Origin: Chlamydiota bacterium
GTDB taxonomy: Bacteria > Chlamydiota > Chlamydiia > Chlamydiales > 2-12-FULL-49-11
DNA: 43,328 nucleotides
Reading direction: 5' to 3'
Assembly (NCBI GenBank): GCA_023269435.1
Contig: JAHFTJ010000001.1
Location: forward strand, 1 to 43,328
The number at the start of each line of letters is the position of its first letter. Position 1 is the first letter of the stretch. This document shows, in pieces, positions 1 through 43,328 of this stretch. Made by a program: the position numbers and the translations under genes. Below the pieces are notes generated by a model. It did not search any database. It was not told where the DNA came from and saw only the letters and a program-made list of their open reading frames with translations.

Positions 1-120
1 TGGGCAAATTTTAAGAGAATGGTGAAGAATTGCATTGAAGACTTTTCTAAGCTTTCAGAAGCCATTGACTACGTATTTATCAAAGTATGCGAGGAGAAAA
101 ATAAAATTTAATCAACTATA
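1..120 (+). mobile_element. IS630-family element, right end (transposase C-terminus 1..111 plus terminal sequence ending ...CAACTATA)
   Basis: Frame 1 reads WANFKRMVKNCIEDFSKLSEAIDYVFIKVCEEKNKI*, resembling the tail that follows the YSPDLNPIE motif in IS630 transposases; it ends in CTA-TA, consistent with TA targeting. Truncated by the window edge. Confidence 0.65.
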
Positions 121-266
121 CAAGTAGCGAGTCTTATCTACATAAGTATAACCGCCTTTGATTAGGTTTGGGAAATGCTGGATGCCTGCTGGCGGATTGG
201 GTAATGCCATGGTGCCGAAGTTTAGCATGTTTCGTGTATGATTAGATACCGCGATTATTCAACCAA

Positions 267-301
267 TTGGAGGTGGAAAGACGTATTTAGAACTTTTCGA
301 T
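267..301 (+). repeat. att-like direct repeat, copy 1 (tmRNA 3'-end core plus conserved arm)
   Basis: TTGGAGGTGGAAAGACGTATTTAGAACTTTTCGAT; 31/35 identical to 1245..1279; first 15 nt match tmRNA end 2012..2026 at 14/15. Confidence 0.85.
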
Positions 302-329
302 TGAAAAGTTTGGTAGCTTTTTCTATGAT
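301..329 (+). promoter_or_regulatory. sigma66/70-type promoter for the radical SAM gene
   Basis: TTGAAA-N17-TATGAT, ending 5 nt before ATG 335. Confidence 0.5.
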
Positions 330-334
330 AAAAA

Positions 335-1211
335 ATGCTTATGTTCGTTCTACTTTTCCAAGAAATTCATATTGAAAATACCAATTCCTGCGGTTACAAA
401 TGCGTCATGTGTCCGCGTGAGAGTCAAACGCGTCGGATTGGCTTTATGTCTTTAGGAGATTTTTCCCTTATATTGGAGAGAATTGGTCAGTTTAGCGGAA
501 TTTTTCATTTGCATGGGTTTGGAGAACCTCTTCTCGATCGACAGCTTGTTCCAAAAGTCCAAGAACTGAAGAAGAAAAGCTCTTCTTCGTTAGGATTTAT
601 TATTTCTACTTTAAGCGTTCGGGTTGCAGAGGATTACTTTGCAAAGCTGCTTGAAGCAGGTCTTGGTGGGATAATGATCAGTTTTATATGGGTTTACTGT
701 AGATGACTACAAAACAATCCATGGGTACAATGGATTTGAGCTAGTAAAACGAAATCTACAGCTTTTGAGCGAAGCGATGAAGCGTTTTCCCAAATTCACC
801 GCAACTATTAAAATCCCATCTTCCTCTCTTTCCTCTACTTTACCTGTCGCGGAACCTCCAGAAAAAATTGAGTTTTGCCGATGAGTACAGAAACTTGGAT
901 TTAACATTGGAGAATGATCCTATGTCCATAATTATAGCGATGGAAGGAATTATAACCTTCCCAACACAGAACGAATGTGTTCTGTTATCTCTGGGAAGAG
1001 GGAGAACATCTTAAACATTACTTGGGATTTGAATGTGATTCCCTGCTGTTATGATTTTAATGCGACAATTCCCTTTGGTAATCTTCGTAAGCAGAGCCTC
1101 GAAGAGATTTTCTCTAGCTCGGAATATCTGACTTTCGTATTTGCTCATCGAACTGACAACTTGGCTGCTTATCCAGTTTGCCAAAATTGCGAGAAAAGTG
1201 ATTACAAATAA
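335..1211 (+). pseudogene. Radical SAM/SPASM(Twitch)-domain protein, disrupted
   Basis: CxxxCxxC motif (CGYKCVMC), HGFGEPLL, C-terminal IPCC..FGNL...CQNC. Frameshift near 682-686 and in-frame TGA codons at 882 and 915 join ORFs 335..706 and 975..1211. Confidence 0.9.
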
Positions 1212-1244
1212 AAAAAGTCTCGGTTACCCGAAGCCTTTGGTATT

Positions 1245-1279
1245 TTGGAGGTGGAGAGACGCATTCAGAACTTTTCAAT
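1245..1279 (+). repeat. att-like direct repeat, copy 2
   Basis: TTGGAGGTGGAGAGACGCATTCAGAACTTTTCAAT; first 15 nt identical to tmRNA 3' end (2012..2026). Confidence 0.9.
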
Positions 1280-1343
1280 GGGAGAAAATTCGCCTTTTTC
1301 TTCTCCAAATGCCTGCTTATGGCAGATGAGAGATATTAGAGGC

Positions 1344-1372
1344 TTGACAATTTCCATCTTTTTGGTTACATT
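1344..1372 (+). promoter_or_regulatory. sigma66/70-type promoter
   Basis: TTGACA-N17-TACATT. Confidence 0.5.
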
Positions 1373-1446
1373 ACCTGTTGATAAAGTTACAAAACCAAAT
1401 TGACCCATCGGCTGCTAGTCCTACGGACATGGCAGATTAACAAAAG

Positions 1447-1770
1447 GTGGTATGCTTTGCTGCAATTATCATACAGACGTTAGAACAATTTGATTACACA
1501 TCACAACCTTCTGTAGATCCAAATCAAATTAAGGAGATCGGGATGTGTCGCTGGATTTCACATGGTGACACTCCGCTGCTTTTGGATCCGCCTGGGGTAG
1601 GAAAAACACATCTAGCTGTTGCTTTAGGGCGCGAGGCTATTATACAAAATCAGTCAGTACTATTTATTTCGGCTGTCGCCTTGTTAACTCAACTTGTAAA
1701 AGCACATCAAGTAGGAAAGCTCGAAGAAAAAATCTCTTATTATAACAAGCAATCGCTAACTTCCGTTTGA
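1447..1770 (+). pseudogene. istB: IS21-family IstB-like ATPase fragment
   Basis: TLEQFDYTSQPSVD and Walker A-like DPPGVGKTHLAVALG (first G replaced by D); truncated before Walker B; no istA. Confidence 0.85.
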
Positions 1771-1967
1771 CCAACAGCTTATTGGCTGACTTCTATGCAG
1801 CCTATTGTCTGATTATCACTGCTGTAGACTTCACAAAAATATAGCAGGAAAGAGCTGAAAACTAAAGAGTTTTTACTGCAGTTTCATCCAGTCTAGTGCG
1901 TAAATACTGCGTAATTGGAGTTTACGCAACTGAATTTTTGTGTGTGAATTTCGTGTTGTATGTCACT

Positions 1968-2003
1968 AAAAACAAAAGGCTTCAGTCGTAAAACTGAAGC
2001 CTT
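1968..2003 (-). terminator. Intrinsic terminator of tmRNA
   Basis: 11-bp stem AAGGCTTCAGT/ACTGAAGCCTT (1976..2003) followed by T-rich run on the minus strand. Confidence 0.75.
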
Positions 2004-2012
2004 AATTTTGAT

Positions 2013-2423
2013 TGGAGGTGGAGAGAATTGAACTCTCGTCCTCGGTCGGTCCGAAATAATGACTACATGCTTATTACCTTGTAATAGATCAACCTTGCTG
2101 CAAGGCACCCCACTTGGGGTTGATCACCATTAATAATCTCGAGAAAGCCCTATAAAAGGTGTATTCAAGTTTCTCATACCAGGAAAAATGACGACGGAAT
2201 TAGACTCCCTGGTCCAACTCTAATACCATCGGCAGTTTAAATAACGTTAATTAATTAAGCTGCAATTGCAAACTCAGCAGTTGGCTCTTCGAAAAGAGAT
2301 ACTACTTTGCTTCTTTTTTGTCTGTTGACAATTTTTGTTTTACCGGATTTTTTAGGAGGCCAACCGATATCCTCCGCATGCCATATATTGCAGGTGCGAT
2401 CGTGTCGAAACCTATTCACCCCC
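2013..2423 (-). ncRNA. ssrA: tmRNA; predicted tag (A)VNRQKRSKVVSLFEEPTAEFAIAA at 2329..2255
   Basis: 5' GGGGGTGAATAGGTTTCGAC; 3' GACGAGAGTTCAATTCTCTCCACCTCCA; acceptor stem GGGGGTG/CACCTCC with G3-U; internal frame ending AIAA*. Confidence 0.97.
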
Positions 2424-2524
2424 ATATATGAATATATCATAAGAACAATTTTTATAGTATTAAAAATTACATTTTTTATGTTAAACTGCACATTAACTAT
2501 AACTATTGTAGAGAGCTTTTGATT

Positions 2525-5500
2525 ATGTTTGAAAAAGATAAAGAGAGTTTTCCAGGAAAAGAGGAAAAAATACTTGATTTTTGGGAAAAAAATGAAATTT
2601 TTAAAAAATCTATCGAAAATAGAAAAAATAATAAAATTTTTTCATTTTATGACGGACCTCCATTTGCCACCGGATTACCTCACTATGGACACCTATTAAC
2701 ATCTACAATAAAGGATGTTGTTGCACGTTATAAAACAATGAAAGGGTATTATGTTCCAAGGAGATTCGGATGGGACTGTCATGGCCTTCCAGTGGAAAAC
2801 GAAATCGAAAAATCTCACAATTTGTCTACCGCAACAGCTATAGAAGAATATGGAATAGGTAAATTTAATGAAGATTGTCGTGCGATAGTGCAAAGATATA
2901 CGCAAGAGTGGAAGAAAACTATCTTAAGAATTGGAAGGTGGGTTGAATTTGACAAAACATACTTAACTATGGATTTATTTTTTATGGAATCTGTTTGGTG
3001 GGTGTTTGGTAAATTATGGTCTTTAGGTCTTATATATGAAGGATTTAAGGTAATGCACTACTCTCCTAGGCTAGGTACTCCAATTTCTAATTTTGAGGCA
3101 AACCTTAATTATAAAACGGTAGATGACCCATCTCTAATTGTAAAATTTAAATTAATTGATGACGACGCATATATGCTTGTTTGGACAACTACACCTTGGA
3201 CGTTACCGTCAAACTTAGCATTAGCTATTGGCAAATGTATAACGTACGTAAGATTAAGATCTGTTGAAAACGGAGAAATTTATATATTAGCAGAAAATCA
3301 GTTAAATAAATATTTTAAAGAAGGGGAGTACGAATTAATATCTGTTTTTCTTGGCGATCAAATGATAGGGCGTAGTTACGAGCCTATTTTTCAATATTTC
3401 ACAAATCATAAAGGTGCATTTCATATATTAGATGGTGATTTTGTAAATACAGACGATGGAACTGGTATTGTTCATATCGCCCCAGCTTTTGGTGAAGACG
3501 ATTTTTTTCTGTGTAAAAAGGCTAACATTGATATTGTATGCCCTATAGATAAACATTGTAATTTTACAGATGAAGTTAGTGAATTTAAAGGGTTGTTTGT
3601 AAAAGATGCTGATAAAGCGATCATACGAACTTTAAAGAATGATGGCAAGGTATTTAAATCTTCAACATTGTCACACAGATATCCATTTTGTTGGCGTACA
3701 GACGTTCCATTAATTTACAGGGCTGTATCAACGTGGTTTGTCTCTGTGGAAAAAATTAAAGATAAGATAATAACTAACAATGAACTAATTAATTGGGTTC
3801 CAAATCATATAAAAAATGGTAGATTTGGTAAATGGTTAGAAAATGCAAGAGATTGGGCGATAAGTAGAAATAGATACTGGGGGACACCTTTACCAGTCTG
3901 GCGTTCAGAATGTGGTGACATATTGATTATTTCTAGCATTACTCAATTGGAAAAAATGACAGGTGAAAAGATACAAGATTTACATAGACATTTTATAGAT
4001 CACCTTCAGATAGAGTCTAACGGTAAAATATACAAAAGAGTTGATGAAGTTTTCGACTGTTGGTTTGAGTCTGGATCTATGCCGTACGGACAAAATCATT
4101 ATCCATTTGAAAACAAAGAAGATACATTAAAAAATTTTCCTGCCGATTTTATTGCAGAGGGGCTTGATCAGACTAGAGGTTGGTTTTACACATTAAATGT
4201 ACTTTCAACTGCACTTTTTAATAAACCTGCTTTTAAAAACGTAATTGTAAATGGAATAGTTTTAGCCGAAGATGGGCAAAAAATGTCTAAACGACTTAAA
4301 AATTATCCTGAGCCAACAAATGTAATAGATAAATATGGTAGCGATGCAATTCGTCTATATTTTTTAAATAGCCAAGTTGTACACGGTGACGATATAAGCT
4401 TTTCTGAAAATGGAGTCGATGGAGTTTTAAAAAAAATATTAATTCCATTGTGGAATAGCTATGTTTTTCTATCAACATATGCAAAGATTTATAGTTGGAT
4501 ACCATTAAAAAAAAGTTTTGCACAGCCTAGCGCAGATATAGATAGATGGGCATTATCATTATTGCAAAGCTTGATGAAAGACGTTGAAAATGGAATGAAT
4601 TTATATCGATTAGATAGAGCAGTTGAACCATTTATAGAATTTATCGATAATATAACTAATTGGTATATAAGACGAAACAGATCTAGATTTTGGAGTGATA
4701 ATGATAATAGCGACAGAAGAGAGGCGTTTGAAACTTTATATGTAGTTTTAATCACTTTATCTAAAATAAGTGCTCCATTTATACCGTTTATAAGCGAAAC
4801 AATATATCAAGAATTAAAAATTGATAGCGACGAAATATCAGTCCATTTATGTAATTTTCCAATTGAGAATAAGGATGCAATTGATTTGCAACTGGAAAAA
4901 GAGATGAAATACACAAAGGTAGTTGTTAATATAGGGCATAGTTTACGTAAAGAACATCATATTAAGGTAAGACAACCATTAGCACATGCTTACATAGCAT
5001 GTGACGACAATGATATTTTATTGTCTCTTAGAAGTCAGCAAGATTTAATAAAAGATGAGCTCAATGTAAAAGATATAACGTTTAATTTAGATGAGTTTAA
5101 ATTTATTAAATATAAACCAAAACCAAACTATAAAGTTCTTGGAAAGAGAGTTGGTAAATTGATGGATAAAGTAAGGGTGGAGATTGAATTGTTAGACCAA
5201 TCTATTCTTTATGCAATGAAAATGGGAGAGACTATAAATATAGTTGTTGGTGAAGAGGTTATATCGCTATCAGAAGAAGATGTTTTAATAGAAAGAGAGG
5301 TAAAAGAAAATTTAATAGCTCTCTCTTCCAACAATATTACATTTGTATTAGATACAAACATAACTCCTGAACTTGAGAAAGAGGGGATAGCTCGCGAGAT
5401 AGTTAATAAAATTAACTCGATTAGAAAAAACAATTGTTACGAAATTACAGATAGGATAATAATCTCTATTGATACTACGGATAAAGTGAGAGAATCTATT

Positions 5501-5626
5501 ATATTATTTGTTGATTACATACAAGGTGAGGTTTTGGCTAAAAACATAAATTTTGAAAAATGTCAAAATGGCGAAGAAATAGATATAAATGGAAATATAT
5601 CAACAATTCAAATAATTAAAATTTAA
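2525..5626 (+). CDS. ileS: Isoleucine--tRNA ligase (type 2)
   Basis: FYDGPPFATGLPHYGH, WTTTPWTLPSN, GLDQTRGWF, KMSKR. Start moved to ATG 2525. Confidence 0.98.
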   Translation: MFEKDKESFPGKEEKILDFWEKNEIFKKSIENRKNNKIFSFYDGPPFATGLPHYGHLLTSTIKDVVARYKTMKGYYVPRRFGWDCHGLPVENEIEKSHNLSTATAIEEYGIGKFNEDCRAIVQRYTQEWKKTILRIGRWVEFDKTYLTMDLFFMESVWWVFGKLWSLGLIYEGFKVMHYSPRLGTPISNFEANLNYKTVDDPSLIVKFKLIDDDAYMLVWTTTPWTLPSNLALAIGKCITYVRLRSVENGEIYILAENQLNKYFKEGEYELISVFLGDQMIGRSYEPIFQYFTNHKGAFHILDGDFVNTDDGTGIVHIAPAFGEDDFFLCKKANIDIVCPIDKHCNFTDEVSEFKGLFVKDADKAIIRTLKNDGKVFKSSTLSHRYPFCWRTDVPLIYRAVSTWFVSVEKIKDKIITNNELINWVPNHIKNGRFGKWLENARDWAISRNRYWGTPLPVWRSECGDILIISSITQLEKMTGEKIQDLHRHFIDHLQIESNGKIYKRVDEVFDCWFESGSMPYGQNHYPFENKEDTLKNFPADFIAEGLDQTRGWFYTLNVLSTALFNKPAFKNVIVNGIVLAEDGQKMSKRLKNYPEPTNVIDKYGSDAIRLYFLNSQVVHGDDISFSENGVDGVLKKILIPLWNSYVFLSTYAKIYSWIPLKKSFAQPSADIDRWALSLLQSLMKDVENGMNLYRLDRAVEPFIEFIDNITNWYIRRNRSRFWSDNDNSDRREAFETLYVVLITLSKISAPFIPFISETIYQELKIDSDEISVHLCNFPIENKDAIDLQLEKEMKYTKVVVNIGHSLRKEHHIKVRQPLAHAYIACDDNDILLSLRSQQDLIKDELNVKDITFNLDEFKFIKYKPKPNYKVLGKRVGKLMDKVRVEIELLDQSILYAMKMGETINIVVGEEVISLSEEDVLIEREVKENLIALSSNNITFVLDTNITPELEKEGIAREIVNKINSIRKNNCYEITDRIIISIDTTDKVRESIILFVDYIQGEVLAKNINFEKCQNGEEIDINGNISTIQIIKI

Positions 5627-7458
5627 AATATCCGTTTTTTTCTGCTATTAACATAATACCATAATCCAATTATTATGATTAGCGTTCCCCAGATTAATAT
5701 GTTGGTAACTGTAAAAAATGGGTAGATCAAATTATTTGCAAATCCAAAACGGCCCCCTGGAGCCCAAAACATTAGTAATGGTACACCTCGAAGGTTATTT
5801 TCTGGTACGAACCCAAAATCCCTGCTATCTGCGCTCATTGCATGGTTATCGCCAAGGACTAAATATTGTTTTTCTGGTATCAAGATCCCGTATTTCTTTA
5901 TTTTTTCTACATTTAACGATCCATCTTTGTTTAACGGTGGACCTAAATCGATGAATGGATGGTATGTATCGTTAGAATTAACCTTTAATGTTAATTCAGA
6001 TAATATAAATTGTTGAAGTACTGGATCATCGTGAGTGATAATTGGCGCCCCCATCAAATATAGGTCTCCGCCACTAAAATATGCATATCGCGACGGTAAA
6101 ATAGTGTTATCATTATATGATGGAATAAATCTATCGTCGCATTCTATTCCACTATTATAAAGTGCAAAAAGATGATTTTTATCAAATTTTGCTAATGGAT
6201 GATCTTTTGGTAAATTTTCTGTAACACCCTGTGATTTTATTTTACACAACTTACCATTATAAAACTCATAAGTTCCATTTGGAATATCACCTTTTAACTT
6301 AGGAATGAAATGAGTGTTTTGAGCATCTTTAGCAGAGACTCCATATCGTCTAAAATAACCATTTTCAATTATAAAGCGTCCAGTATAAATATTGTCCCAT
6401 ATTTTTTGTAAGTGACTTTCATTTAGTGGAATATAAGATTTTTCTAAATGAGCAATAGGTCGCATTCTAAAATAAAAATCGCGACTAAGTTTCGCTTTAG
6501 AAATAGATGGATGATGAGTTAACTCCAAATAAAATTCGCTAACTGGCAATTGATGTATAACATCCTTATGTTCTAACGTATTTCTTTTTATAAGTCTTGC
6601 ATTTGCATAATTTTCTATCCCCCAAAGTTCATATAAATCTGTTGCATTATCAGATAACATTTCATAATGGACATCTTTTTTAGAAGATGAATATAATTTT
6701 GCAACTGGAATATTCATTTGGTATAATGTAACAGGCGAAAACACATCGTTTGTTTTAGATGATTGAGCTCTTACCTTTCCTTCAATATTAATAAATGGTA
6801 TATGTTCTATGTAATTTAATTCATCTAGCTGAAGTTGAGTGGTTATGTTATTTCCATTTTTATCTATTCCATATATTTTTCCACCATAAAAATATAGCAT
6901 ATCGCCAGGAAGACCTACCATTCTTTTAATAAATTGTTTATATCCAGGAAATAAATAAAAATATCGCGTCTTTACATTAGCGATATCCATATTTTCTCCA
7001 GTAAAGATGGTAACACCCATGCGTTTGACATTTTCATGATTAAACAAAATGTGCGACGTTGTTAAAGGAATATTTATACCGAATTGGGTCTTTGAGACGA
7101 CTAATCTGTCTTGCTCCTTAAACGTAGGTCTCATTGATCCTGATGGAATTTCAAATAACTCAAATGCAACTTGACGAATTAATACTGCAATACATAATGC
7201 GAAAATTAATGAAAAAAAATTTTCATAAATTTTTTCAAATTTACTTTTCTTAAAATGAATAGACGATAATTGCTCAAGCTCTTTTGAGATAAAATCTGAT
7301 TTTTCTCTATCTTTATCTGATATAGCTCTTTCTAATTCTAAAATTTTAGATTTAATTTTATCTAATACATCTTCGGAAAATTTTTTTTGATTTTTACGGA
7401 ATATCTTCCAATTACTGTTTAGTATAGATTTTGATTTATATAATGAGTATAATTTCAT
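5623..7458 (-). CDS. lepB: Signal peptidase I (long chlamydial form)
   Basis: IPSGSMRPT (Ser), FIKRMVGLPGD (Lys), LGDNHAMSADSRDFG. Confidence 0.96.
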   Translation of the reverse strand: MKLYSLYKSKSILNSNWKIFRKNQKKFSEDVLDKIKSKILELERAISDKDREKSDFISKELEQLSSIHFKKSKFEKIYENFFSLIFALCIAVLIRQVAFELFEIPSGSMRPTFKEQDRLVVSKTQFGINIPLTTSHILFNHENVKRMGVTIFTGENMDIANVKTRYFYLFPGYKQFIKRMVGLPGDMLYFYGGKIYGIDKNGNNITTQLQLDELNYIEHIPFINIEGKVRAQSSKTNDVFSPVTLYQMNIPVAKLYSSSKKDVHYEMLSDNATDLYELWGIENYANARLIKRNTLEHKDVIHQLPVSEFYLELTHHPSISKAKLSRDFYFRMRPIAHLEKSYIPLNESHLQKIWDNIYTGRFIIENGYFRRYGVSAKDAQNTHFIPKLKGDIPNGTYEFYNGKLCKIKSQGVTENLPKDHPLAKFDKNHLFALYNSGIECDDRFIPSYNDNTILPSRYAYFSGGDLYLMGAPIITHDDPVLQQFILSELTLKVNSNDTYHPFIDLGPPLNKDGSLNVEKIKKYGILIPEKQYLVLGDNHAMSADSRDFGFVPENNLRGVPLLMFWAPGGRFGFANNLIYPFFTVTNILIWGTLIIIIGLWYYVNSRKKRIF

Positions 7459-7520
7459 AGATATTTAATGGTAGAAGTTGTCATATTTATTTGCAATCAT
7501 ATTAACATAGTTATTAAATT

Positions 7521-8216
7521 TTATTTTGATAATTTTAGATTTCTCCCAGAATCGCAAATTTTTATTTTGAGCGATAAATTTAAATCATCGGTTATCTGTA
7601 TCCAATATGGAAATGGGAAAGATTTGTCATCTTTATTAAAATATATCTCCAAATGTTTATTCGACAATAATGAATCATTTTTTGTAAAATTAATAGTGAA
7701 AACATCAAAACATCCTCCGATAATTTTTTTTCCATCGAATATTAGTGGTGGATTCCAGTTTTTTCTTGTATCTACACCATCAGATGGAATTTGACCTATT
7801 TTTTTGCGATTTTCATCTAATACCTGGTGTAATTGAGATGATAACAATGAGATAAGAAAAGAATCTTCTTTATTTAATGAAATGTTGACATTTTTAGTAA
7901 CAGAATAACATCCTAATATTTCATCATTTTTCATATCGATTGTTATTTTATTCCAAGATGTGCAGGCTTCTGAATTATTTAAAAAAAAATTTTCCCATGC
8001 AAAAGAATTTTTTTGCTTTTTGTTTTTCGTAAGCAAAATTTCTTCTAATATTAGAATACTTCCTTTGAGGGAATCTATTCGTATGAGATTCAGTGATTTA
8101 TTTTGTTCTACAACAATAAAATCTCCTGGCTTGCCATTTTTTAAGTAATCTTTTATAGAGAGTGACGCCAATGGCTGAGTAAGCAACATAATTAATAGTA
8201 ATATTTTATTTATCAT
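7521..8216 (-). CDS. Conserved chlamydial hypothetical exported protein (CT021-like)
   Basis: Signal peptide from ATG 8216; KPGDFIV, FPFPYWIQI and C-terminal DSGRNL motifs; position next to lepB. Confidence 0.7.
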   Translation of the reverse strand: MINKILLLIMLLTQPLASLSIKDYLKNGKPGDFIVVEQNKSLNLIRIDSLKGSILILEEILLTKNKKQKNSFAWENFFLNNSEACTSWNKITIDMKNDEILGCYSVTKNVNISLNKEDSFLISLLSSQLHQVLDENRKKIGQIPSDGVDTRKNWNPPLIFDGKKIIGGCFDVFTINFTKNDSLLSNKHLEIYFNKDDKSFPFPYWIQITDDLNLSLKIKICDSGRNLKLSK

Positions 8217-8301
8217 GAACATACAGATATTAACACAAAAATAACATTTATTTCTTGATGTTTTTATTGCGTATATGCATTTCATATAGTTGGAGATTAA
8301 T

Positions 8302-8622
8302 ATGAAATTAAATAAAAAAATATCAATAACATTATTGTTTATTATTAGTGTATTAGGAATTAGTTCTTGCTCCACAGATAGCGATTCTAAGCTAAAAAAA
8401 ATTGGTGGAATTTATGAAAGTACTATTTACCAACAAGCAGAGTACCACAAAAATCAAATAAAAAAATATAGATACTCAATAGTGCTTGAAGATCAATCTA
8501 TATACAAATCACTTAGTAGTCGTGACATGAATAATGTCAGACGTTCTAATAATAGAAAAATGCAATATTTTAAAAAAATTGATTACCATCTACAAGAAAT
8601 AGAAAAGTTAAGGGAAAAATGA
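8302..8622 (+). CDS. Hypothetical lipoprotein
   Basis: GGAG RBS before ATG 8302; lipobox-like ISSC; helical charged body. Confidence 0.7.
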   Translation: MKLNKKISITLLFIISVLGISSCSTDSDSKLKKIGGIYESTIYQQAEYHKNQIKKYRYSIVLEDQSIYKSLSSRDMNNVRRSNNRKMQYFKKIDYHLQEIEKLREK

Positions 8623-8975
8623 GAAAAATAATTTATTGTATGGCCATATCGTTATCATCGTTGATTTTACCAATAAAAGGGTTTGCTGGCGTAGAGTACA
8701 TTCTTAATAAAGTATCATCGTTTAGTAATGTCAATGCAAAACAAAATAGATTAGAATACTTAAACGAACAAATTAAATTTCTTACAGAAATGAAAAACTA
8801 TTATGAAGCAAAGTCAGTTCGTAATCGTAATAGAGCAAGAGTGTTGCAATATCAAGATTATCAAACAGAAGCAAGACGTATGTTTAAAGAATCTGACGAT
8901 TACGATAAATTGGTTTCAGTAATAAATAACGAGATTAGTCAATTGGAGAAAGAGAGGGAGTCCTTGCTAAAATAA
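8619..8975 (+). CDS. Hypothetical exported coiled-coil protein
   Basis: Signal peptide; ATGA overlap with the upstream gene. Confidence 0.7.
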   Translation: MRKIIYCMAISLSSLILPIKGFAGVEYILNKVSSFSNVNAKQNRLEYLNEQIKFLTEMKNYYEAKSVRNRNRARVLQYQDYQTEARRMFKESDDYDKLVSVINNEISQLEKERESLLK

Positions 8976-8987
8976 TACAATTTTTAA

Positions 8988-9016
8988 TTGCTATTGTACA
9001 GTAATCAATATATCAT
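8988..9016 (+). promoter_or_regulatory. sigma66/70-type promoter
   Basis: TTGCTA-N17-TATCAT just upstream of 9028. Confidence 0.4.
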
Positions 9017-9027
9017 AACGAAGAAAG

Positions 9028-9522
9028 ATGAAAATTATGAATTATTTTTCTTTTGTTATTTTTGCTGTATTTTTATTTACTAATATTAACGCCATAAATA
9101 TTGGTGATGAGGCACCTAATTTTGTACTTTACGACCAAAATGGTTTCCCGCATTCTTTAAGAGAGCATAGAGGGCAATTTGTTTTGCTATTTTTTTATGG
9201 AAGAGATTTTACCCCATTTGGCATAAGAGACGTTAAATTTTTCGAAAGAATGTATCAACCATTAAAACAAAAAAATGTTGTTATATATGGTATAAGCAAT
9301 GATTTTCTTAAAACACACCAGCTGTTTCATGAAAAATCTAAATTAACATACGATTTATTGTCAGACCCAGATAAAGAAGTTATTGGTTTGTATGGCGCTA
9401 ACGGATGGTTTGAGACTAAGTCAATTTCTGTACTAATTAGCCCTGACGGAAAACTTATTAATAAATATTGCGATGGCGATGTAAAAAATTATCCACTTTT
9501 AGCTTTAAAAAATTTAGATTAG
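9028..9522 (+). CDS. Exported BCP/PrxQ-like peroxiredoxin-fold protein lacking the peroxidatic Cys
   Basis: IGDEAPNFVLYDQNG, VVIYGISND, YDLLSDPDKEV, LISPDG; active-site segment reads YGRDFTPFG rather than YPxxxTPGC. Confidence 0.85.
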   Translation: MKIMNYFSFVIFAVFLFTNINAINIGDEAPNFVLYDQNGFPHSLREHRGQFVLLFFYGRDFTPFGIRDVKFFERMYQPLKQKNVVIYGISNDFLKTHQLFHEKSKLTYDLLSDPDKEVIGLYGANGWFETKSISVLISPDGKLINKYCDGDVKNYPLLALKNLD

Positions 9523-9539
9523 ACTTATGTAGGGTAATT

Positions 9540-11003
9540 ATGATAACGTTTGTTTATGTTTCACATAATAAGGATGATGCATTTGAATGCGACATAAAAA
9601 CTTCTTGTGGATTTGATGATTGTGAATTTCTCCACTTTTCAGAAAAAAACTTTTCTCAAGCTTACAATAAAGCACTTAAAAAAGCTAAACACAATATCAT
9701 AGTATTTTTAAGAGACGATATTGAGATACATTCAAAAAATTGGGGGGTTAAAGTAGTAAATTATTTTGAATGCTACGATTATTCAATTTTAGGTATAGTT
9801 GGGTCGATAACAATACCATTATCAGGTCTTGTTTGGGAGAATGAAGAATCTTTAGTTGGCAGGATATGGTATGAATCTTACGATTCTAAAAACGAAAACG
9901 CATTTTCTGGTATTTTTTCTGGAAAAATCATTCAAGTTGCTGCAGTAGACGACAGTCTATTTATAGTTAATAGGGATAGAATTAAAAAAAATTTTGATAC
10001 AAATTACAATGGAGACTCGTTTTATGAGATAGATTTTTGCCTGGAAAATATCAAAAATGGTGGAAAAATTGGTGTAATATTTGATTTAAAGATTGTTAAA
10101 TTAACATTTAATGAAAAAGATAATTGTTGGATTAACAATAGAAAACACTTTATAAACAACAACAAAGAACTGCCAATTCACATAACTCCAACTATAATAT
10201 TGGATAAAGGAAAAATAAAAATAGAGAACCAACCAAAAGTGACATTAATAATTGCAAATAAGAATAAACCAGTTGAATTAGCATCATCATTGGAATCAAT
10301 ATACGAAAAAAGCAATTATAATAATCTTGAGATAATCATTATAGATTTAGGATCTGATGCAAATAATTTACAAGATATTAAAGATTTTATTTTTAAACAT
10401 GAAAATACCAGATTATTCGAAATAAATAATGAACACATACCAGAAATATACAATGAAATAGTTAAAGATAACATAACAAACGATACAGAACTTCTATTAT
10501 TTTGTGATCCAGAAATTATTCTATTGAACGATGCAATATCTCGTATGGTTAACGTATATTTAAGTGATAAAGATAAGTGTGGCACGATTGGAATAAGAAT
10601 GCACAATAAAAATAATATGGTTAGACACTTTGGATTACATTTATTTTCTACGCATGTGGAGGATGACTTTGAACTTGGGATTGGTTTTCATGGATTTAAA
10701 TCTGCATACAAATATCAGAACAAAATAATTAAAGATATTGCAGGCTCATCGAGAGATTTTATGATGATAAGCAAAAAACTTTACGAAGAAGTTGGTGGGT
10801 TTAATAAGCAATACAACTATAGTTTAGATGACTTTGAATTAAATCTTAAAACAATATTACATAAACGTCGAAACTATTTATCAGGCAATTCTGTAGCTTA
10901 CTATTTAGGTGATGATATACCAAAATTCCTTCCATTTGATTTTGAAATACTAATCAATTTCATAAACGAACACATAGACATTATAAAAAATTATTTTTGC
11001 TAG
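9540..11003 (+). CDS. Two-domain family 2 glycosyltransferase-like protein
   Basis: FSQAYNKALKKAKHNIIVFLRDD; PKVTLII, YNNLEIIIIDLGSD, YEEVGGFN. Confidence 0.85.
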   Translation: MITFVYVSHNKDDAFECDIKTSCGFDDCEFLHFSEKNFSQAYNKALKKAKHNIIVFLRDDIEIHSKNWGVKVVNYFECYDYSILGIVGSITIPLSGLVWENEESLVGRIWYESYDSKNENAFSGIFSGKIIQVAAVDDSLFIVNRDRIKKNFDTNYNGDSFYEIDFCLENIKNGGKIGVIFDLKIVKLTFNEKDNCWINNRKHFINNNKELPIHITPTIILDKGKIKIENQPKVTLIIANKNKPVELASSLESIYEKSNYNNLEIIIIDLGSDANNLQDIKDFIFKHENTRLFEINNEHIPEIYNEIVKDNITNDTELLLFCDPEIILLNDAISRMVNVYLSDKDKCGTIGIRMHNKNNMVRHFGLHLFSTHVEDDFELGIGFHGFKSAYKYQNKIIKDIAGSSRDFMMISKKLYEEVGGFNKQYNYSLDDFELNLKTILHKRRNYLSGNSVAYYLGDDIPKFLPFDFEILINFINEHIDIIKNYFC

Positions 11004-11721
11004 CGCTATCGTCAATGATCCATAAAGCTTTATTAGAATTCGTTCCAATTTTTGTAGCTGGGAGTGTATTTAAAGGATTTACAAAAATTTTTGAAATAAT
11101 GTCATTTTTATCACATCCAACAACGTAAATGATTATATTTTTAGCTGAATTAATTAATTGATATGTAAATGTCATTCTGTATTCTCTTTTTTGCGGTATG
11201 TAATTTGCAACTACAAATTTATCTTGCACGGTCAAAGCGCTTGTCCCAGGGAAAAGAGAGGCTATATGACCGTCTACTCCTATACCTAACATTATTAAAT
11301 CAAACTTGTTGTCTTGAAGCATGTTACGTATAATTGTTTCATATTTTTCTGCATTAGCTTCAATATTGCATTCGGCCTCCATGCGAAAAATGTGATCTTT
11401 TTTCAATGGAAGACTTCTTATTCCGCTATCCATTGCCATTTTATAGTTACTCTCTTTATTATTTGGAGAAACACCCCTTTCATCACTCCAAAATATATAA
11501 ACATTTTCCCATTGAATTGTTGTTGAACATTCTTCGGATAGTTGCTTATAAACTTTTAATGGAGTATTTCCTCCAGATATAGCTACAAAAAATTTTCCTT
11601 TTTCATCTATCGATTTTTTTGCTATTTTTGTAAAATAATCTACAGTAAAAGCTATTGTTTGATTTTCATCACCAGGTAACGCTACTTTTTTCCTTTTGTC
11701 AAAATTTATACACATGAACAA
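10981..11721 (-). CDS. pgl: 6-phosphogluconolactonase
   Basis: SGGNTP, FWSDER, LGIGVDGHIASLFP, RMTFT. Confidence 0.96.
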   Translation of the reverse strand: MFMCINFDKRKKVALPGDENQTIAFTVDYFTKIAKKSIDEKGKFFVAISGGNTPLKVYKQLSEECSTTIQWENVYIFWSDERGVSPNNKESNYKMAMDSGIRSLPLKKDHIFRMEAECNIEANAEKYETIIRNMLQDNKFDLIMLGIGVDGHIASLFPGTSALTVQDKFVVANYIPQKREYRMTFTYQLINSAKNIIIYVVGCDKNDIISKIFVNPLNTLPATKIGTNSNKALWIIDDSASKNNFL

Positions 11722-12800
11722 ATTATTTCGTTAGGGTAGAGAGACAGTAATTTTAATACTTTTAAAAAAGTTTCGCTTGTCCCTTGATTGTAAATTTCAT
11801 ACGACATCGACTTTCCTATATCTTCTGATTCTAATATATGATGAATTGGCATTTCACAATGTGAAGATGTTGATAATTGTATTTTCACTTTGTCTATATG
11901 TTCGAAATCTCTTTCAAATGAAATGTGTTGATTATCATAAGAGACTAATTCTATTTTTATTAATCTACCAGACTGAAGATTTGTGTTTTTGCCAACTGTA
12001 AGAGCTATATCAATAGGTCCATAATCAGAATGATATTTAAATAGTAAATCTTCTTTGATTCCAATTACAGAATTAAATTTCCATCCTAATTTTACAGATA
12101 AGTACCCTTGAAAATACAAACTTTGTATTTTTTTGTGAAGACACTGATCTGCGCGAAAATTATTGTAAACAATGTTTATTTGTTTAGTTTTATTTATACA
12201 ATCTATTTTATCTTCAGTATTGAAATAATGAACAAATAACGCCCTCCATGGAGCTATTCTCGCCCAACTAAGATCTCCTATGCTGCATGCCAAAGTGTCG
12301 TGTAATCGTATTAGAGTGTTTGAAAAATCTGTAATGTGAATCGCTGTCTCTGAATCAAAAACTGTCCTTGTAGAGAGATTTTTTAATTTCATAGATATTA
12401 GATTATCTTCAGATGGATCATCTGCCCAAAGTAGATAAACTGGTCTGTCTGATAGTAAATGTGGTATTATTACAAAAGGGATACGTTCAATAAATGATAT
12501 AGAGACTTCAAAATTAATTATATCGCAAAAAATTGTGTTTTTACCATTTTTTTCCGGTGTAAGTATGTTTACAGATGTATTTAAAAAATCTCCACTTTCA
12601 CAAACTGTTATTAAGATAATTCTACAAGGGTAATATCTAATTATATTTTTTAATATTTGTTTTATATATTCTTCGCGCTTATTTTTTTTTGTGTAAATAA
12701 TAAGATTAAACAGCGATGCTTTGGTTGTGCTGATTAATTGATTTTTACAATGAATATATGGTAGCTGAGATTCAATTTCTTTAGGTTTTATGTAATTCAT
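11706..12800 (-). CDS. opcA: Glucose-6-phosphate dehydrogenase assembly protein OpcA-like
   Basis: PCRIILI, DRPVYLLW, GDLSWARIAPWR; located between zwf and pgl; ATGA overlap with zwf. Confidence 0.88.
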   Translation of the reverse strand: MNYIKPKEIESQLPYIHCKNQLISTTKASLFNLIIYTKKNKREEYIKQILKNIIRYYPCRIILITVCESGDFLNTSVNILTPEKNGKNTIFCDIINFEVSISFIERIPFVIIPHLLSDRPVYLLWADDPSEDNLISMKLKNLSTRTVFDSETAIHITDFSNTLIRLHDTLACSIGDLSWARIAPWRALFVHYFNTEDKIDCINKTKQINIVYNNFRADQCLHKKIQSLYFQGYLSVKLGWKFNSVIGIKEDLLFKYHSDYGPIDIALTVGKNTNLQSGRLIKIELVSYDNQHISFERDFEHIDKVKIQLSTSSHCEMPIHHILESEDIGKSMSYEIYNQGTSETFLKVLKLLSLYPNEIICSCV

Positions 12801-14335
12801 ACTCTTTTCCACTGACGACTCTCATTTTCTAATAATAAATCTGATTCTTTTGTACCCCAAGTTCCGGCTCTATAAAATTCATTTTCTTTTAATGTTGTGA
12901 AGGCCCACTTGTTTAAAATTGGAGTAATTAATTTCCATGAATATAACGATTCATCAGCTCTTGCGAAAAGAGTTGTGTCGCCAAGCATAGCGTCATATAT
13001 TAATCGTTCATATGCTTCTGGAATCTCTTTTCCAAAATAATTATCGTATTGAAAATCCATATTCACTGGCGTCAAAATTTTGCTTGATCTAGGGGTCTTG
13101 CTATTAAATTTAATAGATATTCCTTCGTTTGGTTGAATGCGGAAAATAATTGAATTTGGTTCATTGCAATTTTTACCTTTTTTATTTGTAAACAAATTGT
13201 TTTTATTATGTTTAAATGTCACTGCTATTTCAGTGCATCTCTTTGGTAACCGCTTGCCGGCTCGTATGTATATAGGCATTCCATGCCATCTCGAGTTGTT
13301 TATTTCTATGCGCATAGCGGCAAATGTCTCTACATTCGAAGTACTTGACACATTATTCTCGTCTCGGTATCCGCAGACGCTTTCTCCCTCTATAAATCCA
13401 TCCTTGTATTGCCCTCGACGCGTCCATTTATCTATCATTTCTTCATTATATGGCAAAATAGATTCTAAAATTTTTACCTTTTCATCTCTTATTGCATTTG
13501 GATCTAAACTAGTAGGCTGCTCCATTGTTATAAGAGATAGAAGCTGCATTAGATGATTTTGTATAATATCACGAAGTAACCCAGCTTTTTCGTAAAAGTT
13601 ACCCCTCTCCTCTATTCCAATAGTTTCAGCAACAGTTATTTGAATATTATCTATACAATTATTATTCCAAATATTTTCAAAAATAGGATTACTAAATCTA
13701 AAAATAAGTATATTTTGAACGGTTTCTTTACCAAGGTAGTGATCGATTCTATATATTTGATCTTCTCTTAATGATTTTAAAAGTTGATTTTTCAGATAAA
13801 CTGCAGAATCGTAATCCTTGCCAAATGGTTTTTCTATAATTACACGTGAAAAACGCCTATCATCTTCTTTATTATAAATTAAATTATGTAGCGTTAGATT
13901 TTCTATAATTGTCAAATATGAAGAAGGTTGGACAGAAAGATAAAAAATTCTGTTTCCCTTTGTGCCAAATTGCGCATCTAAATTTTTTAAGTAGACGTCT
14001 AATTCACTATATGCATTAGAATCTTGAAAGTCTCCATTGTAATAAAAAAGCCTTTCCAAAAAAAGGGCGAGTTCATATTCATGCACATCGCTGCGAGAGA
14101 ATTTTTCTATACACAGTTTCATTTCTTCGCGAAATGATTCATTGGTTTTATCACGTCTTGCAAATCCTACACATACAAAATTTGGCTGAAGTTGCCCATC
14201 TACAGATAAGTTGTAAATAGCAGGCATTAGTTTTTTGTGAGTTAAATCACCAGATGCCCCATATATAACTAATATACATGGTTCTGGCGATGCTAATAGA
14301 TCTTCATCTTTCAGAGGATTTTTTACATTTAACAT
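12797..14335 (-). CDS. zwf: Glucose-6-phosphate 1-dehydrogenase
   Basis: GASGDL, EKPFG, RIDHYLGKETVQN, DIIQNH. Confidence 0.98.
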   Translation of the reverse strand: MLNVKNPLKDEDLLASPEPCILVIYGASGDLTHKKLMPAIYNLSVDGQLQPNFVCVGFARRDKTNESFREEMKLCIEKFSRSDVHEYELALFLERLFYYNGDFQDSNAYSELDVYLKNLDAQFGTKGNRIFYLSVQPSSYLTIIENLTLHNLIYNKEDDRRFSRVIIEKPFGKDYDSAVYLKNQLLKSLREDQIYRIDHYLGKETVQNILIFRFSNPIFENIWNNNCIDNIQITVAETIGIEERGNFYEKAGLLRDIIQNHLMQLLSLITMEQPTSLDPNAIRDEKVKILESILPYNEEMIDKWTRRGQYKDGFIEGESVCGYRDENNVSSTSNVETFAAMRIEINNSRWHGMPIYIRAGKRLPKRCTEIAVTFKHNKNNLFTNKKGKNCNEPNSIIFRIQPNEGISIKFNSKTPRSSKILTPVNMDFQYDNYFGKEIPEAYERLIYDAMLGDTTLFARADESLYSWKLITPILNKWAFTTLKENEFYRAGTWGTKESDLLLENESRQWKRV

Positions 14336-14772
14336 AATGTTATTTCTTCTCTATCATAATCCAAATAAGATTGTAATATCAATGTAGCAGATAGTATATC
14401 TACTACTTCATCTCTTTTTTTTCTTTTTACGTTCGTTTCACGTAAAAGTGACTGCGCCTGTTTCGATGTAAGCCTTTCATCTAAAAGTACAACTTTTTTA
14501 TTTGTTATATTTTCTAATTTTTTTGCAAATTTACGTATTATTTCAGAGATTAAACTCTCGCCTCCACTAAGATGAAGTGGGAGACCAACTACGAACGTAT
14601 CTATTTCACTTGCGCTGTCGACGCTCTGTAAAATTCTATCAACATTTTTAGCTTCATCTGGTGAACGAGCTATTTTAGCTCTTGGAATTGCAAAATTTGT
14701 ATATGGGGAAGAAGCTGCTATCCCTATATGTTTAAATCCGTAATCAATCCCTACGGCAATTTTTTTTTTCAT
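14329..14772 (-). CDS. ruvX: YqgF/RuvX family nuclease
   Basis: GIDYGFKHIGIA, VVGLP, DERLTS, VDILSATLILQ. Confidence 0.93.
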   Translation of the reverse strand: MKKKIAVGIDYGFKHIGIAASSPYTNFAIPRAKIARSPDEAKNVDRILQSVDSASEIDTFVVGLPLHLSGGESLISEIIRKFAKKLENITNKKVVLLDERLTSKQAQSLLRETNVKRKKRDEVVDILSATLILQSYLDYDREEITLC

Positions 14773-16378
14773 TAGATACAATTGCCTTTATAAATGAGAT
14801 GAATAGTGGATGCGGGTCTGTAGGTTTAGATTTGAATTCTGGATGAAATTGAACGCCAACCATCCATTGGTGGTTAATGTTTTCAATTATTTCACATAAC
14901 TCCTCATTGTTATCATTATTTGTGCCAACTACTTTTAACCCATGCTCTTCGTATAATTTTTTGTATTCGTTATTAAATTCATATCTATGTCTATGTCGTT
15001 CAGAAATTTGATGTTTACCATATGCTTTGTATGAAAGTGAGCTTACATCTATATTGCATTTATAGGCTCCTAATCTCATAGATCCACCTATGTTTTTAAC
15101 ATTCTTTTGTTCTGATAACAACGATATTACTTTATACTTTGTAAGTGGGTCTATTTCTGTAGTGTTTGCTTTATGTAGATTTAAAACATTTCTTGCAAAT
15201 TCGATAACCATTACTTGCATTCCTAAGCAGATGCCAAAATATGGAACATTGTGTTCGCGACAAAATTTTGCTGCAGTAACCTTTCCTTCTAACCCTCTTT
15301 CACCAAAACCGCCAGGGACTAAAATACCGTGACATTGCGATACTGCCTTTGAAAAATTATCTTCATCAGTTATTTTCTCTGAGTCAATCCCAATAATATT
15401 TATTAAAACTCCATTAACTATGCCAGCATGTGTTAGCGACTCAAATATAGATTTATAAGCATCCTTATGCTGCAAATATTTACCTATAAAACCTATGTTT
15501 ATAGTTTTTTTTGTAGATATTAAATCTGCAACAAACTTTTCTAATTTTTGTAAATTAGATTTTTGTTTTTTTATGTCAAGAAGTTCTGATATACTAATAT
15601 CAAATCCAGCTTTTTGTAAAAGAATTGGTACTTCATATACAGTATTTTTTACGTCTATTACGTCTATCACGCGTTCAATTGGCACACTGCAAAATAGACT
15701 AATTTTTTCTTTTATCTCCTTGCTTAAAGATTCTTTGCATCTACACAGTATCATATCAGGGAAAATTCCAGACCGTTGTAGTTGTTGAACTGAGTGTTGC
15801 GTTGGCTTTGTCTTTACTTCATCAGCATGTTCGATGTATGGAACATATGTTAAATGTATGTTTATAGAATCACCTAAGTGTTCATGTCTAAATTGCCTTA
15901 TAGCTTCTAAAAATGGTTGAGATTCTATGTCCCCAACCGTTCCGCCTATTTCTATAATAGTTACATCTATGTCACTTTTTTGATTTGAACAAGCTATAAT
16001 TCTATTTTTAATTACATCTGTAATATGCGGAATTACCTGAACTGTTTTACCTAAATACTCTCCAGCCCTCTCTTTCTTTAGAACTTCATCATATATTTGA
16101 CCAGATGTACTATTAGAAATTTTAGATAACGGAGAATTTGTAAATCTATAATAATGACCCAAATCTAAATCTGTCTCAGCGCCATCGTCTGTAACATATA
16201 TCTCTCCATGTTGAAATGGATTCATAGTACCAGGGTCAACATTTAAATACGGATCTAATTTCATTAAAGCAATTTTTAAACCTTTCCCTTCAAGGAGAAG
16301 GCCAAGAGAAGCTGCCACAATTCCTTTGCCAAGAGATGAGAGAACACCACCTGTTATAAAAATAAATTTACTTTTCAC
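14744..16378 (-). CDS. pyrG: CTP synthase
   Basis: FITGGVLSSLGKG, DPYLNVDPGTM, GICLGMQ, QFHPEF. Confidence 0.99.
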   Translation of the reverse strand: MKSKFIFITGGVLSSLGKGIVAASLGLLLEGKGLKIALMKLDPYLNVDPGTMNPFQHGEIYVTDDGAETDLDLGHYYRFTNSPLSKISNSTSGQIYDEVLKKERAGEYLGKTVQVIPHITDVIKNRIIACSNQKSDIDVTIIEIGGTVGDIESQPFLEAIRQFRHEHLGDSINIHLTYVPYIEHADEVKTKPTQHSVQQLQRSGIFPDMILCRCKESLSKEIKEKISLFCSVPIERVIDVIDVKNTVYEVPILLQKAGFDISISELLDIKKQKSNLQKLEKFVADLISTKKTINIGFIGKYLQHKDAYKSIFESLTHAGIVNGVLINIIGIDSEKITDEDNFSKAVSQCHGILVPGGFGERGLEGKVTAAKFCREHNVPYFGICLGMQVMVIEFARNVLNLHKANTTEIDPLTKYKVISLLSEQKNVKNIGGSMRLGAYKCNIDVSSLSYKAYGKHQISERHRHRYEFNNEYKKLYEEHGLKVVGTNNDNNEELCEIIENINHQWMVGVQFHPEFKSKPTDPHPLFISFIKAIVSNEKKNCRRD

Positions 16379-16435
16379 TTAATATAAGTCTAAATGAATT
16401 GTGGTAAATTTTCCACTAAATTTAAAGTTTCATAA

Positions 16436-17734
16436 TCAAAAACCCCAAGATGCGCGCATTGCAAAATAATCTGTCATTTTATTGAAGAACTGCCCTTCAC
16501 TGTAACCATTGTGATACTCTCCGAATACACGAACTTTTCTCCCTGCCCCCTGTAATTTTGACCATTCATAGCCAAGTTGTATAGTGGCGCTTGTTTTGTA
16601 ACTGTTTACTTGCCAATGTTGCATGTCTATTGCTATAAAAGGTGATCCGTAAAGTTTGTGGTAATGATGTCTTAAGTTAACTATACGCCATTCTAAACCA
16701 TATTCAAAATAAAAAAACTTCATAGGGAATGAGTCGTCACTGTTTACTACAATTCCTGGTCCAACATACAATCGTAATCCACTTGTTGCTTGATATGAAG
16801 TAAAAAAATCGACAGCCTCAAAACTTGGATTAACCCTTAAAACATCTGAATGATTAATTATAAATTCATCGCCAAGATGACTTGAAATATGATAGGCACG
16901 TAATCTAAATGCCCATTTATCAAAAGCATAAGTTATTGGTACAGATATTATGTAATCTGTTGTTACGAGTTCAGCCCATTCTCCACGCGGATGAACAATT
17001 GGCTTTATATCAAAATTAGCCCATACACATCCAGCAATAGATATTTGTAGATCACCGCGCATTGGAAACACATCAAACCATCTGAAGATTGGAAAAATGT
17101 CCCCTAGAGAGACTGCCGCTTGATTATTCGCCAATATTTTATCGCCACTCCTATACGCTACAGAATAAGTCGGCTCTCTTGGATTGGCTATTAATGGTTG
17201 AAAAATTACAGTAGATTCAGGAAACCATACACCATTCATTTGTCTAATTGGTTGTTTTTCATTTAACCTTCTTTTAATTTGTTGATCAATCTTTCCGTCT
17301 TTGACATTTTTAACGTCTGGCAAATCTTTTACAAATGCAATAATACTATTTTTTATCCTCTCGTCACTTGGTAAGTTGTACAAATATACAACAAAATATT
17401 TATCAACAAAGACTAAAACGTTTAATTCGTAATAGTTATCATCTATAAGAGCTTGAATATAACCTTCTAGGTATGATGCAGATTCCCCGTTTAGATGTTC
17501 AGGAGAGATTTTATCTGTCCTTGATAATCGTAATTTTTTAGATTGTTTTTCCCTCTCTTCTATTAAATGAATTGTTAATTCATCGCTATAGTCTTTTCTT
17601 GGGTCGCATTGGTGTATTATACATTCTATATTTTGATTGTAATTGCTACAATTTTGTTCTGTTTCAGAGCAATAACAAAACGTAGTTGAACATTTTGAAA
17701 TGAAAAGAACTGCGATTATACATTTATATGACAT
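16436..17734 (-). CDS. DUF1207-like chlamydial protein, probable outer-membrane beta-barrel
   Basis: PLIANPRE, RLRAYHISSHLGDEF, EYHNGYSEGQF; signal-like N-terminus; C-terminal WGF. Confidence 0.75.
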   Translation of the reverse strand: MSYKCIIAVLFISKCSTTFCYCSETEQNCSNYNQNIECIIHQCDPRKDYSDELTIHLIEEREKQSKKLRLSRTDKISPEHLNGESASYLEGYIQALIDDNYYELNVLVFVDKYFVVYLYNLPSDERIKNSIIAFVKDLPDVKNVKDGKIDQQIKRRLNEKQPIRQMNGVWFPESTVIFQPLIANPREPTYSVAYRSGDKILANNQAAVSLGDIFPIFRWFDVFPMRGDLQISIAGCVWANFDIKPIVHPRGEWAELVTTDYIISVPITYAFDKWAFRLRAYHISSHLGDEFIINHSDVLRVNPSFEAVDFFTSYQATSGLRLYVGPGIVVNSDDSFPMKFFYFEYGLEWRIVNLRHHYHKLYGSPFIAIDMQHWQVNSYKTSATIQLGYEWSKLQGAGRKVRVFGEYHNGYSEGQFFNKMTDYFAMRASWGF

Positions 17735-17825
17735 TTGACATCCTAAGCAAATTCAAATAGCTAAAATTTTTACGCAAACGAATTGACACGTCTACTCAAT
17801 TAGACATATAGAATAAATCCGCAAT

Positions 17826-20006
17826 TTATACATAATCTTTTTTTTGCGAAAAAAATGGTATTGTCTCTATTTTCTTCTTCCATGTTTTTATGTTTTCTAT
17901 TATTTTTTGTAAAAATTTTTGATGTTGATCTGAATTTGTAAATTTTAAAATGAAAGAGAGGCAACTAACATCATATATGTTTATATAAGAAGTGATTAAG
18001 CTAGATTGAGGTATCTCTAATTCCTCAATGCTTCCCTCTATTAACTCCTTTAGCGTAGGATTTGTTGAGCTTATTGTCATTAAAAAATTATCTTCTATTA
18101 TTTGCGTTTTTAAAAAATAACGATGGACATTGTAATTATATTCAATTGCTTCTAATATTATTAGAAATAATTTTTTTAAAATAAACGATTGCAATATACT
18201 CTGCATATACTTTGGTGTTAGAGAATAAAAAAAATTTTCTAATAAAAAATCATTACTTATATTTAATTGTAAAAGTAATTTTTTCAATTCATTAAATGCT
18301 TCACTTTGCTTTGATATCATGCCACCATTATAATCTCTCACCTCTCCAAATAACTCAGTTAACGTATTGTAAATAAACAGTCTCGCTTTGTTAAGATCAA
18401 CCGAAAAGTCCCTCCTTAAGAAATCTTTTTTTGAGATATGCAATTCAAATACATTTGCTTCTTTTGGGTGCTTATTCCTAAGTAAACCGGCGAATTTTAC
18501 TTCATGATCTGAAAATTTTATTTTTTTACATTTATGAAACAAATTTTTTAAATGTGTATTTTCTCTTTTTGATACTCTTAAGAGTATTACAGTAAAAGAA
18601 ATTAATGTATCAACTTGTTTATGAAATGTAATAATAACTTGAGGTATGTCTTTAACATATTTTAATTGCTTGCTAAGCACCAATATATTACGTAACACCT
18701 CCTCTTCGTTCCTAGACATAAATATTGGATTTACTACACTCTCTATCCCAATGTTAATTTCTCTAGGCAACCGTTTTCTTAAACTTTTAATGTCATCTTT
18801 AGAAAAATCGCCATTTGTTTTATACATTTCTAAATATATAATGCTAACATTGCTGTTGTTGCGAATGTCTATAATTGTTGAATTTGGCACTTTTTTTGCA
18901 TTTTGAATTATGTTTTTAATTGCATTTTCTATATTCTTTTCTCCAATTACTTCATTTTCTCTTAATAAATTTACTCCAATTAATACACTTAAAACATTTT
19001 TTGTTTGTTCTTCAATTTTAATTTTAGCATTAGATATTTTAATATTAACATGCCTTTTATTTGGATCGTCTAAAACAGCGTGTATTAATAATTTTTTAAA
19101 TAAATATTTATAAGCAATTATTCTTACCAAATGCTTTAATTCTCTATTAAAATTAAAATTATCCTTAAAAAGGAATAAAAAATTTTGTATTTCTAAAAAA
19201 ATGTCCCGCTCAAAGATCTGAGGTTTAAGTTCTAATAGCGGCGAGATATCCTCTCTTATTTTTAAAATTTTTTCTTCTGAATATATTTTTATGAAAAAGT
19301 TATGTATCTGATCAAAAATACTGTTATCTAAATTTTTTAGTGGACGATCTAACAATGACGTGATATTTTCCTGAATTATAATTTTTTTTTGCTGTGTTGT
19401 TAGAGATTTAATAGATATAATTTTTCTTGCATGTTGTACAGACAATATGTTTAATTTAATTTCATTTACTAGACTAGGAAGATGATTGTATACAAGCGAT
19501 TGTTCTTTTTGGCTTTCTGTTTGAATAAAGACCTCATGAAGTAAAAAATTACATTTATGAAAATTCACGAATTTAAACGTTATACTATGAACGTAAACTA
19601 ACGGCAATTGTTTGCCAGGAATTAACCAGCGACTGTATGTATCGCATAAAAACCTACCAACACCATGCATATTTTGCACTGGACACAACGTAGCTATAGA
19701 GATAGCATGTTGTTGGTTTGACGATTGGTTTGACCAAGTAAAAAATGGCACCCCTTCTGTTATTTTTTGATAAAATGTTTTTTTATTAATCTCATCATTT
19801 ATAGAAATAATTGATTTGCTTGCCTCTAAAATATCTTCAGGGATTATCCTATACAATGTATGCTTAAATGATTTTAAAGATAAGTCTAAACTGATTTTTG
19901 CTTCTTGCGGACATTCAAATAATGGGGAAATTTCCATTAATTGTTGCAACAAAATTATTTTTTGATTGTTAATCTGCTCGATGTCTATAGGAATTATAAT
20001 ATTCAT
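17826..20006 (-). CDS. Conserved hypothetical protein (726 aa)
   Basis: Long uninterrupted ORF co-oriented with oppA; no motif recognised with confidence. Confidence 0.8.
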   Translation of the reverse strand: MNIIIPIDIEQINNQKIILLQQLMEISPLFECPQEAKISLDLSLKSFKHTLYRIIPEDILEASKSIISINDEINKKTFYQKITEGVPFFTWSNQSSNQQHAISIATLCPVQNMHGVGRFLCDTYSRWLIPGKQLPLVYVHSITFKFVNFHKCNFLLHEVFIQTESQKEQSLVYNHLPSLVNEIKLNILSVQHARKIISIKSLTTQQKKIIIQENITSLLDRPLKNLDNSIFDQIHNFFIKIYSEEKILKIREDISPLLELKPQIFERDIFLEIQNFLFLFKDNFNFNRELKHLVRIIAYKYLFKKLLIHAVLDDPNKRHVNIKISNAKIKIEEQTKNVLSVLIGVNLLRENEVIGEKNIENAIKNIIQNAKKVPNSTIIDIRNNSNVSIIYLEMYKTNGDFSKDDIKSLRKRLPREINIGIESVVNPIFMSRNEEEVLRNILVLSKQLKYVKDIPQVIITFHKQVDTLISFTVILLRVSKRENTHLKNLFHKCKKIKFSDHEVKFAGLLRNKHPKEANVFELHISKKDFLRRDFSVDLNKARLFIYNTLTELFGEVRDYNGGMISKQSEAFNELKKLLLQLNISNDFLLENFFYSLTPKYMQSILQSFILKKLFLIILEAIEYNYNVHRYFLKTQIIEDNFLMTISSTNPTLKELIEGSIEELEIPQSSLITSYINIYDVSCLSFILKFTNSDQHQKFLQKIIENIKTWKKKIETIPFFSQKKDYV

Positions 20007-20031
20007 ATATAATAAAATTAATTACTTAAAA

Positions 20032-21666
20032 TTATTCGTTAATTGTTTTTTTCTTATTGCAATCACTAAACTCTATTGAGTTTAAGCAAAAAAATCCATT
20101 TTTATTTATTAGCAAATTTTTTACATACGGTTTTTGCATGTAAGCATTATTCCAATGGTATATTGCTGTTAATGGCATTTCATCTATTAACATTTGTTCA
20201 GCTTCATTTAGCACCTTAAATCGCAACTCTTTTTTAGAGCAAGTTATTGACCTATCTAATATTGCATTGTAATTTTTATTCTCATATCCTGGATAATTTT
20301 TTAGATTGTTTTTATTTGTAAATCGTTCAAAAAAATTCATTGGGTCTGGATATTGTGCAACCCAAATGCACTGAGCTAATTGGTAATCTTTTTTAGTAAG
20401 TTTGTCTAAAAATATTTTATATTCATGCCCTGTTAATTGAATATCTACGCCAAGTGATTTTTTCCATTGATCTTGTAAAGCTTGTGCAATTTTTGGATAT
20501 ATATCAGTTGATGCATATAACAATGTAATAGTGCCAAGTTCATCCTTAGTTATACCAAGTTCTTTTAAACCTTTCTCGAAGTACATCTTTGCTTTTTCTT
20601 TGTCGTTATCTTTAAAAAACGCATGCACTTGACTATTTGATAATGCTTGTGGAATTAGATTAGTCCCTATAGATTCACCCTTTTGAGTAATATTATCAAC
20701 AATTTCTTGTCTGTTTATTGCATAAGCAAAAGCCTTTCTGATATTTATATTCGTAAATGGAAAATTAGACATATTAAAACAACAAATTGTCGATGCCGGC
20801 ATGTGTGATGTTTTTATTTCCCCATTATTAATTAAATGTGGAATCGAATCTGGCGGAATTCCAGTGAAAGGGAGCCCAAGTATGTCTATCTCGCCTAGAT
20901 CAAACATGTTTAATACTGTTAATTCATTACCAACTATACTGAAATTAATTTTTTCTAATTTAACATTTTTACTATCCCAATAATATGGATTTTTTTCGAG
21001 TATAATTTCTCTTCCCTTTATATATTTAGAGAGACGATAAGGTCCGTTTGTCACTAAAACATTATTTCTGCTATCTGCCCAATTACTATTTGCAGAAGCT
21101 AACAATTGATTAATAGGTGAAAATAGAGAAAATGATATCATTTCTAAAAAAAATGGCGTTGGTCTTTCAAGGCAAATCTCTAATGTTTTGTAATCTATAG
21201 CTGTTAATCCAATTTCACTATCAGATACCTGTCCTAACTTTGCTCTTTCTGCATTTTTTATTGAATATAACATATGAACATTTGGGCATGGAAAATTTGG
21301 CTTCAACATGTCTTTCCATGTTTGAATAAAATCAAACGCTGTTATGTTAGATCCGTTTGACCATTTTGCATCTTTTAAATGAAACGTATATTTCGTCATA
21401 TCTTCAGATAATTCTACTTTTTCTGCTATAGCCAGCGAAATTTCATCACAGCATGCAGATACACGAACTAAACCTTCATACATTAAAAATAATAAAGTTG
21501 ATGATGCAAAATCTGAGCCCTTACGGGGGTCAAATGTTATTGGATCTTGAGTAATATTAAGATTTAACGTTATTTTGTTATTTTCTCTATTTTTTTTCCA
21601 ACAAGACGATACAATGCAAGATGTTAATATAATTGATAACAAACAAACTAAACGTATAATTTTCAT
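20032..21666 (-). CDS. oppA: Oligopeptide ABC transporter substrate-binding lipoprotein
   Basis: LTSC lipobox; DPITFDP, YEGLVR, YTFHLKDAKWSNG, NGPY, LEKNPYYWD, AYAINR. Confidence 0.93.
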   Translation of the reverse strand: MKIIRLVCLLSIILTSCIVSSCWKKNRENNKITLNLNITQDPITFDPRKGSDFASSTLLFLMYEGLVRVSACCDEISLAIAEKVELSEDMTKYTFHLKDAKWSNGSNITAFDFIQTWKDMLKPNFPCPNVHMLYSIKNAERAKLGQVSDSEIGLTAIDYKTLEICLERPTPFFLEMISFSLFSPINQLLASANSNWADSRNNVLVTNGPYRLSKYIKGREIILEKNPYYWDSKNVKLEKINFSIVGNELTVLNMFDLGEIDILGLPFTGIPPDSIPHLINNGEIKTSHMPASTICCFNMSNFPFTNINIRKAFAYAINRQEIVDNITQKGESIGTNLIPQALSNSQVHAFFKDNDKEKAKMYFEKGLKELGITKDELGTITLLYASTDIYPKIAQALQDQWKKSLGVDIQLTGHEYKIFLDKLTKKDYQLAQCIWVAQYPDPMNFFERFTNKNNLKNYPGYENKNYNAILDRSITCSKKELRFKVLNEAEQMLIDEMPLTAIYHWNNAYMQKPYVKNLLINKNGFFCLNSIEFSDCNKKKTINE

Positions 21667-21955
21667 ATTGAACTCTATATTTATTTTTTCTAGACAAATC
21701 AAGTCTATCAATATAAATAATATTTTGTAAATATAATTTTAAGATTATGTTTATAAATAAAATTTATAATTTAACATACTTACTATAAATGAGATAAAAA
21801 TTGAAAAATATTTTTATTAAATTTTTATTTATATTAATTCATTATTATTTATAATTAAGTTGTTTATAGATTATATATTAATAATTAACGAATATTAGTG
21901 ATAAAAACAATTTAATAATGATAGTTAAAATTAATACGATTCGTTGGAGTAAATT

Positions 21956-24049
21956 ATGGATGCAAGAGATTTTTTTGATAAAGTAAGCATTTTAGAAGCA
22001 GTTGACAATCTTTCTAGCATGTCTGAGCTAGACGTCGAAGAATTTGAACTTGCAAACGAGGCAAATGAAGGCAGCAAGTTAAAGTTAAGAACTAGCAGAT
22101 GGATACATCCAGATAACGAATTAAAAACAATCTCGTCTGTAAAAAATACATTTAAAGCAGTTCATAATTATTTAGAACACGTCTATGCTAAGGAAGCTAA
22201 CAATTTACAAGATGAAGATGTGCAAAAGGGTATTAAATCTATAATAACTCTGGCTACTGAAGCTGCTGATAAGATAGATAAATATTCCAAATTATTTAAT
22301 GAAAAAAAAAGTATCAAACAAACTAAGGAATTTCGTGATCTTATAGATTTTTATCATAATAAAATTTTAAAAAAATTTGAAGAGGTAATTCAAGAAGAAG
22401 AGTCATGGAGAGAAGAGCTGGCAATAAAGGAAGATGTAGCTGATATACAAAGAAGGGGGTTGAAAGACTTAGAGAGCGTAACGAGAGATAGGGATTATGA
22501 ATTATTTTTTATAAATAAAGAAGATGGATCATTATTTTATAATAAAAATTTAATACGGCATATACGGTTAGTTGCAGATTTTGACCAACTTATTAGCACA
22601 TTATCTGGAGACGATCCTCTATTAAAGATAAAAATAATTCAAGATCGTCAGTATCAAATGAAGGCAAACAATTTAAAAAATTTTATAAAAAAAGATTTAG
22701 ATAAATGGATTAATAATGCAGGTAAATACAGAGATGATCAATTTATATTTATACTTTACAAAGCTATAACGGCTCTATTTTTAGCAGCTAATCCGCACAA
22801 TCTTTTAATGAATACAACTGGAAAGTCATCTATTTCTTACTTTAATGATTTTAAGTTTTTTCTTAGAGAAAGCCTTAATAATGTTGATTACCAATATATT
22901 ATAAATAACTATCAAAATGATATAGATGTTTTTTACAAACATACATTAACATTACTCAATAACATTTGTTATTATATATATGTAAATGAGTTAGATAAAA
23001 GCTATCAGCTTGCATTTTTTGTTAGAATAATTCAAAAAAACGAATTGAAGCACAGCAAAAGCGCTAGATCGTCTATATCTTTTTGGAACGAAATTTTAGA
23101 CAATCATGAAATGCTTTACAATGAATTAAAAAAATACCCAAGCGGTCCACTATTTAAGATGTTGGATATATTATACGACACAAAGCAAAATGACTTCGAT
23201 CCATACTTACAAGATGATAACCCAAGCCAAGCATTCATTATACATGTTTACAATAAAAAAGTTAAACTTCTTGTTTCACCTTGTCCAACCGCTCAAAAAT
23301 TAATAAATAAAGCGAACATAATACCAGAATTTACAGGATTTATGAGAAGCATTATAGAAAGGGGAGAACGTGTATTAATTATAAATTTTCAAGATCGCAC
23401 TTCGTGGAAAGAATTTACTAGAAGTTTTACAATAGAAGAGTACCAGAAAAATGCAGAACTAACTAATAATCTATATGTTGTAACAATACCAAAACATACA
23501 GATTTTTATTTACAAAGCGACAACTACATTAAAGTTAGCGATGCTGAAGATTTTAAAAAAAATTTAATAAATCAAATTGACGGCAAAGAGGATTGCGGGT
23601 TCTGTTTTCCAAAAAAATTTAATCTTATTGATATACTTGATTATGTTAATTATTGCGTAGAGATGATTCATAAAGTTTTTTTCGATAAAAAAGAGATTCT
23701 ATCTAGGAAAAATAGATTAGATTTTATAGAGTTATTTTATCAATTTTTAATAAGTAAAATGTTGAAAATAAGCAAAGCTGATTATATAATATTTAGCGCA
23801 AAAGATACTATAGATATTCCATCTACTTCATCTGCAGCCTTTTATTCATTTATAAAATTGTTCAAAGGAGATTTAGAATGGAATGATATGGAAAAAGAGG
23901 CGGTTATAAGCTCTATATTTTTACCAGCATTGCTTATTCGAGAAAGGGCTGTAGATATAAGATATTTAAATCGTGAAATAAGCATGTTGTCATTAATAAG
24001 TAGTAAAATGGAAATAGACAAAGATAACACAATTAAGTATTTTACATGA
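21956..24049 (+). CDS. Conserved chlamydial hypothetical protein (697 aa), possible degenerate phosphatase fold at C-terminus
   Basis: GGAG RBS; long ORF; DYELF, QDRTSWKE and FSAKDTID segments. Confidence 0.8.
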   Translation: MDARDFFDKVSILEAVDNLSSMSELDVEEFELANEANEGSKLKLRTSRWIHPDNELKTISSVKNTFKAVHNYLEHVYAKEANNLQDEDVQKGIKSIITLATEAADKIDKYSKLFNEKKSIKQTKEFRDLIDFYHNKILKKFEEVIQEEESWREELAIKEDVADIQRRGLKDLESVTRDRDYELFFINKEDGSLFYNKNLIRHIRLVADFDQLISTLSGDDPLLKIKIIQDRQYQMKANNLKNFIKKDLDKWINNAGKYRDDQFIFILYKAITALFLAANPHNLLMNTTGKSSISYFNDFKFFLRESLNNVDYQYIINNYQNDIDVFYKHTLTLLNNICYYIYVNELDKSYQLAFFVRIIQKNELKHSKSARSSISFWNEILDNHEMLYNELKKYPSGPLFKMLDILYDTKQNDFDPYLQDDNPSQAFIIHVYNKKVKLLVSPCPTAQKLINKANIIPEFTGFMRSIIERGERVLIINFQDRTSWKEFTRSFTIEEYQKNAELTNNLYVVTIPKHTDFYLQSDNYIKVSDAEDFKKNLINQIDGKEDCGFCFPKKFNLIDILDYVNYCVEMIHKVFFDKKEILSRKNRLDFIELFYQFLISKMLKISKADYIIFSAKDTIDIPSTSSAAFYSFIKLFKGDLEWNDMEKEAVISSIFLPALLIRERAVDIRYLNREISMLSLISSKMEIDKDNTIKYFT

Positions 24050-24067
24050 TAACGCCATTATAGTGAA

Positions 24068-25252
24068 TTAATTATGTTGTATTCTAATTTGATTAATTTC
24101 TTCGTTATATAATTCTATTCGTTGCTGTAGATCACTTAATTGTTGCATCAAATACGTGAAATCTCCTCTAAATTTTTTATTGTTCGCTAAGTCTTCTAAA
24201 CTAAATCTATTAGAAAGTCTATTCATTCTAGATAACGTAGTATTAATTTGATTCATTTCCATATTCATGTACATTTGAAATGCTTTTGGATCTCGTATCC
24301 TATTTGCCTCAACCATAAGTTTTACACGTCGTCTTTGCCACTCTTTGTTATATTGAAACATTACGCCATATTGATTTATGTCGTCAAATACTGTATTCGC
24401 TTTTGTCATTAATGCTTGTATTTGCATATACAACCCATTTTCTTCAATTATTTGTCCTAGAGTTCCCTTTCCAAGATTTATTTTCGATGTAATGCTTTCA
24501 ACGTTTTTAAATGTTTTTGATATATTTGAAAATAAAGCGCGCTCTTTTATTTCGTATATTATTTGATCTATTTGTTTAAATGAAGATGCAATATTGTCTG
24601 TCATCTGTTTTGTAGAGTCGACAATATTTTGTTCATTTATTTCTTTTACCATTATTCCTAATTCAGTGATAGTTTTGTCAAAAGATTTAATTGCAGACCC
24701 TAATGAATCTCCATAATCGCTTACCCATAAAATTAATTTATCAACGGCGTCTCCTATTTTTACAGATAAAATCGATACTTTACTCATCGTATTATCTAAT
24801 AGGTCGTTAGAATCTGCATATATTATGTCTTTTGATGTTACTATTGTTGTTTTTTTACCAATTGTGATTTGTTTTGGTATTATTGACACATATTTTTCAC
24901 CTAACAATCCCTGAGTTTGTACATTAATAGTATCGGTAGAATATATTATATAACTAGAATCTATTTGCAACAGTAGAACATAAGGATAGACTATTCCAGA
25001 ATGATCTATTGATTTATAGCGTGCTTGCATAATTTGCTTTATATCAGAAACTTCTCCGATTGCTTTCCCTGCATACGTAACTCTAGTGCCTATGTTTATC
25101 CCATTAATATTACTAAAATATACTTTTAAAATTTGCTTGCCATCGCCAATGCTAGGTTTTATAAATAATATTATTGCTACCATTATGAATAGTGCAATTA
25201 TAACAAATAACCCTATCAACATATTTTTGCTTTGATTAATTAATGTCGTCAT
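24068..25252 (-). CDS. mlaD: MCE/MlaD family protein
   Basis: N-terminal TM helix; GTRVTYAGKAIGEV, GLLGEKYVSI; helical tail. Confidence 0.9.
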   Translation of the reverse strand: MTTLINQSKNMLIGLFVIIALFIMVAIILFIKPSIGDGKQILKVYFSNINGINIGTRVTYAGKAIGEVSDIKQIMQARYKSIDHSGIVYPYVLLLQIDSSYIIYSTDTINVQTQGLLGEKYVSIIPKQITIGKKTTIVTSKDIIYADSNDLLDNTMSKVSILSVKIGDAVDKLILWVSDYGDSLGSAIKSFDKTITELGIMVKEINEQNIVDSTKQMTDNIASSFKQIDQIIYEIKERALFSNISKTFKNVESITSKINLGKGTLGQIIEENGLYMQIQALMTKANTVFDDINQYGVMFQYNKEWQRRRVKLMVEANRIRDPKAFQMYMNMEMNQINTTLSRMNRLSNRFSLEDLANNKKFRGDFTYLMQQLSDLQQRIELYNEEINQIRIQHN

Positions 25253-26028
25253 ATTTTCCTATCATTAAATACGATATTATCAATATTTCCACCAATAATT
25301 TTATTAAAAGATCGTATAGTTTGATTATCATTTGACATAAATTTTTTAGGCGAATCTATCACTTGTATTATTCCATTTTCTAATAATGCAATTCTGTCGG
25401 CAATATTTATAGTCGTGTATATATCATGAGAGACAACTACGGTAGTACCATTTAATCTCTTATGTTGTTCCAAAATAAGATTTCCAATAGTCATGGCAGT
25501 TACAGGATCCAATCCTGTTGTTGGTTCATCATATAATGTATATTTTGGTTGATATATTACACTCCGTGCAATTGAAGCTCTTTTTTTCATTCCACCAGAT
25601 AGGCTAGATGGATATAAATCTTCAGTCCCTTCTAACCCTACACTTTTTAACGCATCTTTTACTGCTTTTTTAATGCCTGATTTTGGAAAAAATTTACCTC
25701 CACATAGTTTATGCTCTACTAAATAGAATGCTATATTTTCACCAACAGAGAGTGAATCAAACAATGCGCCGCCTTGAAATATCATCCCAAATGATTTTAA
25801 TACTTTAAAATATGCTCTCCCACAAAGCTTACCCATATCATGTTCGTCTACAAACACAGACCCGCTATTTGGTTTGAGCAAGCCTATGATATGTTTTAAC
25901 AACACGCTTTTGCCAGACCCAGATTTTCCAAGTATAACTACTATTTCGCCATCATTAATTTCAAGATTTAAATTTTTCAACACATTGTTGTTTTCAAACG
26001 ATTTGCAAAGATCTTTAATACGTATCAA
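25249..26028 (-). CDS. mlaF: MlaF-type ABC ATPase
   Basis: GKSGSGKS, FQGGALFDSL, LSGGMKKR, YDEPTTGLDP. Confidence 0.93.
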   Translation of the reverse strand: MIRIKDLCKSFENNNVLKNLNLEINDGEIVVILGKSGSGKSVLLKHIIGLLKPNSGSVFVDEHDMGKLCGRAYFKVLKSFGMIFQGGALFDSLSVGENIAFYLVEHKLCGGKFFPKSGIKKAVKDALKSVGLEGTEDLYPSSLSGGMKKRASIARSVIYQPKYTLYDEPTTGLDPVTAMTIGNLILEQHKRLNGTTVVVSHDIYTTINIADRIALLENGIIQVIDSPKKFMSNDNQTIRSFNKIIGGNIDNIVFNDRKI

Positions 26029-26029
26029 T

Positions 26030-26812
26030 TTACAAACCCCCTATTTTTTCACGCAACACATTTAATGATAATGTGATAATGAAATTAATTATTAAAATTA
26101 ATACATATGATATTACAACAGCTTTAGTTGTAGATGCCCCAACATCTGCAGCTCCACCACTTGTGGTTATGCCTCTGTAGCAGCAAATTGTCGTAATTAA
26201 AATTCCAAATATTATAGATTTTATAAACCCAGTCCAAAAATCAAAAGGTTTTACATATGTAGGAATTGGATCCCAAAATGTAGTAGGGGACATGTTAAAA
26301 AAATAAACAGATAAAAGATAGCCACCTATCACACCCATTACAACACTATACACCGTAAGAAATGGAAACATTAACGATCCGCTTATTAGTCTAGGTGCCA
26401 CCAAATAACGATAAGGATCTACAGACATTGATATCATAGCATCCACTTGCTCTGTAACCTTCATGGTTGCTAACTCAGCAGTCATAGAAGCTCCAACTCG
26501 ACCAACAAACATAAATGCTGTCAAGACAGGTCCTAATTCTGTAAGCATAGCCTCAGCAACCATTAAGCCTGTAACACCAGCCAACCCTTTATCATATAAT
26601 TGATAGTAAGATTGTGCTGCTAATACTAAGCCAGTACTAAAGCCAGTTAAAGTAACAACACCTATTGACAATACCCCTATAGAATAGAGCTGATCGCGAA
26701 TTAAACTCCATCTTGGTAAACTGTAGAAAATACTTAAAAATGAATAAGCTACAAACGATATATAATCACCAATTGTAGCTAGAAATTTAAATTGACTTAA
26801 TAAATATTGCAT
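26030..26812 (-). CDS. mlaE: MlaE-type permease
   Basis: ELGPVLTA, GRVGASMTAELATMKVTEQVDA, GGAADVGASTT. Confidence 0.94.
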   Translation of the reverse strand: MQYLLSQFKFLATIGDYISFVAYSFLSIFYSLPRWSLIRDQLYSIGVLSIGVVTLTGFSTGLVLAAQSYYQLYDKGLAGVTGLMVAEAMLTELGPVLTAFMFVGRVGASMTAELATMKVTEQVDAMISMSVDPYRYLVAPRLISGSLMFPFLTVYSVVMGVIGGYLLSVYFFNMSPTTFWDPIPTYVKPFDFWTGFIKSIIFGILITTICCYRGITTSGGAADVGASTTKAVVISYVLILIINFIITLSLNVLREKIGGL

Positions 26813-26871
26813 GTTTAAGATCCTAAATCGGATATTAAATATTTATTTAAAATTATGCAAGAAATGCTTTC

Positions 26872-27369
26872 TTATCTATTGAAAATAGACACATTTCCTC
26901 TATTTGATTTTTCCATAGCAGAATCGATCATTTGATTTATTTCTTGTATAAGTCTTTTAATTTCATCTTCTCTTTTAGTGTCTTCAGATAAATGATCTCT
27001 TAATTTTTCAAGACTTCCTTGCAAGAGAGTCATTTCACTTTCGCTAAATTTAGTTGCTACTCCGGAACTCTGAGAAATAAATTCTCCAATTGAGGATAGC
27101 GCCTTACCTGTTACTGAGGGTACTATCTCACCTGTATTTAATTGTTGATTGAAACCACACGAGCCTATTTTTAGAACAGAACCTATTAACCCTATAGTAT
27201 GTTCCCATGCCTGCATATTATGTAAATTTGACATTTTTTTATATACACCATCCAAGTATTTTATATCATCATTTCGTAATTCTCTCGAAGAGATTTTTTG
27301 CAATCTTAAGCTTTCACTTATGTTGATACGCATGCGTTGAAAATTATTTTCGACATTTTTAATATCCAT
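26872..27369 (-). CDS. Putative T3SS translocator-associated protein (short, CopD2 position)
   Basis: Last gene of the SycD operon; Gly/Ser-rich amphipathic segments and C-terminal coiled coil. Confidence 0.5.
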   Translation of the reverse strand: MDIKNVENNFQRMRINISESLRLQKISSRELRNDDIKYLDGVYKKMSNLHNMQAWEHTIGLIGSVLKIGSCGFNQQLNTGEIVPSVTGKALSSIGEFISQSSGVATKFSESEMTLLQGSLEKLRDHLSEDTKREDEIKRLIQEINQMIDSAMEKSNRGNVSIFNR

Positions 27370-27383
27370 TTATTTATATTCTC

Positions 27384-28319
27384 CTATACGGTTGACCTAG
27401 AGATGGCATTAATTCTTGTTATTTCACCCTCTCTTTTTATTAAAATTTCAGCACATGTAGTTATGTGATTAGATATTTCTTCGTTTAAAAAATCTACACT
27501 TTTTACTAATGTTTGTATGTTTATTTTTTTTTGTTCAAATGACGAATTTGTAAGATCATTTGAAGATTTTAAATTTGATATTTCTATCATGTAAGAGTGT
27601 TTAGCTACCTCAGATAAATTATTAACAATCGTTATTGCTGTTATTAAAATTTTTCCTGTTAATTCTCTTATAGAAAATGACGCAAATCCTATAATACCGG
27701 CTACCATGCTAATAATGTTTAAAATCGACACTACTCTTGTGTCAGATTTCATTGAAGATAACATAATTCCTAATATGGACGCCGACCCAGACAACACAAG
27801 GGCGCCACCGCCAATTGCTGCGTATACGGAAACAGCTCCTGCTATAAACGCTCCGCCAACGGCTATAGAAACAACCGATAATACACAAGTTGTAATTTTT
27901 TTTAAAACATCAAAAAAATCACACCATTTGTTTAAATTAACAAGATCTCTATTTTGATCTATTTTTTTTTGCATATCATTTTTATAATCATTTCGTACAC
28001 TTTGTATTAGGTCATCTGACATATTTAGAAATGTTGATTGTATTAACGATAAAGTATTAATTATATTAAATAGATTTTCTGCAAAAATATTTTTGCAAGG
28101 AATATCTAACGACCATAATTTTGATCCATCAAATTCAATTTGTTCTTTTGATTTTGTATAATCACTATCAATTATAGTATCTTGTATTGTGTTTTGTATT
28201 GTGTTTTGTATTGTGTTTTGTTTTTTTTTTAAAATTGTAGAAGACGTTAAATCGATCGGTAAATTAACTTCAAAATATCCGTCGTGGCTCATTACATTTG
28301 ATTGATCTATTTTATTCAT
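27384..28319 (-). CDS. Putative T3SS translocator (CopB2/SctE-like)
   Basis: Follows the SycD chaperone; long Gly/Ala-rich hydrophobic segments flanked by coiled coils. Confidence 0.65.
   Translation of the reverse strand: MNKIDQSNVMSHDGYFEVNLPIDLTSSTILKKKQNTIQNTIQNTIQDTIIDSDYTKSKEQIEFDGSKLWSLDIPCKNIFAENLFNIINTLSLIQSTFLNMSDDLIQSVRNDYKNDMQKKIDQNRDLVNLNKWCDFFDVLKKITTCVLSVVSIAVGGAFIAGAVSVYAAIGGGALVLSGSASILGIMLSSMKSDTRVVSILNIISMVAGIIGFASFSIRELTGKILITAITIVNNLSEVAKHSYMIEISNLKSSNDLTNSSFEQKKINIQTLVKSVDFLNEEISNHITTCAEILIKREGEITRINAISRSTV
28182..28230. repeat. 3x 12-bp tandem repeat (TTGTATTGTGTT) next to a T10 run
   Basis: Encodes KKKQNTIQNTIQNTIQ in the putative translocator. Confidence 0.9.
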
Positions 28320-28764
28320 TTATTTTCCATTTTTTTTTCAACGCAAATATTTTACCTTGAAATATTTTTTCATTATCGAAATGTTCTGCAGCTGTTAATG
28401 CTCTAACACCTCCATCTACATCGTGTAATAAAAACAAACACTCTGCTGCGTGAAAATGCGGCAACGGATTGTGTTCGTCTATAAAACAACAGACGCTCCA
28501 TGAGGTTAAAGAATCTTTATACCTTTTCTGCATTTGCAAAGAAGCGGCTAGACCAACCCAATATTTAAATTCTAATTGCTTGGCCACGACAAGTATATGA
28601 AATATTTCTCCCCCTTTAGCGTATTCTTCATTTTGATAAAGATTAAACCCAAGTTCGTATAGAAGTACCACATCCTCCTCTGTAACATTTCTATTCACAA
28701 TTCCGCCATCATCAAGTAGATTTTTTTCAATATCTTCTAAAATTTTTTGCATAAATAGAATCAC
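28312..28764 (-). CDS. SycD/LcrH class II T3SS chaperone (Scc3-like)
   Basis: TPR motifs LYELGFNLYQ, YWVGLAASLQMQ, NPLPHFHAAECL. Confidence 0.9.
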   Translation of the reverse strand: MILFMQKILEDIEKNLLDDGGIVNRNVTEEDVVLLYELGFNLYQNEEYAKGGEIFHILVVAKQLEFKYWVGLAASLQMQKRYKDSLTSWSVCCFIDEHNPLPHFHAAECLFLLHDVDGGVRALTAAEHFDNEKIFQGKIFALKKKWKINE

Positions 28765-29282
28765 TGTGTTCTTTGATTTTTAACAAAAGTATTTGCACTG
28801 TTAAATTGAGCTGTTGCAGTTGTAATAGATGTTAATAAATAAGAATCGTCAGTAAGTTGTTTAAGTTTTGTCATTAAATGAGTCAATGAGTATTGTTCTT
28901 GTTCGTGTAAATTCAATAAGCTATCAATTATTTTATCTAAATCATTAATGTTTAATTTTTCTAAATTTATATTTTGATTAAATGGGTTATTATCATCTGT
29001 AATAATTCCTTTGTATCTTTCTTGAATAGACGGCCAAATTTCCTCTTTAAATTCTTTTATTTTTTGGTGATCTTCTACAGATAATTCCATCTTATTATTT
29101 TTATCCTTATCTTCGCGCAATTGTTTGAAAATTCTTATAAGGTTATTCATAAAAACAGATCGTTTTAAAATTAACTCCTCTTCCATATAAGAATTTGACA
29201 TTTGTTTGTTTACATATAAATCATACTTATTTTGCAATTCACAATTAAGCAAATTCATATTAATATCGTTAGTTCTTACCAT
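28761..29282 (-). CDS. Hypothetical T3SS operon protein (CT863 position)
   Basis: First gene of the operon; helical; C-terminal FVKNQR; GGAG RBS before ATG 29282. Confidence 0.6.
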   Translation of the reverse strand: MVRTNDINMNLLNCELQNKYDLYVNKQMSNSYMEEELILKRSVFMNNLIRIFKQLREDKDKNNKMELSVEDHQKIKEFKEEIWPSIQERYKGIITDDNNPFNQNINLEKLNINDLDKIIDSLLNLHEQEQYSLTHLMTKLKQLTDDSYLLTSITTATAQFNSANTFVKNQRTQ

Positions 29283-29398
29283 TATTAACTCCACTTATTA
29301 GTATCCTAATACACGATAACAGTTTTTCTGTTTAATTATCAATGGGTTTTTTTCTAAAAATTTATGTTAAATAAAAATGAATTGAATATACTACTTTT

Positions 29399-30322
29399 AT
29401 GAAAAAAATTATATTAAGAAGCTTAACGTTTGTTATTTTTTTATATTCTACAGTATTTTCTAATGAAAAAACCATAAACTCTGATTGTGAATGTACAAAA
29501 TGGCGAATTGAAAAAATTGATGATAACGACGTAACTGAAGTTTACTATGTATTTAATCAATATGATGAATTGATTAAGATCTCGAAATCAGAAATAATTA
29601 TTTGCGAAAAATGCAATGAGTTAGATCGGTATTATGTATCACGATCACCAAGAGAGACAATTATTAAGCAAATCTTCGACTGGGCGATACTCTCTACATT
29701 AGAAAATAGCATTGAAATAAATGTTCATGATACATCATTTACATGCGGTGATTATGAAATAAACAAAGAGCACGCATTTTTGTATGTCAATGGCATTAAT
29801 TGTAAACGAGAAGATGTTTACTCTATTGGAAAGAGAATGGCTGAAATTTTAAATTGTCGAGTAACATGTGTATATAATAAAAATGATGGTTTTCATGGCG
29901 ATATATTAAGATGTATAGGAGAAAAATTAAACATAACAACAAATTCCATCCTTAATTTAAAAAATCAAATAAGACATCACATAAATATTGGAGTGGAACA
30001 AATTAACATATTTTGTCATTCTGAGGGGGCGCTTATTACAGATCGTGCTTTACGAAAATTATCAATAAAAGAGAGATCTATAATCAATGTATATGCTTTT
30101 GCCCCTTGCGAAATCATTTCTCAGTACTTGGCAAACAAAGTTAATCATTATATCTCAGCGAGAGATCCCGTTTCATTGTTTAGCATAAAAACTATCGATC
30201 AGTTAAATGCAAAAAATGCAAATATCAAATATTTACAGGCTAGTCCAGGAGAAATATTCGACCACTCCATATTTAATTACTCATATTATAAAAAACTGAA
30301 AAAAGTATTAGCAAATATTTAA
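29399..30322 (+). CDS. Exported alpha/beta-hydrolase-like protein (DUF687-like)
   Basis: Signal peptide; YVNGIN, CHSEG (nucleophile elbow), RDPV (Asp), DHS (His). Confidence 0.7.
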   Translation: MKKIILRSLTFVIFLYSTVFSNEKTINSDCECTKWRIEKIDDNDVTEVYYVFNQYDELIKISKSEIIICEKCNELDRYYVSRSPRETIIKQIFDWAILSTLENSIEINVHDTSFTCGDYEINKEHAFLYVNGINCKREDVYSIGKRMAEILNCRVTCVYNKNDGFHGDILRCIGEKLNITTNSILNLKNQIRHHINIGVEQINIFCHSEGALITDRALRKLSIKERSIINVYAFAPCEIISQYLANKVNHYISARDPVSLFSIKTIDQLNAKNANIKYLQASPGEIFDHSIFNYSYYKKLKKVLANI

Positions 30323-30327
30323 TTCAC

Positions 30328-30377
30328 TATACACACAAAAAACTCAAAAGCCAACTTTTGAGTTTTTTGTGTGTATA
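30328..30377. repeat. Perfect 23-bp inverted repeat between convergent genes; probable bidirectional terminator, related to 39826..39997
   Basis: TATACACACAAAAAACTCAAAAG-CCAA-CTTTTGAGTTTTTTGTGTGTATA. Confidence 0.9.
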
Positions 30378-30382
30378 TCAAT

Positions 30383-31219
30383 TCAGTGACGATTTATAAA
30401 ATTTACATCTGAACAAATTTCTTCAATTTCTGGAACGGTAGGGTATGGTGTCTTGTCCATATAATAATCTACCAGTAAATGTGCATATCCAAGAATACCT
30501 TGCATGATTAATGTGCGATTTGCTGCAGTATTGACTTTGTCGATATCTCCACCACATATTTTAACATGATGTTTAATTTCATTGATAGTATCTTTAGAAA
30601 AATTTTCAATTAATTTTTTGAAATTTGATATATTATTGTAATGTACTTCCATTGACAGCTCATAGAGTAGCTCTGCTATTTCATATGATTCTTTTGTAAC
30701 TTCTTTATTTTTAAAGAAATCTTGAAGTGAGACAATTAGTTTAATCTTGCCTCCACTCCGTTCTACAATTACAGCCTCTCCCTTTTCAGCTTTATTTATA
30801 CAAACTCTTGCAAATCTTATAAATTTTGAATCTATTTGAGACGGTCTATAATTTTTTAAAAATGCAACTATACGCAATCGTAAATTATTAGCTTCAATTG
30901 CAACTTCATCGCGAGACCTGTGAGGACTTGTATTAGATAAACTTTCCGCGCTTTCAGCGAAATTTACAATGTTTATGCGAATTTTTAATTGATTGCATCT
31001 TCCAATTAAATTTTCAATTAACTCCCTTTGGTTTTTAAAGTGTTCTGAAAAATACGATTGATTATTTTTTGCTGTATCAATAATTGATTTATTAATTTTT
31101 TTTAATTGTTTTGATACTTCAGATAATTTTTTTAAATTTACTAGATTGTGTTTGTATAAAAAAGATTTGATAGATTCTAAATTCACTTCGATATGTTGTG
31201 GCTGTAATTGAATAAGCAT
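30383..31219 (-). CDS. Hypothetical protein
   Basis: 278-aa ORF with purine-rich RBS; no motif recognised. Confidence 0.7.
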   Translation of the reverse strand: MLIQLQPQHIEVNLESIKSFLYKHNLVNLKKLSEVSKQLKKINKSIIDTAKNNQSYFSEHFKNQRELIENLIGRCNQLKIRINIVNFAESAESLSNTSPHRSRDEVAIEANNLRLRIVAFLKNYRPSQIDSKFIRFARVCINKAEKGEAVIVERSGGKIKLIVSLQDFFKNKEVTKESYEIAELLYELSMEVHYNNISNFKKLIENFSKDTINEIKHHVKICGGDIDKVNTAANRTLIMQGILGYAHLLVDYYMDKTPYPTVPEIEEICSDVNFINRH

Positions 31220-31463
31220 AAAAACTTCCCTCTATTATTTAACAACTCTATAAGTTTATTATATGATTTTTAACATAAAAATTCAATAAAGCACATTAAT
31301 TTAAGAAGCTACACTATCAATTATTAGTTTGAAAGATAGCAGGTAACTTTCTATGTATTTTCCCGTATTTTTATGGTTTACATTATTAAGTAAATTTTTT
31401 CAAACAAAATTTTTATAAATAAATAGGATCGCAAACAAAAAACCTCGTTAAGTTGGAAATATT

Positions 31464-31492
31464 TTGTACATAAAATTCGTTTATAGTACTAT
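31464..31492 (+). promoter_or_regulatory. sigma66/70-type promoter of tRNA-Val/infC operon
   Basis: TTGTAC-N17-TACTAT, 20 nt upstream of the tRNA. Confidence 0.6.
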
Positions 31493-31512
31493 ACTTCTCT
31501 AATTTGATAAAT

Positions 31513-31586
31513 GGGGTATTAGCTCAGTTGGTTAGAGCGCCACGTTGACATCGTGGAGGTCAGCTGTTCGAGTCAGCTATATCCCA
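31513..31586 (+). tRNA. tRNA-Val(GAC)
   Basis: Cloverleaf GGGGTAT/ATATCCC; anticodon arm CCACG-TTGACAT-CGTGG; T-loop GTTCGAG; CCA not encoded. Confidence 0.97.
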
Positions 31587-31666
31587 AATCAATATTAATT
31601 GAAAAAAAAAACTGAATAATGTAAATTGTCTGACATATGTTCTATAAAAAGATTTTAGGATGAGTA

Positions 31667-32212
31667 TTGAGAATTAATAGAGAAATTAGAGCCGTAAAAG
31701 TGCGTTTAATTACGGAAGATGGCGATCAAATAGGCATATTTAATACATATGATGCTTTAGCAAAAGCTAAAGAAAGTTGTTTAGATTTGGTGGAAATATC
31801 GCCAGGTGCAAATCCTCCAGTTTGTAAAATTATGGATTACGGCAAATTCCGATATCAACAAACAAAAAGAGAGAGAATTAGTAAAAAAGTTACACATCAA
31901 ACTAAAATAAAAGAACTTAAATTTAAGCCAAATATAGATGCTCACGATCTAGAGATAAAGATCAAACACGCAAGGGAATTTATAGAAAAGGGTTGCAAAG
32001 TTAAATTTACTTGCTCGTTTCGCGGTAGAGAGATTGTGTTTATAGATAACAGCAAAGTTATAATGGAAAAAATTTGTATGGCATTAGAAGATATAGCAAC
32101 AGTTGAAACGCCAGCAAAAGTGTTTGGTAAGTCTTTAAGCCTTCTTCTAACGCCTTCGTTAAAAGAAAAAAAACACCAACAGGAGAGGAAAAATGCCGAA
32201 AGCGAAAACTAA
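31667..32212 (+). CDS. infC: Translation initiation factor IF-3 (non-ATG start)
   Basis: RINREIRA, LDLVEISP..PPVCKIMDYGKF, FRGRE. Confidence 0.97.
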   Translation: MRINREIRAVKVRLITEDGDQIGIFNTYDALAKAKESCLDLVEISPGANPPVCKIMDYGKFRYQQTKRERISKKVTHQTKIKELKFKPNIDAHDLEIKIKHAREFIEKGCKVKFTCSFRGREIVFIDNSKVIMEKICMALEDIATVETPAKVFGKSLSLLLTPSLKEKKHQQERKNAESEN

Positions 32213-32390
32213 AAAATCTCTTGCAAAAAGATTTAAAATTACTGGAACTGGAAAATTGTTACGAAAGCAAAAGGGGAGAAGTCATCTTTTAGCAAAAAAA
32301 AGTTCAAAAAGAAAAAGATCATTAGAAAATGATGTTTTGGTAGCAGACAATTTAGTAAAAAAATATAAACGTTTAATACGAGGTCTATAA
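32193..32390 (+). CDS. rpmI: 50S ribosomal protein L35
   Basis: MPKAKTKKS..KRFKITGTGK; operon context. Confidence 0.97.
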   Translation: MPKAKTKKSLAKRFKITGTGKLLRKQKGRSHLLAKKSSKRKRSLENDVLVADNLVKKYKRLIRGL

Positions 32391-32394
32391 GAAA

Positions 32395-32757
32395 ATGGTA
32401 AGAGTTACAAGGTCTGTTGCTAGAAAGCGCAGAATTAACAGGCTTCTTAAGCAAGCAAAAGGATTTGTTGGCGATCGTAAAAACCACCATCGTTTAACTA
32501 GAGATGCTTTAATGAAGGCATGGTCATATGCTTTTAAAGGTCGTAAAGAAAAAAAGAGATGCATGAAAAGCATATGGATCCAAAGGATTAATGCAGCCTG
32601 TAGATGTCACGGAATTTCTTACAGCAAGTTTATAGATGGACTTACTCAAGCTAAGATTGAAATAGATAGAAAGATACTATCATCATTAACTAATGATGAT
32701 CCAAAAGCATTTGAAGTAATAGTTGATAAAGCTAAACAAGCATTAGAAGCCGTATAA
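32395..32757 (+). CDS. rplT: 50S ribosomal protein L20
   Basis: AKGF, WIQRINAA, SYSKFI, DRKILS. Confidence 0.97.
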   Translation: MVRVTRSVARKRRINRLLKQAKGFVGDRKNHHRLTRDALMKAWSYAFKGRKEKKRCMKSIWIQRINAACRCHGISYSKFIDGLTQAKIEIDRKILSSLTNDDPKAFEVIVDKAKQALEAV

Positions 32758-32789
32758 AATTAATTGATATAATAGGATTTTTTTTATAA

Positions 32790-33812
32790 TTGAGAGAAAA
32801 AATTAGAGCTCTGCAAAAAGAGTTTGATAAAAGCGCTAAGTCTGCATCAAGTAGCAAAGAAATAGAAGATCTTAGGGTTATGTTTTTAGGTCGTAAGGGC
32901 TTAGTAACGTCGCTTATGCAAGATTTAAAAGAGTGCTTGCCAGATCAAAAAAAAGAATTTGGCAAACTTATCAATGATATTAAAAATTCTATTTCAGAGA
33001 GTTTAAATAACTCATTTGAGTATCTCAAAGCATGTGAAATTGAAAAAAACACCCTTGAAGAACAAGTTGATATTACACTCCCAGGGATGAAAAATTTTTT
33101 AGGTAAGGCGCATCCAATATCTCAAATGATTGATAAAATGATATTTATCTTATCTCAAATGGGATTTTCAGTTTATCATTCACCAGAATTGGAAACAGAG
33201 TACTACAATTATTCTGGGTTAAATTACCCAGACGACCATCCAGCGCGCGATATGCAAGACACGTATTATATAGATAAAACTTACTTGCTTAGATCACATA
33301 CAACGAGTTTTCAACAAAGGGTTTTAGAAAATCACACGCCTCCGATACGAATGATCTGCACAGGCAAGTGTTACCGCAATGAAACTATATCTACACGATC
33401 GCATGTAATATTTCATCAAATAGATGCCATTTATATAGATAAAAATGTATCTTTTAGCGACTTAATATCTATTATAAAAGAATTTTACTCAAAGCTTTTT
33501 GATGAAAATGTAGAAATTAGAATACGATCTAGTTACTTTCCATTTGTAAAGCCTGGAATAGAGGTAGATGTTAAATGTACCATCTGCAATGGGAATGGAT
33601 GTCGCTTATGCAAAGAAAGCGGTTGGTTAGAAGTAGCTGGAGCTGGAATGGTACATCCAGAAATACTTGCTAATGGCGGGCTTGACCCTGAAGTTTATTC
33701 TGGATTTGCATGGGGCGGTGGAATAGAACGTGTCTATTTATTATTGCATGGGATTAGTGATATCAGGCTATTTTTAGAAAACGATTTTAGATTTTTAGAA
33801 CAATTCCCTTAA
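32790..33812 (+). CDS. pheS: Phenylalanine--tRNA ligase alpha subunit
   Basis: [39 protein letters not shown]. Confidence 0.98.
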
Positions 33813-33820
33813 TTTTATAT

Positions 33821-33905
33821 GGAAGAGTGGCAGAGCGGTTGAATGCACCTGTCTTGAAAACAGGCGTTGGGAAACCAACCGGGGGTTCGAATCCCTCCTC
33901 TTCCG
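33821..33905 (+). tRNA. tRNA-Ser(TGA)
   Basis: GGAAGAG/CTCTTCC acceptor; anticodon arm CCTGT-CTTGAAA-ACAGG; long variable arm; GTTCGAATC. Confidence 0.97.
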
Positions 33906-33928
33906 ACACCTTGGGATTGGGTTCTGAA

Positions 33929-33972
33929 AAGCACAATACACTTAACAATAGCTTGTTAAATGCTTTGTGCTT
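33929..33972. terminator. Hairpin between tRNA-Ser and the convergent GH18 gene
   Basis: AAGCACAA...TTAACAA-TAGC-TTGTTAA...TTGTGCTT. Confidence 0.55.
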
Positions 33973-34004
33973 AACGAACTCTTTAATTGCTTATCCTTAA
34001 TTGC

Positions 34005-36179
34005 TTATCCTTGTATTGATGACCAGTTTGGAAGGAAAGAATTAGACCACTCAGTATTAGCTGCATCAAATGCCCATAAATTTGTTCCGTATCCATTGTT
34101 ATGAGCCCATTGCTCTAATTTTTGATCGCTACTTAAACCACAAGCGGTATCTGAAGTAATATTTATTTGAGAATTAGACATTCCATGAGCCTCCGCCCAT
34201 TTACCCCAACTTTCTGCAAATCCTTCTGCCAATGAACTATCATAATAATCCATAACATTTACGCGATCAATATTGCCTTTTCCGGCTGCGTCAAATAATG
34301 ATTCGTAAAATTGACCCCAATAGTCAGCTGAACCATTAACAGCTATGCTTGTTTGCAAATTTGGGGCATCTTCTTTAAAATCTTTTATAGCACATCCAAC
34401 GGCATTACCCAAACTTGCAGCAGATGATGGATCGCTAGTATTTATCTCTTCCCAATCAAAATCAATTCCACTCAACCCTATATTAGTGCAATAGCTAGCC
34501 AACGCCTGACCCCACGCTTGAGCCTTTGAAGGATCAACTTGACCGTCAGATCCAAGCAAACCATCCCAAATATTATCATATGTTCCGCCGTTCCCTCCGA
34601 TAGTTAGATATACCTTAACTCCTTTAGCATTGCATTGTCCAATCCAATTTTTTAATGCTGTAAGATCGTTGTTATTAAATACAGTATTTCCCTCTCCAGC
34701 TGGCAAAACTGTAAGGACACCGTTAATCATTTCCACACCACCCATAGCCAAATATACTGAATTTACATTTTCAGGGACTGGTATATTGTTAGCGCTAATT
34801 TGCCAAGCCTCATAGTAAGTAGCATTTTGCGCATTAGTTTGCGGTGGATTTATAGGTTGTTCATCTGCTTTAACAACTGCTGCATCACCATTTAATGTAT
34901 TGATTACTTGACTATACTGAGCAAAATTACTCAACATTATTGAGTCTTCATTATTAAATACAGTTTGATTAGCTTGTAATTGAGAATACATTGATTGAAG
35001 TTTATTAAAATCGACTTTAGAAGCATCTCCATCTATTATTTTTTGTGCTAATGTATCGATATCTGCACATTCACTTTTAATTGTTTTTGCCTCCACGTCT
35101 AAAGTAATTTTTTGATTTTGTAAAGAGTTTAGGTTTTTTAAAAGAGACTCTAAATCTTGGCTCATCTTAGCTAAATCTGATTTTGTGTTTGGTCCACATG
35201 AAGATGGATTATTATTATATTGTTGCAATAAAGCTTGATATTCAATGCTTAACGTATTGTATTCAGACGTAGCTTGATCGATATCTTGATCTACGATTTT
35301 AATTTGAGCATTAATACTATTGATTACATTATCACTAGAATTTTTAATTGCACTCGCTTCGTTAGAATATGGATTCACGTTTTCATCACTTTCAACAATA
35401 ACAATGTCAGAATTTAATGTATTTATCAATGTGTTAGAGGCGCTAATATTATCGTTAGATGAATTGATAGTTATTTTACAGCTATCTCTTTCTGGTTTAA
35501 ATTTTCCATATAAATCAGTAAGTTTATTAAAATCAGCTTCAGAGGCATCTCCATTCATTATTTTTTGCGCTAATTCATCTATCTCTAAGCCATTATTATT
35601 TAAAATTGTATTTAGTTCTTGATTTGCATTACATACCTTAGTAACTGCGCAATTTATTTCACCCCTTAGATTATTTAAATCTGACAACATTTTTTGTAAA
35701 TCTGCACCTGTATTCGGTTTACACGAAAGTGGGTTGTTACTGTATTGTTGAAACAAAGCAGTATACTTACTACTTAATGAATTATATTTGTCATTAAGTT
35801 GATCGCAATATTGCTCTAAAGATTCAATCTGATTTTCAATTGTTGAAATCGCGCTATCAACTGCATTTTTAATAACACTAGCTTTATTAGAGCATGGATT
35901 AACAGGTGTATTACCACCTCCATTTGCTTTATACATTGCAGCTTCACCTTGAGCGATACTATCTGGTGTGTTAAAAGTGCTACTGTAGGCATTATTTAAC
36001 CCTTCGACGGCCACATTATAAGCAGCTGTGCCAACTCCATATTTTTCTCCAGCTTCATTAATCATATTTGTATAGTATTGTTGAAAATCTCCCCAATTCT
36101 GTTGTATTGTTGGCGGTGGAGTTATTGTTGATTGTTGTTCGACTAAATTTTGTTGAAAATTAACACTATTAATATCCAT
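34005..36179 (-). CDS. GH18 chitinase-like protein with two N-terminal 175-aa helical repeats
   Basis: KVYLTIGG and SGIDFDWEE (DxDxE), VNVMDY; GGGAG RBS; no hydrophobic signal peptide. Confidence 0.88.
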   Translation of the reverse strand: MDINSVNFQQNLVEQQSTITPPPTIQQNWGDFQQYYTNMINEAGEKYGVGTAAYNVAVEGLNNAYSSTFNTPDSIAQGEAAMYKANGGGNTPVNPCSNKASVIKNAVDSAISTIENQIESLEQYCDQLNDKYNSLSSKYTALFQQYSNNPLSCKPNTGADLQKMLSDLNNLRGEINCAVTKVCNANQELNTILNNNGLEIDELAQKIMNGDASEADFNKLTDLYGKFKPERDSCKITINSSNDNISASNTLINTLNSDIVIVESDENVNPYSNEASAIKNSSDNVINSINAQIKIVDQDIDQATSEYNTLSIEYQALLQQYNNNPSSCGPNTKSDLAKMSQDLESLLKNLNSLQNQKITLDVEAKTIKSECADIDTLAQKIIDGDASKVDFNKLQSMYSQLQANQTVFNNEDSIMLSNFAQYSQVINTLNGDAAVVKADEQPINPPQTNAQNATYYEAWQISANNIPVPENVNSVYLAMGGVEMINGVLTVLPAGEGNTVFNNNDLTALKNWIGQCNAKGVKVYLTIGGNGGTYDNIWDGLLGSDGQVDPSKAQAWGQALASYCTNIGLSGIDFDWEEINTSDPSSAASLGNAVGCAIKDFKEDAPNLQTSIAVNGSADYWGQFYESLFDAAGKGNIDRVNVMDYYDSSLAEGFAESWGKWAEAHGMSNSQINITSDTACGLSSDQKLEQWAHNNGYGTNLWAFDAANTEWSNSFLPNWSSIQG
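34851..35900 (-). repeat. Two tandem 525-bp (175-aa) diverged intragenic repeats
   Basis: NPCSNKAS..QQYSNNPLSC.PNT..LAQKIMNGDAS.ADFNKL..INTLNSD versus NPYSNEAS..QQYNNNPSSC.PNT..LAQKIIDGDAS.VDFNKL..INTLNGD; NP anchors at 35900, 35375 and 34850. Confidence 0.9.
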
Positions 36180-36335
36180 AATATTATGCTCCCTTTATTA
36201 AATTAAACATCTTCCTAAGGTTAATTATATATGAATAATAATATAAAGTAAATATAATTATGAAAATTATAACTAGACCTGGACAAAATAGATGATTAAA
36301 TGATATCGAACCCACATTCCGCAAGTAGTCCGAGG

Positions 36336-36794
36336 CTAGGTTTTTAAGGATCGCTCCATTTCTCTTTTATGTTGTTTTTCCTTTAAAACTTCTCGTTTAT
36401 CGTAAATTTTTTTTCCTTTGCAAACGCCAATTTTTACTTTAATTAAACCGTTTTTAAGATAAAACAATAATGCAATAAGCGTAAGACCTTTAATCTCTGA
36501 TAATTTTTTTAATTTTTGTATTTCTTGTTTGTGTAAAAGGAGCTTCCTTTCTCGTTTTTCTTCATGACCAAAATGACTTGAAAATTTGTAAGGCGAAATT
36601 GACACTTGCCTTAACCACGCTTCGTTGTTTTTGATAATTATGTAATTATCTCTTAAATTTCCACCGCCGTCTCTTAGAGATTTAACTTCAGTTCCCTGAA
36701 GTACAATGCCAGCTTCAAATGTTTCAGAAACTTCATAATTATGATATGCTGATCTATACGAAGCTAATTCACTAGTTGTTTGCTTTTTGGCCAT
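36336..36794 (-). CDS. smpB: SsrA-binding protein
   Basis: EAGIVLQGTEVKSLR, RKLLLHK, GKKIYDKRE. Confidence 0.98.
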   Translation of the reverse strand: MAKKQTTSELASYRSAYHNYEVSETFEAGIVLQGTEVKSLRDGGGNLRDNYIIIKNNEAWLRQVSISPYKFSSHFGHEEKRERKLLLHKQEIQKLKKLSEIKGLTLIALLFYLKNGLIKVKIGVCKGKKIYDKREVLKEKQHKREMERSLKT

Positions 36795-36801
36795 TTTAGC
36801 T

Positions 36802-37515
36802 TTACTCGATCCTTTTTTTAAAATTTACACAAAATGCTATTAACACTATAAGCATAATGCCTATCCAGAAAACAAAATCTATGATATATTGTAAATGCTC
36901 ATTAACAAAAAACATGCTACTACCTTCTACAATTAGTTTCAATCCAATCCACCCAACTATAACAAATATTACTTGTTCGCACTTTGGGCAATTATTTATT
37001 AATTTAATAAACGTGTTAGCCATGAAGCGCATTATAATTATAGTCAATGCGCCTCCAACATAAATCATCCAAAGTTTATATTTTATCATATTGAGAGGGT
37101 AGTATATTAAAATAATAGCAAAAGCAGCTAAGATTGAATCTATCGCAAATAAAATGTCTGTAATTTCTACTAAAAATACACACTTCCAAAATGTGATTGT
37201 ATTTTTTTGCGATTCTATTTTTTTACGAAATTTTATTGAATGCTCAATAGCTAAATACATCAAATATAAGCCTCCAATTATTTGTATAAAAAGTATATCA
37301 ATAACGTATGAGACAAATACTATAATTACTCCTCGTAAAATTAATCCAGAGGCAAGACCGTAAAAAAGCGCTTGTCTTCTATTTTTAGATGGTAGTTTAT
37401 TAATAATTAAAGCTAATACGCTTACGTTATCTGCAGAAAAAATAATTTCAATAAATAATAAAATAAGAATTATTGGAAAATCTACTAATGAAAATATTTG
37501 CACTGGAATATTCAT
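36802..37515 (-). CDS. TerC family membrane protein
   Basis: EIIFSADN, DILFAIDSILAA, IMRF, GWIGLKL. Confidence 0.9.
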   Translation of the reverse strand: MNIPVQIFSLVDFPIILILLFIEIIFSADNVSVLALIINKLPSKNRRQALFYGLASGLILRGVIIVFVSYVIDILFIQIIGGLYLMYLAIEHSIKFRKKIESQKNTITFWKCVFLVEITDILFAIDSILAAFAIILIYYPLNMIKYKLWMIYVGGALTIIIMRFMANTFIKLINNCPKCEQVIFVIVGWIGLKLIVEGSSMFFVNEHLQYIIDFVFWIGIMLIVLIAFCVNFKKRIE

Positions 37516-38480
37516 AACGAATTTTTCAAAAATTGACTTAATTTTTTTTGGCTCTCTTCATCACAATGCCACGATTTAATTTCATAGCCTAGCAGTTTGC
37601 TGTAATGTCCTTTATAAGCTCTTATCCGCAAACAATCGTTAAATATTTTTTTACAATCGTTCTCATTGTTATTTTGCATATCTTCTAATATAATAACTTT
37701 TCCTGATATTTTATTTATTAAAGCTTCAGTTAGATATGCGCAGTATTTTTCTGAAAACGAATTTGTAAACTTAGATAACATAACACGTAAAAACTTCGAT
37801 AGATAACGCTCGTAAACTTTATTATTTTTAACAAATGGATTATCCAGTATTAGTAGCGTTTCTTTATTTTTTTCAGCTAAATGTACCGCCGGCATTATGC
37901 CAAATGATTTTCCACTAATAATAATATTTTTATTTTCAGTTTTTATTTTTGATTTTAACCATTGAAATGCATTTTGTGCATCTAATTGTTCTCTATAATT
38001 TACAACCAAAACGTGTATGCCACGCGCTAAATATGTGATTATTGACTTGGGGTCAAGTTCAAACGAAAAATCTGAAGATGGAAAATAAATAATTCCAATA
38101 TTATTTCTTTTAATTGAACAAACGTTTTTTGGCATAGATAGAAAAGAAATTAAAGAATTAGAAGGGTAATCAATCTCAAACAATTGCGCCAATGTACAAT
38201 TTTTTGGTTCAATTAAAATTTGTTTCCATTTTTTATATGCAAATGTCTGATTTTTATTAAAAAGATTTGGATCAAAATATACACAACGATTTTCTATGCC
38301 ATTATTAGATGAAATAAGAATTGTTTTACCACCAATATCTGTTAAAAAATCATTACCTAACTCTCTTAATCTATTGCAACCAATTATATTTATATCTTTT
38401 AATGTAATCTCATCTTGTTTTATTAGTTTATTACAACACGAGGATAATATAAATAATATTAAAAATATTAATAATTTCAT
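37512..38480 (-). CDS. Alpha/beta-hydrolase-like lipoprotein
   Basis: Lipobox-like SSC; GIHVLVVNYR, IIISGKSFG (GxSxG), LILDNPF, late GH. Confidence 0.65.
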   Translation of the reverse strand: MKLLIFLILFILSSCCNKLIKQDEITLKDINIIGCNRLRELGNDFLTDIGGKTILISSNNGIENRCVYFDPNLFNKNQTFAYKKWKQILIEPKNCTLAQLFEIDYPSNSLISFLSMPKNVCSIKRNNIGIIYFPSSDFSFELDPKSIITYLARGIHVLVVNYREQLDAQNAFQWLKSKIKTENKNIIISGKSFGIMPAVHLAEKNKETLLILDNPFVKNNKVYERYLSKFLRVMLSKFTNSFSEKYCAYLTEALINKISGKVIILEDMQNNNENDCKKIFNDCLRIRAYKGHYSKLLGYEIKSWHCDEESQKKLSQFLKNSL

Positions 38481-38648
38481 CTTAATTATGTTAATATAAT
38501 ATCCGTATTTTTTTATAAAGAATTTTAATTTAACATACGTTAATATGATCAATACAAATGGTTATTAAAAAAGAGAAAATATTTGGCTTTTGAATGTAAA
38601 ATGAAAGAGCTCTCTATTAAAGAAAGATGCAATTAAATGTAAGTGACG

Positions 38649-38690
38649 ACATAGCATTCTAAAATGAAACTTCATCTTAGAATGCTATGT
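38649..38690 (-). terminator. Hairpin downstream of the asparaginase gene
   Basis: 14-bp perfect stem ACATAGCATTCTAA/TTAGAATGCTATGT. Confidence 0.6.
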
Positions 38691-38706
38691 TAAAATAAAA
38701 ATTTTC

Positions 38707-39762
38707 TTAAGGTTCTGAGAAGTATTGTTTTATTTCACTAAAAGATTTATTTGTTGGTAACAATAACATTAACAACAATCTAGCTTTTGCCGCTCTCAAG
38801 GTTGTTGATAAAATTGCACCAGCGGCTTCTAATGTAGACCCACCTCCTGCGTCTCCATATTCACCTGCTATTGCTCCATTATGAACTCTAGTAGAAATAA
38901 CTACAGTTACATTTTTACTTAACGCATATTTTATAGCATCAAACATTAATGCGTTTACATTTCCCTCTCCAACTCCTATAACTACAATCCCTTTTGCTCC
39001 ATTGTCAACGCTAGCTCTAATCAAGCTACCATCAGATCCTGCGTAATCACTTAGTATATCAATTTTAGGCAACACTGACGGTATTGATAACGTATGTCTA
39101 TATAAAACATCATTCATCCTCAACACTTTACCTTTCAATATGTATCCTAAATAGCCACTTTCTTCAGATTGAAACGTTTGTGGATTTGTTGCTTGCATTT
39201 TAGAGACTCTTCTAGCGGAATTAATGTATTGATTTAACGTTACAGTAACCCCCCAATTAGTAGCATTTGGATCACAAACCTGCGTAATAGCATTTATAAG
39301 GTTTGGAGGCCCATCTGAATATGGACTTGAAGCATTTCTCATGGCTCCTGTAAATACAACTGGCTTATTTACAGTTAATGTTAAATCTAAAAAATACGAA
39401 CCCTCTGACATTGTATCAGTGCCATGAGTAATGACAACCCCTTTAACATATGGCTTCTTTAATATATCATCAACTGTTTTACTTAATTTCGCCCATATCT
39501 CAGGTGTCATCTGCGAACTATCTATATTTGAAAAATTAACAACCTCTATATTAGCTATCTTATTTAATTCTGGAATATTAGCCACTAATTCTTCGCCAGT
39601 TACGGCAGGAATTGCCGCTCCTGTTTTCGGATCTATTTTTTCTGCAATCGTACCACCTGTTGCAACAATTACAACGGTTGGTAACTTTGGATTTTCCGCT
39701 ATCAATGTATGCGTAAAGTAGACATTAAACATTAAAGCAGAAATGATCGACAATCTTTTCAT
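38707..39762 (-). CDS. Exported L-asparaginase (type II-like)
   Basis: ATGGTIA, NIDSS, ITHGTDTM, VFTGAMR, DGPPNL; AAGGAG RBS and signal peptide from ATG 39762. Confidence 0.94.
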   Translation of the reverse strand: MKRLSIISALMFNVYFTHTLIAENPKLPTVVIVATGGTIAEKIDPKTGAAIPAVTGEELVANIPELNKIANIEVVNFSNIDSSQMTPEIWAKLSKTVDDILKKPYVKGVVITHGTDTMSEGSYFLDLTLTVNKPVVFTGAMRNASSPYSDGPPNLINAITQVCDPNATNWGVTVTLNQYINSARRVSKMQATNPQTFQSEESGYLGYILKGKVLRMNDVLYRHTLSIPSVLPKIDILSDYAGSDGSLIRASVDNGAKGIVVIGVGEGNVNALMFDAIKYALSKNVTVVISTRVHNGAIAGEYGDAGGGSTLEAAGAILSTTLRAAKARLLLMLLLPTNKSFSEIKQYFSEP

Positions 39763-39825
39763 ACTTCTCCTTGTTAGTCGAAACAAAATTCTACTTTCAA
39801 CATTTAATATTTTGAAAAATATAAG

Positions 39826-39997
39826 TCTACACAAATGAATTCAAAAGTTGGGAATTTGACAAAGCCGGCACCACATATTTGAAGTAGCGTAGCGACGTCG
39901 AAGCAGCTCAACTTGAATAGGTTGAGCGATGTAGACGACTTAAAAGATGAGGATGCCAGCGAAGTCAAAAGCCAACTTTTAAGTTTTTTTGTGTATA
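39826..39997. mobile_element. ~170-bp palindromic MITE/RPE-like element
   Basis: Imperfect ~33-bp terminal IRs (TACACAAATGAATTCAAAAGTTGGGAATTTGAC / GTCAAAAGCCAACTTTTAAGTTTTTTTGTGTA), continued inner pairing, central hairpin GCTCAAC-N8-GTTGAGC; more GC-rich than flanks. Confidence 0.75.
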
Positions 39998-40064
39998 AAT
40001 ATCTTTTTCATCTCCCCTCCTGCGAAATGTTGGTTTTAACTCGTCAATTTTTATAAATTCTAAT

Positions 40065-40143
40065 TTGACATGATTTATAAAAAATGGCATATTTGGTATT
40101 GAAGCAATCAACATATTGTATGTGTTACATTATATAAGGAGAA
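40065..40143 (+). promoter_or_regulatory. nrdD promoter with tandem NrdR-box-like sites
   Basis: TTGACA-N17-CATATT (40065..40093); AATCAACATATTGTAT (40106..40121) and weaker ACATTATATAAGGAGA (40128..40143) overlapping the RBS. Confidence 0.6.
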
Positions 40144-40147
40144 TACA

Positions 40148-42304
40148 ATGTCTATCGTGGAAGAAAAGAAAAAAAATACATTAATTAATGTAGAAAAACG
40201 AGACGGTTCACAAGTGTCATTTGATATACAAAAAATCATAACAGCCATAGAAAAAGTAGGAAATGAAACAAAAGAGTTTGATATAGAAGAGGCTGCAATT
40301 ATAGCAAATGAAGTTGTTGTAACTTTATGTGAACGTGCTAATGGTTGCATTCCTAAAATTGAAGACATACAAAGTATAGTTGAATACACATTGTTTCAGA
40401 GAGGGCTTTTTACATCAGCTCGTGCATACATAGTTTATAGAGAAAAACATGCTGAAATTAGAAAAAATTTTAAATGTATGGTTGATGTTATTGACTCTAC
40501 AAATCAATATTTAGATAGAAAAGATTGGCGCGTAAATGCCAATGCCAATCAAGGCTACTCATTAGGTGGATTGATTTTAAATTCATCTGGAAAACTTACA
40601 GCAAATTACTGGCTTAGCCATGTCTATTCACCACAAATTGGAGCAGCTCATAGGGAGGGTGATTTTCACATTCATGATCTAGACATATTGGCTGGATATT
40701 GCGCTGGATGGTCACTCAGAGTTTTGCTAGAAGAGGGTTTTAATGGAGTCCCTGGCAAGGTTGAAGCTAGCGCTCCACGACACATGTCAAGTGCAATAGG
40801 ACAAATTGTTAATTTTTTAGGAACCCTACAAAATGAATGGGCTGGAGCTCAAGCTTTTAGTTCATTTGACACTTACATGGCTCCATTTGTGCGTAAAGAT
40901 AGCATGACTTATGAAGATGTTAAACAAAACATACAAGAATTAATTTTTAATTTAAATATACCATCAAGATGGGGGACGCAAACTCCATTTACTAACTTAA
41001 CATTTGATTGGACTTGTCCAGAAGATTTAAAAGATAAACATCCTATAATCGGCAATAAGGAGATGGAATTTACTTATGGTTCTTTAGAAAAAGAAATGGG
41101 ACTTATAAATCGCGCTTATATGGAAATAATGATTTCTGGCGATGCTAAAGGGAGGGTTTTTACATTTCCAATACCAACTTATAATATTACAGATGATTTT
41201 TTATGGGACAGTGAAAATGCTAATCTTTTATTTGATATGACAGCAAAATATGGACTTCCATATTTTCAAAATTTCATAAATTCTGAATTAAAACCTAACA
41301 TGATTCGTTCTATGTGTTGTAGGCTTCAATTAGATTTAAGAGAGTTGTTGAAACGAGGTAATGGTTTATTTGGATCCGCAGAACAGACTGGTTCTCTTGG
41401 AGTTGTAACAATTAACTGCGCTCGTCTTGGCTATCGTTTTGCTGGGCATGAAAAAGAATTAATGGACAAATTATGCAATCTTCTTGACTTAGCAAAGGAG
41501 AGCTTGGAATTAAAGCGCAAAATAATACAAATGTATATGGATAATGGTTTATATCCATACACAAAGAGATACTTAGGAACGCTACGGAATCATTTTTCTA
41601 CAATAGGTGTAAATGGAATAAATGAGATGATTCGTAATTTTACAAAAGACTGCGAAGATATAACTACGGAATGGGGGTTTAATTTTGCATGTAAAATACT
41701 AGATTACATTCGTAATAAAATCACCTCTTTTCAAGAAGAGAGTGGACATTTGTATAATTTAGAAGCCACACCTGCAGAATCAACAACATACAGATTTGCC
41801 AAAGAAGATAAAAAAAGATTTCCAAATATTATACATGCAGGGACAAACGACAATCCATATTACACAAATTCTTCTCAGTTGCCAGTTGGATTTACAGATG
41901 ATCCGTTCGAAGCTTTAGATAGACAAGATATTTTACAACGAAAATACACTGGTGGAACAGTTCTTCATTTATATATGAATGAACGAATATCTTCTGGAGA
42001 AGTTTGTAAACAAATTGTTAAAAAAGCATTACAAATGTATAAATTACCTTATATAACTATTACGCCTACGTTTTCTATATGTCATAAACACGGCTATTTA
42101 AAAGGGGAACAAGAGTATTGTCCAACATGTGACGATATTTTATTAAACAGCAACGGTATTTTAAAAAATGAAGATAGAACTCGCTGCGAAGTGTGGACTC
42201 GTGTTATGGGGTATTTGAGACCTGTAGATTCTTTTAATATCGGTAAAAAAGGAGAATACAATGAGAGGGTTTTCTTCACTGAGGACAAAACGTGTTGTCA
42301 ATAG
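40148..42304 (+). CDS. nrdD: Anaerobic (class III) ribonucleoside-triphosphate reductase with ATP cone
   Basis: VEKRDG ATP cone, HIHDL, GYC, SMCCRL, EATPAE, CxxH...CxxC, glycyl-radical motif RVMGY. Confidence 0.97.
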   Translation: MSIVEEKKKNTLINVEKRDGSQVSFDIQKIITAIEKVGNETKEFDIEEAAIIANEVVVTLCERANGCIPKIEDIQSIVEYTLFQRGLFTSARAYIVYREKHAEIRKNFKCMVDVIDSTNQYLDRKDWRVNANANQGYSLGGLILNSSGKLTANYWLSHVYSPQIGAAHREGDFHIHDLDILAGYCAGWSLRVLLEEGFNGVPGKVEASAPRHMSSAIGQIVNFLGTLQNEWAGAQAFSSFDTYMAPFVRKDSMTYEDVKQNIQELIFNLNIPSRWGTQTPFTNLTFDWTCPEDLKDKHPIIGNKEMEFTYGSLEKEMGLINRAYMEIMISGDAKGRVFTFPIPTYNITDDFLWDSENANLLFDMTAKYGLPYFQNFINSELKPNMIRSMCCRLQLDLRELLKRGNGLFGSAEQTGSLGVVTINCARLGYRFAGHEKELMDKLCNLLDLAKESLELKRKIIQMYMDNGLYPYTKRYLGTLRNHFSTIGVNGINEMIRNFTKDCEDITTEWGFNFACKILDYIRNKITSFQEESGHLYNLEATPAESTTYRFAKEDKKRFPNIIHAGTNDNPYYTNSSQLPVGFTDDPFEALDRQDILQRKYTGGTVLHLYMNERISSGEVCKQIVKKALQMYKLPYITITPTFSICHKHGYLKGEQEYCPTCDDILLNSNGILKNEDRTRCEVWTRVMGYLRPVDSFNIGKKGEYNERVFFTEDKTCCQ

Positions 42305-42978
42305 GCGGCTTTGTAACTTTTAGCAGTTTGGATTGGCCCGGTGTTCTTTCAGCTGTAATATTTTGTCAAGGATGTGGTTGGAGGTGTCGCTATTGTCACA
42401 ATACACAATTACAAACTAATTTAAATAATGACATTTTTTCATGGGAAAAAATTGGAGTATTTTTAGATAAAAGAAAAAACATCCTTGACGGTGTAGTATT
42501 TAGTGGAGGCGAACCTTTATTTCAACAAAATTTAGCCTTAGCAATGCAACAGGTAATTGATAAAGGTTTTAAGGTCGGCCTTCACACTTCTGGCGTATTG
42601 CCTAAAAAATTGAATGAAATAATTCATTTAGTTGACTGGATTGGATTAGATATAAAAGCTCCATTAGATAAATATGATGAAATTACAGGTGTTAAAAATA
42701 GTGGTGTAAAAGCTTTTGAATCACTTAAAATTGTTATGGATTCAAAAAAGGATTACGAAGTAAGAACAACTGCCCATCAATCTTTGTTAAGTGGACAAAA
42801 TATTTTAGATCTTGCTACACTATTGTCGTCAATTGGCGTTAAGACCTATGCGTTGCAATCTTTTAGAGCAAAAGGATGTAAAGATGAGGAGCTTATCGAT
42901 AAACATAGACCATATATTGATGATGAACTTTGTAAAAATTTAGATAAATTATTCCCTAATTTTATATTTAGAGGTTAA
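42292..42978 (+). CDS. nrdG: Anaerobic RNR activating radical SAM protein
   Basis: GCGWRCRYCHN, FSGGEP, LDIKAP, EVRTT; overlaps the nrdD 3' end. Confidence 0.95.
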   Translation: MLSIGGFVTFSSLDWPGVLSAVIFCQGCGWRCRYCHNTQLQTNLNNDIFSWEKIGVFLDKRKNILDGVVFSGGEPLFQQNLALAMQQVIDKGFKVGLHTSGVLPKKLNEIIHLVDWIGLDIKAPLDKYDEITGVKNSGVKAFESLKIVMDSKKDYEVRTTAHQSLLSGQNILDLATLLSSIGVKTYALQSFRAKGCKDEELIDKHRPYIDDELCKNLDKLFPNFIFRG

Positions 42979-42981
42979 AAC

Positions 42982-43328
42982 ATGACTAGATCAATCAACA
43001 AGCAAAATATAAATACATTCAGAGACGATTTTAACAAATCAGATATCTACAGATTAACTAGAAATGCCCTAACTAGATCTGAGCTTAAAAAAGTAGCTAT
43101 GGATTGGGATCGTTTCTCATCTATTAATCATAATTTTTCAAATACAATCTCCAACGAACTGCCTGCAACAAATCAAAATACAACAGGTAGATGTTGGATT
43201 TTTGCAGCATTAAACTTGTTAAGAATTAAAGTTGCAAGAAAATTTAAATTAGAAAAATTTGAATTATCACAAAGTTATATTTACTTTTGGGATAAGTTTG
43301 AAAAAGCTAACTTTTTTCTTGAAAATAT
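42982..43328 (+). CDS. pepC: Aminopeptidase C / bleomycin hydrolase (C1B), partial
   Basis: Manual translation: TNQNTTGRCWIFAALN, FELSQSYIYFWDKFEKANFFLE; runs off the window end. Confidence 0.93.
   Translation, partial: MTRSINKQNINTFRDDFNKSDIYRLTRNALTRSELKKVAMDWDRFSSINHNFSNTISNELPATNQNTTGRCWIFAALNLLRIKVARKFKLEKFELSQSYIYFWDKFEKANFFLEN

Follow-up and report, generated by a model that had tools for sequence, protein, structure and literature searches.

The closest described match to the locus presented here is the group of ssrA islands of Dehalococcoides, with their serine recombinase DsiB (McMurdie et al. 2011, PMC3146451). As the sections of that paper dealing with these islands have it, they lie in tandem downstream of ssrA, the tmRNA gene, with direct repeats of the ssrA 3' end as their boundaries, and about half or more of the units are without an integration module (PMC3146451). 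A gene for a CcrB-like large serine recombinase (LSR) sits beside attL, convergent with ssrA, and its 3' end overlaps the repeat with no prior stop. The staphylococcal composite islands of the SCC/SCCmec type (CcrAB), as summarized in the same source, are a close match too: an LSR places cassettes at the 3' terminus of a single housekeeping gene, and the arrays include units that have no recombinase and are flanked by repeats of that terminus (PMC3146451). Also treated there are cis-mobilizable elements and accretion at tRNA-type att sites, in which recombinase-less units keep their att sites and stand in tandem with an autonomous element; the elements described use tyrosine integrases (PMC3146451). 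The part of another report that bears on the subject describes one element at a tmRNA gene and nothing chlamydial of this kind (PMC5862659). A further comparison is with integrons, which like the chlamydial arrays are rows of short, mostly single-gene units at one anchor, each ending in a conserved recombination site and with cargo rich in toxin-antitoxin, acetyltransferase, and defense-type genes. The SCC target is rlmH/orfX. A full-text literature search found no description of the ssrA element family for Chlamydiota.

How does the chlamydial locus compare? The window analyzed is a stretch of 43,328 nt (C21:1-43328) that starts at base 1 of its contig, with nothing to its left. The features downstream of its ssrA gene make up a relic of an LSR element array, not an integron:

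1 to 120, plus strand: contig end inside a repeat; metagenome contigs reach 28x over 1-120 (about 5x nearby) and then diverge
112 to 228, minus strand: PF09820 AAA-ATPase-like N-terminal fragment of 38 aa (Pfam E 7e-6, profile 1-25 of 201)
238 to 281, plus strand: recombinase tail, about 14 C-terminal codons of a large serine recombinase gene whose frame enters the core
267 to 304, minus strand: att site 3, with core 267-281 (1 mismatch) and P arm 282-304
301 to 329, plus strand: promoter-like site (TTGAAA, 17 nt, TATGAT) immediately within the P arm and directed into the pseudogene
341 to 1211, plus strand: radical-SAM/SPASM pseudogene, the cargo of unit 1, with Pfam Radical_SAM and SPASM in separate frames
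1245 to 1282, minus strand: att site 2, with core 1245-1259 and an element-borne P arm, 1260-1282, that matches the P-arm consensus
1283 to 1397, minus strand: unit 2 right-end remnant of an integrative element, cut off by the IS21 piece
1398 to 1770, plus strand: IS21-family remnant, made up of an IS end-like stretch (1398-1475) and an ORF for an IstB fragment (1447-1770)
1858 to 2011, minus strand: conserved ssrA-downstream block, 77-92% identical to relatives, with a terminator hairpin at 1976-2003
2012 to 2423, minus strand: tmRNA gene ssrA; the repeated core is made of the final 14 nt (2013-2026) and 1 more base

The attachment sites

The tmRNA gene matches Rfam model RF00023 over its full length (1-374) with 118 bits, against a gathering score of 47; ARAGORN made no tmRNA call at 2012-2423. 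The 15-nt core taken from its 3' end is found exactly at 2012 and at 1245 and with one mismatch at 267, all three on one strand, just as the original prediction had read them. Chance would be expected to give 0.05 matches to such a 15-mer, and three or more copies arose in 0 of 100 shuffles. As in Dehalococcoides, then, direct repeats of the ssrA 3' end lie downstream of ssrA on the same strand, with three copies in this genome and a similar arrangement in at least 10 of 41 relatives. The spacings of 978 and 767 nt agree with the unit sizes first given, and the two units have no sequence in common except the site itself.

The two extra copies (267-301 and 1245-1279) have 35 nt in common at 89% identity, and both carry a P arm where the tmRNA has its T arm. 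The common non-tmRNA arm had thus been rightly recognized, but it had been measured at 20 bp and is about 22 to 23 nt long. In the tmRNA sense, att site 2 is followed by a terminator-like hairpin (1219-1232), and its flank (1211-1244) resembles the flank after arm plus core in three relatives (G191, G241, and G379). Att site 3 together with the flank at 232-266 is a predicted attP-type junction, composed of P arm, core, and P' side. Such a recombinase-tail flank after a P-type site is seen at only 3 of 51 sites, att site 3 among them. The dyad symmetry of the putative attP is weak, at best 10 of 22 positions around any center, with one-sided conservation (arm plus core), and it is therefore not counted as support for an LSR site.

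The tmRNA-proximal side looks different. The block at 1858-2011 is 77-92% identical in other families to the block after ssrA or after the distal arm-plus-core site. Its terminator hairpin has four compensatory pairs, a terminator is called there, and TGCGTAA/TTACGCA motifs follow. Together with the tmRNA T arm and the core, the block forms what looks like an unoccupied attB-type site. The block is more conserved than the tmRNA itself. Reading it as an RNA was considered and rejected: covariation is confined to the terminator hairpin, the remainder is a DNA-type palindrome, and Rfam is empty there.

Contents and decay of the units

Unit 1 had been described as holding exactly one gene, a radical SAM gene. 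The gene is there at full length but is not intact, as shown by tblastn with an intact 289-aa homologue (G255), to which it is 74-78% identical over its whole length; its frame is shifted once, near 682-684, and interrupted by two stops, near 882 and 915. Radical-SAM homologues occur in 24 other genomes among 400 scored, and none of the nine loci fetched has core or arm within 1.5 kb of the homologue. One relative (G295) carries the gene about 3.5 kb past the last site of its ssrA array, without a flanking site. The promoter-like site that reads into the pseudogene agrees at 10 of 12 positions and is a consensus match only, 11 such sites being present against 6.4 +/- 2.5 expected.

The IstB remnant reported for unit 2 is borne out: it matches Pfam IstB_IS21 (E 8e-24) over profile positions 62-155 of 238, and the piece at 1484-1750 is 96% identical to an IS21 copy on contig C51 of the same genome. 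The IS end-like piece is 89-92% identical to sequences on C59, C40, and C12. The arm-proximal 150 nt of unit 2 have a recognizable counterpart, in that positions 1246-1399 are 88% identical to a stretch of a same-family genome (G001:C11, L038 2730-2883) which is the arm-proximal end of a 9.3-kb unit.

Where is the recombinase? The claim that neither unit contains an integrase holds for genes, but ORF 238-375 begins with about 14 LSR codons. It starts MIRYRDYSTNWRW, and the recombinase tails of relatives read MIGYKDHPTNWRW; the frame then runs past the core and through the P arm to 375. At the DNA level, 237-281 is 80-84% identical to the recombinase tails of three relatives (G039, G034, and G118). 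When the last 40 aa of the recombinase were searched against the whole genome, 238-281 was the best match but a weak one (E 0.11), and the remnant is short: 9 of 13 residues agree, 4 of these encoded by the core. In place of the recombinase gene body stands the PF09820 fragment, 89% identical to C66:1008-1125.

No recombinase gene was found in the genome by searches for PF00589, serine recombinases, and homologues of the LSR. Neither core nor arm has a further copy in the 69 contigs of the assembly. The suggestion that a recombinase might lie further left came to nothing, with the contig ending at base 1 and the other contigs free of core, arm, and LSR; the array is untraceable leftward because the contig end at 1-120 sits in a repeat.

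Circular or reshuffled forms were sought in contigs, not reads, from three groundwater runs of one study. There, no joint for the 978-bp unit was found. One contig joins 2005 to 1247 with no letters in common across the joint and a break 6 nt before the core, and it therefore looks like the distal att site of a relative rather than a circle from this genome. Loose ends at 2026 run into P arm, with a depth there of 80-125x against about 5x on genome-specific parts. The junction of flank, core, and P arm is present in the groundwater contigs and may belong to more abundant relatives.

Arm, core, and recombinase across the order

Beyond this assembly, arm plus core is widespread: of the 401 genomes sampled from the order it is present in 142, and of the 216 genera in 102, with 0 matches among the 401 genomes for a reversed control. 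Long contigs were available for 20 genomes, and in 19 of them the tmRNA-type site is followed on the same strand, 0.35-12.6 kb downstream, by the arm site. The P arm also stands beside cores of other origin, tRNA-Tyr-type in L158 and tRNA-Met-like in L038, and is therefore a property of the recombinase family rather than of the tmRNA.

Comparison of ssrA-downstream loci in relatives, proposed along with the prediction, turned up short units without a recombinase. Among 44 units in 29 genomes, 28 are shorter than 3 kb and the median is 1.8 kb; one unit contains a full-length LSR and one a truncated LSR of 426 aa. Throughout the order, units that have arm plus core as their boundaries as a rule contain no recombinase. 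Intact accessory genes, one or two per unit, are present in many (Fic, GNAT, AAA_14/DUF4143, AAA_16, AbiEii + DUF6088, RhuM, and HNH), and the element cargo comprises Fic, toxin-antitoxin, defense-type, and small-molecule-modifying genes. Right ends with TetR and an FAD monooxygenase recur in units of 0.9 to 9.8 kb. In seven genomes (G001, G002, G032, G062, G328, G037, and G292), the direct repeat extends 30-150 nt past the core, and in six (G002, G032, G039, G328, G037, and G292), a single array has further copies of the terminator or downstream block behind successive cores. G039 has a six-site array with intact-looking cargo, but its genome holds only two Xer-like tyrosine recombinases, no PF00239 match, and, as for an LSR, only a 102-aa remnant. 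A XerCD/dif-like reading, prompted by two Xer-like recombinases only (in G039 and G032), was dropped after the linkage to the LSR was found; the genome studied here has no PF00589 match.

In relatives, the LSR gene abuts ssrA and is convergent with it, as in Dehalococcoides, with its last codons running through the core, which bears out the idea of one recombinase family tied to the common arm and of att sites anchored on the ssrA 3' end. The clearest example is G234, in which a 496-aa protein with Resolvase (3-152), Recombinase (179-263), and Zn_ribbon_recom (278-329) domains is encoded next to ssrA, its stop codon inside the tmRNA T arm. The 12.6-kb unit to which it belongs ends in arm plus core, and the conserved ssrA-downstream block comes next. 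This protein matches a PHROG integrase (E 1e-70), and its N terminus includes ARVSSREQ, a motif that presumably holds the catalytic serine; a PDB sequence search with the LSR gave nothing at E 0.001. The order of T arm, core, and tail adjoins 13 of the best 30 homologue loci, while at the present locus only the ~14 tail codons are left. Five relatives (G153, G108, G332, G118, and G388) have an arm site 6.6-10.3 kb downstream on the same contig and strand. Of 80 homologue loci taken from named genomes of Chlamydiota and Patescibacteria, 17 overlap a tmRNA gene and 29 a tRNA gene at its 3' end, 46 in all, and sister clades of the LSR are found at nine kinds of tRNA gene. The P arm would be the far-end half-site of these LSR elements. 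The best NCBIfam match of the chlamydial LSR is CcrB (residues 6-455), at 73.8 bits against an equivalog cut-off of 900, and the LSR is therefore not a Ccr.

A model for the array

Taken with the repeats and the decay seen here, the conservation and placement of the arm and the linkage of arm plus core to an LSR gene in relatives make it very probable that the locus is a fossil in which small integrative elements stood in tandem, inserted by an LSR into the last ~14 nt of the tmRNA gene. The attachment site of such an element would have three parts: a P arm of ~22 nt (consensus CCAATCAAAAGTTCTGAAYGCG), a copy of the tmRNA 3' end serving as the core, and a P' side lying within the last codons of the recombinase gene. 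Exchange catalyzed by the LSR, with the crossover presumably within the core, would rebuild the tmRNA 3' end from the element's copy and leave P arm plus core on the distal side of the insert. Older units would be shifted outward by whatever was inserted later at the tmRNA-proximal site. Read in the tmRNA sense, the locus runs from the tmRNA with its core and downstream block to unit 2 (the IS21-cut right end) and a P arm plus core, and then through unit 1 (the dead radical-SAM gene) to a second P arm plus core, the recombinase tail, and the contig end. Since the recombinase has been lost from this genome, nothing at the locus can move now.

Several observations sit poorly with the LSR-element model. 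Among them are the weak dyad symmetry of the putative attP, the shortness of the tail remnant, and the six-site array of G039, whose genome has just an LSR remnant; recombination as such was not seen in the groundwater contigs. In this genome, the downstream block lies next to the tmRNA, with the arm sites beyond it, a misfit because a single canonical attP x attB insertion followed by deletion puts the block at the far end. The repeats that continue 30-150 nt past the core in relatives are likewise a misfit because conservative exchange at a 14-nt core gives no such extension.

The differences from the known systems can now be drawn. The Dehalococcoides islands with sizes in the published account are roughly 12 kb (PMC3146451), against the chlamydial median given above; neither a second small recombinase (DsiA) nor the six-gene module of that account is found beside the G234 LSR, the chlamydial non-ssrA arm is conserved across an order, and the LSR has its sister clades at tRNA genes. 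In contrast to SCC, a single recombinase gene is seen, it is not a CcrA/B/C equivalog, and ssrA takes the place of rlmH/orfX as the target. The term integron-like fits as a resemblance but fails as membership, there being no IntI-type or other tyrosine recombinase in this genome, no PF00589 match when 133 ORFs from 10 arrays were searched, and nothing of the symmetry seen in hairpin-type attC sites. Folded palindromes are absent from the sites, each unit copies the end of the RNA gene that serves as anchor, and the chlamydial units have promoter-like and terminator-like sites of their own.

Other explanations

Could the short units be mobile in their own right? They might be non-autonomous elements, each with core, own terminator flank, cargo, and P arm, rather than wrecks of islands, a view that we hold possible but doubtful. 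An LSR acting in trans on non-canonical pairs of sites would then insert and excise units singly at ssrA, as a serine-recombinase analogue of the integron, and the array described here would pre-date the loss of the enzyme; this, too, is rather unlikely on present evidence. The scarcity of LSR genes among the 44 units and the one or two intact genes in many of them speak for it. Repetition of the terminator or block after successive cores is what units with their own flank would give, and the order in this genome, block proximal and arm sites distal, is better accounted for in this way than by an insertion with a later deletion. Of 31 ssrA islands in Dehalococcoides, 15 are without an integration module, and the account of them proposes cis-mobilizable elements (PMC3146451). 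Against single-unit exchange stands unit 2 of this genome, in which an IS fragment adjoins what is demonstrably the cut-off end of a larger unit; no circle or reshuffled form was seen among the contigs of the three groundwater runs, which decide neither way. For unit 2, the simpler alternative of eroded tandem islands that came with the original prediction does fit; the right ends with TetR and FAD monooxygenase likewise look like a deletion series. To our knowledge, canonical LSRs are restricted to pairing attP with attB, or attL with attR given a directionality factor. With 28 of 44 units under 3 kb and an intact LSR in 1 of 44, unit-wise mobilization in trans is therefore conceivable. By extension, environmental chlamydiae and, by kinship of the enzyme, Patescibacteria might tentatively be credited with serine-recombinase gene capture, in which one- or two-gene units are exchanged singly at ssrA by an LSR in trans and the downstream block is the units' mobile left end.

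Far less probable is that the repeats are scars of eroded classical tyrosine-integrase islands of the P4-like, tRNA/tmRNA-specific kind. Such an island does exist in the family, an 8.4-kb insertion beside ssrA in G001 with a PF00589 integrase, but the repeat at its end has the T arm of the tmRNA itself instead of the P arm. The absence of PF00589 from the 133 array ORFs extends to 142 further ORFs apart from that one T-arm-type island. The P' side is serine recombinase coding sequence, and this genome has neither a PF00589 integrase nor a T-arm repeat.

Local tandem duplication or chance, unrelated to mobile DNA, might be entertained for a core of just 15 nt in an AT-rich genome but is refuted by the shuffles and by an arm common to 141 other genomes at the same locus (0 in the control); the units, moreover, share only the site.

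Significance for the chlamydiae

Overall, the locus is a relic in which a reduced chlamydial genome has lost the recombinase and the array has decayed. The family behind it combines a fixed 22-nt arm with an LSR whose reading frame passes through its own att site, and about one in three of the order's sampled genomes has it at ssrA. For obligate intracellular bacteria it represents a path of gene flow, one easily tracked by its sequence pattern. With clades for ssrA and for nine tRNA kinds, the LSR family offers natural site-specific integrases with readable attB/attP pairs. If the units do prove to move singly, chlamydiae would possess a serine-recombinase counterpart of an integron.

Repeated tmRNA ends and the DNA between them

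The window comprises bases 1-43,328 of contig C21, in an assembly of 1.05 Mb (69 contigs, 90% complete). At its left end lie a tmRNA gene, two further copies of that gene's 3' end (the core), and two units of DNA set off by them:

1-120: repeat at the contig end, beyond the PF09820 fragment
left of the MIRYRDYSTNWRW stretch, opposite strand: first 38 codons of a PF09820 gene
302-1244: unit 1, a radical-SAM/SPASM gene
1283-2011: unit 2, in four parts
115 nt of unit 2: piece adjoining the arm
1398-1770: IS21 remnant in unit 2, with an IstB piece (profile positions 62-155 of 238)
~90 nt of unit 2: stretch without any match
1858-2011: conserved block of 154 nt directly after the tmRNA, kept across families
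2012-2423, minus strand: tmRNA gene, ssrA (Rfam, 118 bits)
2519, strand opposite to the tmRNA: start of ileS

In the Rfam alignment the tmRNA has a long insertion after the tag region, and its score is the lower one (118 bits against 130 to 170). ARAGORN did not call it, unlike the tmRNAs of the relatives at loci L091, L092, and L097.

As the original prediction held, the 15-mer that closes the tmRNA's 3' end occurs twice more, exactly at 1245 and with one mismatch at 267 (0.05 matches expected by chance; three copies in 0 of 100 shuffles), giving spacings of 978 and 767. The non-tmRNA arm (P arm) ascribed to both extra copies is likewise there, in 35 common nt at 89% identity. Read in the tmRNA sense, it flanks each extra core on the side facing the tmRNA, the place that the T arm occupies in the gene itself. 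Further copies had been looked for elsewhere in the genome; core and arm are absent from all other contigs of the assembly.

What do the units contain? The radical-SAM gene reported for unit 1 is present, aligning with the whole of an intact homologue of 289 aa (74-78% identity), but one frameshift, near 682-684, and a pair of in-frame stops disrupt it. In unit 2 the IstB remnant is confirmed and matches a further copy in the same genome at 96% identity. The arm-adjoining piece plus its site matches, at 88% identity, the end of a 9.3-kb unit carried by the same-family genome G001. Each unit has a good sigma-70-like match (10/12), at 1344-1372 and 301-329, 20-85 nt inward of its P arm and directed into the cargo. 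On the plus strand left of the third core, the sequence runs through MIRYRDYSTNWRW into the core and then onward through the arm. The contig ends at window base 1 because of the repeat there; metagenome contigs cover 1-120 about 28x, versus about 5x on adjacent DNA, and diverge past 120.

The arm across the order

How widespread is the arm? With at most two mismatches allowed, the proposed search of related Chlamydiae found arm plus core in 142 of the 401 genomes sampled from the order, and in 102 of 216 genera (reversed control, 0); the genus resembling Chlamydia itself (1.1 Mb, 99% complete) gave no match. By core pattern, at least 10 of 41 relatives carry same-strand arrays 3' of ssrA, and in 9 of 10 relatives with fetched arrays the extra cores have the same arm. 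Among genomes with long contigs, 19 of 20 have an arm site that shares the strand of a tmRNA-type site and lies 0.35-12.6 kb downstream from it. The tightest array seen, G393:C1:102808-103183, has three exact cores 181 bp apart.

The consensus of 51 distinct sites is CCAATCAAAAGTTCTGAAYGCG followed by the core, with conservation dropping to background past the 22nd nt on one side and directly after the core on the other. Sites were selected by the ten central letters; the eight outer letters, which are independent of that selection, are 63-92% conserved. The arm is a family-wide trait, not a local one. It is also joined to a tRNA-Tyr-type core (L158) and a tRNA-Met-like core (L038), which marks it as a half-site of the enzyme described below and not a piece of tmRNA.

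A second kind of repeat at ssrA (L038 in G001:C11, L074 in G397, L090 in G235, L036 in G009, and L037 in G002:C57) has, in place of the P arm, a copy of the T arm or of at least 40 nt of the gene. In G001 an 8.4-kb island encoding a tyrosine integrase and a DUF927 primase-like protein is delimited by this repeat. With both kinds of repeat at ssrA, two element families thus use one site.

A large serine recombinase

None of 133 ORFs from ten arrays matches tyrosine or serine recombinase families; a second set of 142 ORFs revealed a recombinase. In G234, a 12.6-kb unit opens at ssrA with a 496-aa protein carrying Resolvase, Recombinase, and zinc-ribbon domains, and G191 has a truncated copy of 426 aa at the same position. 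The gene is convergent with ssrA, and its final residues, NWRWRESNSRP, are the core and T arm in reverse reading; the post-core flank ATTGGTTGGA..., present in many genomes, is therefore its coding tail. The best curated match is CcrB (73.8 bits, far under the equivalog cut-off), and a PHROG integrase family also matches (E 1e-70).

At a threshold of E 1e-20, 90 of 401 genomes have homologues, many of which are just C-terminal stumps. T arm, core, and tail adjoin 13 of the best 30 homologue loci, and five of the genomes concerned have, on the same contig and strand, an arm site 6.6-10.3 kb farther downstream. Sister clades of this enzyme lie against tRNA genes. Among 80 loci from named genomes (Rhabdochlamydiaceae, Parachlamydiaceae, Simkaniaceae, and Patescibacteria, the last at 41-53% identity), 17 overlap a tmRNA gene, 29 a tRNA gene (nine kinds), and 23 neither, while 8 lie at a contig end and 3 lack the C terminus. 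Nearly every family member, Patescibacteria included, has the P-arm 10-mer AAGTTCTGAA and an inverted copy ~35 nt on inside the C-terminal coding part (SSE...FQN; e.g., L088 at ~5925-5990 and most of L091-L200). This reflects either chance in the coding sequence or a further binding site.

The ssrA islands of Dehalococcoides, as described in one paper (PMC3146451), have all the main traits in common with the chlamydial elements: a serine recombinase of CcrB-like type adjoins attL, its 3' end overlaps the ssrA repeat with no stop ahead of it, islands stand in tandem arrays, and 15 of 31 lack the integration module. The chlamydial elements differ from what is described there in phylum, small units, a single recombinase gene, and an order-wide fixed arm. 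A literature search of main texts turned up no description of elements like these for Chlamydiota.

Reading the window locus

At site 1, the end of the tmRNA and its conserved block resemble an unoccupied target. Site 2, at 1245 (arm, core, terminator flank), is the far end of an insert, and site 3, at 267 (arm, core, recombinase tail), has the make-up expected of a junction between one element's far end and the next one's near end, a form found at only 3 of 51 arm sites. The window's own genome has no PF00589 match, PF00239 match, or homologue of the large serine recombinase, so the array is a relic. Nor was a XerC/XerD-type recombinase seen in this 1.05-Mb, 90% complete genome; relatives have at least two. 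The joint of the suggested 978-bp circle did not appear in contigs from three runs of one groundwater study, where a flank-core-arm junction is present that is not assignable to the window's organism.

Can simple insertion account for everything? Conservative exchange in a 14-nt core does not produce three features: the conserved block differs less between families (77-92% identity) than the tmRNA gene does (76-83%) and occurs twice in some arrays (G037, G292); the repeat extends 30-150 nt beyond the core in several genomes; and the window has its block next to the tmRNA, with the arm sites farther out. The eroded-island alternative fits unit 2, a truncated larger unit. Homologous recombination between repeats would yield all three features, and equally so would recombinase-less units with their own core and flank, moved one by one in trans. 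Such a cassette mode is a tentative proposal that we consider rather improbable: 28 of 44 units (29 genomes) are under 3 kb, and the recombinase is intact in one, truncated in one, and a C-terminal stump in four, but units that differ widely in length have the same right ends, and unit 2 is itself truncated. The ~150-nt block at 1858-2011 contains a terminator hairpin followed by the motifs TGCGTAA..TTACGCA..TTTACGCA. It might serve as operator or promoter, or else represent the mobile left end of units that lack a recombinase.

Loci L031 (G039:C30) and L032 (G032:C3) are arrays of at least six arm sites with single, intact-looking genes (Fic, GNAT, AAA_16, AAA_14/DUF4143, HNH, AbiEii with DUF6088, and aldo-keto reductase), in genomes with only stumps of the recombinase. 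These two arrays are the best candidates in which to seek mobilization in trans.
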